Assembly: GCA_030603365.1 (NCBI GenBank) | Contig: JAUVXV010000002.1 | Location: forward strand, 352,001-416,000 | Reading direction: 5' to 3' | DNA: 64,000 bases | Source: Candidatus Heimdallarchaeota archaeon | Lineage (GTDB): Archaea; Asgardarchaeota; Heimdallarchaeia; Heimdallarchaeales; Heimdallarchaeaceae | Shown here: piece by piece, positions 1 to 64,000 of the stretch | How the letters are laid out: every line of letters begins with the position of its first letter | Numbering within the stretch: position 1 is the first letter of the stretch | Made by a program: the position numbers and the translations under genes | The notes under the pieces: generated by a model | The model's database searches: none | The model's input: only the letters and a program-made list of their open reading frames with translations | What the model was told of the DNA's origin: nothing

Positions 1-1
1 T

Positions 2-979
2 CATGGATTAGTTACACTGCAAGAAATAATACAGGAAATCGATCCATCTAAAGTTAAAGGAACTGTAATTATAATCCCTTCATTAAACCCAGCTGGTTTA
101 CTTGTTCTAAAAAGATCTCCATTTTACACTAGAGCTGACCCTAATAGATTATGGCCAGATCCTAAACCAAAAAAAGAGCCTAAATTGAAATATGTGGATC
201 ATTATGACGAAAATCTAGATTCTGATAAGCACCCTAATATTCAAGAAATTTTCTACACTAAATTTGCTCAGATACTCCCTGAAGTCGACTATTTTATAGA
301 TTTACATTGTCATGCCATTCGTTCTCTTCCATTCTCTTACCTGGATAGAGTTTACTATGATGAAAAGAAGGAAGGAGAAAAAGAAAAGTCAGAAGAATTA
401 TATCAGAAGACTAGGGATCTAGTTGAAGCTTATGGATTGACTCTTGTTCTTGAAGGACCTCCAAAGCATTATTTTGACGAGAAATTACAAAGATCTACAA
501 CTGGTAGTTTTGTTAATAAATTCAGAAAACCTGGATTTACTGTTGAGTTAGGAGCTACAGGTTTTGTTGATATTGATATAGTAAAAATTGCTAAAAAAGG
601 TGTATGGAATGTTCTTAAACATACAGGAATGATTGAAGGTGAGCCAATAAAAATCGATACAATCCCTGTTCTCAATGACACACTTTGGAGAGAAATAATA
701 ATCAGATCATCTTCATCTGGTTATTTTATTCCATTGGTTAAATGTGGGGAGATGATAGATAAAGGGTCACCACTTTTTGAAATTCGAGATATTTTCGGTA
801 ATATAAAAGAAACAATCATTGCTGTTGAAAGAGGAACTATTTTGGGTATGTGGGATGATATTCGCTGCTACCCGAATAGTGAACTAGCAGTTTACTTAAT
901 TGAAAATACCATTGATGTAGTTCTTCCTTGGGAATACGAGAAAAAAGATGAAGAAGATAAGAAAAATAAGAAAGATTAG
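2..979 (+). CDS. Succinylglutamate desuccinylase/aspartoacylase (M14-like) family protein, 5'-truncated by the window edge
   Basis: The frame is open from base 2 (HGLVTLQ...GTVIIIPSLNPAG...DPNRLWP) and continuous with ORF 185..979. Motifs IDLHCH and FTVELG, plus a C-terminal biotinyl-like hairpin (SGYFIPLVKCGEMIDKG). Confidence 0.8.
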   Translation, partial: HGLVTLQEIIQEIDPSKVKGTVIIIPSLNPAGLLVLKRSPFYTRADPNRLWPDPKPKKEPKLKYVDHYDENLDSDKHPNIQEIFYTKFAQILPEVDYFIDLHCHAIRSLPFSYLDRVYYDEKKEGEKEKSEELYQKTRDLVEAYGLTLVLEGPPKHYFDEKLQRSTTGSFVNKFRKPGFTVELGATGFVDIDIVKIAKKGVWNVLKHTGMIEGEPIKIDTIPVLNDTLWREIIIRSSSSGYFIPLVKCGEMIDKGSPLFEIRDIFGNIKETIIAVERGTILGMWDDIRCYPNSELAVYLIENTIDVVLPWEYEKKDEEDKKNKKD

Positions 980-986
980 ATCTAAT

Positions 987-1667
987 CTAATCCTCTTCTA
1001 TTTCCAATGAAACTATCTCGAAATCAGGTAGTTTGTTTTTGAAATCCTCTATAAATGACATATTTCCTATTCCACGACCGATATGCATTGGTATTGTGAT
1101 TTTAGCACCAATTGCTTTTGTAGCTTCAACAGCTTCATCTACATCCATTACATAAGTACCTGAAATAGGAACAAATGCAATTGTTGGTTTTAAATCATTC
1201 ATTTCAGGTATTTTATCAGCATCTCCAGCATGATAAATGGTTATTCCATCTATTTCCAATATAGCTCCAATATGACCAGATTCTTTGGGATGGAATGGAG
1301 TTTTAGTTTCAGGGTCCCTAAAACGATGAATATTGTAAGCTGGTACCGCAGAGATTTTGATTCCTTCTACTTCTATAGAATCTCCGGGATTTAATTCTTT
1401 CATGTCTTTCTTTTTATCTATCTTTTCATCAAAGATACCTTGAACTACTTGAGGTCCAATAAGAATCGTCTTTTCAGATGATATTTGATTAATAGCTTCA
1501 GGATTACAGTGATCAAAATGCTCATGACTTGAAATTACTATATCTGCAAAGGGTAAATTCGATTTACCTAATTTGTAAGGATCAAGAAAGATATGTTTTC
1601 CTTTTGCTTCAATCCAAAATGCATCATGACCTAACCAATGAATCTTAATTCCTTCATACTCATACAT
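987..1667 (-). CDS. Metallo-beta-lactamase fold hydrolase (UlaG/UPF0173-like)
   Basis: WLGHDAF, SHEHFDH (HxHxDH), YHAGD, IPMH. Confidence 0.85.
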   Translation of the reverse strand: MYEYEGIKIHWLGHDAFWIEAKGKHIFLDPYKLGKSNLPFADIVISSHEHFDHCNPEAINQISSEKTILIGPQVVQGIFDEKIDKKKDMKELNPGDSIEVEGIKISAVPAYNIHRFRDPETKTPFHPKESGHIGAILEIDGITIYHAGDADKIPEMNDLKPTIAFVPISGTYVMDVDEAVEATKAIGAKITIPMHIGRGIGNMSFIEDFKNKLPDFEIVSLEIEED

Positions 1668-1824
1668 TTTTAATCGTTAAAGAGTAAAACTATCTAATAT
1701 ATAGATTTTACGTGAAAAATTAGATTCAGAAATTTTTTTTCTTTCAAGGATATGGATTGTCATCTGGTTGATATGTCTCTCTTAAAGAAAATCTGAAAGA
1801 ATGAAAAGAAGGATGAGAAAAAGA

Positions 1825-3333
1825 CTAATAGACTCTTTTACCATCTACAAAAACAAAAATCTGTTCTGATATTATGTGAGCTTTTAGCACATCTCCCACT
1901 TTCATTTTTGCATACTCTTCTGTTTGTTCTACAACATCAACAAGTAACATTGTTTCATCCTTAAGTAGTCCTGTCAATTTAACTTCATTACCTAGATATT
2001 CGATAGTATTAATTTCTATTTCAATTGGATTGTCTGTTACTTGAGTTAAGCTAACAACTTCAGGTCTTATAACCAAGTCTACATCTGAACCAATTTTAAG
2101 GGATTCTTTGGTAGTTACTTTTATTTGTTCTCCACCTGCTAATTCAACGATATCAGACTTTATTGCCTTACCAGAAAGAGTACTAGAACTCCCGATGAAT
2201 TGACCAACAAACAATGTTTTTGGGTCAGTAAAAACTTCTGTTGGTGTTCCGTATTGTTCAATATCTCCTATATTCATAACAGCAATTCTATCACTAATAG
2301 CTAAAGCTTCAGCTTGATCGTGAGTAACATAAATTGCAGTCATACCAATAGTTTTGATAATTGACCGAATCTCTGTTCTTAGTTCTTTTCTTAGCTTAGC
2401 ATCTAGATTACTTAAAGGTTCATCACAGAGCAGTACGTCAGGTTCTACAACAATACTTCTTGCTAAGGCAATACGCTGTTGTTGACCTCCAGACAACTCT
2501 GTTGGATTTTTATCGATCTGATCTTCAAGATGAACTAATGCTAAAACTTCTTGCACTTTTTCTTTTCTGAATCGGAAGTCATAATCTACTTCTGCTTTAG
2601 CATCTAGATAGTTTTTCTTTCTGTTAACCCAGTAGTAGGGTTTGGTTAACCAGAAGAAATATAGATATAAAGGTTTAATCAAGATACTTCTTTCAAATTT
2701 GGTCTTCCTTGAAGGTAACCACTTAGGTCTCTCCGTTTTCACAAGCTCGTAAAAACTTCGGATGTCTTTCTTCATCAATCCAAATACATATTTAATGATT
2801 CTGAAGGGAATTTTCTCCTCACTCTCAAAGATTTCCTTGAGAATTTCAGAACTGGAATTCCAAACTTCTTCTGTAGTTTTGCCTAGAGCATAATCAACTA
2901 ATTTTTGTGCAATTTCCTCTATCTCTTTAGTAGCAGCATATGGTGTAAAATTAAGTTTTGTAATTACTCCAGAATCGTCTACGTTAATATAGAATACTAC
3001 TTTTTCTTTCAATCGCAATTTAAGACCATATTCCACATTCTTGAAAATAGTCATATGAGGCCATAATGCATAATTTTGGAATATCATTGCAGTATTTCTT
3101 TTCTGTGGAGGTAAAATAGTTACTTCTTTATCCCCAATATAGACTTGACCTTCGTAAGGTTCAACAAATCCTGCTATTGCTCTTAGTAATGTAGTTTTAC
3201 CACAACCACTTGGTCCAAGAAGTGTAGTGATTTCACCATCATTGATATCTAAACTGAGATTTTCTACAACTATAAAATCATCATAAGCAATACTAACCTG
3301 TTTATATTTTATAGAGACCATAATTCTCAACAC
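1825..3333 (-). CDS. ABC transporter ATP-binding subunit (MalK/PotA class) with a ~145-aa internal insertion; probable start 3321
   Basis: Walker [10 protein letters not shown]-loop FQNYALWPH, LSGGQQQR, Walker B LLCDEP, H-loop YVTHD, C-terminal TOBE-like region. Confidence 0.9.
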   Translation of the reverse strand: MLRIMVSIKYKQVSIAYDDFIVVENLSLDINDGEITTLLGPSGCGKTTLLRAIAGFVEPYEGQVYIGDKEVTILPPQKRNTAMIFQNYALWPHMTIFKNVEYGLKLRLKEKVVFYINVDDSGVITKLNFTPYAATKEIEEIAQKLVDYALGKTTEEVWNSSSEILKEIFESEEKIPFRIIKYVFGLMKKDIRSFYELVKTERPKWLPSRKTKFERSILIKPLYLYFFWLTKPYYWVNRKKNYLDAKAEVDYDFRFRKEKVQEVLALVHLEDQIDKNPTELSGGQQQRIALARSIVVEPDVLLCDEPLSNLDAKLRKELRTEIRSIIKTIGMTAIYVTHDQAEALAISDRIAVMNIGDIEQYGTPTEVFTDPKTLFVGQFIGSSSTLSGKAIKSDIVELAGGEQIKVTTKESLKIGSDVDLVIRPEVVSLTQVTDNPIEIEINTIEYLGNEVKLTGLLKDETMLLVDVVEQTEEYAKMKVGDVLKAHIISEQIFVFVDGKRVY

Positions 3334-3570
3334 TTTCTAGCTTGAGAACTGATAACTCCTTAAGTATAAAAATTTTTTCTGAACAATCGAAGAATTGAGT
3401 TACAATACTTTTGAGTATTGATTATTTCTGAAGAACGTAAGTTTACAGTCTTTCAAGTGACTAAATCTGCAGAAATATCTTATTTAGATGAGATTTCAAG
3501 AATTGATTTCATAGGAGAAAAGATAAAAAGGGAGGGTATTTTAAGAATTTAGACATTAAGAGGTGCCAAT

Positions 3571-4806
3571 ATGGCTAAAAGAAATCCAACAAAATTTTTG
3601 AAAGAAGAATATCAGAAGATTCAAGCTGAAGGAAGAGAATGGGTACATAGAACACTCGAAACCCCTTCTGAAACACAAGTCAAAGTAGATGGAAAAGAAT
3701 TACTAATGCTCTGTTCCAACAATTACCTTAACCTTAGCAATCATCCTCATCTGAGAAAAAAAGCGATTGAAGCAGTTGAGAAATATGGTGCAGGTTCAGG
3801 TTCAGTACGAGCAATAGCTGGTAATATGGCCATCCATGAAGAATGGGAGAGAAAACATGCAGACTTTAAAGAACAAGAAGCTTCTATGGTCTGGATGTCA
3901 GGGTTCATAGCTAATGAAGGTGCAATACCAACATTAGTTAGAAGAGATGATTATATTATTTCAGATCAACTTAATCATGGTTCAATCATTGACGGTGTTC
4001 GATTAACAAAAGCAATTAGGACCATTTATGACCACTGTGACCTAGGTAGTCTTGAAGAAAGACTAAAAGAAGCAGATGCTGCTGATCCAAACGGAGAAAA
4101 GCGAATTTTGGTTATAACTGATGGTGTATTTTCTATGGATGGAGATACGGCTCCGCTTGATGGAATACAAAAATTATCTGAAGAATATGGCGCACTTATA
4201 TTTGTTGATGATGCACATGGAGATGGAGTTTTAGGTCGTAATAAGAAAGGAAAGGGAATTGTTGATCACTTTGATCTACAAGGTAAAGTTCAGATTGAAA
4301 TGAATACTTACTCCAAAGCCATGGGTGTTGTAGGGGGAGCTATTGTCGGCTCTCAAGATTTAGTTAATTATCTTCGAAATACAGGACGCTCTTACTTATT
4401 GAGTGGGTCTCAACCCCCAGCTGTTGCTGGTGCTGCTCTTGGTTCATTAGAACTTCTAGATCCCAAATCTGAACATCATATCCCTGTTGTGGAGAAACTT
4501 CTAGAAAACTGTAGTTACTTTAAGAGCAAAATAGTGGATATGGGTTACGGACATGAAATAACTGTTGCTTCAGCAAAATGTCCTACAGCAATCGTTCCAA
4601 TAATTTGTGGAGAAAATGAAGTTGCTAAGAATCTAAGTGATAGACTCATGGATGAAGGTATTTTCGCCCTGCCTATTGTCTTTCCAATGGTACCTAGAGG
4701 TACTGCTAGAATTCGAGTAATGATGAATGCAGGTCTAACCAAAGAAGATTTAGATTTTGCTTTAATGAAGTTCGAAGATTTAGGAAGAGAATTGAAAATC
4801 TTCTAA
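3571..4806 (+). CDS. kbl: Glycine C-acetyltransferase (2-amino-3-ketobutyrate CoA ligase) / BioF family PLP enzyme
   Basis: CSNNYL, GAGSGSVR, LNHGSIIDG, TDGVFSMDGD, VDDAHG, TYSKAMG (PLP Lys), ARIRV. Confidence 0.8.
   Translation: MAKRNPTKFLKEEYQKIQAEGREWVHRTLETPSETQVKVDGKELLMLCSNNYLNLSNHPHLRKKAIEAVEKYGAGSGSVRAIAGNMAIHEEWERKHADFKEQEASMVWMSGFIANEGAIPTLVRRDDYIISDQLNHGSIIDGVRLTKAIRTIYDHCDLGSLEERLKEADAADPNGEKRILVITDGVFSMDGDTAPLDGIQKLSEEYGALIFVDDAHGDGVLGRNKKGKGIVDHFDLQGKVQIEMNTYSKAMGVVGGAIVGSQDLVNYLRNTGRSYLLSGSQPPAVAGAALGSLELLDPKSEHHIPVVEKLLENCSYFKSKIVDMGYGHEITVASAKCPTAIVPIICGENEVAKNLSDRLMDEGIFALPIVFPMVPRGTARIRVMMNAGLTKEDLDFALMKFEDLGRELKIF
4711..4806 (+). repeat. Direct repeat copy 1 (last 31 codons plus stop of kbl)
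   Basis: 84/96 nt identical to 8374..8469, ungapped. Confidence 0.9.
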
Positions 4807-4825
4807 TTTTTTTATTTTTTATTTA
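4807..4825 (+). terminator. Archaeal oligo-T terminator candidate after kbl
   Basis: T-rich tract (tttttttattttttattt) directly after the stop codon. Confidence 0.45.
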
Positions 4826-5022
4826 TGACTGACAGTTAAGATTCAAGAAATCCAATTGAAATAATAAGAATAACTAAAATTGTTATTTTCCCTTGCTATT
4901 TGATTATTTTTCCTATTTTTTTGAACAATTCTTTGATAAGTTTATATTCTCATCTAATTTTGGAGAGAATAAGAATATTTCTCTAGCACTTAAAAAGAAA
5001 AAAAAGATAAAAGAGAAACAAA

Positions 5023-7992
5023 TCAGCTTTTTTCATGATTTCTGCGTTTAATATAGTATAAGACAAACACTGCTGTAATGCTTACAATAGTAAAGAAAAT
5101 GCTCTGACTGAATTCAGGTACTGCTGGTGTCACATTTACAATAACTGTATCTTTTGCTGAGTTACCAGCTTGGTCCAAAACAGTTATTGTGTAATTATAA
5201 AAACCAATTTCCAAGCTATCGACATTAATAGTGATTGCTATACCAGATTCCCATATATCTACTTTCTCAATAATTCCATCTTTGTAGATAGTGTAGGTTC
5301 CAGGATTAGTATCAGTAGCTACCCAACTAATAGAATTACCTGTTAGATCATAGGGATAATCTATATCTGGAGGATTATCAATTGATGGAAAAGCTGTATC
5401 TACAATTACAATTCTATAATCAGAGAATACTCCAATATCTTCATCATTATCAATAGCAGCTACTCGCCAATAATAAATATCATCAAGAAGAGGTGAGGTG
5501 ATAGCATAGGTTGTAGTGTCAGCTGTAATATTCAATAGTAAAGCATCAAATGCTGAGCTAGTATCAATTTGGAATTGATAAGATGACGCTCCTGAAACAC
5601 TTATCCATACGAAACTAGGAGTATTATCATTTATTACTAATCCATTGTTCGGAGAAAATAATTCAGGAGATTGTGTTAGTATTGTTTTATATGAAATAGA
5701 AAGAGAGTTCACAGTTGGGGAAATAAAGGGATTAAAAGTTGTTAAAACTGCTTTCCATAATAAGTGATTTCCATTATAAAGAAAAGAATGTTCAGTATTA
5801 TTCATTACTTCCTCCCAATGAATTCCATTATCTGCAGACATAAAGTAAGAGATGGATGTATCATCAGGTGTCAAACTAGAAGCAGTTAGAGTCGCACTTG
5901 TCAAAGAAATGTGCTCTTCATGATAAATTTCTTTTGATTGAGCGTTACTATTAGATTCAAATTGATCACACATATTTTTCCTCACTTCTAGTATCTTTAA
6001 TCCTTCGTTATAATCAGCCACATATGCATAGTTTCCTGAAACAATAACTTTTTTTGAATTTCCACTTGTGCCTGAAATATCTATAACATCTGGGTTAGTT
6101 GGATCTGTAATGTTAACAATTGTAATTCCAGCAGTACTTGTAGCTATGTATGCATAATCTCCCGACACATATACGTCTTGTGCGCTATCTACAGTACTAC
6201 AAGAACCAACAATTTCCGGATTATAGGGATCTGTTATATTAATAACTTTCAATCCATAACTGCTATCTGCAACATAAGCATAATCTCCTGAAACACATAT
6301 TCCTCGAGCATTTCCTTGAATATCATAAGAAGCTACGGAAGATAGAGACCAAATATCTGTAATATCTTCAATGAATAGTCCACTAGAACCATCTGCTATG
6401 TAAGCATAATTTCCAGAAACAAAAACATCATAAGCTTCACCATTCGTTGATACTCGATCTACATAAACAGGAGAAGCAGGACCTAGACTGCTTTCAAGAT
6501 TTATTATAATCATTCCTTGACTACCCACTGCATAGTAGAGATAATTGCCAGCAATATCTAAACTGTAACCTTCCCCAGGTTCCCTAAACTCATTAAGGAA
6601 AACTGGATTTGTGGGATCAGTCATATTATAAGCATATATTCCTGCTTCAAACATACTACCATCATAAAATGCTAGATAACCATAATCACCAAAAACATGG
6701 AAATCATAGCACTCAAATGAAGGTTCCAGATAAAACTCAAGACTCCCAACTATGGAAATGTCATTCTGATTGCTTATATTCACTATCTTTGTTGTAATAC
6801 CACCAGGAACATAAGCATAGTCACCAGAAATATGTACATTGTAAGCAGTAAATCCTGATACAGAGATGGAATCAGCTAAAGCTGGAGTTATTTCCTCATT
6901 TATCTTAATTACTTGTAATCCTGCAGAATAACATGCAATATATGCATAAGAACCTTCTATATGTATATCGAGAGCATTATCTGGTAATAAACAATTTCCC
7001 AGAAATTTAGGTGATGAAGGCTTGGTAATATCATAAACTAATAATCCATTTTCGCTGTACTTATCTGTAATATAGGCAAAATCACCGTCAATGTGAATAT
7101 CATTAGCATAAACAGGTAAATCAGAATTAAATATACTATAAGGATTTCTAATATCTGTTATATCTAGAACATGAAAACCATCTTCTCCTGCTGCAATGTA
7201 TGCAAAATTTCCAGAAACACTTACTTTACATACTTGGCTTGAGCTATATGAGCTTATGTAACCAATGGTAAAAGGTCTTGTAATATTTATAATAGTCATT
7301 CCACTTGTATTAGTTGCTACAAAAGCATAATTTGCTTCAATGCATACACCAATAGCTGATCCAGTTGTACTATAACTATCGCTTTGCCAAGGATTTGAAG
7401 GATCTAATAGAAACACACCTTTTAATCCATTTGTACCAGCAGCAAGATAAGCATAATCACCGGATATACAAAGATCTACTGCAACCCCTGTATTATATGA
7501 ACCCACTAACACTGGAGATGAAGGATCAGTAATGTTCACCACTTGAAAACTATTGATAGCATCAGTGACATACGCATAATTTCCATCAACACAAACATCA
7601 TAAGCATAACCAGTATCATAAGAACTTACATATATTGGAGACTTAGGTTGAGAGATATTAAGAATCTTTAAACCATTATCCCAATCAGCAATAAATACAT
7701 AATCACCAAAAACATCTAATCCAAGACTATAGCTAGTAGTTGGATAACTTCCCATTATTTCAGGAGTTTTGTGAGCACTTACTAAAGAACCATCTCCCCA
7801 TCCTGATGTATTTGTATTTGTCACATCCAAATAATTTATTGTAGTAAAATCCTCTACAAAAGTATCAGATGCACCATGAACTACAGAGATATTATCCATA
7901 AATGGATTACTAATTGTAAGAAAACTGAAGAATAAACTAAGTATCATTAACCTCCCATTCAATTTATTTTTGCTTTTAATCATTTCAAACAA
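5023..7992 (-). CDS. Secreted LVIVD-repeat beta-propeller surface protein with Ig/FN3-like domains and a PEF-CTERM-like sorting signal
   Basis: N-terminal hydrophobic signal; about a dozen ~42-aa repeats of the type V-x-V-S-G-[DN]-Y-A-Y-[IV]-A-x(4)-G-L-x-[IV]-[IV]-[ND]-I-T-D-P; YYWRVAAID; C-terminal VPEFS + transmembrane helix + KRR. Confidence 0.85.
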   Translation of the reverse strand: MFEMIKSKNKLNGRLMILSLFFSFLTISNPFMDNISVVHGASDTFVEDFTTINYLDVTNTNTSGWGDGSLVSAHKTPEIMGSYPTTSYSLGLDVFGDYVFIADWDNGLKILNISQPKSPIYVSSYDTGYAYDVCVDGNYAYVTDAINSFQVVNITDPSSPVLVGSYNTGVAVDLCISGDYAYLAAGTNGLKGVFLLDPSNPWQSDSYSTTGSAIGVCIEANYAFVATNTSGMTIINITRPFTIGYISSYSSSQVCKVSVSGNFAYIAAGEDGFHVLDITDIRNPYSIFNSDLPVYANDIHIDGDFAYITDKYSENGLLVYDITKPSSPKFLGNCLLPDNALDIHIEGSYAYIACYSAGLQVIKINEEITPALADSISVSGFTAYNVHISGDYAYVPGGITTKIVNISNQNDISIVGSLEFYLEPSFECYDFHVFGDYGYLAFYDGSMFEAGIYAYNMTDPTNPVFLNEFREPGEGYSLDIAGNYLYYAVGSQGMIIINLESSLGPASPVYVDRVSTNGEAYDVFVSGNYAYIADGSSGLFIEDITDIWSLSSVASYDIQGNARGICVSGDYAYVADSSYGLKVINITDPYNPEIVGSCSTVDSAQDVYVSGDYAYIATSTAGITIVNITDPTNPDVIDISGTSGNSKKVIVSGNYAYVADYNEGLKILEVRKNMCDQFESNSNAQSKEIYHEEHISLTSATLTASSLTPDDTSISYFMSADNGIHWEEVMNNTEHSFLYNGNHLLWKAVLTTFNPFISPTVNSLSISYKTILTQSPELFSPNNGLVINDNTPSFVWISVSGASSYQFQIDTSSAFDALLLNITADTTTYAITSPLLDDIYYWRVAAIDNDEDIGVFSDYRIVIVDTAFPSIDNPPDIDYPYDLTGNSISWVATDTNPGTYTIYKDGIIEKVDIWESGIAITINVDSLEIGFYNYTITVLDQAGNSAKDTVIVNVTPAVPEFSQSIFFTIVSITAVFVLYYIKRRNHEKS

Positions 7993-8116
7993 CTCTAATA
8001 ATTAATCTAATAATAAATAATAGTAGGGTAAAATAAAAAGATTTCGAGAAAAATACTAGCTATATTCAATCATAAGAAATCAAGGCCAACAGATAGTTTT
8101 ATAAGAGAATCATTTA

Positions 8117-8359
8117 GTCGAAAGAAAACTTCGGTTTAGTTTTGTTTAAGAGGAGAGAAGGATAAAAAATAGAGTAAAAATGGATGAGATTGGAATATTT
8201 TTATAATAGATTTTTGTCGAGGAAAAAATTCGACTAAATTGTTGCATCATTAAAGAAGAAAAAACTATTGAGTAATTAGAGAGCTTAAAACTAGCTTTTG
8301 TTAATGTTGTTGTATGTTAGAGATGACACTGAATTGTCTAGTCGTTAATTAGAAACGAC
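8117..8359. promoter_or_regulatory. Three palindromic GTCG-N11-CG(A/G)(C/T) sites, putative operators or recombination sites
   Basis: 8117-8135 gtcg-aaagaaaactt-cggt; 8216-8234 gtcg-aggaaaaaatt-cgac; 8341-8359 gtcg-ttaattagaaa-cgac. Confidence 0.5.
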
Positions 8360-8373
8360 TTAGGGGATTATTG

Positions 8374-8469
8374 ATTCGTGCCATGATGAATGCTGATCTA
8401 ACTAAGGAAGACTTAGATTTTGCTTTAATGGAATTTGAAGATTTAGGAAGAGAATTAAAAATCTTCTAA
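8374..8469 (+). pseudogene. Direct repeat copy 2: orphan 3' fragment of kbl (IRAMMNADLTKEDLDFALMEFEDLGRELKIF*)
   Basis: 87.5% identical to 4711..4806; 7 of the 10 differing codons are synonymous. Confidence 0.85.
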
Positions 8470-8639
8470 ATCTTCTTCTCTATTTCTTTTTATTCATTTT
8501 TTCCTATAGAATTCAAAGTAGTTTATTTGAGATAACTTATGTTTTTCTTACTTTTTCATATTACAACCTAGAATTCTTACTTCACAATTCTTAAAAGCAA
8601 GTTTTGTTCAGATGAAATGTAGTGGATTAAGGATCTAAA

Positions 8640-9188
8640 ATGAAAAATCAAAAAGAAGGATACTTCTCTTCACAGAGAGGAAAAAGGTTCATTAAATTTT
8701 TTCTTATTGGTATGACTGGTTGGGGATTAAACTTGCTTTTCCTCTTTCTCTTTGGTTTATTGTTGGATGCATTTTTCGTGAACGATATTCTTGTTATAAT
8801 ATGGGTTTTTGTTATAAGAAAGGGAGTTGTTGCATCTTTACTTTCCATGATAATTGTCTTTGTTTTTACTTTCGTAATGAATAAAATTTGGACCTTTAGA
8901 GAACAAGGAAGGGAATTTCAGCCAAATACACTCTTTCAATTCTTTCAGTTCACATTAATTGGTTTAACTGGATTTGCTCTATTTACGGGATTTATGTTAT
9001 GGCTTCATGGCTCATTAAACTGGAACGAATACCTTGCTTCAAGTATAGCATTTTTTGTAGGCTTGGTTAATAATTTTATTTGGAATGATTTGTGGACTTT
9101 CAATCCTAAATTAATAGAAAAAAGGAAACTTAAACGTGAAAATAAAGAACTAAGAAAAAACAAGCAAACATTATCTGAAGAAGAATAA
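8640..9188 (+). CDS. GtrA family membrane protein
   Basis: RFIKFFLIG, four transmembrane helices, FVMNKIWTF and NFIWNDLWTF repeats. Confidence 0.8.
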   Translation: MKNQKEGYFSSQRGKRFIKFFLIGMTGWGLNLLFLFLFGLLLDAFFVNDILVIIWVFVIRKGVVASLLSMIIVFVFTFVMNKIWTFREQGREFQPNTLFQFFQFTLIGLTGFALFTGFMLWLHGSLNWNEYLASSIAFFVGLVNNFIWNDLWTFNPKLIEKRKLKRENKELRKNKQTLSEEE

Positions 9189-9190
9189 AA

Positions 9191-10162
9191 TTAAGTTATA
9201 TTGTATAATCGTCTTAAAGAGAGATTTGGATATCTTGGAGAGAACTTCAGTAAAGGATATTCTTTTGCAGGAAATCTAGCCCATAGAAATCTAATTTCTT
9301 TCTCTTCTAAAGCCCGTCTTACAAATCTTAAGAGAATTTTTTCTTCTTTAATAATCTCTTCTTCATCAATCTTTGATGATAGCAATTTTGTATCAGATAT
9401 ATCAAACTCTATTACGTTCATCGGGAAGCTCTGAATTTCCTGGAATTTAATATCAATGTGATTTTCCTCTACATCAATGATAAGAAAACCCTTTGGCTCA
9501 ATAGTTTCCATAAAGCTAGTTTTAATTATAGATCCCGTATACTGGACTTTCCCTACTTGAATACGTTGAGCTCTGTGAATGTGACCTGAAATAACTACAA
9601 GAAGGTTTTCTGGCAGAATAAGAGAATTCAAGGTGTCTGATCGATTGGTAAACATATGATTATGTGGACCAAAACATGCTCCATCAAATAGCTGATGACA
9701 GAGTATGATATAATTTCTCTTTGGATTGTCTACCATAATTTCTTTTACTCTGTTGAACACAGATACAGGATTTTTTGCTTCAAAAGGAAACCCGATTATT
9801 GATACTTCATCAAAATCAATTACTGAGAGTTTATTCATAAAATGCAATTTGTCAGAAAGATGGTTTAGAAGGGTTTCAGGAAGATGTGATCTGTCATGAT
9901 TACCAGGTATAGCAGCGAAATTAATGTCCTCATCTGTGAAATTTTCAATTATTTGGTAGGATTTGGAAACTAACTCTTTTTTTGGTCGAGAACGATTAAA
10001 CATATCTCCACCATGGAGTACTAGATCAACTTGATTTTTTCCTGCAAAATCTAGAGTTTTTGAGAATACTTCAAAGGTTCTTTTTATCTGTTCTTTTTTT
10101 GTCTGAGATGTTCTACCATATTCATAACCAAAATGTGTATCAGAAAGTGCTAGAATCCTCAT
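9191..10162 (-). CDS. Mre11/SbcD-like DNA repair metallophosphoesterase
   Basis: SDTHFG, GGDMF, PGNHD, CHQ, SGHIH, YTGS...SFME...KGF. Confidence 0.85.
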   Translation of the reverse strand: MRILALSDTHFGYEYGRTSQTKKEQIKRTFEVFSKTLDFAGKNQVDLVLHGGDMFNRSRPKKELVSKSYQIIENFTDEDINFAAIPGNHDRSHLPETLLNHLSDKLHFMNKLSVIDFDEVSIIGFPFEAKNPVSVFNRVKEIMVDNPKRNYIILCHQLFDGACFGPHNHMFTNRSDTLNSLILPENLLVVISGHIHRAQRIQVGKVQYTGSIIKTSFMETIEPKGFLIIDVEENHIDIKFQEIQSFPMNVIEFDISDTKLLSSKIDEEEIIKEEKILLRFVRRALEEKEIRFLWARFPAKEYPLLKFSPRYPNLSLRRLYNIT

Positions 10163-10248
10163 TCTATTTCACTGGAGATGAGATGTTACATATTCTACTA
10201 GAAATCAATATAAAAGATAATCACTAATTTCCCACTCTCTTCTTACTA

Positions 10249-11736
10249 TTAAAGAACTTCTGCTTCTTTTAAATTACAGATCCACAGAGGTTTTCTTTCA
10301 ATAAATAGGTAAAAATTCTCTGCGAATGTATCATCTGTGTCATAAATATTGCGTAGTGTTTCATCAACTAGAAAAATCTTCATTTTCTCTTTTATTGCTA
10401 TTTTCAGGAAGGAGTCAACATTAAGCACAAAAGTATTTTTCTGTACAAGATTTTCAAGAAACTCAAAAACACTTTGACCTTTTTTCGTGAAATGAATTAC
10501 CCAACGATCATTATCAATAAATGGTCCAGCTACTACATCAATATGCTTTGTATACTGTTTAAGAAATTTGAGTGACTCTTTTGAAGTGATTTCTGGTCCT
10601 TCTTTTCTAATTGATATCTGGGGTTTGATATCCATTAAAGAGATGAATAAACCGTAATATTCTTCAGATACAAAGGTTTTGGACCTTTCTAAAATGTAGT
10701 TATTATTGAAAAGTTCAGTTTGAAATGCATTCTTGATTGACAGTGCTTTTTGCCAACAAATTTCAGCTTCTTCGAAATTTCGTTTGATTGCTAGAATTGT
10801 TATCTCTCTTCCAGAATTAGCAATTTTGCGAACTAGCTCATCATAAATAGGAATCTCAAATAACAAATCTTCAAAGAAACTTATATCAGGTTTCATCAGA
10901 TAAGTATTGGATGCTGCAATCAAAGATGTAAATTGATCAACAGACACATCTGCAGCAACATTATCTTTTGGATTAAGTGGATCAGGAACATATAGAGGAT
11001 AATACTTCAACAACATTTCACTAGTTAGTAAATCGACATCTTCCATTTTCTCTGTATTTCGTTTTAAATCTATAATTGTCCTGGGTCTCCATTTACTGAT
11101 AGCATCAATGGTTTCTCTAAAAGAACCATAGAAGATTATTAGCAGCTCACATAGATATCCATTGAAACCTATTGCACCTATTTCGTTTCTATAAACACCA
11201 ATTGTTTTCAAGAACTTTTTAAATAATAGAACTTCATTTCTGTTCTCTTCTTTCATATGTGTTATGATGTATTGAGAATGCATAGGGATTAAATCAAAAA
11301 TTGATTCTGGTTCCTCACCAGGAGAAACCTCAAAGCCTACAAACAGATTAATTAGTTCTCCTTCAACATTTATCCTTAGGTAAGGAATTTTTCCAGTATG
11401 TTTAGTAATTTCAATAGGATTATTCTTTATTCTATCCTTCTTTAATCTCTTTTTTAAAGCATCTAAAATCTGATGTGCTTTTGATTTATCTGATTTTTGA
11501 AGTATTAGCAATAAGTCAAATGAATCGTCTTCACTTAGATAGGTTTTCCTGACAAATGAACCCTGATTTTCTACTCTTCCTATAAAACCAAGAGCGTTGA
11601 GATCCAAGACTATTTTTTCTTTCAATATTGATAGAAGTTCTCTGATATTTTCATGCTGCTCCCACTGCACTTGAATAATTTCTAATACCTTCTTCTCTAT
11701 GGTTTCAGAATCTTCTCTTGGATTATCATTACTCAC
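10249..11736 (-). CDS. cca: Archaeal class I CCA-adding enzyme homolog with degenerate catalytic carboxylates
   Basis: GSFVRKTYL, IPYL, KKFLKTIGVY, GFNGYLCELLIIFYGSF, DPLNPKDNVAA, GP motifs; adjacent to thpR, a usual archaeal arrangement. Confidence 0.75.
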   Translation of the reverse strand: MSNDNPREDSETIEKKVLEIIQVQWEQHENIRELLSILKEKIVLDLNALGFIGRVENQGSFVRKTYLSEDDSFDLLLILQKSDKSKAHQILDALKKRLKKDRIKNNPIEITKHTGKIPYLRINVEGELINLFVGFEVSPGEEPESIFDLIPMHSQYIITHMKEENRNEVLLFKKFLKTIGVYRNEIGAIGFNGYLCELLIIFYGSFRETIDAISKWRPRTIIDLKRNTEKMEDVDLLTSEMLLKYYPLYVPDPLNPKDNVAADVSVDQFTSLIAASNTYLMKPDISFFEDLLFEIPIYDELVRKIANSGREITILAIKRNFEEAEICWQKALSIKNAFQTELFNNNYILERSKTFVSEEYYGLFISLMDIKPQISIRKEGPEITSKESLKFLKQYTKHIDVVAGPFIDNDRWVIHFTKKGQSVFEFLENLVQKNTFVLNVDSFLKIAIKEKMKIFLVDETLRNIYDTDDTFAENFYLFIERKPLWICNLKEAEVL

Positions 11737-11745
11737 TTTATCACC

Positions 11746-12306
11746 CTATTGTTGAGCTTTGATTTCGTGGATAGTTGTATATTTGGGTCCTTCTGGGCCG
11801 AGTATAGACTTCTTTAGCTTAATAGAGACAATTTCTTGTTCTCCACAGTTGAAATCAGATAGGTTCTTTATAACTTTAATCAGTTCAGACTTATTTTGAG
11901 CGGACTTAACTCTCGCTATAGTAAGATGGGGTTTGAATGGTCTTGAATCTACTTCAAAACCCAACTTTCTTAATTTGACTCTTATTTCATTTTGTATTTT
12001 TCTTAATTCCTCTATTTCGCCTTCAATTTCACAAAATACTACTCTTATATGATTTTCATTTGGTAGTACACCTGGTTGTTTCACTGATAACCTAATTTTT
12101 TTGAAATTTATATCACTCAATAATTGAGATATTTGTTGAACTTGATGTTCAGTAATTTCTCCAAGGAATTCTATAGTTGCGTGTAAAACTTTAGGATTTA
12201 CTACTCGTAATTTTGCTCCTGAGGTTTGTATTTCACTTTGAATCGAGACGATATTTTTAACTATTTCCTCATTATCAAAATCTATTGAAATAAACGTTCT
12301 TACCAT
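11746..12306 (-). CDS. thpR: RNA 2',3'-cyclic phosphodiesterase (2H phosphoesterase)
   Basis: RTFISI, two HxT motifs (LHATIEFLG, PHLTIARVK), KKSILGPEGPKY. Confidence 0.9.
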   Translation of the reverse strand: MVRTFISIDFDNEEIVKNIVSIQSEIQTSGAKLRVVNPKVLHATIEFLGEITEHQVQQISQLLSDINFKKIRLSVKQPGVLPNENHIRVVFCEIEGEIEELRKIQNEIRVKLRKLGFEVDSRPFKPHLTIARVKSAQNKSELIKVIKNLSDFNCGEQEIVSIKLKKSILGPEGPKYTTIHEIKAQQ

Positions 12307-12365
12307 TGCTATATGATGTTTTAATTAGATTTTATAAGTTTTTATTAAGAGGGCACCAATAGACA

Positions 12366-12980
12366 TTGACAACATTTTTAACTACAAGTGTTATTGCCTC
12401 ATTGGAATTAATGACAAAACCTAATACAAAAATACTTGGAGTGACTGGAATGCCTGGTTCAGGTAAAAGTGAGTTTGCTCATTTTGCTGAAGAACTGGGT
12501 TATCATACAGTCGTAATGGGTGATGTTGTTAGAGCAAGGGTTGTTGAAGAGGGATTTGAACCTACTCCAGAAATGAGCACAAGGTACATGCTTCAGCTTC
12601 GTGAAGAGATGGGTGAAACAGCTGTAGCTCATTTAACCTGTGATGCTATTGACATACTAGTTAGTGAAGGTAAGAATCTTTTAGTAATTGATGGAATTAG
12701 AAGTCAAGCAGAAGTAACATATTTCAAAGAACACTTGGATGAAGCTTTTTTTATTGTTGCAATACATGTTGACCCAGATTTGAGGTTCAAACGCTTACAG
12801 ACTCGTGGTAGAAAAGATGCACCTGTAACCGAAGATGATTTTAATCAAAGAGATGAATCGGAATTGAAACTTGGTTTGGGTGAAACAATTGCCTTTTCGA
12901 ATTACATAATTCCCAATAACAAATCCTTAGATGATTTTAGAGAAAAATCTCTTAGTTTATTAAACGAGTTAGAAGGTTGA
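12366..12980 (+). CDS. UPF0200 nucleotide kinase / dephospho-CoA kinase-like P-loop protein; probable start 12411
   Basis: GMPGSGKS, MGDVVR, IDGIRS, RFKRLQTRGRKD, RDESE. Confidence 0.8.
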   Translation: MTTFLTTSVIASLELMTKPNTKILGVTGMPGSGKSEFAHFAEELGYHTVVMGDVVRARVVEEGFEPTPEMSTRYMLQLREEMGETAVAHLTCDAIDILVSEGKNLLVIDGIRSQAEVTYFKEHLDEAFFIVAIHVDPDLRFKRLQTRGRKDAPVTEDDFNQRDESELKLGLGETIAFSNYIIPNNKSLDDFREKSLSLLNELEG

Positions 12981-13435
12981 GAATTTTGAACCTTAAAATC
13001 AGTATGCGAATTCCCTTTTATTCAACTGAGGATAGAAAGAAAATAGAACAGATTGTGTTGAATCTCTTAGGTGAAGTTCCCGAGTTAACTGAGGTAAAAG
13101 AGAAAAACCGTGTATATCTAGTTGCAGATAAGATTCGAACTGAAGCCTTACGCTCCTTCTTCATGTATGTGAGAAAACAAGAAATCCTCGATACTGTTAG
13201 AAGTTGTGTTGTGATTTATCCTGAAGAAGGAGAAGTGGTTTTCAATATTCATAAACAAGCCCTGATGGTGGAGAAAATAGCTGTAGTTTCTTCAGACACA
13301 TATTCTCCTCTAGGAAATTTGAAGTTGATTATCCAATCTGGAAATATAGAAAAATTTCTTGATTGGTTCGTTCCTGAAACTTCTGAGGGTAAAGTCCTTA
13401 GAAATAGAAAATTTGATGAAATCTTCAATCTTTGA
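12977..13435 (+). CDS. UPF0201/DUF54 RNA-binding-domain protein
   Basis: STEDRKKI, QEILDTVRS, HKQAL, SPLG; typical partner of the UPF0200 gene. Confidence 0.7.
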   Translation: MRILNLKISMRIPFYSTEDRKKIEQIVLNLLGEVPELTEVKEKNRVYLVADKIRTEALRSFFMYVRKQEILDTVRSCVVIYPEEGEVVFNIHKQALMVEKIAVVSSDTYSPLGNLKLIIQSGNIEKFLDWFVPETSEGKVLRNRKFDEIFNL

Positions 13436-14345
13436 TTTTCAATTTGATTGTAAGTCCATCGTAAGCTATTATGCTATTTGAAAAGATCTTCTTAGCTTCA
13501 GATAATGAATGCTCTAAATCTGAATGTAATTGTGAAATGTGGGTTAAAGCAAGTTTTTTTACTTTAGCTTTTTTAGCAACTAGAGCTGCATCTAAGACTG
13601 TTGAGTGCTTATATTTTGTTGCTCTTTCTTTCTCTTCAGGAGGATAGGTTGCATCATGAATTAATAAATCAGCATGTTTAGAATTTATTATAACATTCTC
13701 ATCAAATTCGGTATCACCTGTTATTACTACTTTCAAATTCTTAGAATCAATTTTATCCATAACAGCATCAGGAGTGATCTCTTTTCCTTTAATCTCTATT
13801 GGAGTTCCTTCTTGAAGTTGTTTCCATAATTTACCTTGAGGTATGTTCAGAGCTTGAGCTTTGTCTGGATTGAATCGTTCTTTTTTTGGATGAGTTTCAA
13901 TTTTGTAACCTATACTTTCTATAGAGTGGGTTACTGGAAAAGATTCTATAAAAAAATCTTTGTTGTTTAAAACAACATCTCCTGTAGTTTCCAATACTGT
14001 TACTTCAAACTCTGGTTTGAATCTGTAAGCTAAAAATAGTAGTGACAAAAATTGTGAAGTCCAAGTAGGACCAATAATAGTTACAGGAGTTTTAATATTG
14101 AAGAAATTTCTTGTAGTCAATAAACCGATTAAACCTAGTGTATGATCCGCATGTAAATGAGTGAGTAAAATAGTCATTTTTCTCAAGCTTATTTTATTTT
14201 TGAGCATCTCAATTTGAGTTCCCTCTCCCACATCCACAATTAAGAGATGACCTCTGTATCTGATAGCTATAGAGCTTTGTCTTCTTTCAATCATAGGAGG
14301 AGCAGAAGACGTTCCAAGAAATGTAATTTTCATTTCATCAGACAT
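13425..14345 (-). CDS. rnz: Ribonuclease Z
   Basis: FLGTSSAPP, DVGEGTQ, THLHADH, exosite GKLWKQLQEG, TGDT, HDATY, HST, LTHIS. Confidence 0.9.
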   Translation of the reverse strand: MSDEMKITFLGTSSAPPMIERRQSSIAIRYRGHLLIVDVGEGTQIEMLKNKISLRKMTILLTHLHADHTLGLIGLLTTRNFFNIKTPVTIIGPTWTSQFLSLLFLAYRFKPEFEVTVLETTGDVVLNNKDFFIESFPVTHSIESIGYKIETHPKKERFNPDKAQALNIPQGKLWKQLQEGTPIEIKGKEITPDAVMDKIDSKNLKVVITGDTEFDENVIINSKHADLLIHDATYPPEEKERATKYKHSTVLDAALVAKKAKVKKLALTHISQLHSDLEHSLSEAKKIFSNSIIAYDGLTIKLKIKD

Positions 14346-14349
14346 TCGA

Positions 14350-15378
14350 TCACTTCAGTACTAGAATTCTTCTTGTTAGAGATTTATGAATTACACAATC
14401 TATTAATGTTACTAATTTATAATCAGTTTTTTCAACTATATCTTCAGATGAAATTGATGCGGGGCTGCTGAAAACCAGATGTTTTCCAGGTTTGAGTACA
14501 TCTTTAGTAGCAATTAGAAAATCATAAATTAGATTTGGTACTTTTTCTCCATGAGTTGAAGACTGTAAGGAATAAGGAGGATCTGTTGCTATTGCATCTG
14601 CTTCTTTAATGGCTAGATATCGAGAATCTCCCCGATAAAGTGAAGAATTATAGTTTTCAAACTGTTTTAAATTCCGATTTGCTCCTCTGACAGCATATGT
14701 ATCTAAATCAGATCCTATTACATATGCCCCAAGTTCTGATGCTTCTAGAAGAAAACCACCTCCTCCACAAAAAGGATCAAAGAATATTTCTCCTTTATTT
14801 ATTCTTGATAGATTTACAATTGCTCTTGCAAAATCTGTTTTCATGCCACCTGGTCTGAAAAAATCTCTTTCTGAAGATTCTCTTACAAAATATTTCTTTC
14901 TGTCAAGAGACCAAAGCTCTAATCCCAAAAAGAAATTAGTTCCATGAAGAATTGCTAAGAAGGAATAATCTGGGTGTACCAAATCAACTTCAAGATTAGA
15001 TTTCTCATATTTGAAATAAACTTGATTTCCCAATTTTCTTTCTAAATCAACAGAACTTATGTTAATCTCCTTTCTACCTATTTTACAAACTCGCACACAA
15101 AAAGTTTTATTTTTCTCAATTTCTAGATGTTTGACATCTTCTGTAATATTTATTTTATTATTCTCTATTTCACCAGTATCTGAAAGAAGTATCAAAGCAT
15201 GTATAAACGCGCATCTTGCTGCAGCTGCAGTAGGATCCTTTTCAGATTCAAAAATGATAATTTGCTTATTTTTGTGAACAATTTTGTATTCTATACCTTC
15301 AGCTTCTAGAGCAGCATAAAACTCTTCATACCCAATTGGCAAATAATGACCACAAACATATGCAAGATATTTTTTCAT
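14350..15378 (-). CDS. trm11: THUMP-domain tRNA (guanine10-N2)-methyltransferase (Trm11/Trm-G10)
   Basis: THUMP region, DPFCGGGGF, TDPPY, C-terminal HKSLTR. Confidence 0.8.
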   Translation of the reverse strand: MKKYLAYVCGHYLPIGYEEFYAALEAEGIEYKIVHKNKQIIIFESEKDPTAAAARCAFIHALILLSDTGEIENNKINITEDVKHLEIEKNKTFCVRVCKIGRKEINISSVDLERKLGNQVYFKYEKSNLEVDLVHPDYSFLAILHGTNFFLGLELWSLDRKKYFVRESSERDFFRPGGMKTDFARAIVNLSRINKGEIFFDPFCGGGGFLLEASELGAYVIGSDLDTYAVRGANRNLKQFENYNSSLYRGDSRYLAIKEADAIATDPPYSLQSSTHGEKVPNLIYDFLIATKDVLKPGKHLVFSSPASISSEDIVEKTDYKLVTLIDCVIHKSLTRRILVLK

Positions 15379-16265
15379 AGAAATTTGTCCTCAATAAATT
15401 TACTAATTGCAGAACTGACATCTATTTGTTCTGTATCTGTTCTTGATATTGTATTTGTTGATATAATCTTATGAACTCCAATTTCCTTCATTTTTACAAA
15501 AACTTCAGGTTTTGCCAAAGCATGAATCACAACGAATGTTAGAGATTTTGGTCTTTTATCTAAAATAATTCTAAACGCATCTAATGCTGTTCTTCCAGAT
15601 GTAATAATATCATCAAATAAAATTACATCTTTGTTTTCTACATCTATACCTATATCTCTCATTGATATTTCATGAGTAACAGAATCTCTATACTTTTCTA
15701 AAGCTGTATATGAAACATCCAGACCATCTGAGAGATATTTCAATTCTTCACTCACACCTTTATCTGGACCAATGATTGTATAATTGTCGTCTGTTTCTGA
15801 TTCTAGATATTTTTTGATAAGAGGTAAAACACTAATATCATATTTTTCTAGTTCTGGAACACTTGAAGTAAAGGCTTCCTTATTGTGAACATTGAAAGTC
15901 ATAATTGAATCAACTCCTGATTTGTAAAGTAGTTCCAGTGTTACTTTATGAGAGATTATTTCCATTTCTTTTCTTCTTCTGTCTGCCCTAGCATAACAAA
16001 GGTATGGTGTAAAAACATGAACTTTTGAAGCATTATATTCTTTAAGAGTTGCTGATAAAAACATGATCTCAAGAAGTCGTTTTTCTTGATTTGGAAAAGT
16101 GTTTTGAATAATAATAATTTCTTCATCGTTTACTTCTCCATCTATTTGAAGGTAAGATTCACCATCTGTAAATTGTTTATATTCTAAATTCAAATAAGGT
16201 ATATTTAGGTTCTTTGCAATCTTTTTACTCAGCTCAATAGAAGCAGGACCAGGTAATATTTTCAT
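15375..16265 (-). CDS. prs: Ribose-phosphate pyrophosphokinase
   Basis: FTDGESY, PYLCYARADRR, GPDKG, DDIITSGRT, STNTI. Confidence 0.85.
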   Translation of the reverse strand: MKILPGPASIELSKKIAKNLNIPYLNLEYKQFTDGESYLQIDGEVNDEEIIIIQNTFPNQEKRLLEIMFLSATLKEYNASKVHVFTPYLCYARADRRRKEMEIISHKVTLELLYKSGVDSIMTFNVHNKEAFTSSVPELEKYDISVLPLIKKYLESETDDNYTIIGPDKGVSEELKYLSDGLDVSYTALEKYRDSVTHEISMRDIGIDVENKDVILFDDIITSGRTALDAFRIILDKRPKSLTFVVIHALAKPEVFVKMKEIGVHKIISTNTISRTDTEQIDVSSAISKFIEDKFL

Positions 16266-16392
16266 TATTATGAAGATTAATTTTCTATCAAATTAAAGCC
16301 TTTTCATGGTGATTATAAGAAATTGTAATCCAAAATAATCTGGAAATTTTGACCAAAAACATAGCTTTATTAACATACGAGAACCTATTTTA

Positions 16393-18363
16393 ATGAAATT
16401 ACTCCTAGGACATTCTGTGATAATTATGGGGTCTGGAACTCAATCTGGCAGCAAAAGGAAAGCCAAAACAAAAAAAGAACAACTACTTGACATAGATTTT
16501 CAAGATACTAGTGAAATCTCTGTACCCCCTCGCTTGGTTGATCAAGTAATAGGTCAAGAAACAGCTACTGAAATTATTAAGAAAGCTGCTCTACAACGAA
16601 GACATGTTTTACTCATCGGAGAACCTGGTACAGGTAAAAGTATGCTTGGTCTAGCTATGGCAGAACTTCTCCCAAAAGAAGAATTGGTTGATGTTCTATG
16701 TATCGCTAATCCTAAGTATCCTAATCAACCTAGAGTTGCAACTCTTCCTGCAGGACATGGAGCTAGGAAAGTTGAAATGGATGCAGAAGTAGCTAGAAAG
16801 AGTGGGAATAAAAGATTCATAATTTCGATTGCTATTCTTTTAGCAATTATAGGATATGCTTTGATTGCTACAGCTGGTCGTCCAGATCAACAGCCAACAA
16901 CACTCCTAATGGCAATGTTTGTGGGTTTCTTCATATTCTTTATGCTTAATCAGTCCAGATCTAAAACAGAATCCTTAGTACCTAAATTACTTGTTGATAA
17001 TAATAAGAAGGATACAGCGCCGTTCAATGATGCAACGGGATCACATGCAGGTAACCTATTAGGAGATGTACGACACGACCCTTTCCAATCGGGAGGACTT
17101 GGTACTCCACCTCATGAAAGAGTAGAGTCAGGTTTAATTCATAAGTCTCATCTTGGAGTTCTCTATTGCGATGAAATTGGTACGCTCGAGATGCGTACTC
17201 AACAAAAACTATTAACAGCAATGCAAGAAGGAAAGCTACAAATTACTGGTCAATCAGAACTGAGTAGTGGAGCTATGGTTAGATCGGAGCCAGTTCCTTG
17301 TCGTTTTGTGTTAATAGCTGCTGGTAATATTGAAACCACAAGAAACATGCATCCTGCTTTAAGATCAAGAATTCAAGGTTCTGGTTACGAGGTATATATG
17401 AAAGACACTATGCCAGACACACCTGAAAATCGACGAAAACTTGCTCGTTTTTGTGCTCAAGAGATCTACAATGATCGAAAAATCCCTCACTTCTCCAGAG
17501 AAGCAGTAGAAGAGATGGTTTATGAAGCTCAAAGAAGAGCGGATAAGAAAGATCATCTCACTTTAAGATTAAGAGAACTTGGAGGATTAATTCGAGCAGC
17601 TGGAGATTTAGCTAAGGAACATAACGAAACCTTTGTTACAGCTGAAACAGTACGATCAGCCAAAGTTATTGCAAGAACTCTAGAAAATCAAATAAGTGAT
17701 TCTTACGCAGATTCAAGAAAATTATACAAGATTTTTCAAACTCAAGACGCAATGGTTGGTAGAGTTAATGGTTTAGCGGTTATTAACCAAAGATCTGGTA
17801 TTGTTATGCCTATTGAAGCAGAAGTTGTACCTGCTTTCAGTCGTAGAGAAGGAAAAATTATTGCTACTGGTCAATTAAGGGTTATTGCAAGAGAAGCAGT
17901 TCAAAATGTTTCAGCTTTAGTTAAGAAATACGTAGGAAAAGACATTTCAGATTTCGACTATCACATTCAATTTGTGGGTGCATATGCTGGAGTTGAAGGA
18001 GATTCTGCATCTATTTCTATAGCAGTAGCTATTATATCTGCACTTGAAAAAGCACCTATTCGTCAAGATACTGCAATGACAGGAAGCTTAACTGTTCGAG
18101 GAATTGTTATCCCTATCGGTGGAGCTACTGCAAAAATAGAAGCAGCAGCAGAGGCTGGAATCACGAGAGTCATCATTCCTATTCAAAATGAAGATGATGT
18201 AAAACTCGAAAAAAGATATAAGGATAAAGTAGAAATCATCCCAGTATCTAATTTCCATGAAGTCTTAAGAAATGCTTTACCAAAGAAGTACCATTCAATT
18301 GCCAAGAAATTCGAAGAATTAGCTAAGGAGCAATCTGATCCTTCTGTATATAATGCAAAATAA
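16393..18363 (+). CDS. lonB: Archaeal membrane-bound Lon protease LonB; probable start 16426
   Basis: QVIGQE, GEPGTGKS, two transmembrane helices, DVRHDPFQSGG, VEGDSAS (catalytic Ser), GGATAKIEAA (catalytic Lys). Confidence 0.95.
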   Translation: MKLLLGHSVIIMGSGTQSGSKRKAKTKKEQLLDIDFQDTSEISVPPRLVDQVIGQETATEIIKKAALQRRHVLLIGEPGTGKSMLGLAMAELLPKEELVDVLCIANPKYPNQPRVATLPAGHGARKVEMDAEVARKSGNKRFIISIAILLAIIGYALIATAGRPDQQPTTLLMAMFVGFFIFFMLNQSRSKTESLVPKLLVDNNKKDTAPFNDATGSHAGNLLGDVRHDPFQSGGLGTPPHERVESGLIHKSHLGVLYCDEIGTLEMRTQQKLLTAMQEGKLQITGQSELSSGAMVRSEPVPCRFVLIAAGNIETTRNMHPALRSRIQGSGYEVYMKDTMPDTPENRRKLARFCAQEIYNDRKIPHFSREAVEEMVYEAQRRADKKDHLTLRLRELGGLIRAAGDLAKEHNETFVTAETVRSAKVIARTLENQISDSYADSRKLYKIFQTQDAMVGRVNGLAVINQRSGIVMPIEAEVVPAFSRREGKIIATGQLRVIAREAVQNVSALVKKYVGKDISDFDYHIQFVGAYAGVEGDSASISIAVAIISALEKAPIRQDTAMTGSLTVRGIVIPIGGATAKIEAAAEAGITRVIIPIQNEDDVKLEKRYKDKVEIIPVSNFHEVLRNALPKKYHSIAKKFEELAKEQSDPSVYNAK

Positions 18364-18408
18364 TCTTGATTTGATTTCAATGATATTTCATCAAGGATGC
18401 GATAAATA

Positions 18409-18729
18409 ATGACAACGTCTGGTTTTTATCATTATTACTGTGGAATCACAGCACAACCAAATGATGACGAGCAGTATGAGGATTTAGGTGAGTTTGATCT
18501 TCATTTAAATCTATTACAAAATGATTTAGCAGAGAAGGAACCAAAAAGACAACCAAGATTCGAAACTGGTTATTTCCAAGCTGAATGGATAGAAATCAGT
18601 TTTATGTTCCGAGTTTCGTATAGAGATGGGAATGAAGAAATTTACAGATATATTGATCTTGTAACAGAAACATTAGAAGATCAATTAAACATTACAATTG
18701 CAGACTTTCAAGTAGAATCAATAATCTGA
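18409..18729 (+). CDS. Small acidic hypothetical protein
   Basis: Fills the gap after lonB; no recognisable motif. Confidence 0.6.
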   Translation: MTTSGFYHYYCGITAQPNDDEQYEDLGEFDLHLNLLQNDLAEKEPKRQPRFETGYFQAEWIEISFMFRVSYRDGNEEIYRYIDLVTETLEDQLNITIADFQVESII

Positions 18730-18735
18730 ATACAA

Positions 18736-19773
18736 TTATTTGAAAACTATCTTTAGCTGAGTTTCGCATTTATTACAGTTTCCAGTTAATGAGATTCTTC
18801 TTAATTCTGTTATTGTTGATGTTCTTTGAATAAGTAATTCATCACAAGTGGGGCAATAAGTATTATTTGCCTTATGATCAGGAACATTATCAAGATAAAC
18901 AAAATGTAATCCTACTTCCTTAGCGATTGTATAAGCTTCTTCTAAAAGTGATTTTGGTGTCGGACTTATCTCTTTCAATCTATGAGCTGGAAGCAATCTA
19001 GCTAAATGCAATGGAACTGCAGGAGACAATTCTGTTTTTATCCAATCAGCAAGTTTTCTTGTTTCGTCTAGAGTATTTCCTAAAGATTCATGAATCACTA
19101 AATTCAATTCTAGAAGTTTTTCTTTCTCAAATATTAACTTAATAATGGATTTTATGTGTTCGAAATTCCCCCTCTGACAATTTTTCTCATATCCTTCATT
19201 TGAGACAGATTTTATATCTAGTGTAACAGCATCTACATGATCTAAAATAGCCTCAATTGGCTCTCTATTGAAAAATCCGTTAGTTCTAATTAGGACTTTT
19301 AAACCTCTTTCTTTTGCTAGTTTCGCTGAATCTCTTACCCATTCAAAAGAAATCATTGGCTCAGCTTCTCCGAAACATATTACTCTTGATCCAGAAGCGA
19401 TTCCAAACATAGCGACTTGTTCAGGTGCAAATCTCTTTCCCATGTATTGTTCAGGATCTTGTCTTGCTTTTTCGGGCATTGTACAATAGTCACAATCAAG
19501 ATTACAATTATAAGTAGAAAATGTTTGAGCTCTTGAATTTGGCAGAAAATGATATACATGCTGTTTCTCAATCATATCGATTTTCATGTCAGTTGCACCA
19601 TATGTCAGCGAGTATAGTTTTCCATCAATGTTCTTTCTTGCTAAACATTTTCCTTTCTCTCCCATTAACATTGTACATTCTATAGGACATAGTTTACACT
19701 GAAGTACATTGTTATCTTCATCAAGTATTTCGTAATATTCTGCTTCGTGCAAAGGTTGTGACATAGGCTTCAT
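18736..19773 (-). CDS. AmmeMemoRadiSam-type radical SAM enzyme (divergent paralog)
   Basis: CKLCPIEC...GKCLARKN, CNLDCDYC, TNG, PLHLARLLP, NTYCPTC, C-terminal CxxC. Confidence 0.8.
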   Translation of the reverse strand: MKPMSQPLHEAEYYEILDEDNNVLQCKLCPIECTMLMGEKGKCLARKNIDGKLYSLTYGATDMKIDMIEKQHVYHFLPNSRAQTFSTYNCNLDCDYCTMPEKARQDPEQYMGKRFAPEQVAMFGIASGSRVICFGEAEPMISFEWVRDSAKLAKERGLKVLIRTNGFFNREPIEAILDHVDAVTLDIKSVSNEGYEKNCQRGNFEHIKSIIKLIFEKEKLLELNLVIHESLGNTLDETRKLADWIKTELSPAVPLHLARLLPAHRLKEISPTPKSLLEEAYTIAKEVGLHFVYLDNVPDHKANNTYCPTCDELLIQRTSTITELRRISLTGNCNKCETQLKIVFK

Positions 19774-19935
19774 GACAATGTTTAAACTCCATTATTAAAT
19801 TTTATTAAACCAACAGAACGATAATAGTTTAGACAATACGTAAATATATTAAGCAGTTCAAATTCGGTCTAAAGCTATTTACGATTTTCCAGACTTTTAA
19901 GCAAAAAGTATATCAAATTAAAAACAATATGTACA

Positions 19936-21084
19936 TTGATGAGGGCATTTTTAGGAAGAGATATTTTGACAGTTTGGCAACAGGTTGAACTTAAAGACCG
20001 CCTAGTTCATTATAGAGAAATATTCCAGAGTAAAAGAATTCCTAGATATAAACTCGCAAGATTATTTTTCGTACCTTTTGATGCATACAAGGATAAAGAT
20101 GAACTGCTAAAAAAACATGAACATCATCATCTGAAATTTAAGAAATGGGTGGAAGAGAATCAGACTGTTCCTTTGGAAGAATTAGAAAAAAAAGTTTATT
20201 CTCAATACAAAGAGGAAGAACTGGAGAAGAATAATTATCTGAAACTCAAATCTGTCTTGTTGAATAATATTCTCTCTGCATGTGAATACTGCGAGAATGA
20301 GTGTAAAACAAATCGTTCAGAAGGGAAAGTAGGAAAATGTGGAGTGAATGATGAAGCTCATATAAGTTCAGCATTTATACATATGGGGGAAGAGAGCCCA
20401 ATAGTGCCTAGTGGAACAATCTTTTTTTATGGATGTACTATGGAGTGCCAATTTTGTCAGAATTGGGATATTAGTCATGAATTTAATTTAGAAAGATTCA
20501 AGGGAAGAGGCACATCAGCTGTTCAATTAGCTAACATGTTCTACTCTTTAGTAAAACAAAATGCACGTAATATAAACTTTGTAGGAGGAGAACCTACCCC
20601 TAATCTTCATATTATCTTTGAATCTCTTTTAATCGCTCAAGTAAATGTGCCTATGTTATGGAACAGTAATATGTATTTGACTGAAACAAGTATGAAAATC
20701 ATTTCCGATATATTTGATATATGGTTACCAGATATGAAGTATAGTAACAATGAGTGTGGAAATAAATATTCAAAAGCTCCAAAATATTGGGATGCCTTAA
20801 AACGGAATATGAAGATGATCGAAGAGAGAGGAAGTGGAGAATATATAATTAGACATCTTGTTATGCCAAATCATACAAAATGCTGTTCTATACCAATCTT
20901 AGACTGGGTTAATGAACATCTGAAAACACCTTTAATCAACATCATGGCTCAATATCATCCTGATTATAAAGTTCTTCAAACCAATAGGTTTCCTGAAATA
21001 AGTAGAAGAGTCTCCACTAATGAAATGCATGAAGTGAAAAGCTATGCAGATAAATTGGGAATTTATTGGAAAAGTGTCTCTTAA
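19936..21084 (+). CDS. PflX-like radical SAM protein
   Basis: CEYCENEC, HMGEESPIVPSGTIFFYGCTMECQFCQN, GGEPTP, DMKY, IRHLVMPNH, MAQYHP. Confidence 0.85.
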   Translation: MMRAFLGRDILTVWQQVELKDRLVHYREIFQSKRIPRYKLARLFFVPFDAYKDKDELLKKHEHHHLKFKKWVEENQTVPLEELEKKVYSQYKEEELEKNNYLKLKSVLLNNILSACEYCENECKTNRSEGKVGKCGVNDEAHISSAFIHMGEESPIVPSGTIFFYGCTMECQFCQNWDISHEFNLERFKGRGTSAVQLANMFYSLVKQNARNINFVGGEPTPNLHIIFESLLIAQVNVPMLWNSNMYLTETSMKIISDIFDIWLPDMKYSNNECGNKYSKAPKYWDALKRNMKMIEERGSGEYIIRHLVMPNHTKCCSIPILDWVNEHLKTPLINIMAQYHPDYKVLQTNRFPEISRRVSTNEMHEVKSYADKLGIYWKSVS

Positions 21085-21097
21085 AGACCTGCACTAA

Positions 21098-21586
21098 TTA
21101 CTTAATACTCATTTCCCAAAGAAGTCTAGTAGTTGTGGATCTTTCCCATTTATTTAATGCACTTCTCGCTGCTATTGTCTCTGAAAGAAATTTATGCTGG
21201 AAATCAGCAATAAAATCTATTAGTTTGTCAATTTCTGTTACTTTCTCAAGTAATGCTTCAGAAACATAGAAAGTTATAGAAAAACCAGGTTCTGCTTCCT
21301 TTTGTACAATCCCTGTTGCTTCCGCAAGAGCAAAACTTAATCGCTTTAGCAACATATCATCAAAAGGATCTCTCATTTCAAGTATCAATGAAATTAAACT
21401 TGAATTCCTAGTCTTTTCAATGAATCCATTTTTCAAAGGAAATTGTTTCAAATCCATTTCTCTACAATCTTTACAAACTACACAAGGATAGTTAATCTCT
21501 TTATGTGGGCAAATATAACGTTCTAATTTTAGTGCCTGTCTTATCTTCTCCTTATCTTCATAAAATTCATTTGAATCAGAACTCAT
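21098..21586 (-). CDS. Hypothetical protein with an N-terminal Cys/His cluster
   Basis: CPH...CVVCKDC. Confidence 0.6.
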   Translation of the reverse strand: MSSDSNEFYEDKEKIRQALKLERYICPHKEINYPCVVCKDCREMDLKQFPLKNGFIEKTRNSSLISLILEMRDPFDDMLLKRLSFALAEATGIVQKEAEPGFSITFYVSEALLEKVTEIDKLIDFIADFQHKFLSETIAARSALNKWERSTTTRLLWEMSIK

Positions 21587-21658
21587 TAATTAACACTAAC
21601 TTGTTATGTTTTTAATATTTCTTTTGTCCTACTCAAAAATAAAAGCAATTTCAGTAGT

Positions 21659-22114
21659 TCAAATTTCAAATACATCAGCATCTTCAACATCTATTTCTAA
21701 AGATGAATTTCTCGAATTTTTATAGGTAAAAGCAGAAATGATTGATGAAATTGTCTCTTTAAGTTTCCAGAAATATTTGTAACTTTCCACAGGTTTCTTT
21801 TCAAAGAGTGCTAAAGCATCTTTAGAGTTCATTACAGTTTCATTTAGAATGCTAGTAGCTTTGGTCTTTATTCCAGTTCCTTGTAAATTTTCTAAGAAAG
21901 TTTTTTGCCATCTCTCTGTTTTATCTTCTTTTTCCAGTATCATTTTAAATTTAATTATCAGCATTTCTAAATCTGCTCTAAATTGCCATAGTGTGTCTCC
22001 AATTTTATTAGTAGTGGTTTTAGAAATCTCTGAAGTGATTTTGTCCAATGAATTGCAAATTTGTTGGATTTCTTTCTTCAGTTCTTCCTTATTTGGTACT
22101 GGAATTACTTGCAT
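21659..22114 (-). CDS. Hypothetical helical protein
   Basis: 151-aa ORF divergent from the SufS-like gene; no motif. Confidence 0.6.
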   Translation of the reverse strand: MQVIPVPNKEELKKEIQQICNSLDKITSEISKTTTNKIGDTLWQFRADLEMLIIKFKMILEKEDKTERWQKTFLENLQGTGIKTKATSILNETVMNSKDALALFEKKPVESYKYFWKLKETISSIISAFTYKNSRNSSLEIDVEDADVFEI

Positions 22115-22180
22115 CTTGTGAAGTAGAAATGCTATTCTTTAAAAAAATGGTGTTCGGAAACAAAGTTTAAATCAAAGAAT

Positions 22181-23386
22181 TTGTTATCTCTCCTAATGTC
22201 TTTTAGGAAAAGCTTTGGCTTAGATTTTCATTTCCCTGAAACTGAAATTTACCTAGATTCCGCTACTTCGGGAAAGATGCCTGTTTCTTCAGTTGAAGTT
22301 ATGAGTAACTATTATACTGAATTAGGAGGAGGAATTAATAGAGGCACTCATAAAAAAGCTGTAAATGCTAATAGAAAACTAGAACAATCACGTTCTACAG
22401 TAGCAAACATTTTCTCAGTAAATTCCAACAATGTTTCTTTTCTTCCCTCTCGAGAAACTGCTTTGATGAACTTTCTTCTATCTGGCATTTTTTCAAAAGA
22501 TAATGAAATAATAGTTAGTTCTTTAGATGATCATTCCATACTTGCACCAGTTTTAAAACTAAGAACAGTATACGATGTGCGTTTAAACTTTCTAAACCTA
22601 CAAGACGAATCAAATCTAGTTGAAGTCATAGAAGAGAGAATTACAGCAGAAACTAAAGCGATAGTTCTTTCAGTTATGACCCTGGGAATGGGAATTAAAC
22701 GAAATTGGAGAAAGATTACAAAAATCGCTCAGGATGCAGAAATACCTTTAGTTCTAGATATAAGCAATGCTATAGGTCATATGGAATTTAATTTCAAGGA
22801 TATAACTCCAGATATCGTAGTTTCTTCTGGAAATATCGGTGCGTTAGGTCCCCAAGGTACTGCTTTTCAAATTGTAACAGAGGACATGATGAAGAAATTT
22901 GATCCCATCTTAGTTGGAGGAGGAACAGTTATGTCTCTAGATAGATCTACCTATAAATTAGCTTCTGGCATTAACAAATATGAACCAGGGACTCTCAACA
23001 TAAGTGGAATTGCAGGATTAGCTAATAGTTTACAATCTTTATCTGAGATAGGTTTTGAAAGGATTACTAAACACGAAATCGAGCTACGAGCAATGCTTGA
23101 AGATGGGTTAAGAAAGACTAACAAATTGAACCTCATCGAACATCAAGGGTTAAATTATGGCCCAATACTCTCGTTTATGAGTGATGAGATAGATTCTCAT
23201 GACATTGCTATCATTCTCGAAGATTTGGGAGATATCTATGTAAGAAGTGGGGCATTATGTTCACATTTGTTCATGGAAGAACTACAAAAAGAATCTCTTG
23301 TTCAGGTTTCTACACATCTTTATAACACTAAAGAGGATATAGAAATTTTCTTAGAAACCTTAAACTCCATAATGTCTGAAATTTAG
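22181..23386 (+). CDS. SufS/CsdA-like class V aminotransferase-fold protein A, PLP-binding Lys replaced by Ile
   Basis: YLDSATSG, INRGTH, SGNIGALGPQG (canonical SGHKGxxGPxG), YEPGTLN, RSGALCSH, HLYNT. Confidence 0.85.
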   Translation: MLSLLMSFRKSFGLDFHFPETEIYLDSATSGKMPVSSVEVMSNYYTELGGGINRGTHKKAVNANRKLEQSRSTVANIFSVNSNNVSFLPSRETALMNFLLSGIFSKDNEIIVSSLDDHSILAPVLKLRTVYDVRLNFLNLQDESNLVEVIEERITAETKAIVLSVMTLGMGIKRNWRKITKIAQDAEIPLVLDISNAIGHMEFNFKDITPDIVVSSGNIGALGPQGTAFQIVTEDMMKKFDPILVGGGTVMSLDRSTYKLASGINKYEPGTLNISGIAGLANSLQSLSEIGFERITKHEIELRAMLEDGLRKTNKLNLIEHQGLNYGPILSFMSDEIDSHDIAIILEDLGDIYVRSGALCSHLFMEELQKESLVQVSTHLYNTKEDIEIFLETLNSIMSEI

Positions 23387-23503
23387 AATTAGTGGGTATC
23401 CATTTATTAGTTACTTTTACTTTCTTTCATTGTTTGAATCACATTCAAGAATATCTTTTGCTAGTTTAAATACCAAACTGCGTATAATAATTCCAGAGAG
23501 TAG

Positions 23504-25711
23504 TTGGTGGAATTTATCTCAACTGAAACTATCACTCGTACATTTCATTTAAATTCAATTGAAACAGAAGAGATATTTTGTTATAGAGTATTTGGAGATT
23601 TTAAATCTGCAGTAAATACTCTAATAAAAGGAGGAATAAACCTCAACAACGAAATTTTCAGAGAAGAGAGTTTAGTTTCAGTAAAGCGGTTCTATTCACT
23701 ATTAAGAAAAAATTCATGTATAAGTGCTAAATTGAGCAAGCTTGAAATTAAAGAACGTTTATTGAGATGTGCTGCTCAGTATGCATATTTTTCTATTCGT
23801 AACCTAAAACAAACAAGAAATTTGTGCAGTGAGATTGCACAAGTAATGAGTGAAGATTCTTCTTGGAATAAATTTCGCAGAGATTCTTGGTTCTTATGGG
23901 ATTTATCTAAAAAATCAAAAAAAAGAAGAGATAATTTGAATGTAAAATTATTAAATCAGATTAAGAACAAACATAATTCTATATATCCTGAACAAAACAG
24001 AATGTGCAATGCACACTTGATAAATAATTATTTCAGACACATTCGAAAAATTATTCTTAGTAATCTTCAAAGGAAGGATATCAAAATCAATATTGATTCA
24101 GAATATTGTATTAAAACAATTCGAGAACATTACAGTTCTGAATACATAGATACTCTGATTAGTAAGTTTAAAACTCAAATTTCAACTTTATTAACTAGAC
24201 AATTCAAGAAATACAAAAAGAATGAAATTTCTGAAAAATCAGATGGAAACAAACAATCAAACGTTCCAGTTTTAAAAACTATTTACTCAATATGTAAAAC
24301 TAAAAAGATTCATAATGTTGAAATTGAAGAATGGAAACTAAAAAAAGAGTTATGGTTGATTAGATATATCGACGAAATTAGAGATTTCTTTAAATCTGAA
24401 TGTGTTAATCAAGAAATTAACAGAGGGATAAAAAGATTACAGGAAAAACCAACAGTGTATTTCCTAGCAATGTTTTTAGAGAAAAAGATTTTCAAATTGA
24501 GAAGAAAAATTCAAGGAGAACCAGTTAGAGATTTCTATTTCTTTCTATCACAAATAATAGATTATCATCTCACTCATCTTATACTCGAAACACAACAGAT
24601 GGTTATTTTACCTAAAATACGCATGATTCTCCTTGATTTCATTCTAAAGCCACTATCTTATCTCAAAATGCCAATCTTTACAAAATCAGTAATCCCTTTA
24701 GGAATCGATGACAATCAAGTTTATACATTGGAAGAGTTACAAAGTGAAGTAAAAATCACTTTGTCCTTTTATCCAAATCAGAAAAAACATTTCAAATTAT
24801 CATCACCAGAAAGATATTTCGAATTAACTATGAATAATGCAAAACCTGCACGAGGAATTCTTTCAGCTCATGGTGGCAAGCTTCAACTTGCTATTCCGTT
24901 TACTAGACGTTTACCAGAGTTATCAAAGATAAAACCTCTTGAAAAACAAAGAATTCTAAATTGTGATCTTGGATTGAAATCTTTTGCTGTTTTGAGTATT
25001 ACAGAAAATGGTTTTGAAACACATAGAAAATTCTTGGATCAAAAACAACTAACGGGTTCAAAAAATTCATGGTTCCTAGCAAAATCATTTAGAAATAAAA
25101 ACACAAAAACACGAGAAAAACCAACTATAAATTATAAATTCAATCTTATGAAACTCCGTAAAAAAATAAATAATTTACAATCAGAACTGAAAATGATGAA
25201 AGAAGAGACGAAAAGAAGAAGATCTAAGAACAAGAATTATCCTAAGTATAAAAATACCAAACTGTACTGGTATAAAAAAAGAGAATTGAAGTCTTACTGG
25301 AACAGAATTAGGAATATTCACAAAGAATTGATACATCAAATTTCTACAAGAATAGTTGAATATGCCAACTATCATCAAGTAGATACTATACGCTTTGAAG
25401 ATCTTCGTTGGACTCAACATTCAGCTAAACATGAAGTTGGTTATTTTCTCTCTTTCTGGCAAGTACATTGGTTTTTCAGCCAGATAATAGAATACACATC
25501 ACAAATTGCTAGAAGATATATGATTAGGTCTGTTCTAACTAATCCATATAAAAGCTCACAAATTTGCTCTACTTGTGAAAAGGAAGGAAAAAGACAAAGA
25601 AAGATATTCATGTGCTCAAATGAACTGTGTGGACTAATACTTGACAGTGATTTAAATGCTGCTCGAAACTTAGGTAAAAAATCACGCAAATGTTATCCTA
25701 TTCGACTATAA
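23504..25711 (+). CDS. Large (735 aa) TnpB/Cas12-like RuvC nuclease with C-terminal zinc ribbon
   Basis: RuvC-I NCDLGLK (D488), RuvC-II IRFEDL (E632), SSQICSTC...FMCSNELC, RuvC-III DSDLNAARNL (D716); Lys/Arg-rich; long uncharacterised N-terminal half. Confidence 0.85.
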   Translation: MVEFISTETITRTFHLNSIETEEIFCYRVFGDFKSAVNTLIKGGINLNNEIFREESLVSVKRFYSLLRKNSCISAKLSKLEIKERLLRCAAQYAYFSIRNLKQTRNLCSEIAQVMSEDSSWNKFRRDSWFLWDLSKKSKKRRDNLNVKLLNQIKNKHNSIYPEQNRMCNAHLINNYFRHIRKIILSNLQRKDIKINIDSEYCIKTIREHYSSEYIDTLISKFKTQISTLLTRQFKKYKKNEISEKSDGNKQSNVPVLKTIYSICKTKKIHNVEIEEWKLKKELWLIRYIDEIRDFFKSECVNQEINRGIKRLQEKPTVYFLAMFLEKKIFKLRRKIQGEPVRDFYFFLSQIIDYHLTHLILETQQMVILPKIRMILLDFILKPLSYLKMPIFTKSVIPLGIDDNQVYTLEELQSEVKITLSFYPNQKKHFKLSSPERYFELTMNNAKPARGILSAHGGKLQLAIPFTRRLPELSKIKPLEKQRILNCDLGLKSFAVLSITENGFETHRKFLDQKQLTGSKNSWFLAKSFRNKNTKTREKPTINYKFNLMKLRKKINNLQSELKMMKEETKRRRSKNKNYPKYKNTKLYWYKKRELKSYWNRIRNIHKELIHQISTRIVEYANYHQVDTIRFEDLRWTQHSAKHEVGYFLSFWQVHWFFSQIIEYTSQIARRYMIRSVLTNPYKSSQICSTCEKEGKRQRKIFMCSNELCGLILDSDLNAARNLGKKSRKCYPIRL

Positions 25712-25838
25712 GTTAAATAGGAGGGGTTTCCGTTTAATCCCAAATTAAGTTGCTCAGAAGAGCAACTTTGAAAATTCGGTCACTTAAGCTTCTTTCTGGC
25801 ATAGCTTCAAGCTTCACCAAATGCCTTTCGATCATTCC
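25696..25838 (+). ncRNA. Putative omega-RNA/right-end RNA of the TnpB-like gene
   Basis: Consecutive hairpins 25696-25722, 25723-25741, 25747-25768 (perfect 9-bp stem) and 25786-25807, then TTCAA/TTCAC resembling IS200/605 right ends. Confidence 0.45.
25819..25838 (+). repeat. 20-nt repeat, copy A
   Basis: aaatgcctttcgatcattcc versus aagtgccttccgatcattcc at 28862..28881 (18/20). Confidence 0.75.
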
Positions 25839-25947
25839 GTATATATTGGTTGTACAATTGTATATACAAAAGTTTCTATATCTGAAGAATGCAATAACAT
25901 TGATATTCTCAGGTTATTTTTTTCCAAAGATTAAGAAAAGATTATTC

Positions 25948-26184
25948 TTATTGTATATATTCTGTTTCTTCTTTTTCTAGAAGTAGATAAATTCTATCAA
26001 AGTTTATTTGTTCTGCAGCTGCACTTCTTTCTGTATTTTTTGTTATCTTCCAATCCTTGATTGTATATCCTTCTGGAAGTTTATCAAATGCATCTTTTAT
26101 AGCCTTATCAAGTATTTCAATTCCTTCTGAAGTAAATATCGCTGTATTTACATCTAAATATTTCAGTTCATATCTCGATCCCAT
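25948..26184 (-). CDS. Small hypothetical protein
   Basis: 78-aa ATG ORF with protein-like composition. Confidence 0.6.
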   Translation of the reverse strand: MGSRYELKYLDVNTAIFTSEGIEILDKAIKDAFDKLPEGYTIKDWKITKNTERSAAAEQINFDRIYLLLEKEETEYIQ

Positions 26185-26415
26185 TCAAATCAATGTAAAA
26201 CAACATAATTTCTTTAAATACTTTTTGAACAACCATTTCTTCCCAAAAAATTTCTATTGTTTGTATACTTTCTATCATTTATCTTTTTTTATTTCTATGA
26301 TTTCCTTTCTTAATTCAAGTACTTCTTCATATATTGACAACTTCATTAGCTCCACAACTTACTCTACAAAGAAAACCCTTCGTAGGTGGATATTTAAGAA
26401 TTGTTGACAAAGAAG

Positions 26416-26452
26416 TGTAATACGTCCTGTAATACACGTTCTATGCATTACA
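26416..26452. promoter_or_regulatory. Operator-like TGTAATRC repeats
   Basis: tgtaatac at 26416 and 26428, inverted gcattaca at 26445, just upstream of a TATA-like element (tatttaag) and ORF 26490. Confidence 0.4.
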
Positions 26453-26489
26453 AAGGTATTTAAGATAAAAAAACTAATTATTATTTGAC

Positions 26490-26744
26490 ATGGCTAAAAA
26501 ATACAGAATTAGTGAAAAAATAAGAAAAAAGATGAGAAAGGACAAATCCTCACTCTTTCCCTTACCTTTGAAAAAGAAGGTCGAAGTAGCTTTGTGTTAC
26601 AGATGTAATAGAAACAAATCTACTAAATTGTGCCTTAATTGTAGAAAACCTATTTGTAATCCTTGTGAAACAAAAAATCCTAAAGGTTATTGCGTTCCTT
26701 GTAGAAATGAAAAATTCGGTTTTGTATCATTTACTTTTGAATAA
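26490..26744 (+). CDS. Small basic zinc-finger protein (B-box-like, 8 Cys)
   Basis: CYRC-x8-CLNCRKPICNPC-x8-CVPC. Confidence 0.7.
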   Translation: MAKKYRISEKIRKKMRKDKSSLFPLPLKKKVEVALCYRCNRNKSTKLCLNCRKPICNPCETKNPKGYCVPCRNEKFGFVSFTFE

Positions 26745-26797
26745 AGATTTGATGAATTGTTCCGCGTAGAGATAATTCAAATAGTTCTATATTATGT

Positions 26798-27007
26798 TTA
26801 TATTTTCTTATTTCTTGATCTACGCTCTATGATGATAAGTAACAGACCTATTGCAAGAAATCCAATTGCTGCAGGTTGAATCCACATTGCCATCGATCCT
26901 CCTGAAAAATCTTTTACAAACCAAATTATAGTAAAAACTATACCGATGATTAAAACTATCGGACCAATCAAAATTCTAAAAGTTATTTTTTCTAATAAAC
27001 TCATCAC
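26798..27007 (-). CDS. Small two-TM membrane protein
   Basis: Two hydrophobic helices, basic tail, strong SD-like ggaggtaa upstream on the minus strand. Confidence 0.65.
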   Translation of the reverse strand: MMSLLEKITFRILIGPIVLIIGIVFTIIWFVKDFSGGSMAMWIQPAAIGFLAIGLLLIIIERRSRNKKI

Positions 27008-27185
27008 GATTTACCTCCCTCCATTCTGTGAGAGAGTACAGGATTTTTCTCACATTTTTAAAAAGTAACCGATTATCTGTAGTAAAACTATTTTCTTTTT
27101 TTACCATTTTACGACCAAACCGAAATCTAAACAATTCAGATAAAAACTAAGAATTAACTAACAATCAAAGAAGGATGAGATCTTA

Positions 27186-28475
27186 ATGAATAAAAACATA
27201 GTATATGGAAGCACATTGATAGTTGTTTTTTTAAGTGCAGGAATACTTACTGGTTATTTTATTCCGCAAAATAATCAGGCACAATATGATACACTACTAT
27301 CAGAATTTCAAGATTTGAATGAGGTATATAATGCTCTTTTAGAGGATTACAATACTCTACTAGGGAATTATACTGAAATAAAAGAGAAATGCGATATAAT
27401 AACTGGAGAATACGATTCTTTGAATGAAACCTACTACAACCTGTTAGAAGAGTATACTTTGTTGAATGAAACCTACAATGAATTGTTGGTAGATTATAAT
27501 ACCTTTGTAGAATCTTTCAACACATTGCAGATAGCTTATGATCAACTAAATGATTTATATTCACAACTTCTGATTGATTATGCTGTTTTTGAAAATGAAT
27601 ATAATGCTTTACTCCAGAATTATGATTTGTTGACAGCATGGATCAGAGGAATGACTTTACCTGCTCAGTACATGGTTTTTGCTGAGGCTGTTAGAAGATA
27701 CTACTTTGAAGATTTTTATGTTAAAGATACTTGGGCTACGGGAAATGAAACAGGATATTTTGCAGAATATGCACTATTCAGTCGTGATATAGTTTTGCAC
27801 GATTCTGATTTGTCATTGAAAGGAGAATTATTTGCTGAAGTATCAAATGCTCTTTCTGATTGTTTGATATATGGGAATGAAACTGAAGGCTTAGCTTGGA
27901 TGTGTATGATTGGCGTGTTTTATCCTTGGCTTCCTAATTGGAGTGGATATTATTCGTCTGGAAATGAACTAACTGATATTGATACAATAGTTCAGTGGTG
28001 CATTGATGAGATCGACTACGAATATGATACAACTATAACATATGGACAAGAACTTTATTTTTGGGATTATGTCAAGTTTCCAGTCGAAACAGCTTTCAGA
28101 ACAATGGGGGATTGTGAAGACCAAGCTCTATTCTGTGCAGCTTATCTAGAATCTTGTGGATTTCAAACTGCACTAGCATTATTTCATGATGCTGAAAATC
28201 CTATTAGTCCTGATGGTTTTTATCATGCAACTTTGTTAGTACATATAGAAGACCTAGCAAACTTTCAGTTTTGGCATCCATTTTGTCCTTTGTGGAGTCT
28301 AAGTGACATAGATCCATATGAAGGATATACTTGGGTATGGTTAGATTCTACTTGGGATGTCTCGTTTCCGTCAAAACCTGGATGGATGCAATACTACCTT
28401 GATAATGGAATAAATGATGACGATCTTACAATAGTACTATGTGACTTAAATGGAGCTACTAGCTATGCTCCTTAG
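27186..28475 (+). CDS. Membrane-anchored coiled-coil protein with a transglutaminase-like cysteine protease domain
   Basis: N-terminal TM, heptad repeats (YNxLLxxYxxL), IDYEYD, PVETAFRTMGDCEDQA (Cys), YHA (His), WLDSTW (Asp). Confidence 0.8.
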   Translation: MNKNIVYGSTLIVVFLSAGILTGYFIPQNNQAQYDTLLSEFQDLNEVYNALLEDYNTLLGNYTEIKEKCDIITGEYDSLNETYYNLLEEYTLLNETYNELLVDYNTFVESFNTLQIAYDQLNDLYSQLLIDYAVFENEYNALLQNYDLLTAWIRGMTLPAQYMVFAEAVRRYYFEDFYVKDTWATGNETGYFAEYALFSRDIVLHDSDLSLKGELFAEVSNALSDCLIYGNETEGLAWMCMIGVFYPWLPNWSGYYSSGNELTDIDTIVQWCIDEIDYEYDTTITYGQELYFWDYVKFPVETAFRTMGDCEDQALFCAAYLESCGFQTALALFHDAENPISPDGFYHATLLVHIEDLANFQFWHPFCPLWSLSDIDPYEGYTWVWLDSTWDVSFPSKPGWMQYYLDNGINDDDLTIVLCDLNGATSYAP

Positions 28476-28641
28476 CAATTTTTTTTCCTCTTAATTAATT
28501 ATACTTATACGTAAGCAATCTGCTTACAGAGATTTAAACCTCGAGCAGTAAGAAGTTTGTTTGTGATCTTACATTAGTCGTGGAGAAATGGCTTTAAACT
28601 TATGTTTAATGATTCGTATGGCTTTTTTGTTTCTTATATTA

Positions 28642-28783
28642 TGTCTCACCCCTCACTGTTTTTCAACTGTTTAACCCTGCTTTTTCTGGGAAGATTTTCC
28701 TGCTGATCCAGACCACAGAAAGTTCTTGTGCAGAGGAAAGGAAAGGAAGGGTTGAGACGAGAGAAGAGAGAAGGGGTGATACA
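28642..28783 (+). ncRNA. Unclassified structured RNA candidate (long rod with two apical hairpins)
   Basis: tcacccct/aggggtga, gtttaaccct/agggttgagac, ctttttctg/cagaggaaag, inner ggaa/ttcc and cacagaa/ttcttgtg stems; GC-rich relative to flanks; G-U pairs favour the + strand. Confidence 0.5.
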
Positions 28784-28861
28784 CACTAGTATAGATCTTA
28801 CAGAAATTTCTTTCGTTTCCGAAGATAGATATTTATTAAAGAGTAACCATAAAAAAAATGG

Positions 28862-28881
28862 AAGTGCCTTCCGATCATTCC
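28862..28881 (+). repeat. 20-nt repeat, copy B
   Basis: 18/20 match to 25819..25838; ends about 90 nt upstream of the ATG at 28972. Confidence 0.75.
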
Positions 28882-28971
28882 CAACTAGTATATTGTGAGT
28901 AAATATAGAAACTTTTTGATTTTAGAACAAGTAAAGTTTTAATACAGAATAAATAATAGAAAAACGAAATT

Positions 28972-30165
28972 ATGTCGTCTATAACACGATTTGGAATCGA
29001 GTTTAACATAAGATCTAACCAAATATATCTAGATTCTGCAACCATTGGTAAAATGCCTATTTCCTCAATTAAAGCCATTTCTGATTATTATCTAGATGGG
29101 GGAAGTGTACCAGTTAGGGGAATGCATAATGAAATTTCTCAAAGTAATAATTTTCTAGAAGAAAAAAGGGGAGAGCTAGCAAATCTATTTCAAGTAGAAC
29201 CTGTTCAAATTTCGTTTTTTCCTTCAAGAGAATCCAACTTAACAAGTATCCTTTATTCAATAGAAGATATCAAAGATAGGAGGATTATAACTAGCGTTCT
29301 TGAAGAACACTCTGTAATTGGTCCTGCTATCAGAGCTAATAATGATCATGGAACAGAAATAGATTATTTGAATGTAAAAAACGAAACAAATCTGTTAGAG
29401 AGCATTAATCAGAAGGTAAATTCCGAACAAGATATTCTGCTTTTATCTTCTTTAACTTCAACCAACGGAGTTAAGAGAGATTGGTCTGAGATAGCTAAAG
29501 TCTGCAAAGACACTGGTGCAACTTTTCTTCTTGACATAAGTTATTCTTTAGGTCATGAAGAGCTAAATTTCAAAGAAATTTCTCCTGATGTTGTCTTCGC
29601 ATCAGGTTGCATTGGTGCATTAGGACCCCCTGGAACAGCTTTTCAAATCACTAAAAAAGAGTTTTATGATAAGATGGATCCATTAATTGTGGGCGGAAAT
29701 TCAATAATTACTTTGGAAGAAGAGTATTATTTACTTACATCTTCAGGTTCTAAATTCGAGACAGGACTCGTTAATTGTGCAAATATTAGTTCGATGGTAA
29801 ACAGTTTAAGGATATTATCAAACGTTGGCTTTTCTAAAATTCAGGATCATGAAAGTAAATTAAATAATTTCCTAAGAAAAGAGTTAGAAAATTTACCATA
29901 TATTGAAATCAACAGTGTAGAAAATGTGGAATATGGTCCTATCATCTCCTTTGGCAGTAATAAAATTGAAGCTCATGATCTGGCTATAGTTCTAGAAGAC
30001 TTGAAGGATATCCAAATAAGAAGTGGAGCTCTCTGTTCTCATCTTTTCATGTATGAATTACCATTCAATGATATTTTGAGGGTATCTACGCACCTTTACA
30101 ATACAGAAGAAGAGGTGAAAATATTCATTGAGACACTTTCCTCAGTCTTAAGTGAGATGTCTTAG
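28972..30165 (+). CDS. SufS/CsdA-like protein B, PLP-binding Lys replaced by Ile; paralog of 22181..23386
   Basis: YLDSATIG, PVRGMH, SGCIGALGPPG, FETGLVN, RSGALCSH, RVSTHLYNT. Confidence 0.85.
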   Translation: MSSITRFGIEFNIRSNQIYLDSATIGKMPISSIKAISDYYLDGGSVPVRGMHNEISQSNNFLEEKRGELANLFQVEPVQISFFPSRESNLTSILYSIEDIKDRRIITSVLEEHSVIGPAIRANNDHGTEIDYLNVKNETNLLESINQKVNSEQDILLLSSLTSTNGVKRDWSEIAKVCKDTGATFLLDISYSLGHEELNFKEISPDVVFASGCIGALGPPGTAFQITKKEFYDKMDPLIVGGNSIITLEEEYYLLTSSGSKFETGLVNCANISSMVNSLRILSNVGFSKIQDHESKLNNFLRKELENLPYIEINSVENVEYGPIISFGSNKIEAHDLAIVLEDLKDIQIRSGALCSHLFMYELPFNDILRVSTHLYNTEEEVKIFIETLSSVLSEMS

Positions 30166-30228
30166 CAGAAGCTCTTTCACAAACACCTTACACAACAATT
30201 AAAAGTAATTAATGATTTTTCAAATAAA

Positions 30229-30302
30229 GCACGCATAGTCTAGTGGTAGGACTGAGGCCTCCCACGCCTCCAACCCGAGTTCGAATCCCGGTGCGTGCAC
30301 CA
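30229..30302 (+). tRNA. tRNA-Gly(CCC), CCA end genomically encoded
   Basis: Acceptor stem gcacgca/tgcgtgc, D-arm gtct...ggac, anticodon arm gaggc-ctCCCac-gcctc, T-loop ttcgaat, 3' acca. Confidence 0.95.
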
Positions 30303-30409
30303 ACATTTCTTAATTCAACAGCGATTTAAATTTCACTATTTTCTTGACACAAAGCATTAATTTTTAAAACATTAAAGCATATATTTGATGTAGAAGAAGG
30401 TGAATTTGG

Positions 30410-30634
30410 GTGGCAAGGTGTCCTGATTGTGGTGGTGAAGTCAAGTATAAAGCTCCATTCATGGTATGTTTAGATTGTGGATTATCCATGAAAAGATGGG
30501 ATTTTGATGATACCAGTAGAAAAATCAAAGAAGAATTTAGAAGTGAAATAGGAGAATCCAATGAAGAAACTGAGCGAAAAGAAAGGCAAAAGAAACGTGC
30601 ATATCATGATTGGATTATGAAAAAGGAGGAATAG
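30410..30634 (+). CDS. Small zinc-ribbon protein
   Basis: CPDCGG...CLDCG followed by a charged helix. Confidence 0.75.
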   Translation: MARCPDCGGEVKYKAPFMVCLDCGLSMKRWDFDDTSRKIKEEFRSEIGESNEETERKERQKKRAYHDWIMKKEE

Positions 30635-30637
30635 AGG

Positions 30638-30895
30638 TTGACAATCATAGCTCAGCATATGAAATGTGATTTCAGAGACAGATGTGCTTCTTGTAGTAAA
30701 TATCTATGGTCACCTAAACAGAAAGGCAGGTATTTTTATTGTACAGATTGTAAATCAGATATACTTTGTGATAGAGGTTTAATTCAAAATTTCTCAACTG
30801 ATAAAGATGGTATCATTCAGAAAAAGAATCTTTGTATGAAGTGTAATAATGAGGTTATAGAAAAAATTTGGCCAGAAGATACTCTGGAATTATAA
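30638..30895 (+). CDS. Small Cys-rich zinc-finger protein
   Basis: CASC...CTDC...CDRG...CMKC; SD-like gagg upstream. Confidence 0.65.
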   Translation: MTIIAQHMKCDFRDRCASCSKYLWSPKQKGRYFYCTDCKSDILCDRGLIQNFSTDKDGIIQKKNLCMKCNNEVIEKIWPEDTLEL

Positions 30896-30906
30896 AAAGA
30901 GAAATC

Positions 30907-32352
30907 CTAGTCGATTATAATATACAATCCTGGATCATCCATTATATATATTAGTTCATCAGGATTTTCTGACATATAGTGAGTTATTTCTTTTCGAAGT
31001 GCATCAACTGGTGATTCTTCAGGTGTTTTAATTGGATTAACTCTGTAATATTTTCTTAATTGTTCAGCATCCCAGTCTGAAATTATTTTCAGATTGCCTT
31101 CTCCAATTGTTTTTACTATACGCATAGTATCCACTGGTTTTTGGTTACCTATTTTGAAAGTTTCTGTTGTACAGTAATTATCTAAAATATATTCAAGACC
31201 TTCTTGGAGTGGCATATCACCTGTTTCTTGCATAACTTGTTCATAATTAGCATTACCAATACCATCTGGAAGAGGTGCAACCGCTATGATTTCCCCTTTA
31301 CCATCTTGCTTCACAGCATTCCATGCAGCATGGATTCCTTTACCAGCTTGGTACAGATTGATTCCCCAGCTTTGCATACCACTAACAACTATTCCTGCTG
31401 CTTTAGGAAGACGTACTGTTCTCATTTCTACAATATGTTTTTTAGCTTCATCATGTAGTTCAACCAGATCACCTGTACAAATATGCACTATACTTCCCTC
31501 TGTAACAATTGTATCAATACCAAAGATCGTGACTTTTGACTTCAGAATATTTACCATGTTTTTGATATCTGTAATTACAGGATTTTCTTTAGTTCCACCT
31601 AATTTACATCCAGGTACAAAACCTAATTCTCTGTCAAACATCTTAGGATGATTCTGTCTTACAGTTTTTCTGCTAGCAATTCCTGGACATATTTCTTTGA
31701 TAGTACCTGCAACACCTGCAAAATAATGCAATTCACTATCAGTTATAGGAATCAAGATCGATGCTTCAAAAGCTAATTTATCGAACTCCATAGGTGTTCC
31801 AGCATCACTTTCTCCAACATAGACACCTTCTATGTCACAGTCGTGAGATACTATCTGTGATCTATATTCTTCATAAATCCTATCACCAACCACTTTTGGA
31901 TATTCCTCCTCTTTTGGTACTCTATGAGTTCCTGTTGCAATTAATATTCTAAAATCATCTTTTGAAACACCAAGAGAAAATATTTTTTCTATCATTATCG
32001 GTAAAATAACTTTAGTATGAATATTTGGTCTAGTGTAATCATCTATTACAAAAACAACTGGTTTTCCCTTTTCGTATTTTTGTTTCACAAGATCATCAAA
32101 AGAGATGTTAAATCCAATTGGATCTGATAGCTTTCTCATTAAAGCTTCTTCAATTGTTCCCTCAAACATAGGACTTTTAGAAAATTCTGGAGGGTGTAAG
32201 AATTTTGTTTGATCCTTATACTTTGCTGGAACGAAATGATTAATAATCTCTGAGCCCCAAGATATCGGTGTATCCAAGTATTCTGTCATAAGCTTCCCAG
32301 TGACAAAGTCTATATAAAACATATCTTTTGAACAAAAATATATCACCATCAA
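30907..32352 (-). CDS. larA: LarA family nickel-pincer racemase/epimerase; probable start 32289
   Basis: DDYTRP, IATGTHR, SHD, HYFAG..GTIKEICPGIAS, NH, INLYQAGK, DGIG. Confidence 0.8.
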   Translation of the reverse strand: MMVIYFCSKDMFYIDFVTGKLMTEYLDTPISWGSEIINHFVPAKYKDQTKFLHPPEFSKSPMFEGTIEEALMRKLSDPIGFNISFDDLVKQKYEKGKPVVFVIDDYTRPNIHTKVILPIMIEKIFSLGVSKDDFRILIATGTHRVPKEEEYPKVVGDRIYEEYRSQIVSHDCDIEGVYVGESDAGTPMEFDKLAFEASILIPITDSELHYFAGVAGTIKEICPGIASRKTVRQNHPKMFDRELGFVPGCKLGGTKENPVITDIKNMVNILKSKVTIFGIDTIVTEGSIVHICTGDLVELHDEAKKHIVEMRTVRLPKAAGIVVSGMQSWGINLYQAGKGIHAAWNAVKQDGKGEIIAVAPLPDGIGNANYEQVMQETGDMPLQEGLEYILDNYCTTETFKIGNQKPVDTMRIVKTIGEGNLKIISDWDAEQLRKYYRVNPIKTPEESPVDALRKEITHYMSENPDELIYIMDDPGLYIIID

Positions 32353-32386
32353 TCAATTTTTAACGGTATTAGTTTTCATTTGTGAT

Positions 32387-33907
32387 ATGGCAATTCATGA
32401 GGTAGCTCTTCATCCTTCTAGGAAGATAAACATACGTGTTTTAGTGATAGCTAACCTCATTTCTGGTCTTATTGCAGGTTTCTATAATGTAATTTTACAA
32501 CCTTTTATTGTTGAATTGATTAATTTAAATGGAGGAAGTGTAAATCCTGAAGAAACATTAGGAACAATCATGACAATAGCATCACTGATACAAATTGTTC
32601 CATTGATTTTTGCAGCCAAAATCAGCGATAAGATTGGACGAAAAAGAGTAATTCTTGGTAGTTTTCTTTTCTTTCCTGTAGCTATGTTATTATTTGGAAT
32701 AGCAGGAATACTTCCTTTAAAGCATCCCATTTCCTTCTATACTTTTTCAGATGGATTCTTCGTTGATATTCTTAAGCATCCTCATCTTACCCAAAATGGT
32801 CTTCCTTTAACTTATGCTCTTGCTGTAGCTTTCCTTGGTTTAAGCTGTGTATCCTTAGGATTTGGATTTGGAGATCCTGCAGGTGGTGCTTTAATAGCTG
32901 AAAGTGCAGAAAAGAAAAAAACAGCATCATCTTTTAGTCTTATTAATATGGCTTTCTACGCAACAGGCTTAATTGGTCCTCTAATAATAAGAATCTTAAC
33001 TAACAAAATTGAAATCTGGGTGTATTTCTTTATCCTCGCTGCATTAAGGATAATAATGTTCATCTATCAATTGTTTGCGTTAAAAGAGCCACATGTGATA
33101 AAGGACTATAGTCCTAGTATATTCAAGCAATTTATTCAATCTTTGAAAGCTATCTATCTAATGTTTATCCAGATGTTCAAATCAATTTTCCTTTACCTTT
33201 CCATTCCAGTTGTATTAATCATTAATAGAATTAATAGAACCAAAAGAAACAACTATATAGAAGAAGTTAAAACTAATCTCAATCTCTTAAAAGAAATTTT
33301 TCGAAATCCTGGAGTACCTTACGCAATAGGATTTTTCATATTGGACGCTTTAACCTGGGGATTGAGTATAAGTATATTCTGGGGCAGTCTAGTTACTCAA
33401 TATAATTTTAATGAAGGAAATATAGCAGTTCTTCAGCTGGTTTTCAATTTAAGCACTCTTATATTTTTTATACCTGTAACAAAAGTATCTGATAAATTAA
33501 GTAAACCGCAGCTCCTTCTTCTTAGTCAACTTACAGGTGGATTATTCTTTACAGCAAACATAATTGCATATTTTACTCTTCCACAATACAGGTTGTATAT
33601 CATAATGATTGGATGGATAGGATTAGGAGCAAGCGTAGCATTCTGGATGCCTGGAATAATGTCTATACTAACAAATTTTGACAAAAGAAGAAGAGCTGAA
33701 GCATATGGATTAGTGCAAGGATTATCTAGTGTTGGATGGTTACCAACCTCTTTTCTTGCCGGTATCATAATTTCCAGAGTCAACTTCTTAACAGTTTTCA
33801 TTATTAGTTTAGTACTCTTACCTTTCAATCTACTTATGGCATGGAAGTTCCCAGATAAAGAGGAAGAAGATGAAGAAGATTCAAGCAAACAAATAGAATC
33901 AAACTAA
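32387..33907 (+). CDS. MFS transporter
   Basis: About 12 TM helices, motif A AKISDKIGRKRV. Confidence 0.85.
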   Translation: MAIHEVALHPSRKINIRVLVIANLISGLIAGFYNVILQPFIVELINLNGGSVNPEETLGTIMTIASLIQIVPLIFAAKISDKIGRKRVILGSFLFFPVAMLLFGIAGILPLKHPISFYTFSDGFFVDILKHPHLTQNGLPLTYALAVAFLGLSCVSLGFGFGDPAGGALIAESAEKKKTASSFSLINMAFYATGLIGPLIIRILTNKIEIWVYFFILAALRIIMFIYQLFALKEPHVIKDYSPSIFKQFIQSLKAIYLMFIQMFKSIFLYLSIPVVLIINRINRTKRNNYIEEVKTNLNLLKEIFRNPGVPYAIGFFILDALTWGLSISIFWGSLVTQYNFNEGNIAVLQLVFNLSTLIFFIPVTKVSDKLSKPQLLLLSQLTGGLFFTANIIAYFTLPQYRLYIIMIGWIGLGASVAFWMPGIMSILTNFDKRRRAEAYGLVQGLSSVGWLPTSFLAGIIISRVNFLTVFIISLVLLPFNLLMAWKFPDKEEEDEEDSSKQIESN

Positions 33908-34752
33908 AATGGTCTTTTTGTTAGGCTAAAGTCAATTTTTTCAGAAATTTCTATACCTGTTCTTCTTAGGATGTTAAGAATTTCCTCTTCATATCTTTCT
34001 TTGAAGAAGAAATATCCTACTAACCAAAAATCACTATCCTCTTTTGCTAATTGTTGACAAAACCATCCTTCAAAAATCTCAGATGTATCAATTCTTAGAC
34101 TATCAAGTCTCTTTTTCTCTCTTTGTGTTAAAGATGATTTAACAAAAATATCACTGTCAATTGAAAAAGCTAGTAGTAGCTCAGAAAAAAGCGAAATGCT
34201 ATTCTTCTCTTGAAGTTTTTCTCTATTGATAAAGGTGAAAACTTTACCTTGATCTATATCTCCTATAAATAAATCAGCAACATATAATTTTCCAGCTTCT
34301 TCTAGGTTTGTATATCTTTTTAATATAGAATCTATGAAAGCTGGTTCAATGCTTTCTTTAGGGAATATTTGAGTATATTTCACAATTTCCTTGACTTTAT
34401 GAGAAATATCTGTTGGAGGATCGTAAGTCTCAAAGGATATAAATGGAGAAAGAACTTCAAAGATTGCTTGTCCTTTTAATTCTAGATATGAATTATTATC
34501 AAAAAGATCTGTAAAAAACACGAAACGTAGCGGATTATTTTCTCCTCCAGGAGCATAAAGATAGATTTTGATATCTTCAAGTGCTGCATTAACCAATCCT
34601 CTCTCACTCTGTGTACATTCACCTACGAAATTGTTCAATGCACTTATCATTGGCCAGATTAATTCTTCACTTATTTGGATAGAATGATCATGGAAGATGG
34701 TTCTTCCTAATCCTGTTTCTATATCCATGAATGCAGCTAAATGTATCATCAA
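33904..34752 (-). CDS. Hypothetical protein with an N-terminal longin-like domain
   Basis: Beta-hairpin (IHLAAFMDIETG), helix LIWPMISALNNFVGE, then strands IKIYLY and LRFVFFTD. Confidence 0.55.
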   Translation of the reverse strand: MMIHLAAFMDIETGLGRTIFHDHSIQISEELIWPMISALNNFVGECTQSERGLVNAALEDIKIYLYAPGGENNPLRFVFFTDLFDNNSYLELKGQAIFEVLSPFISFETYDPPTDISHKVKEIVKYTQIFPKESIEPAFIDSILKRYTNLEEAGKLYVADLFIGDIDQGKVFTFINREKLQEKNSISLFSELLLAFSIDSDIFVKSSLTQREKKRLDSLRIDTSEIFEGWFCQQLAKEDSDFWLVGYFFFKERYEEEILNILRRTGIEISEKIDFSLTKRPF

Positions 34753-34858
34753 ATAGCTTTAAACCTTATTCTACATAAGACTATCCCCTAAAAGGAGAAT
34801 CAATACATAAGCTTATTAATTTAATTCAAAACCTATAATAAAATACGTCGTTGATACT

Positions 34859-35308
34859 ATGGAATTAGAGACCTCTGCAGGAATTGTAATATACAATGCA
34901 GGAAGATACCTCCTACTTAATTATGGGCGTAGTCGCGTAACAGAAAATCGTTGGGGATTAACTAAAGGCAGAATTGAGGGGACCGAAACTGTTATGCAAG
35001 CGGCGCTAAGAGAAGCTTATGAGGAAACTAGTATCAAAGACATTGCTATTTTAGAAGAGTTTCAACATAAGATTACTTACTATTTCACTCGTGGATCACA
35101 TAGAATTAAGAAAACGGTAGTTTACTTAATCGGAATTTCACCAGTATCTGAAGTGCAGATTTCAAAAGAGCATATTGGTTTTCATTGGGCAAAATATGAG
35201 GAAGCTCTTGACATGCTCACTTTTGAAAATACACGAAAAGTTATAAGAGCCGCAGAAAGGTATTTGCGCGAGAACGAACTAGCAAAAGAACCTTCAGAGG
35301 GGAATTGA
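34859..35308 (+). CDS. NUDIX hydrolase (Ap4A hydrolase-like)
   Basis: SAG, KGRIEGTETVMQAALREAYEET Nudix box, SKEH. Confidence 0.85.
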   Translation: MELETSAGIVIYNAGRYLLLNYGRSRVTENRWGLTKGRIEGTETVMQAALREAYEETSIKDIAILEEFQHKITYYFTRGSHRIKKTVVYLIGISPVSEVQISKEHIGFHWAKYEEALDMLTFENTRKVIRAAERYLRENELAKEPSEGN

Positions 35309-35875
35309 TTGGCACTTACTGAGAAAGATTTACTATCCAAAGTTCCTGTTGTTAAAAAACCAAAAACTCTTAATCCACTAGGAGCAGTAATCTGTGCTTT
35401 ACTTTTAGGAGGAGGACATACTTTGATTTATTCTAGTCTACTTCGTGTTAGATACTTCCATTACTTTAGTGTTTTTGGATTTCTTCTTGTAATCTTATCT
35501 ACATTCTTTATCATTGCATCTTTATCTCTTTCAGCCAAATTGATTTTATTTACTCATAAAATTGATAAAGTCAAATCTTTTTCAGCTCAGATAATCTTCC
35601 AGATATTAATATTCTACTTGGCATTTCTTCCAGTTTATGGTTTTAGCATTGTATATTTGGAGCAAACCATAAAATTATGGCAGATTCTTATTATAACTGT
35701 AATAGTAGTTGTTCTATTTGCAGGCAGTCTATTTTTTAATATACGACTAATGCTAAAGGATGAAGCAAGAATAGGGGATCTAAAGAAAGTCTTCTATCAA
35801 CCAAACAAACTATTACTGATCTGCATTGGTTTTGTTATTACTTCAATAGTAACAGGAGTTCTTTTCGTATTCTAA
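35309..35875 (+). CDS. Hypothetical membrane protein (about 5 TM)
   Basis: Hydrophobic helices. Confidence 0.7.
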   Translation: MALTEKDLLSKVPVVKKPKTLNPLGAVICALLLGGGHTLIYSSLLRVRYFHYFSVFGFLLVILSTFFIIASLSLSAKLILFTHKIDKVKSFSAQIIFQILIFYLAFLPVYGFSIVYLEQTIKLWQILIITVIVVVLFAGSLFFNIRLMLKDEARIGDLKKVFYQPNKLLLICIGFVITSIVTGVLFVF

Positions 35876-35881
35876 AAAAAT

Positions 35882-36262
35882 TTAGTGCATTATACGAAAT
35901 CCTTGACTGATAATTTCTTCCTTAAGTCTCTGGAAAGTTTTCACAGCTTCATTGAAATCGACTTTGTTAGAAATAGTTTCGACACCTTTTATTGTAGAAC
36001 CCTTAAATTTCCACATTTCTACACTATAGACATAAGTATCAGGTTCAGGGATGTGCAAACCAGACCTATCATAAACATACCCAGATCTTTGCCCGAAAGA
36101 GAGCATAAGTAGGAACCAATAGTGAGGACGAGGATCATCATCATCATCTGTAGGTTTTTCTAGAGTTATGGTCTCTTCAACAGTACCACTTTTGGTATCC
36201 GCAGATAGCTTTAGTTTCTGTAAATTCTTATACACATCTGGAGGTAATCTTTTGGATGACAT
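35882..36262 (-). CDS. Hypothetical protein, possibly WGR-like fold
   Basis: C-terminal FNEAVKTFQRLKEEIISQGF resembles the closing helix of WGR domains. Confidence 0.5.
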   Translation of the reverse strand: MSSKRLPPDVYKNLQKLKLSADTKSGTVEETITLEKPTDDDDDPRPHYWFLLMLSFGQRSGYVYDRSGLHIPEPDTYVYSVEMWKFKGSTIKGVETISNKVDFNEAVKTFQRLKEEIISQGFRIMH

Positions 36263-36449
36263 GTATCAACATTATTAAAATACACCAATCAGTTAAAAAT
36301 TTAACCCCTAAATTTACCAAATTTATATATCAAAAACTATTTTCTCAGATGATAATTATCAAAGAATAGCCATTAGTATTTAAAAAGGGTTTAAATATTA
36401 TAGTAGAAATAGATTATTACAACGGCTTCATTAAAAATGTGAACGAGAG

Positions 36450-39071
36450 ATGTCCAAACAACCTTCTCCGCTGAAATGTGTCATTATTGATATTGATTTT
36501 TTTATTCAAGAGAAGGAAAAAGCAATTGAAGAACCAATTATAAGAATTCGTGGTAAAACACAAGAAAATCAGCTTATTATTACCCATGTTAGTGGTTTCT
36601 ATCCATATTTCTACATAGATGAATTACCTGAAACTACCAATGCTATTCAGAGCCTGCTTTACAAAGAAAAGGAATTTGGAGATTGGATTAAGGATCATTA
36701 TCCTTTAACAAAATACAAATATTATCAGCACAAACCCATGTATCTTTACAAGATACTAGGTCGTAATCCATGGAAGATTATGAGATATAGTAAAAAACTA
36801 AAGGAAATTGGCATAAGAAGCTATGAAAATGATATTTCATATGTTTCCAGGTTCCTGATTGATAATAATATTAATGGATTGAACTGGATAAAAATCTCTA
36901 ATTACAAAGAAAAAGATTCTGGGAGCGATAGTAGGATTATAGAGGTAAACTATAGTGATATTGAACCCATTGAAGATGAAGTTGATTTTCCTATTAACAT
37001 TCTTTCTTTAAGTTTAGTAATAAATTCTTATACAGAAGAAGGTAAGAAAATTAAGAATTTCTCTAGTATCTTACAAGAGAAAGAGAAACGAATAATTTCC
37101 GCGAGTATTACTTGGGGAAGTGATAGGCAGTACACTAAAACTAAAAGTTTCATACTAGAAAAAAATGACGATGAAAATGAGCGAAATCTTATCAGGAATT
37201 TAATCAATGAAATACATACAATTTCACCAGAAGTCGTTGTAACATTCAATGGAGATCGTGTTACGCTTCCCTATTTGATTTCACGAATGGAAAAATTAGG
37301 TATAGATCCAGAGTTGTTGGGTCCTTTTCAAGATGTAAGAATCAAGGAACCTATAGGTTATCTCGGTTACAGGATTCCAGGTTACATTGTTTATGATTTA
37401 GTTAAAAGCACAAGATGGTTAAGAACTAGAACTGGTAAAAAAAGTCTATCCGATTTCTCACAAGAACTACTGCAAATTGAGAGAGAAGGAGGATATGCTA
37501 AAGTAAATGAAGTTTGGTTTAAGGCTGTTATAAAACAGGAAAAAAACCTGAAAAAGAAGCTGATTGAGTTAAGTAATCTGGATGCAAAAATCGTGCATGA
37601 ATTATTTTTTGAAATGGGGATGGAAGAATGGCTAGAAGTTATAAAACTTGCTGGAATACGTCCTTCTGAAGGGATTTACTCTACTCCAAGACACATCGGG
37701 GAGTTTCAACTTTTCAGAGTTTTACATCATAAGAAAACTCTAATTCCCAGTGAACCTACAAGAGAGGAATTGGCCTTCCGAAAAAGCACTAGATCTATGG
37801 CAATTGGAGGATTTGTTCTTGTTCCTAAAGGAACACTTCACGAAGCTGTTCTTATTGCGGATTTCCGGTCTATGTTTCCTTCTATAATGGTGGCTTTCAA
37901 TGTAGGTGGTGAAGGATACAATGGTTCTGTAGCCCTACCAGAGAAGAAGTTTAAGAATGAACCAGATTCTGGTTTGAGAATCATGATGAAAGAGCTTCTA
38001 GAAGAGAGAAGGAAGATCAAAAAACAAATTTATGACTTAGAAACCTACCTTCGAACATTTGAAGATTCTAAGAAGAAAGCAGAATTAGGTATTAAATTAC
38101 ACAAACTTAAAACTAAGTCAAGTGCTCTGAAAGTTACTGCGAATTCACTGTATGGTAGTCACAATTATGTAGGTAGTCGTTTTTATGATACAGAAATTTC
38201 AAACGCAATTACAAGCATAGCAAAAGATTACATTAAGAAAATAGACAAATGGACACAAGAGTTCTCTGGTAATAGTTGTCAAGCGATTTATGGGGACACT
38301 GACAGTATCTTCATCAAATTATCAGACAAAGAAAAAGTCTTTGAGATTGCAGAAAAAGTAAAACAGAAAGAAGCTTTTTCTTTACAAGAAGTTCCTGAAG
38401 CTTTCGAGTTGTTAGCGTTTTTCGAGACAAAACTACCTAAGGAAATGGAATTAGAATTTGTTGACTTAGCTACAAGAATAGTCTTTGCACCAGAAACAAA
38501 AAAACGGTATAGTTACATAAGTGCAGTTACAGGCGAGTTAACAATAATTGGTTTTGAGGCGATTAGAAGTGACACTTCACCCTTTGCAAAAGAGGTTCAG
38601 ATTGAAGCTTTAAAATGTGTTTTAGAGGATGGGGATCTCGAAAAAGCTAGACAAAGAGTAATCGAATTAGGATTAGATTTCAAAAAGATAGCTGACCAAG
38701 AATTAATTGATAAAACGACTATTTTAGGTCCGATCAGAAGGAATCCTAAAGATTACAAATCAAAAACTTCAGCAATTGGAGCTTTGGAAGATTTTGCCAT
38801 TAGAATGGATTTGAATGTAGATGAAATCTGGAAAGAATATGAGCGATTTCCATTTGTAATCATGGAGGGAAGCTCTTCATTATATAAACGAGCAATGCAT
38901 CCTTCTTTAGCTGATCCTACTAAAATCGATAAAAACCACTACTTGGAAGAAGCAATCAGAGATGTCCAAAGAATAGGAGTTAAAGTAGAACTAAAAGACC
39001 TTCAATCTTCTAGTCAAAAAACTCTTGATTTCTCACTAACATCTGCAGATGATCAGAAAGAAAAGGATTAA
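36450..39071 (+). CDS. polB: Family B DNA polymerase, Pol delta/zeta-like N-terminus, degenerate 3'-5' exonuclease
   Basis: DFRSMFPSIM, KVTANSLYG, YGDTDSIF, KKRY, GFEAIRSD; PIP-like QKTLDF near the C-terminus. Confidence 0.9.
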   Translation: MSKQPSPLKCVIIDIDFFIQEKEKAIEEPIIRIRGKTQENQLIITHVSGFYPYFYIDELPETTNAIQSLLYKEKEFGDWIKDHYPLTKYKYYQHKPMYLYKILGRNPWKIMRYSKKLKEIGIRSYENDISYVSRFLIDNNINGLNWIKISNYKEKDSGSDSRIIEVNYSDIEPIEDEVDFPINILSLSLVINSYTEEGKKIKNFSSILQEKEKRIISASITWGSDRQYTKTKSFILEKNDDENERNLIRNLINEIHTISPEVVVTFNGDRVTLPYLISRMEKLGIDPELLGPFQDVRIKEPIGYLGYRIPGYIVYDLVKSTRWLRTRTGKKSLSDFSQELLQIEREGGYAKVNEVWFKAVIKQEKNLKKKLIELSNLDAKIVHELFFEMGMEEWLEVIKLAGIRPSEGIYSTPRHIGEFQLFRVLHHKKTLIPSEPTREELAFRKSTRSMAIGGFVLVPKGTLHEAVLIADFRSMFPSIMVAFNVGGEGYNGSVALPEKKFKNEPDSGLRIMMKELLEERRKIKKQIYDLETYLRTFEDSKKKAELGIKLHKLKTKSSALKVTANSLYGSHNYVGSRFYDTEISNAITSIAKDYIKKIDKWTQEFSGNSCQAIYGDTDSIFIKLSDKEKVFEIAEKVKQKEAFSLQEVPEAFELLAFFETKLPKEMELEFVDLATRIVFAPETKKRYSYISAVTGELTIIGFEAIRSDTSPFAKEVQIEALKCVLEDGDLEKARQRVIELGLDFKKIADQELIDKTTILGPIRRNPKDYKSKTSAIGALEDFAIRMDLNVDEIWKEYERFPFVIMEGSSSLYKRAMHPSLADPTKIDKNHYLEEAIRDVQRIGVKVELKDLQSSSQKTLDFSLTSADDQKEKD

Positions 39072-39076
39072 TCTTT

Positions 39077-39778
39077 CTATACATCGTCCATTTCTTCATA
39101 TAACAAGGAAAGTAAATCTTCAACTTTTTCTCGGGATTTTGAATCCTCTGATAATTTCTTAACTGAATTTAAAACAGAAAGGTTTGAGAATAAAACAATT
39201 AAATTCCAGAGTTTGTCATCTATTTCAAGACCATAATCTTCTTTCAAAGAATTCATAGATTCGTGAGCATGGTCAATCATATCCTTAACTACGGAAGTTA
39301 GAATTTCTATCTTAAACTCATTCACTTCCTTAAAGACTTTATCAGCCATTTTGCGAACAATTCTTTGTACTGGTCGTTCAGGTATCGGAACTCTTGATTG
39401 TAATTCAGTTAGTTCGACTTCGTCAAGAGGAGCCCATAATATTAGATTGATGGCATCTGGTTGATAGCTCGCACGATAGAATTTTATTGTCTTAGCCATA
39501 TTTTTGATACTCTCTTCTCTAACTACGAATATTAGTTTTGATTTTTCTAAAATCTGTAGATGATGATACACAGCTTGGGGAGTACTTTCAATCTTTGCAG
39601 CAATCTCAGAAAGGTTAAGCTCATTTTCTGAAAGATGCTTCAAAATAGCTAATCTTTTATTTGAACCTAATGCTTTAGTCACATTAACAGTTTCTCCTTT
39701 CTTAAGTTTGATAATATTCAAATCTTTAAATTCACCTTTATCAGAACCAGATTTTTTTGTCATTTGTGACTTAACCAT
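39077..39778 (-). CDS. ArsR-family HTH transcriptional regulator
   Basis: KALGSNKRLAILKHL...LSEIA...PQAVYHHLQILEKSKLI. Confidence 0.85.
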   Translation of the reverse strand: MVKSQMTKKSGSDKGEFKDLNIIKLKKGETVNVTKALGSNKRLAILKHLSENELNLSEIAAKIESTPQAVYHHLQILEKSKLIFVVREESIKNMAKTIKFYRASYQPDAINLILWAPLDEVELTELQSRVPIPERPVQRIVRKMADKVFKEVNEFKIEILTSVVKDMIDHAHESMNSLKEDYGLEIDDKLWNLIVLFSNLSVLNSVKKLSEDSKSREKVEDLLSLLYEEMDDV

Positions 39779-40027
39779 TTAAAAACGGCACTTCAGCCTT
39801 TTTTATCTTTTTGGTAGAAGTTATCCAACTGTGAGTAGCCAAAAAATGATTTTTCAACATATTGCAAAGAATATTTTCCAGTGGAAGCAACAAGGTTCTT
39901 CTTGGATATATCTCCTTCTTAAAAGAGTAAAAACAGGAATTTCTGCCTTACATCTTATTCTTCAATTATCGTCACATTTATAGTAGTATTAGAGAACATA
40001 ACTTGCACATCGGCTGATGAGGTATCC

Positions 40028-41053
40028 GTGATACATTTGATGTTGTTTGAAGCAGAACATTATGAAAAGAAAGAGGGAAATTTTGTTCACTGCCTTTTAT
40101 GTCCACGAAATTGTGTGATTCAATCTGGAAATCTGGGAAATTGTAAGGCTCGGAAGAATATAGATGGAACACTTTATGCATTAGGTTACAATCGGTTCAC
40201 ATCAGTTCATGATGATCCTATAGAGAAGAAACCTGTTTATCACTACAAACCTGGTTCAACCACAATGAGTTTTGGAACAGCTGGATGCAATCTTCATTGT
40301 GCTCATTGTCAAAATTGGAGTATAAGTCAAATTTCTGCAGAAAGTAATAATCTTATAACAATAACTCCTCAGAATGCAATTGAAATCACTGGAAAAAACA
40401 ATTGTGAGACAATTGCTTATACCTATAATGAACCTCTCATCAACTGGGAATGGATAAGAGATACAGGAAAGCTTGCTCATGAACATGGATATGGAAATAT
40501 TTTAGTCTCGAATGGTTTGATAAATAAGAAGCCTCTAGAGGAAATTATACCTATCATAGATGCAGTCAATATTGATATTAAAGCATTTACTGAAGACTTC
40601 TACAAAGAAGTTACAACTTTTCCAGGTTTGAAACACATAAAAAGAAACGTAATCAGAATGTGGGAAGAAGGGATTCATGTAGAACTTACTATGTTACTCA
40701 TTCCAACTTATAACGACAATCCTTCTGAGATTGAAGCTTTTTCGAAATGGGTATTGGAATCAATGAATTCAAAAGTTCCAGTACATTTCAGTAGATTCTA
40801 TCCACATTATAAAATGCAACATGTTCCTCCAACTCCCGTTGAAACGATTTTGAATGCTAGAAAAATTGCAGAAGCAGCTGGTTTGAAATATGTTTATACT
40901 GGAAATTTACCCTATTCTGAAATAAATACAACTTACTGTCAGAATTGTGAAGCGACTTTAGTTGAGCGTGTTCATTATAATGTTAAAATTCAAGAACTTG
41001 GAAAAGATGGTAACTGCAGAAAGTGTGGAGAACATTCTGACTTTCGACTTTAA
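40028..41053 (+). CDS. amrS: AmmeMemoRadiSam system radical SAM enzyme
   Basis: CLLCPRNC, DPIEKKPVYH, GCNLHCAHCQNWSISQ, YTYNEP, HFSRFYP, YVYTGN. Confidence 0.9.
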   Translation: MIHLMLFEAEHYEKKEGNFVHCLLCPRNCVIQSGNLGNCKARKNIDGTLYALGYNRFTSVHDDPIEKKPVYHYKPGSTTMSFGTAGCNLHCAHCQNWSISQISAESNNLITITPQNAIEITGKNNCETIAYTYNEPLINWEWIRDTGKLAHEHGYGNILVSNGLINKKPLEEIIPIIDAVNIDIKAFTEDFYKEVTTFPGLKHIKRNVIRMWEEGIHVELTMLLIPTYNDNPSEIEAFSKWVLESMNSKVPVHFSRFYPHYKMQHVPPTPVETILNARKIAEAAGLKYVYTGNLPYSEINTTYCQNCEATLVERVHYNVKIQELGKDGNCRKCGEHSDFRL

Positions 41054-41074
41054 GTTCATTCTTCAGTAATTCTA

Positions 41075-42520
41075 TTGTTAAACAATTATCCTTATATTCT
41101 CATAGAAAAAAAAAGAAAACGTATGTTAGACATATTAGAGAATGTTATCAACTCTGTAACTCTTACTCCTAAAGATTTTCTAGATATCCGTTATGCTTAT
41201 GCTATGGGGGAATCTTTAACTGTAAGAAATGGTCGATTTGATAGTATAAGTAATCAGACAACTGGAGGCGTAGCCATTAGAGCTTTGATAGACAATGCTT
41301 GGGGTTTCACAACAATAGTTAACACTGATAAGGAATCAATCCTAAAGGCAGCTAATAAAGCAATTAAGATGGCTAAAGCTGGATCAAAATACACTAAACA
41401 AGAAAGAACCATTGGAGACAAATGGGTGTATGAGGGAAGTGGAGCAACAAAACTAGAGATTGATCCAAGAGATATAGATAAAGAGACAAAATTCGAGAAA
41501 ATTGTTAAAACAGAACAAACTGCACGAGAATACTCGGATACAATTGCAGAAGCTTCTGCAACTTATCAGGAATCACATAGTAAAGAATTTGTCGTAAATA
41601 ATCGCGGAACAAAGGTTAGCAATAAAACTCATACAATCAGATTAATGAAAAATGTTGTAGGGAGAGAAGGCACGAAAATGCAAAATGTCTTTGATTCTAT
41701 TGGTGGTGTAGGTGGTTGGGAACTTATAGAGAATTGGAACCCCGAAGAAGAAGGGTTAAAATCAGCAGTATTAGTAGAAAAATTATTGTTAGCCAGAGAA
41801 CCACCATCTGGAAAAATGAATGTAATTATGGACCCTTCACTTACCGGTGTGTTTATCCATGAAGCATTTGGACATGCTTGTGAAGCAGATGGGATTATTG
41901 CAAAAAACTCTATTTTAGAAGGAAAAATAGACCAACGTGTAGGTGTTGAAGGCATTAATGTCTATGACGACCCCACCATTCCCCAATTACGAGGTACTTT
42001 TGAATATGATTCAGAAGGCACAAAAGCTCGAAAGAGAGTTTTAGTGGAAGACGGTATTCTCAAGGAGTACTTCCACACTCTAGAAACAGCAACAACTCTT
42101 GGTATGGAACCAAATGGTTCTGGTAGAGCAATGAATTTCAATGTCACTCCTCAAGCACGTATGGGAAACAGCTACGTTGATGATGGTGATATGAAACTTG
42201 AAGAAATTGCTGAAATGGCAAAAGATGGTGTATATCTAAAAGATTCATACGGTGGTTATGTTGTTCCAGCTAAAGGACAATTCTACTTTACATGCCAACT
42301 AGGATATTATATCGAAAACGGAGAGATTACAGATATGATGGGAAATGTTGGGATGTCGGGTATGACTCTTGAAGTGTTGCAAAATACTTTCGCAATTGGA
42401 GAAAAATGGGATGCTGCTTTTCAAGGGACCTGTGGTAAGGGAGGTCAATGGGTTCCAGTAACGGGTGGTGGTCCTAATCTGGGTGTTTCAGATTTAGTTG
42501 TAGGAGGTACTAAACAATGA
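41075..42520 (+). CDS. tldD: TldD metalloprotease subunit; probable start 41123
   Basis: HEAFGHACEAD, YDDPT, YDSEG, NGSGRA, RMGN, CGKGGQWVPV. Confidence 0.9.
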   Translation: MLNNYPYILIEKKRKRMLDILENVINSVTLTPKDFLDIRYAYAMGESLTVRNGRFDSISNQTTGGVAIRALIDNAWGFTTIVNTDKESILKAANKAIKMAKAGSKYTKQERTIGDKWVYEGSGATKLEIDPRDIDKETKFEKIVKTEQTAREYSDTIAEASATYQESHSKEFVVNNRGTKVSNKTHTIRLMKNVVGREGTKMQNVFDSIGGVGGWELIENWNPEEEGLKSAVLVEKLLLAREPPSGKMNVIMDPSLTGVFIHEAFGHACEADGIIAKNSILEGKIDQRVGVEGINVYDDPTIPQLRGTFEYDSEGTKARKRVLVEDGILKEYFHTLETATTLGMEPNGSGRAMNFNVTPQARMGNSYVDDGDMKLEEIAEMAKDGVYLKDSYGGYVVPAKGQFYFTCQLGYYIENGEITDMMGNVGMSGMTLEVLQNTFAIGEKWDAAFQGTCGKGGQWVPVTGGGPNLGVSDLVVGGTKQ

Positions 42521-43866
42521 CATCAAAAGAAGACTTACATGAATTAGCAGAATACATTGTAAAGCATGGATTATCACTAGGTGCTGATCAAGTTGAAGCA
42601 TATACATTATACGGCTCCGCAAAGAGTGTTCAAGTAGAACGAGGTTCTATCAGAAAGTTTACAGATGTCAGTAATTCAGGTTTAGGGATTCGAATAATTA
42701 AAGACAAGTCAATAGGAATGGCTTCCACAACAATTTTCACAACAGAAAGTATTGAAAATTGTGTCAAAAATGCTTATTCTCTAGCTAAAGTAAGTCCTCC
42801 TGACCCTAACTTTGATTCTCTTCCTTTTGATGACAAACCATCTCCAGAAATTCCAGGAAGACATGATCAAGCTATCATTGATTTAGATGTAGAAGAGTTT
42901 ACAGAACTTATACTACAATCTATTCAAGAGGCTCAAATTCACGAGAATGCTGTAATTGGAGGTAACTTTACAACAGGACATGGAGTACGATATATTGTTA
43001 ATTCTCTTGGTATAGACCGAACTTCATCACAGACATCTGTTAGTGGTTATCTTGGAGTGAAAATAGCAGAAGGTGAGGATATTGGTAACGCTTATTATTA
43101 CGATGCTGCAACTGCTCTCTCTAATTTCAAGCATCTAAAAATTGGCAATGTAGCTGGAGAAAGAGCTAAGAAAATGCTAGGGTCTAAGAAAATAGAGACA
43201 GCATCTTTACCTGTTCTTCTTGATCCTGATAGTACCTATGGTACTGTTGAACCAATTCTTTCTAATGGAATTAATGCTCTAAGTGTCTTTAATAGAACAG
43301 CGTTCTTCGTTGATAAAATCGGAGATTCAATAGCAAGTGAAAAGCTAAACATTACAGATGACCCCTTCTATCCTGGAGGAACTGATTCATCACCATTTGA
43401 TGATGAAGGTGTCGTTCCTAAGAAATTAAATTTGATAGAAAATGGAATGCTCCAAACTTATATTACTGATTCCTATACTGCACCTTTAGTAGGTTTAGAA
43501 AATACTGGACATGCATCAAGGGGATCATTTGCATCAAGACCTCGACCTGCTCCTTATACACTTAGCATTAAACCTGGAACAACCTCAAAAGATAGTCTAT
43601 TGTCTGATATGAAAGAAGGAGTATTGATGATAGCTTCTCCTTTACATTCAAGTGGTAATAATCCTCAAATCTCAGCACAAATCAATCAAGGTTTCCTTGT
43701 GAAGAATGGTGAGATACTGCATCCAATAAAGAATGCTGTTATTGGTTGTACTGTTTTTGATGTTTATCAAAAAATAGATGATTTAAGCAAGGAAACAGAA
43801 AATCGAAGTGGTCATGAAGCTCCTTGGATGTTACTAGAGGAACTTCAAGTAAGTGGAGGAAAATAA
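42517..43866 (+). CDS. pmbA: TldE/PmbA subunit
   Basis: Follows tldD with a 4-nt overlap; DDP, PFDDEG, NTGHA; lacks HExxH. Confidence 0.85.
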   Translation: MTSKEDLHELAEYIVKHGLSLGADQVEAYTLYGSAKSVQVERGSIRKFTDVSNSGLGIRIIKDKSIGMASTTIFTTESIENCVKNAYSLAKVSPPDPNFDSLPFDDKPSPEIPGRHDQAIIDLDVEEFTELILQSIQEAQIHENAVIGGNFTTGHGVRYIVNSLGIDRTSSQTSVSGYLGVKIAEGEDIGNAYYYDAATALSNFKHLKIGNVAGERAKKMLGSKKIETASLPVLLDPDSTYGTVEPILSNGINALSVFNRTAFFVDKIGDSIASEKLNITDDPFYPGGTDSSPFDDEGVVPKKLNLIENGMLQTYITDSYTAPLVGLENTGHASRGSFASRPRPAPYTLSIKPGTTSKDSLLSDMKEGVLMIASPLHSSGNNPQISAQINQGFLVKNGEILHPIKNAVIGCTVFDVYQKIDDLSKETENRSGHEAPWMLLEELQVSGGK

Positions 43867-43937
43867 TCCACTTTCCATTCTTTATTTTTCTAAAACACAT
43901 CAAAAGATTTATTGATATTGTATTATAACCAAATTTC

Positions 43938-44822
43938 ATGCCCAAAATCAGCTTAACTGCTATTGCTAACATACTCTCAATTGGGGTTAATGCATTACTT
44001 GTCATTTTAAAGCTGGTTATAGGATTTTTATTTAATTCAATAAGTCTAATCGCAGATGGTTTTGATTCTGTTCTTGATGTTGTCTCTGCAACTTTTGCAG
44101 GAGCTGGAGAAAGAATCAGTAGAAAACCACCAGATGAATCACATCCTTTTGGTCATCAGAAATACCAACTTATTTCAAGTTTAGTAATTGCTTTTACTAT
44201 GTTTGTTTCATCGTATTTTATAGCAGAAGAATCTATAAGCCGTTTAATTGTGGGTGAATCATATAATTTTGAGATTTTGGTACTTATTGCTGCAATTGTA
44301 TCACTTGTCACAAAACTAGGGATATCTCTAGTTCTTATGAAAATAGGTAAGAAAATTAAATCAACTATTTATATTGCTAATGCGAAAAATTATCGAACAG
44401 ATGCAATTTCCTCAGTTTTTGTAATTATTGCTTTTATTGGTGTAAGTTTTGATGTATGGTGGTTAGATCCTGTATGTGCATTTGTAATTGTAGCCTTAAT
44501 TCTCTTTACAGGATATGAAATCACAAAGATGTCTCTTCCAGAATTACTAGACAAAGGACCTACTCCAGAAATTATTGAAAAATTGAAATCAATAGCATTT
44601 TCATTTCCTGAGATTAAAGATGTTCATATAATCAGATTAAGATCTATTTTTGGTCAATATACAGGAGACTTTCATATCCTAGTGGATCCAGAATTAACTA
44701 TTTTTAGTGCTCATGAAGTTTCTGAAAAAGTTAAAGCAAAACTTGAATCTGAAGGTTCATTTAGAGATTTGTTAATACATATTGAACCTTTTACTCCTGA
44801 AGAGATTTTAGAAGATGGATAA
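43938..44822 (+). CDS. Cation diffusion facilitator (FieF-like) transporter
   Basis: SLIADGFDSVLD, PPDESHPFGH, RTDAISS, C-terminal IHIEP. Confidence 0.9.
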   Translation: MPKISLTAIANILSIGVNALLVILKLVIGFLFNSISLIADGFDSVLDVVSATFAGAGERISRKPPDESHPFGHQKYQLISSLVIAFTMFVSSYFIAEESISRLIVGESYNFEILVLIAAIVSLVTKLGISLVLMKIGKKIKSTIYIANAKNYRTDAISSVFVIIAFIGVSFDVWWLDPVCAFVIVALILFTGYEITKMSLPELLDKGPTPEIIEKLKSIAFSFPEIKDVHIIRLRSIFGQYTGDFHILVDPELTIFSAHEVSEKVKAKLESEGSFRDLLIHIEPFTPEEILEDG

Positions 44823-45311
44823 TTATTCTTCAGTTAAGGATCTATTTTTTCTTTTCCAAGCAGTTAAGATTAAACTAAGCTCTCCTCCATGGTGGTTCAA
44901 ATGCTGAATATATTCAAATAACCAATCTTCAACAGATATACTATATTCCTTGTAAGATCTTGCTTCATTTAATTGAACATCTGTAATTTTGCTTAATTTT
45001 TCTTCTGCTTCAGATACTAAATCATCATAACCTTCTATCAAATCATCTAGATTTAGTCCTTCAGGTTTTGCCTTAAGATGATAACCTTCTTCTTTATTGT
45101 TTAGAATTACATTTACTATCCACATTTGGTCATGTATTAGATGCTCTATTATCCATCCTGCTGAATATAATGAATCGTGAACTTTCCAAGTCAAAATATC
45201 TTCAGGTAGATGTGTTAAGAATTCACGAAATGCTTCATGCGATCGTTCTATCATCTCGAGATAAAATTGTGATTTTTGGTTTGAAGTCATAGTTGTTAAC
45301 CGAAAAGACAT
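44823..45311 (-). CDS. DinB/YfiT family protein
   Basis: SAGWIIEHL...QHLNHHGGEL. Confidence 0.75.
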   Translation of the reverse strand: MSFRLTTMTSNQKSQFYLEMIERSHEAFREFLTHLPEDILTWKVHDSLYSAGWIIEHLIHDQMWIVNVILNNKEEGYHLKAKPEGLNLDDLIEGYDDLVSEAEEKLSKITDVQLNEARSYKEYSISVEDWLFEYIQHLNHHGGELSLILTAWKRKNRSLTEE

Positions 45312-45395
45312 CTTCTATTTAAGATATATTATGTGTAAAAATTTCTTTGTTTTCTGCTGAAAGATTTTTATTTATCATATTCCACATAATGTTGG

Positions 45396-46751
45396 ATGAA
45401 AAGTCTGAGCATAAATACTGATATTCTTATTGTAGGTGCTGGCCCTGCAGGAGTTAGTTTAGCTATTAATCTTGGAAAGAGAGATATATCAGCAATTGTT
45501 GTTGATCAAAAGATTAAGGAAAATATAGGTTACAAACCTTGTGGGGATGCATTATCACCAAATTCTACAAGAAGACTCTATGAATATTCTGGAATAAAAC
45601 AACCATATGATAATGAAATTTCTGAAAACTTAGAAACAGCTCATTTTCGTCCTGTCAGCGATTTCGAGTTATCCCTTGAATTCAAGTCACAAACAGTTGA
45701 TCGCTTGAAATATGGACAACGGCTTTTAGAATCTCTTGAAGATTATTCATCGTTAGAAGTTAAAACTGAACATAAAGTTGTTGGCACAATAATCAACAAA
45801 AATCAAGTTGTTGGATGTAAGGTTAGACAAAAAAATGGTAAACTAATCGATATTTATGCAAAAATAGTCGTTGATTGTTCTGGTGTGACAGGAATTGTTC
45901 GAAGAGGAATCCCTGATTCAACATGTGATAAATTCCCAAAAGTATTGAAGAAAACAGAAACGATTGTCTCTTACAGAGAGATTATAGAAACACCTAACGC
46001 TCATAATTATCAAAAACAAATGAGAATTGAATATCACGATGAGATGCCACCTCCAGGATATTTCTGGATTTTTTCCAAAGGAGAAAAACAGCTGAATGTA
46101 GGAGTAGGATGGTTACTCAGCGATAGGAACAAAAATGAAAATGTCAAGAAAATTCATGAAACCATTAGAAAGAAGATTTTCCCAGATGCTAAAGTAGTGG
46201 ATCGAGCAGGAGACACCCTATCTGGCAGATTACCACTATATTCAATGGTTTGTGATGGTTTTTTAACCTGTGGAGATGCTGCTACACTTGTTAATCCAAT
46301 TAGTGGTGAAGGCCATGGTCCAGCCTTATTAAGTGCATATTATGCTTCTGAGGTATTAGAAAAAGCAATTAGAAATGAAGATTATAGCGAAAAAGCTCTT
46401 TGGGACTACAATGTTAAAATATGGCATGAGTATGGTTACGATGGGGGCTTGGGGATAGCAGTTCATAAGCTTCTAAATGCAGTACCCTTCAGTGATTTTT
46501 CATTTTTATTTGAGAAAGGTATTATTTCACAAGATGATGTAGATGCTATAATGGGTTCTTACTCAGTCAAATTACCTATCTTTCAAAAGATATTGAAAGG
46601 ATTAAGAAAACCTAAATTACTTCTAAAAGTAGCAAAAGGATTGTTACTTGCTGAGAGAATCAAGAAATTATCCATGAAATATCCTCCAAATCCAAAGCGA
46701 TTTACCAAATGGAAAGAAAAAATCAAAAAGATGGAAAAGAAAAAAATCTAA
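45396..46751 (+). CDS. Geranylgeranyl reductase family flavoprotein
   Basis: VGAGPAG, KPCGD, GYFWIF, NVGVG, GDAATLVNPISGEG. Confidence 0.85.
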   Translation: MKSLSINTDILIVGAGPAGVSLAINLGKRDISAIVVDQKIKENIGYKPCGDALSPNSTRRLYEYSGIKQPYDNEISENLETAHFRPVSDFELSLEFKSQTVDRLKYGQRLLESLEDYSSLEVKTEHKVVGTIINKNQVVGCKVRQKNGKLIDIYAKIVVDCSGVTGIVRRGIPDSTCDKFPKVLKKTETIVSYREIIETPNAHNYQKQMRIEYHDEMPPPGYFWIFSKGEKQLNVGVGWLLSDRNKNENVKKIHETIRKKIFPDAKVVDRAGDTLSGRLPLYSMVCDGFLTCGDAATLVNPISGEGHGPALLSAYYASEVLEKAIRNEDYSEKALWDYNVKIWHEYGYDGGLGIAVHKLLNAVPFSDFSFLFEKGIISQDDVDAIMGSYSVKLPIFQKILKGLRKPKLLLKVAKGLLLAERIKKLSMKYPPNPKRFTKWKEKIKKMEKKKI

Positions 46752-48619
46752 TCTGAAATGACTCTACCATCTCCAATTTTAATTAGTTTGTCACATGTAT
46801 TAGCCATTTCTAAATCATGTGTAACCAAAATTACTGCAGTTCCTTTTTCTTTTGAGAATCTACTAATTAAATCTATAACAATTTTCCCAGTAAGAGAGTC
46901 TAAATCACCTGTTGGTTCATCAGCAAAAAGAACAGCAGGGTTATTAATCATGGCTCTAGCAATGGTGACTCGTTGCATCTGACCACCTGATAACTTAATT
47001 GGAAATTGGTTCTGAAATCTTTCAAGATCTACTTCCTTAATTAGTTCCAGAGCTCTTTTTCTTACTTTTCTTCTAGGTTCGCCGACCATTAAGCCAGGAA
47101 GCATAACATTTTCTAGAACAGTCAGTTGAGGGACGAGATTATAGTATTGAAAAATGAACCCCATATTCTTTCTTCTAAACATGGAAACAGCAGAATCAGT
47201 CATAGTATCAATGTTCCTACCTAGAAGGAAGACAGCTCCTCTACTAGGTGTATCGAGACCAGAAAGTAGATTTAGTAAAGTTGTTTTACCACTTCCACTT
47301 GGTCCAACTATAGCTACCATTTCTCCCTTTTTTATATCTATATCAACTCCTCTTAGAGCATAAACGGTAGAACCAACTAAACGATATGTTTTGAATAATG
47401 AAACTCCTTTGAGGATTATATCTTCTTTAACATCTATAGTTTCTTGTTTCTCTATATCAAATTCAGTTGGTATTGATTGAAAGTAAGCTAAATCACGGAA
47501 TTTATCTGCGAAATATTTCATTAATTGAATTTCTGTTAGAATTTGTACAAAAATATGAGATAGCAGATCTATTCTATCTATTTCTTTTTCTGGTAGTTCT
47601 TTGAATTTGTTGATAATATTCAATAAGGATTGATAGAGATTCTTAACCTTAATTTGTAAGTTGTTTAAGCGAAGAGTTTGCTCATCACATTTAGTTACTG
47701 TGTCAACTAACATTAGATAATCCATCAATGGATTATAATCTAATTTTTTTACATCATATGTAAGTTCAATTTTCACCTCAGATATTCTTTTCAATTGCTT
47801 AAGAAGAATTCCGATTGATTGTTGTGTCGATGATAACAAACCGAATATTACGCGAAGTGTTCTCCAAAGCTTATTGCTCATTTGTTCTTCGAGAAGTCTT
47901 ACTTTCTCTTTATCTAGAAGCAAATTTTCTAATATCTGAATTGCTTCTTCGTTAGAAGATAAAATAGGCTGGAGATTTGCTGAACAAGCTTTCCCAAATT
48001 GTGCTATTAATAGATTTTCTGCAATTAACCTTAAAGGCATATTTTGTTTTTTATCACTAATATCTCTTTTCAATATTAGATCTGGAAACATAATAATATC
48101 AGGAAAGTCATCAGGAAAATCCCAAATTATAATAAAACTATTGAGAAGTACTCCGCTAACTCTTTCAATAACGCTAGTGGCTATAGAATCTTTACTTTCT
48201 TCAATATCCTGAATTATCTCTTTAGCTTTGTCAGTTCCTGAGCTTAAAACTAGTTGATTTAGCATCTTAGCTATATCTTTTATTTCAATGTTTTTCCCTA
48301 TTTCCTTTGAATAATTGTCACATTCTTTGTTACAGTAATTCTTTATGATCATTTCTAATTGATTAATTACAGATTTTCTTTGTTCATCTGATTCTACCAA
48401 ATGTAAAGGTACATTACACCTAATGAATAGAAAGGTATTAACTTCTAGTACTTCAAAAGAGTCCATTCTTAAAGAAGATATGATTTTTGACAAAAATCTC
48501 TTGATTTTTCTAATTAGAGTATTCAAAGAATCTCTATTTAGTTTATTTATGAGAACTCCAATAGTTAATTCTACGATAGTATCTTGACTGTGTTCTGTTT
48601 CTTGTATTATTGCAGTCAT
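46748..48619 (-). CDS. LolD/MacB-type ABC ATPase with a ~400-aa uncharacterised N-terminal extension
   Basis: C-terminal [35 protein letters not shown]. Confidence 0.85.
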   Translation of the reverse strand: MTAIIQETEHSQDTIVELTIGVLINKLNRDSLNTLIRKIKRFLSKIISSLRMDSFEVLEVNTFLFIRCNVPLHLVESDEQRKSVINQLEMIIKNYCNKECDNYSKEIGKNIEIKDIAKMLNQLVLSSGTDKAKEIIQDIEESKDSIATSVIERVSGVLLNSFIIIWDFPDDFPDIIMFPDLILKRDISDKKQNMPLRLIAENLLIAQFGKACSANLQPILSSNEEAIQILENLLLDKEKVRLLEEQMSNKLWRTLRVIFGLLSSTQQSIGILLKQLKRISEVKIELTYDVKKLDYNPLMDYLMLVDTVTKCDEQTLRLNNLQIKVKNLYQSLLNIINKFKELPEKEIDRIDLLSHIFVQILTEIQLMKYFADKFRDLAYFQSIPTEFDIEKQETIDVKEDIILKGVSLFKTYRLVGSTVYALRGVDIDIKKGEMVAIVGPSGSGKTTLLNLLSGLDTPSRGAVFLLGRNIDTMTDSAVSMFRRKNMGFIFQYYNLVPQLTVLENVMLPGLMVGEPRRKVRKRALELIKEVDLERFQNQFPIKLSGGQMQRVTIARAMINNPAVLFADEPTGDLDSLTGKIVIDLISRFSKEKGTAVILVTHDLEMANTCDKLIKIGDGRVISD

Positions 48620-49317
48620 TTTTTCACAACTCCACTATCAACAATTTCACCGTCAACAATTCTAATTGTTCTGTGACAGAATGAGGCAATATGTTCAGAG
48701 TGAGTAACTACAAGGAACGTTTGTTGATAATTCTCATTGATTGAAACGAAGAGATTCATTATTTCTGTTGAAGTGTCTCGATCCAAATCTCCAGTAGGTT
48801 CATCTCCAAGAATAATTGCAGGATTCATTAAAAGAGCTCGAGAAACTGCAACTCTTTGCTGTTCTCCTCCACTAAGTTCGTTAGGTAAGTGGAAAATTTT
48901 ATCTCCTAAACCCATCTGCCTTAACATCATCTTTGCCTCCTCTTCAGCTTCTAACCTAGTCGTATTAGTCAAGAGTAAGGGTAAGACAGTGTTATCTAGT
49001 GCTGATAGAAATTCAAAGAGATTGAAGAGCTGAAAGATATATCCGATATTATGCAGACGAAATTCTGTCATTTCAATATCAGCTAATTCACTAATATCTT
49101 GTCCTTGAATGAAAATTTCTCCTTTAGTAGGCTGATCAATTCCTCCTAATAGATTCAGAAGAGTGGTTTTACCACAACCTGATGGTCCCATAATCGCTAC
49201 CATTTCTCCTTTTTTAATTTCTATATCTAAGCCCTTGAGTGCATGAACTTCCATAGAAGAATCTTCAGCGTAAATCTTATGCAGATTATTTGTTTTCAGT
49301 ACTATTTCATCACTCAT
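48616..49317 (-). CDS. LolD/MacB-type ABC ATPase
   Basis: [28 protein letters not shown]. Confidence 0.9.
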
Positions 49318-49321
49318 TATA

Positions 49322-52300
49322 TCACCCTACATACCTTATAGCTTCTGCTGGAGTAATCTGGCTAGATCTTATACCTGGTAATATCGACGCTGCTAAAGCT
49401 ATCCCTACCATTATACCTGTATAAAGTAACAGCTTAGTTATTGGTACAACCAACCTCCAACTATAGATGTTTGAGAATGCCCATCCAAGAACTAGGCTGT
49501 TTATGAATCCCATTAGTAATCCTAGAATAGCTAGTATGAATAATTCTAACATAATTGATCCTATAATCTGCCGTTTCTTGAATCCTATAGCTCTCATCAT
49601 TCCTATTTCTCTTCTTCTTTCAGACACGTTTCTCATGGCAATAATAATCATCCCTAAGGCTCCAACAACTAATCCAAAACCTACAAAGTATTCAAGGAAA
49701 GCAAATGTTTTAACTTGAAAGTCGACTAACTGTAACATTTCATCCCAATACGCATCTGCATCTGCAGCAACAAAATCTTCATTTTTGACAAAAGTTGAAT
49801 TAATTCCATTAAAGAATTCCTCTATTTCTTCTGAAATTTCATAATTTTTATTGTCTCTGAAGTCTTCTGTTGTTTTCACGAGAAATCTAGTATAGTCAGG
49901 ATACAAAGCAAAATTTTCTCTCAATATTGGCATAAAATCTGGAGTTATCAACAATCCAGGTAATCTTGATTCGAAGGAAAAGGGGTATTGCATAATTGAA
50001 GCAATAACCATTACTTGTCTTGGTGAATAGGGTCCCAGTCCATGAAAATTGAATATATCTCCTGGTCGAAGTATAGGCGTTGTAGAAATCACTGTTTCAT
50101 ATCCATTCTCATTGTCAATATAACCATCTATGTTGAATTTGGTTCTATTGTAAAAGAAATCCCATATAGTATGACTATATTCTCGTTGGTAAGCCTCTGA
50201 TGCAGCAGGTTTGTATTCATTTGTAAATTGATTAACAGATTGTTCAAAAATGAAATCAAATGTGTAATCAGTTCCATTTTTGAAAGTATTATTGTAAATC
50301 AAATCAATACCTGCAGGTAGGATTTCCGATGGTATTTCAAAATCATACCCTTCTATCGTTGTTATATAAACAATCGTTGAGTTGATTCCTTTCACATAAG
50401 TTATATTTTCATGAACCGATTTAATACCGACTTCAGGATCAACTAAAGACGAATTTGCAACAGGAGTATCTAGTTCAACAAATATTGCAGCTCCGCCACT
50501 GAAAAATTCTGCAGATTCTAATGTATTGTATGAATATGTTGCCTGGTAAATACCAGCAAAAATATTCATGGTTAGAACTAATGCAAAAATCCCGAAAGTT
50601 AGTGTACTTCTTGTTGATTTTGAGGTCATGTATTTACTTGAGATAAGAGATACACCTTTCTTCAATCGAGTCTTGTATAGTAGGTCTCTAAGAGAGTTAG
50701 TGACTGTAGAGAGATTTACACCGACAACAATAATTGAACCTAGCGCTAAAACTACTGCAAGAGTTGCAATTATTCGAGTATTCTCTGTAACTTCCTTCAA
50801 TGATGGTAGTGAGAAGAGAAGCATAACAACAGCAATCCCCATAAATGTTAAACCGATACCATTCCCCATAATTTTCTTAGAGAAAAGATATCCTAACAGT
50901 ATACTAACTCCAATGAAGAATGCTCCAGTTGCACCCATAAACATCCATTGTTCTAATGATGTATCCCAACCATCAGGAACAAAAAACGAACCATAAACTA
51001 GATATTGAGATACATAGATTCCAATTCCTCCTACAATAAAAGTTAATCCTAAACCTAGTGAAAAAGAACCAGTCCTCTTTGGTTTAACTTTCTTTATTCC
51101 TCTGATGACTTCTATAACATCTACTCTTGCAGCTCTTATAGCTGGAAACACACCTGCTCCTACTGACAAAATCAAACCTAGAACTATTGAGTACGTTACC
51201 GCCCCAAACGTTACAGTAGGCTGAAGGATAATAAAACCCTCGAAAAATGTTTGACCAATTTGGTACACTAAGAAGACAGACATTCCATAGCCTCCTGCAA
51301 CTCCTAGAAATGATCCGAAAATACCCAAAACAGTAGATTCTATCAAAAATAATTGAACAATTTCTTTTCTTTTTGAGCCTATAGCTCTCAAAATACCCAA
51401 TTGCTGAATTCTGTCTTCAACCTGTATAAGTTGTATATTAACTAAAAGGAGAATACCAGCAAAAATTATTAGGGCACCAAATAGATTAAAAGCAATCAGT
51501 ACATCCCCTAAAATTTCTTCAGATGCTTCAAGTATTAAAGCACGAAAAGCAATAACAATGAGTCCCTTGGCTTCAGCATCTATTAATATCTTGAGTTCTT
51601 CTTCCACCTGTTTAGCATATTCATTTTCTATTGGATTTTCTTCATGATTTGCACTCAGAGCAATGTTGATATCAGAACACTCATTTGATGAATAACCAAC
51701 AATGGATCTTACATTATCAATACTGGTCCATATAGCTCTTCCCCCAAATTGCTTCCCCTTACCTAAATCACCTATAAAATCAATAATCTTCATATCATAT
51801 GTTTTATATTCATATCTCAAAGTTCCTGTAGTATTCAACTCTGCAATTCTAATTTTAATTATAGACCCTATAGTAACATTTAGATCTTCTTGTAATTCTG
51901 ACCCTAACAAAACATGAGATTCATTTGTGAAATAATTTGTTAATTGTGATTGAGATATCTCTGTTTCATTTTCATAATAGAACTTCCCAAACACTGGATC
52001 TTCATCCAGCTCAACCCCAACAACATTAATACCTTTTTCTAGATCTCCAGTTTCAAGATTATATACTGCTACTTCTTGCATAACTCTCGCATTTATAGCC
52101 GCAAACTCTATTTCTGATGAATTGATTTGGTCAATTATTGCGCTATAATTTTCAATAGGAAAACCAAATCCACTGATGATAATGTCATTTTCTCCTATTG
52201 CTTCCACAAAGAAATCTAAAGCTTCTTCTGTGAAACTTGTAATCGTAATCTGAACTCCCACCATTAATGAAACCCCAAGTGAGATTGCAATTAAAGTACC

Positions 52301-52372
52301 TATGTTCTTTCCGAGTCTTCGTTTGAATGTTTTTCGGAAAAGATTTGTAATATAATTCATAATAGTAACCAT
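49322..52372 (-). CDS. FtsX/MacB-family ABC permease (two FtsX modules)
   Basis: EDRIQQLGILRAIGS and ERRREIGMMRAIG, large extracellular domains, C-terminal ITPAEAIRY. Confidence 0.9.
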   Translation of the reverse strand: MVTIMNYITNLFRKTFKRRLGKNIGTLIAISLGVSLMVGVQITITSFTEEALDFFVEAIGENDIIISGFGFPIENYSAIIDQINSSEIEFAAINARVMQEVAVYNLETGDLEKGINVVGVELDEDPVFGKFYYENETEISQSQLTNYFTNESHVLLGSELQEDLNVTIGSIIKIRIAELNTTGTLRYEYKTYDMKIIDFIGDLGKGKQFGGRAIWTSIDNVRSIVGYSSNECSDINIALSANHEENPIENEYAKQVEEELKILIDAEAKGLIVIAFRALILEASEEILGDVLIAFNLFGALIIFAGILLLVNIQLIQVEDRIQQLGILRAIGSKRKEIVQLFLIESTVLGIFGSFLGVAGGYGMSVFLVYQIGQTFFEGFIILQPTVTFGAVTYSIVLGLILSVGAGVFPAIRAARVDVIEVIRGIKKVKPKRTGSFSLGLGLTFIVGGIGIYVSQYLVYGSFFVPDGWDTSLEQWMFMGATGAFFIGVSILLGYLFSKKIMGNGIGLTFMGIAVVMLLFSLPSLKEVTENTRIIATLAVVLALGSIIVVGVNLSTVTNSLRDLLYKTRLKKGVSLISSKYMTSKSTRSTLTFGIFALVLTMNIFAGIYQATYSYNTLESAEFFSGGAAIFVELDTPVANSSLVDPEVGIKSVHENITYVKGINSTIVYITTIEGYDFEIPSEILPAGIDLIYNNTFKNGTDYTFDFIFEQSVNQFTNEYKPAASEAYQREYSHTIWDFFYNRTKFNIDGYIDNENGYETVISTTPILRPGDIFNFHGLGPYSPRQVMVIASIMQYPFSFESRLPGLLITPDFMPILRENFALYPDYTRFLVKTTEDFRDNKNYEISEEIEEFFNGINSTFVKNEDFVAADADAYWDEMLQLVDFQVKTFAFLEYFVGFGLVVGALGMIIIAMRNVSERRREIGMMRAIGFKKRQIIGSIMLELFILAILGLLMGFINSLVLGWAFSNIYSWRLVVPITKLLLYTGIMVGIALAASILPGIRSSQITPAEAIRYVG

Positions 52373-52504
52373 TAAACTAAGTATTCAATGAATTTCAGTG
52401 GTTTTTCAAGTATATAAACTGTTATTTTTGTAGAAAATATTTATCAGTAATATGTTATATATTTTAACTAAACATTCTTAAAACAGTAGTTTGGATATTT
52501 AACT

Positions 52505-53077
52505 GTGTCTGATATTTATAAAACTAAATCACCTTATATTGGCGAAAAAATAAAACTCCGTCCTTTAGAAAAAGATGATTTAGATGATATCATGGAACAT
52601 TGGAACACTTATGAATCTAGAATTGGTTTAGGTTTATTAATACCTATGTCCTCAATGATGGAAGCTGAATTCATTGAAAGTGTTCATAATAAGGCAAAAA
52701 GCGGAAAAGAGTATGTTTTTGCAATTGAAGAAATTTCAACCGAAAATTTCCTTGGAACTTGTGGAATAGGAACAATCAATTCTGTAAGTAGATCTGCAGA
52801 ATTGGGAATTACCATTCATAATCCTGCAAACCATAGTAAAGGATATGGAACAGATACAATGAGATGTCTTATCAGTTTTGGTTTTAATATTCTAAATCTT
52901 CATCGTATTGAGCTTTTGGTAATGGAATATAATGAACGAGCGATCCATGTTTATAATAAAGTTGGATTCAAGGAAGTGGGAAGAAAGAGAGAGGCTCATT
53001 TTCTACAAGGTATCTATTATGATGTAGTTGTAATGGATATTCTGGAAGATGAATTTAGGAAGATCTATTCAGAATAG
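52505..53077 (+). CDS. GNAT N-acetyltransferase (RimL-like)
   Basis: LRPLE, AELGI, KGYGT, LHRIEL, NERAIHVYNKVGF. Confidence 0.9.
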   Translation: MSDIYKTKSPYIGEKIKLRPLEKDDLDDIMEHWNTYESRIGLGLLIPMSSMMEAEFIESVHNKAKSGKEYVFAIEEISTENFLGTCGIGTINSVSRSAELGITIHNPANHSKGYGTDTMRCLISFGFNILNLHRIELLVMEYNERAIHVYNKVGFKEVGRKREAHFLQGIYYDVVVMDILEDEFRKIYSE

Positions 53078-53133
53078 CATCGGACTCATACACAAATCTT
53101 ATAATTAACTAGATTTTCCACATTCTGTCTCTA

Positions 53134-54696
53134 ATGAACAAAAATAGCAAAGAAGGGGCAGACGACAAGAGTACTATGAAGGTCTGGGTTCTTATTTCAG
53201 CAACAGGAATTGGAGCATTTTTAGCTTCTCTCGATGGAACTATAGTTAATATCAGCTTACCACAGATGATGGATAGTTTAGGTGTAGCACAGCATCAGAT
53301 TCAGTGGGTAGTTTTATGTTATCTTCTAACTATGATTGCCTTTACAACAGTTTCAGGAGATTTGGGTGACAGATTCTCTAATAAAAAAGTCTTTCAGATC
53401 GGTATGATTGTTTTTTCATTAGCTTCGCTTCTTTGTTTTTTTGCTAGATCTTTGTTTGTCTTAGTTCTTTTCAGAATCATACAAGGTATAGGAGCTACAG
53501 GATTAGTAGCAAATGGTATGGCTATTATAACAAGGTTTACAACAAGGGAAAATAGAGGTTTAGCAATAGGATTGAACTCCTTACTTATTGCAGTTGGAAT
53601 ATCTTTAGGACCTATTCTTGGTGGAGCTTTAACTGAATTTCTTGACGGTGTTTTGAATGGATATTCAGGATGGCCCTTTATATTTCTCATAAACGTACCC
53701 ATTGGTTTAATTGGCTTCTTCTGGGTTCAACATATTATACCTCCTACTCCTCCTCTCCAAGAAAGTCGACGTAAAGCTGATATTCTAGGTTCAATTTCAT
53801 TGTCAGGTTTTCTGTTCCTATTGGTGTTCTGTTTTAGTGTTTTTGCTAGTATATTTGATAAATTAATTTTTGGTTCAAACGCAGATATATGGACTGAAAC
53901 TGGACTAACTACGAATATCAATCTATATAGTACGTTTGGTCAACATGCTTCAGTATGGGCAGGATTGAGTTTTGCTATGAGCATAATTTTTCTTATCTTT
54001 TTTATCTTCTGGGAGAAAAAAACACCTCATCCTGTAGTCGATTTGTCAATGTTCAAGAATCGAAGGTTTACAGTTGGTATTTTTTCAGGGGTTTTAGCAT
54101 ATCTTGGTTTATGTGTGATTATCTATCAATTACCTTTCTTTGTTCAACAAATCCTGCATTATGATACTTTCCGAACAGGTGTAGCAATCATGGGGACACC
54201 AATTGGATTGGCACTTGCAGCTGTAGCCTCAGGAGCAGTAGCCAATAAAATTGATGTTAAATATCTTTCTACAACGGGAATCGGTATAATGATGTTAGCT
54301 CTTGTGTTAGGTGCCTTATTCATTACTGATGTTGTTCCAACAGTAGTAATAGTAATAATATCTTCAATTATTGGAATAGCTTTGGGGATTTTCATAGCAC
54401 CTAATAATACTTCTGTAATGTCAGCTGCGCCTGAAAAGAAACTTGGTATAGCCAACAGTATGCTGAGTCTTTCAACTAATGTTGGATTCAGTTTGGGAAC
54501 AGCACTAGCAACTGCTGTTTTTGTTTATACTCAAAACGTATTTCAAAGAGCTAATGGTGGTTCAATAGATGATGTCATTAACTATGTTCCAGCTATGAGA
54601 GTGCTATTTGGTGTATTTGCTGGGTTCATGCTATTCTCTACAATATTCTCATATTTCAGAGGACCAAAAATTGAGATAGAAAATAATAAGACTTGA
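53134..54696 (+). CDS. MFS drug:H+ antiporter (DHA2, 14 TM)
   Basis: LDGTIVNISLP, GDLGDRF, RIIQGIG, GPILGG, WPFIFLINVPIG. Confidence 0.9.
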   Translation: MNKNSKEGADDKSTMKVWVLISATGIGAFLASLDGTIVNISLPQMMDSLGVAQHQIQWVVLCYLLTMIAFTTVSGDLGDRFSNKKVFQIGMIVFSLASLLCFFARSLFVLVLFRIIQGIGATGLVANGMAIITRFTTRENRGLAIGLNSLLIAVGISLGPILGGALTEFLDGVLNGYSGWPFIFLINVPIGLIGFFWVQHIIPPTPPLQESRRKADILGSISLSGFLFLLVFCFSVFASIFDKLIFGSNADIWTETGLTTNINLYSTFGQHASVWAGLSFAMSIIFLIFFIFWEKKTPHPVVDLSMFKNRRFTVGIFSGVLAYLGLCVIIYQLPFFVQQILHYDTFRTGVAIMGTPIGLALAAVASGAVANKIDVKYLSTTGIGIMMLALVLGALFITDVVPTVVIVIISSIIGIALGIFIAPNNTSVMSAAPEKKLGIANSMLSLSTNVGFSLGTALATAVFVYTQNVFQRANGGSIDDVINYVPAMRVLFGVFAGFMLFSTIFSYFRGPKIEIENNKT

Positions 54697-54698
54697 AA

Positions 54699-55754
54699 TC
54701 AAATCTTACAGAAATTTGTTACAAGTTTTATTGTATTAATTATGTCGTCTACCAATAGAAGACCAGCGTTAGCATGAATATATCTACAAGGAACAGATAC
54801 AACTCCTGAGGGCACTCCAGCTCTTGTTCTAGATATCGCTCCAGCATCAGTTCCTCCATATGTTGGTTTCTTGTACTGCCATTTTATGTTGTCCACTTCC
54901 GCAGCTTGTTTAATCCTATCTAGTATTTTTTTTGGTACAATCAAAGATCTATCTGCAGCTGTAACAGCAGGTCCATCTCCCAATTTAGTTACTATTTTCT
55001 GATTAGGAACACCAGGAACATCACTTGCAATAGTATTTTCAAGTGCTAGAGCTATACTTGGTTCTAATGTATAGCCAGCTACCATTGCACCTCTTCCACC
55101 AACTTCCTCTTGAACTGCGAAATTAATCAATAAGGTATGTGGAATTTCTGCATCCTTTAGTTCTTCCAGTACATGTATAATTACATTACAAGCAGTTCTA
55201 TCGTCGAATGCTTTTCCTAGAAGAGTGTCATCATTAAGCTTTTTACATTCAGTATAAAATGTACCAACGGAACCAATATCCAAACCTAGGGCTAATACAG
55301 CTTTTTTATCTTTACACCCTATATCTACAAACATTTCATTAATTGCTGGAACTTGTTCTCTTTCATCGGGTTTTGTAATATGAGGTGGTGCTGCTCCTAC
55401 AACACCCAGAATCTGTTCTTTTTTCACTGTTTGAAATTGTAGTAAAGCTCCTAGCATGAGTCTTTTATCTATACCACCTAAAGTTTCAATCGTGAGAAAA
55501 CCCTTATCATCTATGTGTGAGATCATAAATCCTACTTCATCAACATGACCATCTAGCATAATTCTTAATCCATTTGGATCAGTTCCTTCTTTTATTGCTA
55601 GAACATTTCCTAACGGGTCAATCCAAGCTTTATCTACACCTAATTTTTCCAACTTAATCAGGATATAATCAGTTACTTCTTCCTCGTGTCCAGGAACTCC
55701 AATAAGATTGCTTAATTCAATTTGTGTGTTAATTACGCTCTCTCTGTTTACCAT
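54699..55754 (-). CDS. M42 family (TET) aminopeptidase
   Basis: GHEEE, GHVDEVG, KAFDDR, QEEVG, GGTDAG, PCRYIH. Confidence 0.9.
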   Translation of the reverse strand: MVNRESVINTQIELSNLIGVPGHEEEVTDYILIKLEKLGVDKAWIDPLGNVLAIKEGTDPNGLRIMLDGHVDEVGFMISHIDDKGFLTIETLGGIDKRLMLGALLQFQTVKKEQILGVVGAAPPHITKPDEREQVPAINEMFVDIGCKDKKAVLALGLDIGSVGTFYTECKKLNDDTLLGKAFDDRTACNVIIHVLEELKDAEIPHTLLINFAVQEEVGGRGAMVAGYTLEPSIALALENTIASDVPGVPNQKIVTKLGDGPAVTAADRSLIVPKKILDRIKQAAEVDNIKWQYKKPTYGGTDAGAISRTRAGVPSGVVSVPCRYIHANAGLLLVDDIINTIKLVTNFCKI

Positions 55755-55871
55755 TTTGATTTCAAAAAGAATTTTGAAAGAATTTTATTAAAACTTTCTA
55801 TATGAATTGGATGATTCTGAACTAAATTTGATAAGTAGTAATCTTTATTTAATCCAATTTTTCACTTAACG

Positions 55872-56681
55872 TTGAGTACTATGAAAATTATTGTGTTTAT
55901 AGACCAGATTGTAAGCACACAAGTTAAACTTCAAGGTGTAGATTATTTTGATCCCTCAAAAGTAAATGAGGATGATTTAGTTATCAATCCAACAAGTAAA
56001 AACGCCATTGAAGGTGCTCTAAAATTGAAAGATAGTTTAGAAGCAACAGTAACTGCAGTGTGTGTAAGAGGTTTAAAACCAATCAAAGCTTTAAGAGAAG
56101 CTATTGCTATGGGATGTACTGACGCAATTGAAATTGCTGATGAAATATTATATACTGAAGATCCTTTACTTCTTGCTAAGATTTACGTAGATGTTTTGGA
56201 GAAATTCGGTGATTTTGATTTAGTTTTTCTAGGTGTTGAAGAACAATCTACAAGCTCGTATGCTGTTGGAGCAATGCTTGCAGAAAAATTAGGTTTACCT
56301 AGTGTTCTATATGCTGAGGAAATGGAAACTATTGATAGTGGTTTTCAAGTAGGACATGTTCTAGAAGGAGGAAGAAATATTGTCACTATTCCTAAGAAAG
56401 CTCTAATAAGTGTTAGTGACAGTCAATATTTTACTCCTAGATATACTTCTATGAGAGGAATTCTAACTGCAAAAAGAGCAGAAATACCATCTTGGACAGC
56501 AGCAGACTTAGGATTAAGTACCGGTGTTGCAGGAAAAGAAGCAGCGTCTCTTCAACAAGTCTCTTTAACCAATATTGTGATTGAAAGAGAAAGCTACATA
56601 ATCAACGAAGGAGAACCTGAAGAAATGGTAGATAAGCTTCTTGCGAAATTAAAAGAAGATGAAGTTAAATTGGGAGCGTGA
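55872..56681 (+). CDS. etfB: Electron transfer flavoprotein beta subunit (FixA/EtfB); probable start 55881
   Basis: INP..NAIEGALKLK, LREAIAMG, PRYTSMRGILTAK. Confidence 0.85.
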   Translation: MSTMKIIVFIDQIVSTQVKLQGVDYFDPSKVNEDDLVINPTSKNAIEGALKLKDSLEATVTAVCVRGLKPIKALREAIAMGCTDAIEIADEILYTEDPLLLAKIYVDVLEKFGDFDLVFLGVEEQSTSSYAVGAMLAEKLGLPSVLYAEEMETIDSGFQVGHVLEGGRNIVTIPKKALISVSDSQYFTPRYTSMRGILTAKRAEIPSWTAADLGLSTGVAGKEAASLQQVSLTNIVIERESYIINEGEPEEMVDKLLAKLKEDEVKLGA

Positions 56682-56686
56682 AATAA

Positions 56687-57643
56687 ATGAAGATACTAGT
56701 ATACGGACAAATCAGAGATAATTTACTTGAAGAAAATCTTCTTGGTATTCTCAATAAGCTTTCTGAGGTTTTTCAAGGTAGTGAGATTTATGCTGCAATT
56801 CTTGGAAGTCAGATTAACAACGAATGGACTGGAGAATTGGGAAAACATGGTGTTAAGAAGGTATATACTGTTGAAGCACCAGAATTAGAGAATTATCTAA
56901 GTCGTCCTTATGTTAAATCCATGCTTGAGATTATTGAAAAAGCAGAACCAACTTTAGTTATGGCTGCTGGTACTGTGTTTGGTGAAGACTTGATTCCAAG
57001 ATTAGCAGTACATCATGGTGTATCATGCGCACAGAGAGTTGTAAATATCACCTTGGAAGGAGAAGATATTCTTTTCCATACACCAGTCAGAGATGATCAA
57101 GCTATGAAGATTACTAAAATTGAAGGTGTAATCAAGTTTGCAACATCACGTACTGGAGCTTTCTTTGAAAATGAAAATCCTTCAGGAAGTGCTCCTGAAA
57201 TAGAAAAAGTTGAAATTTCATTTGATGCTGATGATATGGTTGTTAAGCATGTTGAAGTTAGGAAAGCAGAAAGAACAGTTAATTTGAAAGATGCCAAACT
57301 AATCGTAGCTGGAGGAAGAGGAGTAGGCGGAAAAGATAATTTCCAGATTCTTAAAGATTTAGCTGAACTCCTTGGAGGAGAAATTGGTGCAACTCGAGCT
57401 TGTACCGATGTTCATTGGATAGAAGAAACTTATGAGATTGGACAAACTGGTCAATCAGTATCTCCTGACATATATATTGCAGCTGGAATTTCAGGTGCTC
57501 CTCAACATTTAAGCGGTGTAAAAGCAAAAACTTTTATTGCAATCAATACTGATGAGGGTGCTCCAATACTCAAGTATGCTGACTATGGAATCATTGGAGA
57601 CTTACTTGTAATTTTACCCTTACTCAAGAAGAAGTTAGAGTAA
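56687..57643 (+). CDS. etfA: Electron transfer flavoprotein alpha subunit (FixB/EtfA)
   Basis: VAGGRG, GATRA, IGQTG, GISGAPQHLSG, AINTD. Confidence 0.9.
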   Translation: MKILVYGQIRDNLLEENLLGILNKLSEVFQGSEIYAAILGSQINNEWTGELGKHGVKKVYTVEAPELENYLSRPYVKSMLEIIEKAEPTLVMAAGTVFGEDLIPRLAVHHGVSCAQRVVNITLEGEDILFHTPVRDDQAMKITKIEGVIKFATSRTGAFFENENPSGSAPEIEKVEISFDADDMVVKHVEVRKAERTVNLKDAKLIVAGGRGVGGKDNFQILKDLAELLGGEIGATRACTDVHWIEETYEIGQTGQSVSPDIYIAAGISGAPQHLSGVKAKTFIAINTDEGAPILKYADYGIIGDLLVILPLLKKKLE

Positions 57644-57695
57644 AACTTCTTTCTTTTTTTCCATTTAAATCCCCAAGATTTATATTATTTCAATT

Positions 57696-58394
57696 TTGCA
57701 TATAATTGTGAAAGGAATATTCAGGAATGAAAGAGCTACTGAAATAGCAAATAATCGAACACCAATTAAATTCTTACCCAATGCTAAGATTATTCTTCAT
57801 TTAATTGCAGGAAAATCATCTACAATTGATAAGAACTATAACATCGAGTTGATTTCGAGAAATCCTAAACTCCTCAAACCCATCAAATATATGGGGATGG
57901 AATTAAGTCACACTTTTGATGGTTTTCTAACTCACACTTCAGATCTTTCAGGAGTTGCTAGATCATATGTTCACCTTTATCGTAAAGGTATAATTGAAGC
58001 TGTTGAAGGAAGTCTTTTTAAACCTGTAGCATCGAATTTGGAAATCCCTAGTATTGCATTCGAAGAAGAGATTCTGAAAGCTGTCCCTGATTATATTGAA
58101 GTTTTCAAACAAATTTCTGTTAATCCTCCTTTCAGTATTTATTTAACTTTAGTCCAGATTCGAGATTATACGATGAAATTGAATAAAGAAATTCTTGGTG
58201 TTCATCCTGTTCCTGTTGATAGAGATGAACTAAGACTACCAGAGATTTTTATTGAAGATTATGAACAAACAGTAGATATTCCCAGACTTTTTCAACCTTG
58301 GTTTGATGAAATATGGACTGTTTGTGGAATGTTCAAATCTTTCAATTACGATGAACATGGGAATTGGGGTTATGGATTGAACTCTAACAAGTGA
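57696..58394 (+). CDS. Hypothetical protein resembling the C-terminal domain of AlbA_2/Schlafen-associated proteins
   Basis: FRNER...IILHLI...YVHLYRKGIIEAV...LPEIFIE...FDEIW..CG..S.NYDEHGNW pattern. Confidence 0.5.
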   Translation: MHIIVKGIFRNERATEIANNRTPIKFLPNAKIILHLIAGKSSTIDKNYNIELISRNPKLLKPIKYMGMELSHTFDGFLTHTSDLSGVARSYVHLYRKGIIEAVEGSLFKPVASNLEIPSIAFEEEILKAVPDYIEVFKQISVNPPFSIYLTLVQIRDYTMKLNKEILGVHPVPVDRDELRLPEIFIEDYEQTVDIPRLFQPWFDEIWTVCGMFKSFNYDEHGNWGYGLNSNK

Positions 58395-58451
58395 AATCGT
58401 AATTTGACAAGTAGTATGATTTATAAATCGATATTTTGAACTCAAAGCATA

Positions 58452-59747
58452 ATGTCAGAAGAATATGATTTTGATGTTGCTATAGTTGGTGCAGGACCAG
58501 CAGGTATTGCAGCAGCTTTGACACTAGCACGAGCAGGAATAGAAACAGTTGTTCTAGAAAGAGGTCAATATCCTGGTTCTAAAAATGTTAGTGGCGCAGC
58601 ACTTTATGGTCCAGTACTACACGAACTAGTCCCAAACTACTGGGAAGATGACAAATCATTTGAAAGATACCTAACAACTAAGAAAATTTCTTTACTTTCT
58701 GAATCACGTTCTGTAACAATAGATGCAGATCTTAGAAATTTTTCTCAACCACCATATAATGGAGTTACAGTAATCAGACCTAAATTTGACAGATGGTTAG
58801 CAGAAAAAGCTGAAGAAGCAGGAGCTATGATTCTTCCAGATACCATGGTAGAGGATTTAGTATGGAAAGAAAAACAAGTTGTTGGTGTTAAATCAGGTGA
58901 AGAGGAACTCAAAGCTAAACTAATTATCATAGCTGAAGGAGCTAATAGTCTATTAGTTGAAAAAGCAAATTTGATGAAGAAACCCAAACCTAAGCATTAT
59001 GCTTTAGGTATGAAAGAAACATATGAACTTTCTAGTAAGAAAATAGAAGAAAGATTTCATCTTAGTGAGAATGAAGGTATAAGTAATGAAATTCTAGGGC
59101 ATACCAAAGGTATTCCAGGAGGAGGTTTTTACTATACAAATAAAGAGACAGTCTCTTTTGGTTTGATTTTGAACATGGATGTCTTGACTAAAAAGAAACT
59201 TGAAGCTCCAGATGTTTTTGAAGAATTCAAGAATCACTCTTACATAAGTAAACTTCTCAAAGATGCAAAGATGGTAGAATATTCCGCTCATATTATTCCA
59301 GAAGGTGGTTTTAAGCACATGCCAAAGCTGTATGGTAATGGTGTTTTAGTTGCTGGTGATGCAGCTGGAATGGTATTAAACGCTGGACTCTACATTGAAG
59401 GAATCAATTTTGCTTTAGAATCAGGCAGAATAGCTGGTGAATCAGCAATAGAAATTCTCAAATCTAATAAATTCAATAAAAGTGGTACAAAATTGTACAA
59501 AAAGAATCTTAAGAAAAGTTTTGCTTACAAAGATTTGAAAACATTCAGAAGAGCTTCGCATTTCTTAGAAAATAAGCATATGTTCACTACAGTGCCAGAT
59601 TTATTAACAGTATTAATGGAGAAACTTCTAAGAAATGATGGAAAACCCAGAAAAAGAATCGTTATGACTGCCATTGGTCATATACTAAGAAAAACACCTC
59701 TTTGGGGGATGTTTAAACTGTTATTAGGAGCGGTGAGATCATTATGA
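58452..59747 (+). CDS. fixC: FixC-type FAD-dependent oxidoreductase (ETF-quinone oxidoreductase flavoprotein)
   Basis: VGAGPAG, ERGQYPGSKNVSG, RPKFDRWLA, EYSAHIIPEGG, GDAAG. Confidence 0.9.
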   Translation: MSEEYDFDVAIVGAGPAGIAAALTLARAGIETVVLERGQYPGSKNVSGAALYGPVLHELVPNYWEDDKSFERYLTTKKISLLSESRSVTIDADLRNFSQPPYNGVTVIRPKFDRWLAEKAEEAGAMILPDTMVEDLVWKEKQVVGVKSGEEELKAKLIIIAEGANSLLVEKANLMKKPKPKHYALGMKETYELSSKKIEERFHLSENEGISNEILGHTKGIPGGGFYYTNKETVSFGLILNMDVLTKKKLEAPDVFEEFKNHSYISKLLKDAKMVEYSAHIIPEGGFKHMPKLYGNGVLVAGDAAGMVLNAGLYIEGINFALESGRIAGESAIEILKSNKFNKSGTKLYKKNLKKSFAYKDLKTFRRASHFLENKHMFTTVPDLLTVLMEKLLRNDGKPRKRIVMTAIGHILRKTPLWGMFKLLLGAVRSL

Positions 59748-60046
59748 GCAAAGTACAATCTATTGAGGAAAAATTGGATCTAACAAAGTTTATATCAGAT
59801 CAGAATTATGCACATATTACTATTAATCCAGAGATTTGTAAATCGAAATGTACTACATTCCAATGTGTATATGGGTGTCCTTCAAGTTGTTACAAATTTA
59901 CCGAAGGTGACGAAGCTGAAGGACCTGTATCTTTTGATTACATTTCTTGTCTGGAATGTGGTACCTGTAAACTTGTATGTCCTCATGAAAGTGTTGAATG
60001 GCACTATCCTAAGGGCGGATTTGGTGTTGAATTCAAACATAGTTAA
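59744..60046 (+). CDS. fixX: FixX ferredoxin-like protein
   Basis: HI...C...CPSSCY...CLECGTCKLVCP...W.YPKGGFGV. Confidence 0.9.
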   Translation: MSKVQSIEEKLDLTKFISDQNYAHITINPEICKSKCTTFQCVYGCPSSCYKFTEGDEAEGPVSFDYISCLECGTCKLVCPHESVEWHYPKGGFGVEFKHS

Positions 60047-60125
60047 TTTTCTTAAAGCCAGATAGAAATATCTGAGCTTTAAGTTATCACATTTTTTCAT
60101 CCTTAAATATTCAAAAAACCTTTTT

Positions 60126-61394
60126 TTGTCAAGATATGTCCTTTGTGTGGTGGATATGAGAATTGAGAATATTCAAGCAAAAACACTCATTAGAACGAGT
60201 AATAGAAGCCCTCATCATATCCACATGAATCTATACCAAGGATGTTTTCACAACTGTGTATATTGTAATGGAACTGCTGAGACATACCATATGCATGATG
60301 ATTTTGGTTTGACAATTAAAGCTAAAGTGAATGCACCAGAGTTATTAGAAAGGTATCTTCTGAAAGAAGGGTATGTCCCTTTCAATCGCGATGGAAGAAT
60401 AACCTTAGATGAGTTTCTTTCAACACAAACTAAAACGAATACGAACTATGAATTGCCGAACTTTGTTCTGAGTTTATTTGGGAATGTATGTGACGTTTAC
60501 CAACCAGCAGAGGAAGAACTTGAACTAACAAGAACACTCTTGCAAATAGCATATGATTTTGGAGTTCCAGTAAGATTGCTGACAAAAAGCACATTAGTTT
60601 TGAGAGATTTAGACCTCCTCAAGAAAATTCATGACACCTCTTTCGCTCGTGTTGCTTTCACCATTACTCTTGCAGATGAGGAGGATCAAAGCAATTTTGA
60701 ACCAAATGCTAGCTCAACAGCTGAAAGGTTAGAAGCTTTGAGATTGTTAAGAAAAGAAGGAATTCCTTCTGGAGCATATATAACTCCTATTATACCTTTG
60801 ATCGGAGATACTGAGGAAAATCTAGGGCATCTCTTCAAGAAACTACAACAAATCAATGCAGAATTTGTTATTACAGGAGGGTTAACTCTGAAACCTGGTA
60901 GAAATAAGGACTCTTTCATGCAAGTTATAATAGATAAATATCCAGAATACTACTCACAAATATCCAATCTTTATTCAAATAATAGTCCTTATGGTCAACC
61001 AAACTCAGATGTAGCAAAAAGGTTAGATTTGCTCAAACCAGTTCAACAAGGATATGAACGAGCCAGAGAGTATGGTATTAATTTCTATGAACCCAGATTT
61101 ATTCCCAATGTTAAGTATAGGAAAAATCTTGAGGTGGCAACATATCTTGCGAGGATAGGATTTCTCAAAGAGGAAATATTTAGGGAAAATTATGGAGAAG
61201 CAAGAGAGTATAGAAATGCAGCCTCAAAGCTCGAATTTCTAGATAAAGACATTCAAGAAAAATCTGATTCTAAAATCAAGGGATTAGACTTTCCGGAATA
61301 CATAAAAAATCATATAATAGAAATAATTAGCACTGGAAAAAGTAATTATCTTGAAGAGAAAAACGATTTTGGAGAACTTTTTTACATTAAATAG
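60126..61394 (+). CDS. Spore-photoproduct-lyase-like (Rv2578c-type) radical SAM protein; probable start 60156
   Basis: NLYQGCFHNCVYC, KVNAPELL, DVYQPAE, LTKS.LVLRDLD, FEPNA..TAERL. Confidence 0.85.
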   Translation: MSRYVLCVVDMRIENIQAKTLIRTSNRSPHHIHMNLYQGCFHNCVYCNGTAETYHMHDDFGLTIKAKVNAPELLERYLLKEGYVPFNRDGRITLDEFLSTQTKTNTNYELPNFVLSLFGNVCDVYQPAEEELELTRTLLQIAYDFGVPVRLLTKSTLVLRDLDLLKKIHDTSFARVAFTITLADEEDQSNFEPNASSTAERLEALRLLRKEGIPSGAYITPIIPLIGDTEENLGHLFKKLQQINAEFVITGGLTLKPGRNKDSFMQVIIDKYPEYYSQISNLYSNNSPYGQPNSDVAKRLDLLKPVQQGYERAREYGINFYEPRFIPNVKYRKNLEVATYLARIGFLKEEIFRENYGEAREYRNAASKLEFLDKDIQEKSDSKIKGLDFPEYIKNHIIEIISTGKSNYLEEKNDFGELFYIK

Positions 61395-61462
61395 TTGGTT
61401 TTCACATACAAATTTGCCCTTTCCTTGCGATAGATTTTTGAATAAAGATTGAGAAAACATTC

Positions 61463-62332
61463 TTGAGTTTAATGAGTGATATTGATCAACTTAAAGAAAT
61501 TATCCCAGATGTTATTGCTGGATTTGTAAGATATGCGGATTATTTATCTGTTCCTGATATCTCTCCTATCAAAAACAAAGACACTCTTTTACCTGTTTTA
61601 AAGAGAATGAAAGAAGGGGGAGCTAATGGGTGCCTTTTCTACCTTTATGATGGAGAAATGGTTCAGTTTCTTAATACCCTTTATACAGAAATTAAAGATT
61701 TTCCAATTATGGTCATCGTTCGTTCAGCTGAAATAGGTAAAATTACAGAGCTACTCCAACAACTTGAATTTAAACCTTTTATGATCTTCCTTGATTACTC
61801 TATTGCAGATCAGAGAGACAATGAACTTGTAGTTAAATACACCAATGTTGTTTCAAAATACACTGAACATATTGGACTATTTAGTATAGAACCCATTGGA
61901 ACCGTATCGTTCTTTATTACAGCCAATCAACAAATTAAAACATACTTAATTCCGTTCAATATGTTAGGGTTTGGTGTTCAGAACCGAAGTTTGCTTGAAA
62001 TGATAGTTAATTCATCTGAGAATATATATATCACTATGAATCCGCTAGCTCAGGGAAGAATTAAGCCAAGGCAAGCCTTTGATTATATTACAACTCACAA
62101 AATCCATGGATCAATTGTTGAAATTGAGAATGTAGATATAAATTTAGAAGCGGTGAAATTTGCAAAATATTTCTTCGAAACACATGATTTTCTACAAATT
62201 GCTCTAGAATTTGAAGATCATGCTGAAGTTTGTGAAAACTGCGGTTTGGGAATGTACAGATATTTCCCACCATCAGGGGGAAGTGGTTTTTACTGTCCTC
62301 AATGCCAAACAACTAAAGATCTAGCAAAATAA
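61463..62332 (+). CDS. Hypothetical TIM-barrel (aldo-keto reductase-like remnant) with C-terminal zinc ribbon
   Basis: IPFNMLGF, MNPLAQGRI; CENCG...CPQC. Confidence 0.5.
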   Translation: MSLMSDIDQLKEIIPDVIAGFVRYADYLSVPDISPIKNKDTLLPVLKRMKEGGANGCLFYLYDGEMVQFLNTLYTEIKDFPIMVIVRSAEIGKITELLQQLEFKPFMIFLDYSIADQRDNELVVKYTNVVSKYTEHIGLFSIEPIGTVSFFITANQQIKTYLIPFNMLGFGVQNRSLLEMIVNSSENIYITMNPLAQGRIKPRQAFDYITTHKIHGSIVEIENVDINLEAVKFAKYFFETHDFLQIALEFEDHAEVCENCGLGMYRYFPPSGGSGFYCPQCQTTKDLAK

Positions 62333-62343
62333 CAAACCAGTAG

Positions 62344-62913
62344 GTGAACCAAATTAAACCATGTCCTTTCTGTGAAAGGTCAATCCCCGATATCTCAGCT
62401 TTTTGTTGTTATTGTGGTAAGGATGTTAGAAGAGTAGAACAACCTAAGCTAAAAAAAACCAACCTAGATCTGCAAAAATCAATTGGTAAGCTGAAAAAAC
62501 AAGCTATATCTTTTATTTCCAATTTAGAGACAAAAGTTGAAAATTCTACTTCGCTTTCATATGTAAATAAACAGAGAGTTCTTAATATTCTGAACCAGTT
62601 TCAATATAAAGAAAAGGGAGAACTAGAAGGTGATCCTGAAGAATTGTCTGAATGGGTAAAGAAGGTAGAAGAAGCAATTTCAGGAGAAAAATGCATTATT
62701 TGTTTACAAGAATTTGTGATAAAAGAAAAAGAACAACTAAATGTCATTTTATGTCCACATTGCAATTATGCTGGACACCCTAATCATTTTATTACGTGGT
62801 TGGATACAAGGAAAAAGTGTCCTATGTGTAGAAGTGATCTCGATAAGGACAGTTTACTTAGAGGTTACTTATCAGAAAAAGATGAAAAACTAGTGTTTAC
62901 AAGTGAACCTTGA
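62344..62913 (+). CDS. Zinc-ribbon plus RING-finger protein (putative E3 ligase-like)
   Basis: N-terminal CPFC...CCYCG; C-terminal CIIC...CPHC...GHPNH...W...CPMCR. Confidence 0.75.
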   Translation: MNQIKPCPFCERSIPDISAFCCYCGKDVRRVEQPKLKKTNLDLQKSIGKLKKQAISFISNLETKVENSTSLSYVNKQRVLNILNQFQYKEKGELEGDPEELSEWVKKVEEAISGEKCIICLQEFVIKEKEQLNVILCPHCNYAGHPNHFITWLDTRKKCPMCRSDLDKDSLLRGYLSEKDEKLVFTSEP

Positions 62914-62926
62914 TTAAGAAACATTT

Positions 62927-63727
62927 TCAACTTTTCTTCTTCTCTCTCATCTCTTGTTTATATTTGTTCAGAAGATGTTTATACTCTTCTGCTTCTGCAC
63001 CAGGATCTTCTGAATAAACTATAGGGCCCCCAACACATATCATTGCGTTATTATCAAAATGATAAATTAGACTTTTGATAATCAAATGTTCATTCCCATA
63101 GATGGGTGCAAGGGCAAGTATATTAGGCCCTATTGTTTCTTTTAGTTTTCTTACATCTTTAACATCAATGTGTTCTGCATTACCTATCCAAAAACCATCT
63201 ACTTGAGTTTTTTTACATCTTTCTGCCACATACAAGAATAATGGTTGTTCATTAACAGCAGCAATTTTGTAAAACATAGATTCTGGATTTGACAACAAGG
63301 TTAAAACAATAATCCCTAATTGTTTCTGTCTAGCAAGGAGTGAGGCTTTGTCTATATTAGCACTAAAGGGGGAGAAAGTAAATGCATCAAAGTTTTCTTC
63401 TTTGAACCAAAAAATGGCTGAATCATTTGAAGTATCTATGTCTCCAAGTTTATGGTCTATTATTGACAACATATCATTCTGATGAATAAAAATATTAATC
63501 TGTCTAATTTCATCAGCAGTTAAACCGATTAAATACTGTCTGTTAAGCTTTACAGCACTACAATAAGGAGCAACTTCACTAATGATTTTTTTCATAAAGT
63601 TAATTCGATTATCATCGGGCATAACATGTCTTGATCGCTGTGAAGGTAAAGCTGGATCAAGACTAACACAAAGTAAGCTATCTTTCTTCTTTGAAATCTC
63701 CTTATACTTTTGAATAAACTGTGACAT
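62927..63727 (-). CDS. pyrF: Orotidine-5'-phosphate decarboxylase
   Basis: LCVSLDP, AVKLN, IDHKLGDI, TFSPF, LTLLSNP. Confidence 0.85.
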   Translation of the reverse strand: MSQFIQKYKEISKKKDSLLCVSLDPALPSQRSRHVMPDDNRINFMKKIISEVAPYCSAVKLNRQYLIGLTADEIRQINIFIHQNDMLSIIDHKLGDIDTSNDSAIFWFKEENFDAFTFSPFSANIDKASLLARQKQLGIIVLTLLSNPESMFYKIAAVNEQPLFLYVAERCKKTQVDGFWIGNAEHIDVKDVRKLKETIGPNILALAPIYGNEHLIIKSLIYHFDNNAMICVGGPIVYSEDPGAEAEEYKHLLNKYKQEMREKKKS

Positions 63728-63837
63728 TTACTTATTCACAAGGAGAAAACGACCTATATTACTTATAAAGTTATATTGTCATGCAAATCTTTTTCAATTA
63801 ATTAAATGAGGATACAATAGATATTGGGGCGACAATA

Positions 63838-64000
63838 ATGTCCAATACAAACACTCCAGATAGTTATATTGATGCTCAAGAAAAATTAATGACTCTAAAT
63901 CTTCTTCAGATAGCTTATAAAAAATTTGAGAAACTTGATAGCTTCAAGTCATATCTTCAAGAAAACGGTGTTGAAGTTTCTGTTGCTAATCTTTCCAGAT
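63838..64000 (+). CDS. 5' part of a probable HTH-containing protein (possibly HTH-phosphoribosyltransferase), truncated by the window edge
   Basis: Open frame MSNTNTPDSYIDAQEKLMTLNLLQ...GVEVSVANLSR, divergent from pyrF. Confidence 0.5.
   Translation, partial: MSNTNTPDSYIDAQEKLMTLNLLQIAYKKFEKLDSFKSYLQENGVEVSVANLSR

Follow-up and report, generated by a model that had tools for sequence, protein, structure and literature searches.

The stretch of DNA analysed here (the window, 64,000 nucleotides of a Candidatus Heimdallarchaeota archaeon genome) carries two genes, A and B, which encode SufS-like proteins that lack the Schiff-base lysine and keep the loop cysteine of a cysteine desulfurase. This raises the question whether they are decaying enzymes or proteins that have been maintained for another purpose, and if so, what they do. 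Little is understood of how anaerobic archaea move sulfur, including which donor supplies SepCysS in vivo and how minimal Fe-S systems acquire their sulfur.

Two SufS-like paralogues with a dismantled cofactor site

As claimed in the first-pass annotation, both genes are full length, without frameshift, and keep the RSGALC loop with its cysteine (Table 1). The open frame of A runs from a TTG at 22181 to 23386, but translation likely starts at 22196 (ATG), as in the form found in the protein database; the frame of B (28972-30165) is also intact. Aminotran_5 (PF00266) spans both proteins end to end (positions 1-371 of 371, E 3e-63 for A and 8e-59 for B), as in the fold-type I enzymes to which type II cysteine desulfurases belong. 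A and B are 44% identical to each other. The AlphaFold2 model of A (pLDDT 92.6) has a TM score of 0.90 to SufS structures. By their best family matches, structures and fold, A and B are type II (SufS-like) proteins. The SufS model TIGR01979 gave 211 bits for A and 196 bits for B, far below its cut-off of 475.1 bits, and the SepCysS model TIGR02539 (cut-off 365 bits) gave 30-35 bits over a short stretch. A search of the ESM Atlas returned generic class V aminotransferase clusters only.

Table 1. Positions in the window of genes A and B, their active-site motifs and the surrounding features.
Feature	Position	Strand	Basis or remark
151-aa helical ORF, function unassigned, divergent from A	21659..22114	-	
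Gene A, lysine-less SufS-like protein, 396 aa	22196..23386	+	ORF call, Aminotran_5 match, alignment, AlphaFold2 model
A: SGNIG replacing SGHKG	22826..22840	+	Alignment; Ile codon 22835-22837 (ATC) at the Schiff-base Lys position
A: RSGALCSH loop	23243..23266	+	Alignment; catalytic/persulfide Cys codon 23258-23260, Cys 100% conserved
A: VQVSTH	23300..23317	+	Alignment; Gln at the substrate-carboxylate Arg position
Region of ~5.5 kb between A and B, in this genome only (TnpB-like ORF, native spacer block, small ORFs, transglutaminase-like ORF)	23387..28861	.	Comparison with relatives
TnpB-like ORF	23504-25711		
Full copy of the genus-conserved A-B spacer block, now downstream of the TnpB-like ORF	25778..25838	+	
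Transglutaminase-like ORF	27186-28475		
Second copy of the last 20 nt (3') of the spacer block, immediately before the B promoter region	28862..28881	+	
TATA-like box aaagttttaata	28933..28944	+	~30 nt upstream of the B ATG, common to relatives
Gene B, second lysine-less SufS-like paralogue, 397 aa	28972..30165	+	ORF call, Aminotran_5 match, phylogeny
B: SGCIG replacing SGHKG	29602..29616	+	Alignment; Ile codon 29611-29613 (ATT) at the Lys position
B: RSGALCSH loop	30019..30042	+	Alignment; Cys codon 30034-30036
B: LRVSTH	30076..30093	+	Alignment; Arg at the substrate-Arg position

In the alignment of A with the T. onnurineus cysteine desulfurase 5b7s, SGNIG stands opposite SGHKG, DisN opposite DaaQ and RSGALCS opposite RSGHHCA. 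The isoleucine codons that had been assigned to the lysine position, with SGHK reading SGNI in A and SGCI in B, were confirmed. The altered site residues listed in the first-pass annotation are real, and the list was incomplete. The canonical histidine preceding the Schiff-base lysine has become Asn, Ser or Cys (Cys, as in SGCI, in 81% of the B clade), the Gln that contacts O3' has become Asn, Tyr or His, and the canonical GHHC loop reads GALC. Three further changes must be added: the invariant PLP-stacking His of the EHH motif is now Asp or Glu, Glu has without exception taken the place of the phosphate-binding Thr, and Leu or Val stands for the conserved Asn in the SN-x-x-G loop. The sole surviving PLP contact is the invariant Asp that pairs with the pyridine N1; the His beside it is also retained, which leaves room for some ligand in the old pocket. 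A substitute for the Schiff-base lysine was sought in the alignment and no conserved Lys column was found across the family, the best one holding Lys in 83 of 91 sequences and exchanging it for Arg, Asn or Met. Judged by the replacement of this lysine together with most of the PLP contacts, A and B most likely neither bind PLP covalently nor act as cysteine desulfurases. Their current database names, 'aminotransferase class V-fold PLP-dependent enzyme' or 'cysteine desulfurase/selenocysteine lyase', are probably both wrong, as to PLP dependence and desulfurase activity alike.

At the position of the substrate-carboxylate Arg, Gln is found in 100% of the A clade and Arg in 100% of the B clade. 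The two residues were read correctly at first, but A did not lose its Arg after the duplication: Gln at this position is invariant in the wider lysine-less alignment and represents the usual state of the family.

Age, selection and distribution of the lysine-less family

All 91 close homologues (91/91, all Heimdallarchaeota) lack the His-Lys pair and keep the loop Cys, so that none of the orthologues retains the lysine whose presence had been put forward as a sign of recent decay. Conservation of the Lys to Ile change itself was not borne out, as the position is occupied by I, S, N, A, H, L, V, M or R. R-x-G-x-x-C is invariant among the close homologues and equally in the wider lysine-less alignment, and the loop Cys is strictly invariant in more than 110 sequences. 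Residues fixed in both A and B and different from canonical SufS are E87, H113, R169, W171, S190, Q225, S278, L354 and H357. Across the wider lysine-less family, invariance is limited to R-x-G-x-x-C, Q-x-S and a few glycines, and H374 and H357 are found in some Lys-bearing relatives too.

Enzyme decay usually shows first in the loss of a catalytic lysine, and insertions have broken up the pair in this genome, as would be expected of recently inactivated genes on their way to becoming pseudogenes. However, both reading frames are intact, dN/dS is 0.13-0.28 for A and B (at dS 0.13-0.39), identity to their orthologues is 72% for A and 69% for B, as expected, and all the homologues, across Asgard families, share the loss. 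The conservation data refute this explanation, to which we attach practically no probability. The loss of the lysine is old and maintained.

In the phylogeny the lysine-less proteins form a monophyletic clade (support 99). Two families (f2 and f3) diverge before the split between A and B, and the A clade and the B clade are each supported. Since these earlier-branching relatives across Asgard families are also without the lysine, its loss is older than the A/B duplication. Lysine-less members were verified by motif in nine Asgard families; named records belong to Promethearchaeota, Lokiarchaeia, Kariarchaeaceae and Ranarchaeia. These counts comprise motif-checked loci only, as profile scores fail to separate lysine-less from canonical proteins and overlap (e.g. 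Lys-bearing hits at 387-394 bits). Across Asgard the family is mostly single copy. The A/B pair is one lineage-specific duplication, in the Heimdallarchaeaceae, inside a much older Asgard-wide lysine-less family, and the function of the family therefore cannot require two paralogues. Of the pseudo-enzyme pair proposed in the first-pass annotation, the selected, lysine-less and non-decaying character holds, with the tandem arrangement recurring in related genomes (see below). Searches of the literature retrieved no lysine-less SufS in Asgard, although prior publication is still possible.

Genomic context of the pair and of the family

A and B lie directly in tandem in 15 genomes of the same genus, with a spacer of 156-228 nt. 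In the genome studied here they are separated by the inserted region, which contains the only full copy of the spacer block found in this genome. The TATA-like box in front of B, which is common to the relatives, suggests that B has probably kept its own promoter. The spacer block was also considered as a known or structured RNA and rejected: comparison with Rfam gave no significant match (best E 0.35), the RNAalifold energy was -1.7 kcal/mol, and a hand-drawn hairpin showed a compensatory change in one lineage only.

The most persistent neighbours of A-type genes in the family are the 151-aa ORF and an ARPC4-like gene (21098-21586); this association is one of position only. No sulfur or Fe-S partner gene was found in the Heimdallarchaeaceae neighbourhoods of A and B, and in the own genome the two genes have no Dnd-like neighbour. 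In this genome (89% complete) a Lys-bearing, active-type SufS-like gene is present on a different contig (C1, 28415-29572), unlinked to A and B, and such a gene was found in all five genomes checked (this one and four others). SufE was not found in this genome, and its single NifU_N (IscU/SufU-type) gene, on contig C15 some 9 kb ahead of the window, adjoins an IscS-like gene and not A or B.

Elsewhere in the family, the context points to sulfur delivery. A true SepRS gene lies 33 nt upstream of a lysine-less family member in two genera, and in one genome (G065) the lysine-less gene is part of a three-gene co-directional operon with a DndC-like PAPS-reductase/4Fe-4S protein; these contexts belong to distant family members, in one or two genera each. 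A role of A and B as substitutes for SepCysS was ruled out, as neither SepRS nor SepCysS was found in the own genome and the SepRS-linked genomes also hold canonical SepCysS. No operon partner conserved across Asgard was found. Other neighbours of the lysine-less gene are a protein of 331 aa of unknown function and GlmS in family f31, endonuclease V downstream in families f27 and f15, and a 151-aa ORF upstream in family f1; the two upstream ORFs compared across families are non-homologous.

Proposed function and comparison with known systems

We propose that A and B are selected, PLP-independent members of an Asgard-wide group of SufS derivatives that work through the loop Cys, as a persulfide carrier or as a cluster ligand; the chance that this is correct we put at about even. 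The PLP site was lost long ago in this Asgard-wide type II branch, while the fold and the short Cys loop were retained by selection. The loop Cys could accept a persulfide, made by a real desulfurase, for which the Lys-bearing SufS-like gene of the genome is a candidate, or formed from sulfide, and pass it on. Alternatively, it could act as a ligand during the building or delivery of Fe-S clusters, as in the lysine-less IscS of A. fulgidus. In the Heimdallarchaeaceae the gene was duplicated to the tandem A-B, and in the present genome later insertions separated the pair, damaging neither gene. A more specific form of the proposal, tentative and with the weight of probability against it, is that the protein is a dedicated PLP-free, SufS-derived persulfide carrier (for SepCysS, Dnd-like or cofactor pathways) or a new Fe-S assembly factor, which in the Heimdallarchaeaceae might form an asymmetric A/B heterodimer with one Arg-bearing, B-centred site completed by the Thr of A.

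Many pseudoenzymes modulate or scaffold active partners. A and B could likewise act on an active desulfurase or some other complex by binding, modulation or scaffolding, carrying no sulfur themselves and keeping the Cys loop only as a docking surface. Loss of the whole PLP site with preservation of the fold fits such a role, as does the coexistence of a Lys-bearing SufS-like gene in each genome checked. Yet the invariance extends to the Cys itself and not just to the loop, which is better explained by thiol chemistry, and genomic linkage to the active SufS-like gene is absent; a purely regulatory function is in our opinion rather unlikely.

The remaining alternatives assign a chemistry of its own to the altered pocket. 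The rebuilt site may bind another ligand or a metal, with Glu87, Arg169 and Trp171 together with Cys355, His357 and His374 catalysing a different reaction. This would account for a residue set that is fixed in A and B and distinct from canonical SufS, and for the second Cys in most B proteins at the old His position, but most of the fixed residues vary in the wider lysine-less family and two of the histidines are shared with some Lys-bearing relatives, which makes a new activity improbable. No more probable is that A and B are still B6 enzymes that bind PLP or PMP non-covalently and react without an internal aldimine, as ColD and E1 do. Fold-type I enzymes without the lysine exist, and the Asp partner of the pyridine nitrogen never varies. 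However, ColD and E1 have His in place of the lysine, whereas in this family various residues, mostly aliphatic or small ones, occupy that position, an invariant Glu replaces the phosphate-binding Thr, and none of the His, Gln, Asn and His contacts remains. The proposed use of the loop Cys in sulfur transfer or cluster ligation would, if true, make a conserved, cofactor-less SufS derivative a concrete candidate, open to testing, for a protein that carries sulfur or provides a cluster ligand independently of a desulfurase. The candidate occurs throughout Asgard, the archaea most closely related to eukaryotes. The one precedent studied so far, the type I protein A. fulgidus IscS, would thereby gain a type II counterpart.

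Among known systems, ColD and E1 are PMP-dependent sugar dehydratases of the DegT family that keep their cofactor site. In A, B and their homologues, by contrast, the site is dismantled, the phosphate site being lost and the lysine position mostly Ile, Ser or Val. With SufS/CsdA (T. onnurineus 5b7s, B. subtilis SufS and E. coli SufS) A and B have in common the fold (TM ~0.9; 29% identity to 5b7s), the short R-x-G-x-x-C loop, the length and the domain order. They differ in the absence of the Schiff-base lysine and the replacement of the PLP-contacting His, Thr, Gln and Asn. SufS/CsdA moreover have a dedicated acceptor, SufE or SufU, whereas the genome of A and B offers the lone NifU_N gene. The distant lysine-less members occupy positions at which one would look for a sulfur donor, such as DndA, the donor for DNA phosphorothioation, or the donor of SepCysS; DndA, unlike the lysine-less family, is a Lys-bearing, PLP-dependent IscS-type enzyme.

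Desulfurase homologues that lack the catalytic lysine and keep the Cys, the state described in the first-pass annotation, were already known in A. fulgidus IscS and M. acetivorans IscS1 (PMC7585200). They have no desulfurase activity, and in the A. fulgidus complex the loop Cys ligates the [2Fe-2S] cluster on IscU (PMC7585200; PMC13066941). Like A and B, these proteins (A. fulgidus IscS: PDB 4eb5, 4eb7 and 4hvk) are from anaerobic archaea, with the lysine replaced naturally and the loop Cys kept, and 4eb5 is a weak sequence match of A. They are type I proteins encoded beside IscU, whereas A and B are of type II with no adjoining scaffold gene, retain far less of the PLP site, and belong to an Asgard-wide family with a tandem duplicate in one of its families.

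The altered PLP site and the cysteine loop

Genes A and B, two SufS-like paralogues without the Schiff-base Lys (lysine-less), are located in a window of low G+C content (about 32-33%) and encode proteins that are 44% identical in a gap-free pairwise alignment. The best curated families for both are SufS and CsdA, with scores below half of the family cut-off. Their closest solved relative is the cysteine desulfurase of T. onnurineus (5b7s), followed by B. subtilis SufS, and a TM of about 0.9 is reached when A, as modelled by AlphaFold2 (pLDDT 92.6), is superposed on solved SufS proteins. Residue-level alignment to 5b7s bore out the motif changes described in the first-pass annotation, of which the codon coordinates were exact. 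SGHKG is replaced by SGNIG in A and SGCIG in B, the D-a-a-Q motif reads DISN in A and DISY in B, and RSGHHCA has become RSGALCS with the catalytic (loop) Cys retained in register. The loss of the substrate Arg had been ascribed to A in particular. Gln is indeed present at this position in A, but it is not a peculiarity of that protein, since it is invariant in the wider lysine-less sequences aligned (22/22) and it is the B clade, with its Arg, that departs from the rule; Arg also occurs in one further lysine-less cluster that was omitted from this alignment.

The changes extend over the whole site, as was seen by comparing the A/B family with 22 Lys-bearing relatives. In that family the invariant His of canonical E-H-H has become Asp or Glu, and the Thr that binds the phosphate has become Glu without exception; the S-N-x-x-G loop has Leu or Val in place of its conserved Asn, and Ala-Leu replaces the His-His preceding the loop Cys. 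The Asp is the one classical PLP contact left.

Conservation, age and spread of the lysine-less family

From 5.8 billion proteins, a word-indexed search picked out 91 full-length relatives of A and B (42-72% identity), and those close homologues that carry a name are all assigned to Heimdallarchaeota or Heimdallarchaeaceae. Together with the ARPC4-like gene beside A, these names mark the window as DNA of a Heimdallarchaeaceae-type Asgard archaeon. R-S-G-x-x-C is kept in all 91. Where the Lys would be, any of I, S, N, A, H, L, V, M and R is found, so nothing functional has taken its place. No alternative conserved Lys column was found in this set; the best is occupied in 83 of the 91 and swaps with Arg, Asn and Met. 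The first-pass annotation had regarded retention of the Lys in close orthologues as a sign of recent decay and had proposed dN/dS as a check. His-Lys was present in none of the 91 relatives, and dN/dS was 0.14-0.22 for A and 0.13-0.28 for B in pairs with unsaturated dS (0.13-0.39). That A and B are decaying genes is therefore extremely improbable.

In a maximum-likelihood tree all lysine-less sequences form a single clade (support 99), within which the A clade comprises 45 rows (support 96) and the B clade 44 (support 99). Genera of the same family with only one copy, like two further families of the order, diverge at the A/B split or below it; the Lys was therefore lost before the duplication. 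When 1.8 billion representatives were searched with a profile, about 30 more 50%-identity clusters without His-Lys came to light, sharing the signature D-x-S/T-R, G-N/S-I/L-G-L-L-G-P, R-S-G-x-L-C-x-H and V-Q-x-S-x-H; their named members belong to Promethearchaeota, Lokiarchaeia, Kariarchaeaceae and Ranarchaeia. Across whole genomes of the phylum, lysine-less genes were found in the coded Asgard families f1-f5, f15, f27, f30 and f31, a listing that rests on motif-checked genes because profile score alone does not separate lysine-less from Lys-bearing genes.

Genomic arrangement and other sulfur genes

Fifteen other genomes of the genus have B 156-228 nt after A, within a long syntenic block. 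In the present genome the gap is about 5.5 kb and contains a TnpB-like ORF, small ORFs and a transglutaminase-like ORF; no transposase gene was found near the TnpB-like ORF in the window. The A-B spacers of the genus carry a block of about 61 nt, GGTCACCTTAGCTTCTTTCTGGCAT..GC..ACCAAATGCCTTnCGATCATTCC, of which 38 columns are invariant in 14 genomes (L041:9294-9473 compared with 13 other spacers), a conservation exceeding that of the flanking genes. As relatives without any TnpB possess the block, it is a native spacer and not a TnpB-borne RNA, and the TnpB-like ORF sits between A and this spacer. Only one full copy was found in the genome. The block had no significant match in Rfam (best E 0.35); its predicted structure is weak, and a small hairpin shows compensatory changes in one lineage. 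The split by insertions probably silenced neither gene, because both are undamaged, they resemble their closest orthologues to a like degree (identity of A 72%, of B 69%), and the TATA-like box of B, common to relatives, is intact.

Coordinates of the features (window positions unless a locus or contig handle precedes them)
Feature	Position	Strand	Remarks
ARPC4-like gene with preceding 151-aa helical ORF	21098-22114	-	beside gene A
Gene A	ORF 22181-23386, likely start ATG 22196	+	396 aa, complete Aminotran_5 protein
Degraded look-alike of spacer block	about 23410-23470		after A
TnpB-like ORF	23504-25711	+	735 aa; sole Pfam match the C-terminal Cas12f1/TnpB zinc-ribbon domain
Full spacer block copy	25778-25838		downstream of TnpB-like ORF
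Repeat of the block's 3' 20 nt	28862-28881		just before B
Gene B	28972-30165	+	397 aa, complete Aminotran_5 protein
Cys-rich protein	30638-30895	+	85 aa, several CxxC, no family match
IscS-like gene, next to the genome's only IscU gene	C15:342787-344345; L004:908-2646		about 9 kb before the window
SepRS with lysine-less gene, family f15	L097:9600-11168 with L097:8364-9566	- / -	
SepRS with lysine-less gene, f15, other genus	L056:5-1363 with 1501-2685		
DndC-type operon of another Asgard genome, G065	L100:4310-9626	+	lysine-less gene third and last

Two radical-SAM genes, the ARPC4-like gene, the 151-aa ORF, the Cys-rich protein, a LarA-like gene and an MFS transporter lie near A and B. When neighbourhoods were compared across Asgard families, none of these recurred as a partner outside Heimdallarchaeaceae. 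Even genera that have lost the other synteny keep the ARPC4-like/151-aa pair beside the A-type gene. The Cys-rich protein is among the best-conserved of the neighbourhood (81-92% identity across the six loci compared in coded genera g1 and g2, 70% in g4 and g5), and its gene adjoins the LarA-like gene in g1, g2 and g4.

Another contig (C1) carries a Lys-bearing SufS-like gene whose site is complete, and a Lys-bearing SufS-like gene was also found in each of four further Asgard genomes that have a lysine-less one. The IscS-like protein encoded beside IscU keeps its Lys (SSNK) and loop Cys. By eye, its PLP-O3' Gln is replaced by Ser, the His before the Lys by Asn and the substrate Arg by Leu, and this protein, too, might not work as a standard desulfurase. 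SufE was not found in this genome (89% complete). The SufB/D core domain (PF01458) was likewise not found in it or in 20 of the 24 same-genus genomes in a survey that included 30 genomes of the family, these being incomplete MAGs (72-92%) in which absence is not proven. The other four same-genus genomes have a longer form (415-426 aa), and a 316-aa form occurs in three of the family's four remaining genera, g3 having none (incomplete MAGs).

Possible functions and known parallels

Two distant family members give better clues than the surroundings of A and B. In two genera of f15 a SepRS gene lies directly upstream of the lysine-less gene on the same strand, ending 33 nt before it at L097. The f15 SepRS is genuine (518 bits against a cut-off of 381), and canonical SepCysS is encoded elsewhere in these genomes. 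The tight co-directional operon of G065 begins with a DndC-type PAPS-reductase/4Fe-4S protein, followed by a 732-aa methyltransferase-domain protein, and a helicase/PLD gene is convergent to it. The locus resembles a phosphorothioation or BREX-like defence system in which the lysine-less protein would fill the place of the sulfur donor. Both the SepRS and the DndC-type contexts are sites where a persulfide donor is expected.

SufS enzymes are dimers in which the partner subunit completes each site. The Thr of E-x-G-T, contributed across the dimer interface, is kept in A and replaced by Leu in B, and of the pair B alone has the substrate Arg. The heterodimer put forward in the first-pass annotation is plausible on these grounds.

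The loop Cys of A and B would act independently of PLP, as a persulfide carrier or a cluster ligand. This is the best-supported mechanism because of the parallel with A. fulgidus IscS, the absolute conservation of the Cys loop and the distant contexts, and we give it an even chance. A purely regulatory or scaffolding pseudoenzyme is unlikely. Less likely still is a new activity housed in the pocket that the replacements have rebuilt. A non-covalent B6 enzyme is about as improbable as the latter.

Literature searches brought up no publication that describes a lysine-less family of SufS type from Asgard archaea; lysine-less IscS-type proteins are already known. For the PLP-independent role of the Cys, the closest published parallel to A and B is the IscS of A. 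fulgidus, in which the Lys is replaced by Asp, activity is absent and the Cys ligates the cluster of IscU; IscS1 of M. acetivorans also lacks the Lys (PMC7585200; PMC13066941).

Follow-up and report, generated by a model that had tools for sequence, protein, structure and literature searches.

A large TnpB of a heimdallarchaeon in an IS607-type element, from a family likely restricted to Asgard archaea

The large tnpB gene described here is part of a non-autonomous IS607-type element whose transposase has since been lost or is supplied in trans. It lies in a 64,000-nt stretch of DNA from a Candidatus Heimdallarchaeota archaeon, called the window below. According to the predicted structure, the protein owes its size to a helical insertion of about 280 residues that follows the REC1 core. 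Its relatives form an apparently undescribed family of large-REC IS607 TnpBs, which sequence searches indicate is likely restricted to Asgard archaea and which, judged from its insertion sites, is still mobile. We consider it likely that TnpB of this IS607 lineage, together with a guide RNA, cuts the empty insertion site and that repair from the occupied copy keeps the element in place.

Boundaries and insertion site of the element

The limits of the element were read from empty sites in relatives. Most congeners carry two SufS-like genes 160-180 nt apart, and the spacer between these genes runs from a stop codon through about 10 nt to GG, followed by the sequence that is found after position 25779 in the window. 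At this empty site, GG is joined to TCAC, and one genome of the genus (G016) keeps the longer motif TAGTGGG. It was the SufS pair that revealed the empty site; the small downstream gene did not, because its neighbors differ in relatives. The element spans positions 23397-25779 (2,383 bp), ends in TTCGG (25775-25779), and is inserted at a GG core without target-site duplication. GGT is present at each junction, which leaves a one-base ambiguity in the position of the crossover. The features at and around the left end are as follows:

22181-23386, plus strand: SufS-like gene of the host on the left flank (Pfam Aminotran_5; adjacency in relatives)
23393-23396, plus strand: TGGG of the host next to the left junction, the target motif; its last two G residues are the recombination core, and the predicted TAM is (D)GGG
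23397-23503, plus strand: eroded left end and leader of the element, with no transposase gene in the sequence
23465-23472, plus strand: archaeal TATA-like box TTTAAATA, a putative promoter element
28972-30165: SufS paralogue on the other side of the insertion (adjacency in relatives)

Only 107 nt separate the left junction from tnpB, and the copies in three other genomes (G013, G003, and G001) have similar TATA-like boxes upstream. The original prediction saw no TnpA in the window, which holds for an IS607 transposase next to the gene: a tblastn search found no IS607 transposase match in the 1.5 kb upstream of tnpB, and the three matches in the host genome all lie on other contigs. Members of the family that do bear a transposase have a clear inverted TGGACA/TGTCCA motif near their ends. 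This subterminal motif is not recognizable at either end of the window copy or in its genus relatives. Because the left end is eroded and the motif is missing from both ends, excision of the window copy may have ceased. The copy is probably immobile now, and its nuclease may be idle.

The same gene had been thought to belong to an element with an IS605-type TCAA/TCAC end, a view that the boundaries overturn, as the ends are of the IS607 type. The candidate sequences TTCAA (25806-25810) and TTCAC (25813-25817) are host DNA, and this host sequence, with a loop that varies, is also present at the empty site of relatives. Membership in the IS200/IS605 (Y1) group was rejected on this ground and because a serine transposase is the sole recurring upstream gene.

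The TnpB protein and its recognition lobe

A 735-aa open reading frame with a RuvC triad and a zinc ribbon had been proposed, and each of these points is confirmed. The open reading frame call agrees, and in an alignment that took in 28 homologues the three acidic residues lie in the RuvC-I, RuvC-II, and RuvC-III motifs and are invariant. Likewise, the first three cysteines of the zinc ribbon are invariant and the fourth is almost so. The protein is laid out as follows:

23504-25711, plus strand: tnpB, intact, 735 aa, TTG start
23558-23818, plus strand: REC1 core, about residues 19-105 (approximate limits, as placed by a REC-only model)
23819-24658, plus strand: all-helical REC insertion of about 280 aa, about residues 106-385 (predicted structure; conserved in the clade)
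24965-25651, plus strand: span of the RuvC triad and zinc ribbon (homologue alignment)
24965, 25397, and 25649, plus strand: D488, E632, and D716 of the RuvC triad
25565-25630, plus strand: zinc ribbon C688/C691/C704/C709

By profile score, the protein is outside the curated TnpB subfamilies NF040570 and NF038280 of NCBIfam, with 68 bits against a cut-off of 100 for the first and 31 bits against a cut-off of 350 for the second. Its sole Pfam domain is a C-terminal Cas12f1-like_TNB domain (5.6e-12), which has 17 further matches in the host genome, where this tnpB itself is present in one copy. The PADLOC profiles for Cas12f and Cas12u3 match at E values of about 1e-19.

The approximately 480 residues ahead of RuvC-I had been described as free of recognizable motifs. 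This description does not survive modeling, as AlphaFold2 (pLDDT 86) resolves a WED strand (residues 7-18), a helical REC lobe (28-381), and further WED strands (396-469) in this region, followed by RuvC and the zinc ribbon. Taken together, the model and the alignment reveal a WED-REC-RuvC-zinc ribbon architecture with a D-E-D triad. The best profile and structure matches are to V-U3/Cas12f. The whole model aligns with AsCas12f (PDB 8dzj; Z 16.7, rmsd 3.6, 354 residues aligned), with the TnpB of ISFba1 (PDB 8iaz; Z 15.1, rmsd 4.5, 354 aligned), and with Fanzor2 (Z 14.6, rmsd 4.0, about 355 residues), and these scores of a predicted fold are too close for ranking. Matches in the ESM Atlas are generic TnpB clusters.

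Expansion of the REC region had been offered as the source of the unusual size, and the model agrees in placing the long helical insertion directly after the REC1 core. This core is common to the folds of TnpB, Cas12f, CasLambda, and Fanzor2, and about 80 residues of the REC-only model align with 8dc2 (Z 6.5, rmsd 2.9), 9b0l (Z 5.7), and 8dzj (Z 4.9). The insertion was found in all 28 aligned homologues, whose REC lobes span 266-462 aa. When predicted in isolation, the lobe has a pLDDT of 88.6 and a pTM of 0.82. Nothing among 48,161 chains resembles the isolated lobe at a Z score of at least 8, and Foldseek returned no match at E 0.001; the missing strong match of the modeled lobe does not prove a new fold. 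Large Cas12 proteins carry extra recognition helices at the same position, between REC1 and the second part of WED. The additional 280 helical residues probably serve as a second lobe for recognition of the guide-target duplex.

The protein is not a Cas12. By structure and by profile, the shared core comes closest to Cas12f1/V-U3 (AsCas12f), but the window TnpB has only about 15% identity with it, carries the extra 280-aa lobe, sits in a transposon context, and has no CRISPR array or tracrRNA locus that could be found. CasLambda/Cas12l, CasPhi/Cas12j, and Cas12g are of comparable length and are likewise expanded by helices at this position, but about 80 REC1 residues are all that superpose (Z 6.5), and the Asgard family has transposon ends in place of arrays. 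The reported absence of an array from the window is correct and extends further: a simple repeat-spacer scan of the window, the host genome, and 142 loci, in which many contigs were short, detected no array. The repeats that were seen are protein-coding tandem repeats only and were dismissed as a link to CRISPR.

The predicted guide RNA and the host RNA beside it

The original prediction also gave the gene an omega-RNA-like 3' region of its own. Sequence comparison supports such a candidate RNA through covarying hairpins, a pseudoknot, and a sharp boundary among homologues. Three of the four hairpins that had been proposed lie inside the element (25697-25768), whereas the fourth is host DNA past the terminal TTCGG. 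The features of this region are:

25696-25779, plus strand: 84-nt right end of the element with the predicted omega-RNA scaffold (covariation, boundary comparison)
25697-25721, 25724-25741, and 25747-25768, plus strand: three scaffold hairpins (covariation)
25730-25732 with 25777-25779, plus strand: pseudoknot of the loop CCG with the terminal CGG (clade-wide covariation)
25780-25799, plus strand: predicted guide, which lies in the host flank and could pair with the empty donor site (drop in conservation)
25778-25838, minus strand: C/D-box-like dual-guide small RNA of the host (genus-wide conservation; putative function)

When the 3' region is folded as a single sequence, the result exceeds chance only modestly (z -2.1), and the real support is covariation. 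Among the five copies in the genus, 91% of cells are paired and two-sided changes occur in 12 of 28 pairs (0 of 500 shuffles), while pairing drops to 35-47% in slid controls; these copies are related and the structure was derived from the same five, so the figures are supportive and are not a probability. The pseudoknot is seen across the clade, where at least six of the last eight bases pair upstream in 91% of 66 distinct ends, compared with 22% for shuffles. Its upstream partner tracks the end of the element, with CCG accompanying CGG, CAG accompanying CTG, TAG accompanying CTA, and CCA accompanying TGG. In the window copy, four of eight positions are paired against a clade mean of 6.5, and there are two U-U mismatches.

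When the 3' flanks of homologues were aligned for the limit between scaffold and guide, the identity of near-identical pairs stopped at CGGT or CTGT. Conservation falls after CGG and the T that follows it at a boundary that rests on unanchored pairwise comparisons, with C and T fixed by construction in the information plot. Upstream of position 25696 there is no extra synonymous conservation (0.49-0.53 against about 0.5) and there are almost no covarying pairs. Because RNA-level constraint is lacking there, the conserved scaffold would measure about 84 nt. The full RNA may extend further 5', although a longer scaffold is unsupported by these comparisons. Rfam has no match for the scaffold.

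By comparison, the ISFba1 TnpB has 387 aa and a reRNA with a 187-nt scaffold that includes RAGATH-18 (PMC11061315). The window system is like it in the WED/RuvC/zinc ribbon fold, in a G-rich TAM (predicted here), and in a pseudoknotted right-end RNA, but differs in its 735-aa protein, in its conserved scaffold, which measures about 84 nt, and in the missing Rfam match.

For the predicted guide, the host genome contains no TAM-adjacent self target and no GGG-adjacent perfect seed match. A single site with two mismatches (C11:52262) was considered as a self target, and none of 60 shuffled guides gave such a site. It was rejected as a chance match because it lies in a low-complexity Arg/Ser-rich gene, is preceded by TCTG, and fails to match the guide at position 7.

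The 61 nt past the junction are conserved genus-wide at the empty site, in the spacer of the SufS pair. Read from the minus strand, this sequence carries invariant AUGAUC and GUGA/GAGA boxes, which are non-canonical and mutually compensating. Two invariant tracts are complementary to neighboring 10-nt and 8-nt stretches of 23S rRNA (C14:158 and C14:142), and these stretches are 16 nt apart in the host genome. Rfam has no match for this RNA either. From these features we infer that the flank codes for an archaeal C/D-box-like sRNA that would guide on rRNA. The fourth hairpin and the TTCAA/TTCAC sequences fall inside it, and the insertion, located at its 3' edge, leaves it intact. The predicted guide of the element would be antisense to the 3' part of this host RNA.

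The family and its mobility

A search of 1.84 billion representatives returned 63 proteins at E < 1e-30, and homologues at E < 1e-25 were recovered from 59 of the 400 genomes that were searched in the phylum, with weaker ones making up a sister lineage. All members with an organism name, a minority of the family, are from Asgard archaea (Heimdall, Loki/Promethearchaeota, and Helarchaeota). Full-length members usually have 660-870 aa (median 785 aa among full-length open frames); those above about 950 aa, which reach 1,890 aa, consist of the same core with unrelated N-terminal additions. Another genome of the host's genus (G009) has a partial homologue of 394 aa. Viruses, phages, and plasmids yielded distant ordinary TnpBs only and no close relative. 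In a quick SH-aLRT tree, whose outgroups are unnamed and whose branches are long, the family occupies one side of a branch with support of 95 against 26 other TnpBs, and the window clade is nested among transposase-bearing members with support of 97.

The suggestion that the protein might represent an undescribed Asgard clade of large nucleases has thus fared well. Literature on TnpB or IS607 in Asgard, Heimdall, Loki, and Thor archaea describes no such family, with the supplement of one census (PMC10691335) outside the scope of this search. That census names serine-transposase branches and may include these sequences.

The single recurring neighbor of tnpB in the family is an upstream IS607 transposase gene. 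Of the full-length loci, 51 have 800 nt or more of sequence ahead of tnpB; the transposase gene is intact or decayed in 29 of these, and the remaining 22 are solo. Four transposases that were tested pass the NF033518 IS607 equivalog at 182-207 bits against a cut-off of 110. Presence and absence of the transposase are scattered across the tree, and none of the four genus copies with a full gene keeps one. Near-identical copies (92-97% protein identity) have different flanks, and the six genus-level copies or remnants occupy six different sites or neighborhoods. Reciprocally, the host genome holds the empty site of the copy in the species of Ca. Heimdallarchaeota archaeon AB_125 (the AB_125 species). 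The genes that flank the G019 copy are adjacent in the host genome, with a junction too diverged to read, and the site of the G013 copy is rearranged.

Left junctions and right ends vary together. CGG ends accompany left junctions of the form NGGG and CTG ends accompany NGTG, with T always next, as read by eye in about 25 loci. Because the junction and the end covary in this manner (GGG/CGG versus GTG/CTG), GGG is the target motif predicted here. In the CboIStron of Clostridium botulinum, an IS607 element, the target and the TAM are TGGG, the scaffold ends in UCGG, and self-avoidance lies at position -3 (10.1101/2023.11.20.567912). The Asgard junctions and ends follow the same self/non-self logic as this TGGG/TCGG pair. 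A GG core has also been described for IS607/IS1535/ISC1926 elements (PMC6188088).

The Asgard elements share with other IS607 elements a MerR-HTH and serine-recombinase transposase upstream (at the level of the family), a GG core, insertion without target duplication, imperfect inverted subterminal motifs in transposase-bearing members, and frequent transposase loss. The window copy further resembles CboIStron in TGGG at its left junction and TCGG at its right end. In contrast, the Asgard TnpBs measure 660-870 aa (up to 1,890 aa) rather than about 400 aa, the family has no intron, each of its two junctions has a conserved T directly after the core, GTG/CTG ends have been adopted in one sub-clade, and the window copy lacks a transposase. 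The host genome also has three copies of a second large Asgard IS607 TnpB, the His-type family, to which its other IS607 transposases belong. These proteins likewise have an enlarged helical lobe, but they score 12-15 bits with the profile, have a histidine at RuvC-III, and are followed by a different right end.

Proposed mechanism and competing explanations

The reading that we favor would begin with a serine transposase, which placed the element at a GG core and left no target duplication behind. From the element, tnpB would be transcribed along with a guide RNA in which the scaffold of about 84 nt continues into about 20 nt of the host sequence to its right. The resulting TnpB-RNA complex would recognize a G-rich motif, predicted to be 5'-(D)GGG, and then a guide match, a combination that corresponds to the empty site. 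The right end of an occupied site would escape cutting because CGG is located there and not GGG. Once the empty site is cut, repair off the occupied copy would restore the element, resulting in retention or homing. Cutting of the empty site and repair from the occupied copy have been demonstrated for CboIStron (10.1101/2023.11.20.567912). The 280-residue lobe would probably take over part of the job that a longer RNA scaffold performs in small TnpBs. Counted against an active system are the single copy, the eroded left end, the lack of the subterminal motif at both ends, the weak pseudoknot, and the absence of a transposase from all four genus copies with a full gene.

These same observations give some room to the idea that the window copy is an inert relic, which has the same origin but is immobile, has a weakened pseudoknot, and serves no present function. 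Decay is evident elsewhere in the genus, where the G003 copy has an internal deletion and the G001 copy is a 5' fragment. However, all 735 codons of the window copy form an intact frame that keeps every invariant residue, the hairpins are fully paired, and the TATA-like box is retained. Pairs of family members have dN/dS values of about 0.2-0.45, and the value for the window copy against other copies in the genus is about 0.25, with dS near saturation. We therefore regard a relic as unlikely.

Domestication was raised originally. In the form considered here, the transposase-free lineage of the genus would have taken on a cellular role, for example in defense or through action on the host RNA opposite its guide. 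In favor of this, the four full-gene copies in the genus are all solo and group together with support of 99, the guide is antisense to a conserved rRNA-guide RNA, and the AB_125-species copy occupies one site in several samples. Yet synteny is missing, as six genomes have six sites, each with its own guide, and the element was not found in 19 of 24 congeneric genomes, which are incomplete. Furthermore, RuvC is intact, there is neither a TAM-adjacent host target nor a partner gene, and the case is weakened by reciprocal empty sites, by the differing flanks, and by the transposases or remnants at most full-length loci. A domesticated host factor is accordingly quite improbable.

Least probable is the proposed transition toward a known Cas12 subtype or Fanzor, for which one could cite the Cas12-like size and REC growth, the V-U3/Cas12f matches, and a host lineage close to eukaryotes, but which is opposed by 142 loci without an array, by a REC insertion that no solved Cas12 lobe clearly matches, by structure and HMM scores that favor neither Fanzor nor the large Cas12 proteins (Fanzor2, at Z 14.6, is no better than ISFba1 TnpB at 15.1 or Cas12f at 16.7), and by the lack of a close viral or plasmid relative.

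Concluding remarks

Taken alone, the locus amounts to an ordinary insertion sequence that has been stranded. We tentatively propose, with slightly less than even confidence, that Asgard TnpBs independently grew a Cas12-sized lobe with a fold of its own, shrank the scaffold to about 85-105 nt, and stayed mobile without an array, and that one branch switched core, TAM, and pseudoknot together (GGG/CGG/CCG to GTG/CTG/CAG). If this is true, the family would constitute programmable nucleases of a new class, which use a single RNA, a short scaffold, and a 3-nt TAM. With its TAM, scaffold, and guide boundary predicted, the enzyme can be put to the test directly as an editing nuclease.

The family also offers a natural series, with cores from about 660 to 870 aa and a pseudoknot partner located 46-103 nt from the end, in which replacement of RNA scaffold by protein can be tested. 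Similarly, its GGG and GTG branches provide a direct test of co-evolution between transposase and nuclease. In the 2023 census, accretion of helical domains into REC is a trend of lineages that are already linked to CRISPR arrays (PMC10691335). The growth of REC in active IS607 transposons for which no array was found would mean that such expansion can precede an immune role, or occur without one.

Sequences beside the element and elsewhere in the genome

Three features lie between the SufS paralogues, downstream of the oversized TnpB gene:

25778-25838 (-), C/D-box-like small RNA
25839-28881, island of about 3 kb, distinct from the TnpB element
25819-25838 and 28862-28881, 20-nt direct repeat (90% identical) forming the island edges

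The small RNA is conserved across the genus, where it sits between the SufS paralogues. Its boxes are non-canonical and compensating (AUGAUC and GUGA/GAGA), and an Rfam search returned no match. By sequence comparison, its two putative guide tracts match adjacent stretches of 23S rRNA.

The direct repeat consists of the small RNA's 5' part and a second copy of it. The island encodes proteins of 78 aa, 84 aa (zinc-finger), 69 aa and 429 aa (coiled-coil), and relatives lack it between their SufS genes.

Elsewhere in the same genome, the 20-nt predicted guide matches C11:52262-52281 with two mismatches. This match lies inside a low-complexity Arg/Ser-rich gene and lacks the predicted TAM, and thus we treat it as a chance resemblance rather than a self target. 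His-type TnpB frames, 644-678 aa long, also occur in this genome, in three IS607 elements (C14:340883-343456, C16:152796-155370 and C16:51327-53904). Two of the transposases of these elements are seemingly uninterrupted and one is frameshifted.

Variation and decay within the family

In family members of 1,000-1,890 aa the TnpB core is intact and is preceded, in the same reading frame, by unrelated N-terminal additions. Extended members include P0063 (L215:393-6065), P0100, P0034, P0041 and P0047. P0100 has an aspartyl-protease domain as its addition, a Lokiarchaeota protein has a TFIIB-like region (E 2e-10), and three further extended members have an unknown domain common to all three.

Decay products take several forms:

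L056:7770-8370, internal deletion that brings residue 73 next to residue 623
L059:525-980 (-), transposase HTH fused to the TnpB C-terminus
L057:7601-7855 (-), 5' fragment, adjoining what looks like an intron-containing tRNA

A sister lineage in genomes of family f31 (L259-L266, L193) encodes TnpBs of 713-735 aa. It shares the right-end motif of the family and apparently the same predicted pseudoknot. Its members are mostly solo, with IS607 transposase remnants at two loci, and two loci lie near tRNA-Lys.

In one sub-clade of the family, with which a few CTA right ends were noted, the junctions have switched from GGG/CGG to GTG/CTG (L107, L114, L127, L172 and L098 contrasted with L061, L071, L106 and L177). 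The predicted RNA pseudoknot has changed along with the junctions, in a way that compensates for the switch.

Follow-up and report, generated by a model that had tools for sequence, protein, structure and literature searches.

Archaeal box C/D sRNAs are 2'-O-methylation guides and belong to L7Ae-Nop5-fibrillarin RNPs. They typically carry dual guides with targets less than 100 nt apart, and a position antisense to the 3' end of a protein gene has been described for them (PMC6009581). TnpB nucleases of IS200/IS605 elements, the subject of a homing model, work with an omega-RNA whose structured part runs over the 3' end of the gene to the right end of the element and whose guide is the adjacent flank. 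TldRs are relatives of TnpB defined by RuvC decay (10.1101/2023.11.30.569447). Elements inserted in tRNA genes leave, as attL and attR, an intact small-RNA gene at one end and a partial copy at the other, where relatives have a single copy. Each of these systems resembles in part a locus found in a 64,000-nt stretch of DNA (hereafter the window) from a Candidatus Heimdallarchaeota archaeon, in which a short sequence lying 3' of a tnpB gene is repeated upstream of a SufS-like gene. We conclude that this sequence is, in all likelihood, the start of a box C/D sRNA gene, duplicated as a 3,023-bp segment inserted beside the gene.

The repeated sequence is a 20-mer, AAATGCCTTTCGATCATTCC (25819-25838, copy A), that recurs on the same strand as AAGTGCCTTCCGATCATTCC (28862-28881, copy B). 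The two mismatches between the copies had been noted in a sequence-only reading of the window and were confirmed. Copy A forms all but the first base of caaatgcctttcgatcattcc (25818-25838), which directly follows TTCAC (25813-25817). A genome-wide count, called for in the same reading, returned these two copies and no others in the whole 3.65-Mb assembly at up to four mismatches. Between copy B and the ATG of SufS-like B (28972) lie 90 nt, and beside the copy is an A8 run at 28851-28858 (U8 on the minus strand), both as previously described. Read on the minus strand, the U8 tract comes just after copy B and is preceded by a hairpin (GGAAG-GCA-CUUCC), a combination that may act as a terminator.

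The surrounding locus consists of two genes of the class-V aminotransferase fold, SufS-like A (22181..23386, plus strand; PF00266, E 3e-63) and SufS-like B (28972..30165, plus strand; PF00266, E 8e-59). In 21 sister genomes these genes are adjacent and separated by one spacer with one copy of the motif; the segment lying at 25839..28861 in the window (3,023 bp, strand not assigned) is absent between them. The spacer of genome G020 matches the window over 25778-25838 and again from 28862 onwards, the overlap being exactly the 20-mer. From 28862 to the ATG the window runs parallel, without rearrangement, to the spacers of G016 and G020 (collinear sequence), so that the stretch after copy B (28882..28971, plus strand), with its TATA-like sequence TAAATATAG, is the ancestral upstream region of SufS-like B. 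One alternative offered in the sequence-only reading, that the copies flank a cargo insertion, is supported by this empty-site comparison, the check it had itself named: many genomes carry a single copy, and the flanks of 25839-28861 join up there.

The inserted segment encodes a 78-aa protein (minus strand), an 84-aa zinc-ribbon protein (plus), a 69-aa membrane protein (minus) and a 429-aa transglutaminase-like coiled-coil protein (plus); it also contains about 390 nt of non-coding DNA, the last part of which is A8-TGG. G013 contains its modules at separate sites. No integrase or recombinase domain was detected in any ORF of 25839-28861 (Pfam, PHROGs), the segment has no terminal inverted repeats, and PHROGs returned nothing meaningful for the cargo proteins. 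Searches of viral contigs with the 429-aa and 78-aa proteins found no relatives, and the neighbours of one cargo homologue in G013 include no integrase. Immediately right of copy A, some 50 nt (25839 to about 25890) resemble the spacer of G023. In SufS trees G023 is sister to G020, not to the window genome, a placement that weakens the idea of a single insertion in a common ancestor of the window genome and G023. Because the flank of copy A resembles this non-sister genome, the history of the segment is more complex than one simple insertion. Four cold-seep metagenome DNA runs yielded short low-depth pieces of the locus, none bridging a junction, and no public RNA run was listed as containing it. 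A metagenome scan with TGCCTTNCGATCATYCY was discarded, the pattern being too degenerate and its 80 loci chance matches; the sole partial model match from that scan (L124) reads as an open coding frame, as judged from the sequence rather than from a gene call.

A second insertion, of 2,383 bp, separates SufS-like A from copy A (23398..25780, plus strand). It is a tnpB-only IS200/IS605-like element absent from the otherwise matching site in about 20 sister genomes. Its junctions, defined against empty sites (G016, TAGTGGGTCTCTTTAGC; G020, AATAGGTCACCTAAGC), read AATTAGTGGGT then ATCC on the left (23397/23398) and TTCGGT then CACTTAAGC on the right (25780/25781). Empty sites corresponding to the right end have GGT followed by CAC, the empty site being GGT plus CACCTAAGCTTCTTTCTGG; since GGT is present at both junctions, the ends are ambiguous by 3 nt. 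The element encodes a TnpB/Cas12f-like nuclease of 735 aa (23504..25711, plus strand; PF07282, E 5.6e-12) with a zinc ribbon, whose top PDB match is the TnpB 9nzp and which matches a PHROG transposase (E 1e-19). Its RuvC triad is intact, as it had looked to be in the sequence-only reading: D488 in CDLG was assigned from sequence reading, while E632 in RFEDL and D716 in DSDLNAARN align with 9nzp. An omega-RNA-like scaffold of three hairpins (25690..25780, plus strand; -28 kcal/mol, z = -4.1) spans the stop codon and ends in UUUGAAAAUUCGGU. In the window, as in the homologues L002, L003 and L004, the conserved 3' scaffold terminates at TTTGAAAATTCGGT (25780); what these homologues share reaches only as far as GGT. 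These three homologues and some 20 empty-site genomes set the right end at 25780/25781; the guide is thus predicted to be the flank adjoining that boundary, CACTTAAGCTTCTTTCTGGC (25781..25800, plus strand). The TnpB RNA would accordingly consist of the scaffold ending in UUCGGU and a guide of about 16-20 nt starting CACUUAAGC. No second match to CACTTAAGCTTCTTTCTGGC exists in the genome at up to two mismatches.

In its intact triad, zinc ribbon, structured RNA reaching from the 3' end of the gene to the right end, guide in the adjacent flank and clean insertion relative to empty sites, the element follows the IS200/IS605 pattern. It departs from it in the size of the protein, about 300 aa above a typical TnpB and with an N-terminal half that has no domain assignment, in the lack of any tnpA found within the IS and in its single copy per genome; homologues in G013, G019 and G009 lie in different genomic contexts. 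All sequence from 25781 on, with the supposed fourth scaffold hairpin, TTCAC and the 20-mer in it, is ancestral spacer DNA, present in about 20 sister genomes that have no TnpB at this site. TTCAC is the reverse complement of the D' box of the sRNA (GUGA plus A) rather than a scaffold end.

The DNA between the two insertions contains a predicted box C/D sRNA gene on the minus strand (25770..25845), identified by covariance, conservation and complementarity to 23S rRNA. The earlier alternative of a conserved small RNA was right in kind, copy A being part of this gene. In plus-strand coordinates, the element comprises the D box (25780-25783), D guide (25784-25795), C' box (25796-25802), variable loop (25803-25813), D' box (25814-25817), D' guide (25818-25828), C box (25829-25835) and the GG of the terminal stem (25837-25838). 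The boxes read, on the minus strand, AUGAUCG (C), GUGA (D'), AUGCCAG (C') and GUGA (D), leaving 11 nt from C to D' and 12 nt from C' to D. Copy A (no strand assigned as a repeat) is the 5' end of this intact gene: GG, A, the C box and the D' guide up to its tenth nucleotide. Copy B, likewise unstranded, is an orphan 5' fragment fused to ancestral spacer.

A covariance model of the element (R1) gave 85 bits and a sole full match in the window genome; copy B alone produced a partial match of 13 bits at model positions 9-27. Of 30 genomes of the family, 27 contain the element, once each; 16 genomes from other families gave no match. In sister genomes the element, of about 62 nt, is a single copy in the spacer between the SufS-like genes. 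In other genera it again lies directly after a SufS-like gene and convergent with it, and SufS-like A orthologues stand directly upstream in all relatives examined. Rfam at permissive thresholds, applied to the window and eight relatives, returned no match at the element. RNAalifold on both strands gave weak consensus structures only. The fold of the single sequence is no better than that of shuffles (z = -0.25), as expected of an RNA with open guides.

Across the 27 sequences, the ends of the RNA form a stem and a K-turn with tandem G.A pairs. The terminal-stem pair 13-80 appears as four pair types (GC 9, GU 9, AU 7, CG 2) with no unpaired cell; at the K-turn pair 22-74, 24 sequences have CG and two have AU, and G026 has a compensating A/U insertion beside the loop. 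In one subgroup of seven genomes the inner stem by the K-turn is poor and an outer 7-bp helix (GAAAAUC/GAUUUUC) is present. The sequence-only reading had instead folded the minus strand of the motif into a hairpin with a GNRA loop. That pairing pattern is real, with 98% of cells paired across 27 relatives and the loop N (A, G or U) as the sole variable base. Yet no compensatory change was found among these relatives, and the three sequences that break the hairpin are exactly those compensated in the rival K-turn pairing. The hairpin model was therefore rejected.

The element shares with archaeal box C/D sRNAs its size, the pairing of its ends beside a GA/GA K-turn core, two guides that lie between boxes, are 11-12 nt long and each form 10 bp with rRNA, and the antisense position at the 3' end of a protein gene. 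It differs from them in its boxes. The C box AUGAUCG matches five of the seven positions of the canonical RUGAUGA, and the D box GUGA three of the four of CUGA. Both boxes keep their GA dinucleotide in all or nearly all of the 27 sequences, and the deviating C6 and G1' pair with each other, the usual G6-C1' pair being swapped to C-G here and to A-U in two genomes. At 3-7 bp, the terminal stem exceeds in length that of most archaeal sRNAs. Also unlike the described sRNAs, C' and D' are degenerate in many relatives: other clades have GUAA, AUUU or AUCU as D' and AUGAAAU as C', and a covarying stem (GAUUU/AAAUC or GAUCU/AGAUC) takes the place of C'/D' there.

Both guides are complementary to the organism's own 23S rRNA. 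For the D guide, AAAGAAGCUUAA forms 10 bp with UGAGCUUCUU; for the D' guide, AAAGGCAUUUG forms 10 bp with CAAAUGCCUU. The two sites belong to the H69-H71 region, and 19 nt separate them. Only one of 5000 shuffles placed both guides, at 10 bp or more, within 100 nt of each other. The target stretch (about 128-175 of contig C14) is identical in G027. A first complementarity scan, of 16S and the 5' two-thirds of 23S, found nothing above shuffles; it missed the target because the latter lies in the 3' part of 23S, on another contig (C14). Among tRNAs, no target exceeded 9-10 bp, these including G-U pairs. Taking the fifth nucleotide upstream of the D or D' box as the one opposite the target, the predicted 2'-O-methyl positions are the bracketed nucleotides in UGA[G]CUUC and CAAA[U]GCC, equivalent to E. 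coli C1920 and U1939 in the H69-H71 bridge region. The genome encodes fibrillarin. The sRNA is presumably made and would direct methylation at these sites.

We propose the following history, for which the single ancestral copy, both junctions, the IS boundary, and the conservation, covariation and rRNA complementarity of the element are observations. In the ancestor, the sRNA gene, with its predicted role in guiding 2'-O-methylation in the H69-H71 region of 23S rRNA, stood alone in a spacer of about 170 nt between tandem SufS-like genes, convergent with SufS-A. Two independent insertions then struck its edges in the window genome: the tnpB-only IS (23398-25780) at the 3' edge, with a guide (25781-25800) unrelated to the 20-mer, and the 3,023-bp segment (25839-28861) exactly at the 5' edge. 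The second event duplicated the first 20 bp of this single-copy gene, which take in the GG of the terminal stem, one A, the whole C box (AUGAUCG) and 10 nt of the D' guide. Copy A stayed with the intact gene and copy B with the old upstream region, which also serves SufS-B; copy B is now an orphan fragment followed by U8.

The sequence-only reading had put another view of the match first, placing the 20-mer in the guide position of TnpB and proposing that the protein, guided by 25818-25838, binds or cuts 28862-28881 and so regulates SufS-like B in the manner of a TldR. An 18/20 match on the same strand, 3 kb away and upstream of a gene, would suit such a role, and the locus does recall TldRs in that a short stretch of DNA 3' of the gene for a TnpB relative recurs upstream of a nearby gene. 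The scaffold and the empty sites refute it: the element ends at 25780, the motif begins 38 nt past the scaffold and the start of the guide, and 25781-25838 is present in about 20 genomes without TnpB at the site. In addition, the RuvC triad is intact instead of decayed, the transposon context is kept and a matching TAM is absent. The sequence 5' of copy B (AAAAAATG) is unlike the left flank ending in TGGGT. Even in the register first assumed, the mismatches fall at guide positions 1 and 4, within the seed of about 6 nt. We consider this mechanism extremely improbable, and we give equally little credence to a match due to chance or to an assembly artefact. Although public runs do not cover the junctions deeply enough to be of use, two matches appeared in none of 100 dinucleotide-shuffled versions of the window, the copies sit exactly where the single ancestral site is split, and the contig is 467 kb long.

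Two other histories deserve more weight, while being improbable too. The repeat might have come first, as a tandem duplication of a unit of about 60-70 nt (the 20-mer with its TATA region) into which the 3-kb DNA was later inserted, the flanks diverging and the 20-mer being kept; there would then be no att site or target-site duplication. A similar TATA-like stretch does lie about 25-35 nt past the motif in copy A (GTATATACAAAAG) and in copy B (TAAATATAGAAAC), and both resemble the ancestral TAAATATAGAAAG of G016. However, the flanks beyond the 20-mer align only with several gaps. Copy B is just 1 nt from the ancestral motif and its flank is collinear with G016 and G020, whereas the flank of copy A matches G023 only; such unequal decay requires selection on copy B. 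Slightly less probable still is that copy B is functional, either as a short RNA (decoy or terminator) transcribed from the former sRNA promoter or as an operator that SufS-B expression requires, and is retained by selection rather than being a scar. Its single change relative to the motif form of G020 and G023, and the 5-bp hairpin and U8 exactly at the junction, would agree with this; yet the fold z-score is only -1.5, and in other genera no second SufS gene follows the element, which ties the motif to the sRNA and not to SufS-B. Altogether, the first interpretation of the locus was partly supported.

Under the preferred history, a duplication at the sRNA gene edge, our guess for the entry of the 3-kb segment is site-specific integration at a 20-bp attachment core, with the integrase since lost. 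That the repeat is the attachment core of a site-specific integrative element whose target is not a tRNA gene but a C/D sRNA gene, at its 5' end, is a tentative idea, and we would not bet on it. As in attL/attR pairs, an intact small-RNA gene lies at one end and a partial copy at the other, the repeats bracket the insert and empty-site genomes have a single copy; unlike in those pairs, the target is a C/D sRNA gene, the 20-bp repeat has two mismatches and the insert encodes no integrase. Left-end sequences identical at 24 of 25 positions follow the same site in the window (CAATTGTATATACAAAAGTTTCTAT) and in the non-sister G023 (CAATTATATATACAAAAGTTTCTAT). If the attachment-core reading is true, the site has been used repeatedly, leaving a remnant in G023 and an integrase-less 3-kb relic in the window genome. 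An intact form of such an element would carry AAATGCCTTYCGATCATTCC beside its integrase gene.

In conclusion, these results remove a false lead, the idea that a TnpB in an Asgard archaeon regulates an adjacent gene through an RNA guide, which arose because sequence just beyond the transposon end was read as scaffold and guide. For a TnpB of unusual size (735 aa), the pair of empty and occupied sites defines the element ends, a likely TAM (GGT) and the guide. The locus also reveals an unannotated family of predicted box C/D sRNAs whose boxes are non-canonical and which is conserved across one family of archaea from cold seeps. Directly adjoined by an insertion on either side, the 61-nt sRNA gene has itself stayed whole, and so marks where selection acts.

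The sequence-only reading had reported a 20-nt repeat near the second SufS-like gene, and the window sequence bears it out. Directly 3' of TTCAC (25813-25817) lies caaatgcctttcgatcattcc (25818-25838), whose last 20 nt (copy A, 25819-25838) recur on the same strand, with 18 of 20 bases identical, as AAGTGCCTTCCGATCATTCC (copy B, 28862-28881). Shuffles of the window sequence never produced two such matches. A genome-wide count, which that reading had proposed, returned copies A and B as the sole matches at up to four mismatches in the whole assembly (3.65 Mb, 17 contigs). The repeat is therefore real and non-random, and it is not a dispersed motif.

SufS-A (22181-23386, plus strand) and SufS-B (28972-30165, plus strand) are adjacent in 21 sister genomes, where a DNA search of the genus found them separated by a spacer some 160-180 nt long. 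As judged from the alignment of these spacers, 25781-25838 is ancestral spacer DNA throughout and each sister spacer has a single copy of the motif. The spacer of the relative G020 matches window positions 25778-25838 and then the window from 28862, the overlap being exactly the 20-mer, and the interval from 28862 to the SufS-B ATG is collinear with the spacers of G016 and G020. Since sister spacers hold one copy and the flanks are joined in these two relatives, the 3,023 bp at 25839-28861 are an insertion flanked by the two copies of a 20-bp direct repeat, the outcome that the sequence-only reading had named as favouring its target-site duplication around a 3-kb cargo.

The 3-kb segment contains four small or unknown ORFs, one of them for a transglutaminase-like coiled-coil protein. 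In the relative G013 its modules occur apart from one another, and ORF, PHROG, repeat and viral-contig searches found no integrase, terminal inverted repeats or viral relatives. About 120 nt within it (26285-26408), comprising a short ORF on the minus strand plus the DNA upstream of it, match G013:C153 (89% identity), G016:C67 and G009:C4; all four cold-seep runs yielded extra contig pieces and variants, some pieces at higher word depth. These 120 nt may represent a small module that is conserved or present in several copies.

To the right of copy A, some 50 nt are similar to the spacer of the relative G023, with 24 of 25 bases identical over a TATA-like stretch. Trees of both SufS paralogues have the topology (this genome,(G016,(G023,G020))), so that a single insertion in an exclusive common ancestor with G023 does not explain the shared flank; it needs several independent losses, exchange between lineages, or a related element that used this site repeatedly. 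As to the order of events, it seems improbable that a local duplication came before the insertion of the 3-kb DNA.

The sequence-only reading had also envisaged 25818-25838 as the guide of a neighbouring nuclease, aimed at the SufS-B promoter. This 735-aa TnpB/Cas12f-like protein (ORF 23504-25711; PF07282) has TnpB 9nzp as closest PDB match and a transposase family as PHROG match, and its RuvC triad, rightly described as intact, comprises D488 (CDLG), E632 (RFEDL) and D716 (DSDLNAARN). Three homologues from sister genomes (45-52% identity), each in a different neighbourhood, share with the window a 3' non-coding sequence that stops at ...CTTTGAAAATTCGGT, last base 25780, beyond which they and the window are unrelated. 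On folding, this 96-nt 3' stretch forms three strong hairpins (z = -4.1). Because the conservation ends at 25780, the guide is predicted to start at 25781 (CACTTAAGCTTCTTTCTGGC), not at 25818; no second match of CACTTAAGCTTCTTTCTGGC was found in the genome. The proposed guide is thereby refuted, and the "fourth hairpin", TTCAC and 20-mer once assigned to the nuclease RNA all fall in ancestral spacer DNA (25781-25838).

Comparison of the window junctions (AATTAGTGGGT/ATCC... on the left, ...TTCGGT/CACTTAAGC on the right) with the empty sites of G016 (..TAGTGGGTCTCTTTAGC) and G020 (..AATAGGTCACCTAAGC) shows that the tnpB element, a tnpB-only IS200/IS605-like insertion, is a clean insertion of 2,383 bp (23398-25780), its exact ends being ambiguous within GGT. 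The roughly 480 residues of TnpB preceding RuvC-I (23504-24960) have no Pfam, PHROG or PDB sequence match. Full-length homologues (45-48% identity) occur in G013 and G019, and fragments in several other genomes.

The 20-mer is the right-hand end of a block of about 62 nt that, in DNA searches and alignments, is 87-90% identical, versus 65-72% for the flanking genes. A covariance model of this element, R1, finds one full copy in the source genome (85 bits) and copy B as a partial match only (13 bits). Among 30 genomes of the family (five genera) the model finds a single copy in each of 27, and it has no match in 16 genomes from the order's other families; an Rfam search gave no match. In the other genera, too, a single SufS-like gene directly precedes the element.

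On the minus strand the element reads 5'-..ACGG A AUGAUCG AAAGGCAUUUG GUGA AGCUUGAAGCU AUGCCAG AAAGAAGCUUAA GUGA CCG..-3', that is, C box, 11 nt, D' box, loop, C' box, 12 nt and D box, closed by a terminal stem. One terminal-stem pair is GC in 9 sequences, GU in 9, AU in 7 and CG in 2, with no unpaired cells; position 6 of the C box pairs with position 1 of the D box as C-G in 24 sequences and as A-U in 2; the relative G026 has a matching A/U insertion beside the three-nucleotide loop; and the K-turn GA dinucleotides are invariant. This covariation supports a box C/D fold. The minus-strand GNRA hairpin proposed earlier does pair in 98% of cells, but shows no compensatory change, and its three exceptions all fit the K-turn model; the variable base thought to preserve GNRA is the first, unpaired guide base, free to vary. 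Altogether, the element is very probably a gene for a box C/D sRNA whose boxes are non-canonical; that it is expressed and guides methylation is a prediction. The genome has a fibrillarin gene. Archaeal C/D sRNAs are described as typically carrying two guides whose targets lie no more than 100 nt apart and as being placed antisense at the 3' ends of protein genes (PMC6009581).

The G005 orthologue (G005:C163, 2922-3021) has a 12-nt tandem duplication, with GCTTTACCAAAT present twice, at the loop/D'/D'-guide junction and a lower model score (75.7 bits). A weak second match (25.8 bits) at G006:C45:6600-6671 keeps AAGAAG..UUAG and UCAUUUGAU without the C box, and may represent either a paralogue that has decayed or a match by chance.

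The minus-strand reading of the 20-mer is GG-A-AUGAUCG-AAAGGCAUUU: after the GG of the terminal stem and a single A come the C box and then the initial 10 nt of the D' guide. TTCAC corresponds, in reverse complement, to the D' box GUGA with one further base. Copy A is part of an intact sRNA gene (25778-25838), which the IS abuts exactly at the 3' end and the 3-kb segment exactly at the 5' end. The gene scores on a par with its orthologues (85 bits versus 78-94), and the IS restores ACC and a U4 tract 3' of the D box. Copy B is a 5' fragment that, lacking a D box, is unable to form a K-turn. A junction hairpin, GGAAG-GCA-CUUCC, precedes copy B and U8 follows it; the fragment may perhaps just terminate residual output of the old promoter. 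Insertion of the IS at the sRNA gene's 3' edge has placed the predicted nuclease guide (25781-25800, plus strand) opposite the D box, D guide and C' box of the sRNA (25778-25802, minus strand), with perfect complementarity. The two RNAs could pair if both are made, which is probably incidental.

Both guides have predicted targets in 23S rRNA. The gene is split over two contig ends in this genome (C8:14-2006 and C14:18-1665), and a first complementarity scan missed the target because it lies on C14. There, the 3' part reads ..CUAUGAGCUUCUUAAGGUAGGCAAAUGCCUUGUC.., identical to the complete genome G027. The D guide forms 10 bp with UGAGCUUCUU (positions 2-11 upstream of box D) and the D' guide 10 Watson-Crick bp with CAAAUGCCUU, 19 nt apart; both guides reached at least 10 bp within 100 nt in 1 of 5000 guide shuffles. 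We take the region to be the H69 3' strand and the H70/H71 region, and the nucleotides facing the fifth guide position to correspond to E. coli C1920 and U1939; this presumed alignment is a lead, not a test.

Throughout the genus SufS-A and SufS-B form a tandem pair of paralogues that are 43-47% identical. Within about 2 kb of the sRNA the other genera show just one SufS-like gene, and sequences of two such genomes branch with the B clade with only modest support. Just 3' of SufS-B lies tRNA-Gly(CCC) (30229-30302), which accounts for the many short 84-87% DNA matches of this part across the genus; one lies elsewhere in the same genome (C14:68952-69033).

In conclusion, what is repeated on either side of an insertion is the beginning of a conserved C/D sRNA gene. 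Such a duplication is ordinary in kind; useful by-products of the analysis are a new sRNA family, for which targets are predicted, and a large tnpB element that is well defined.
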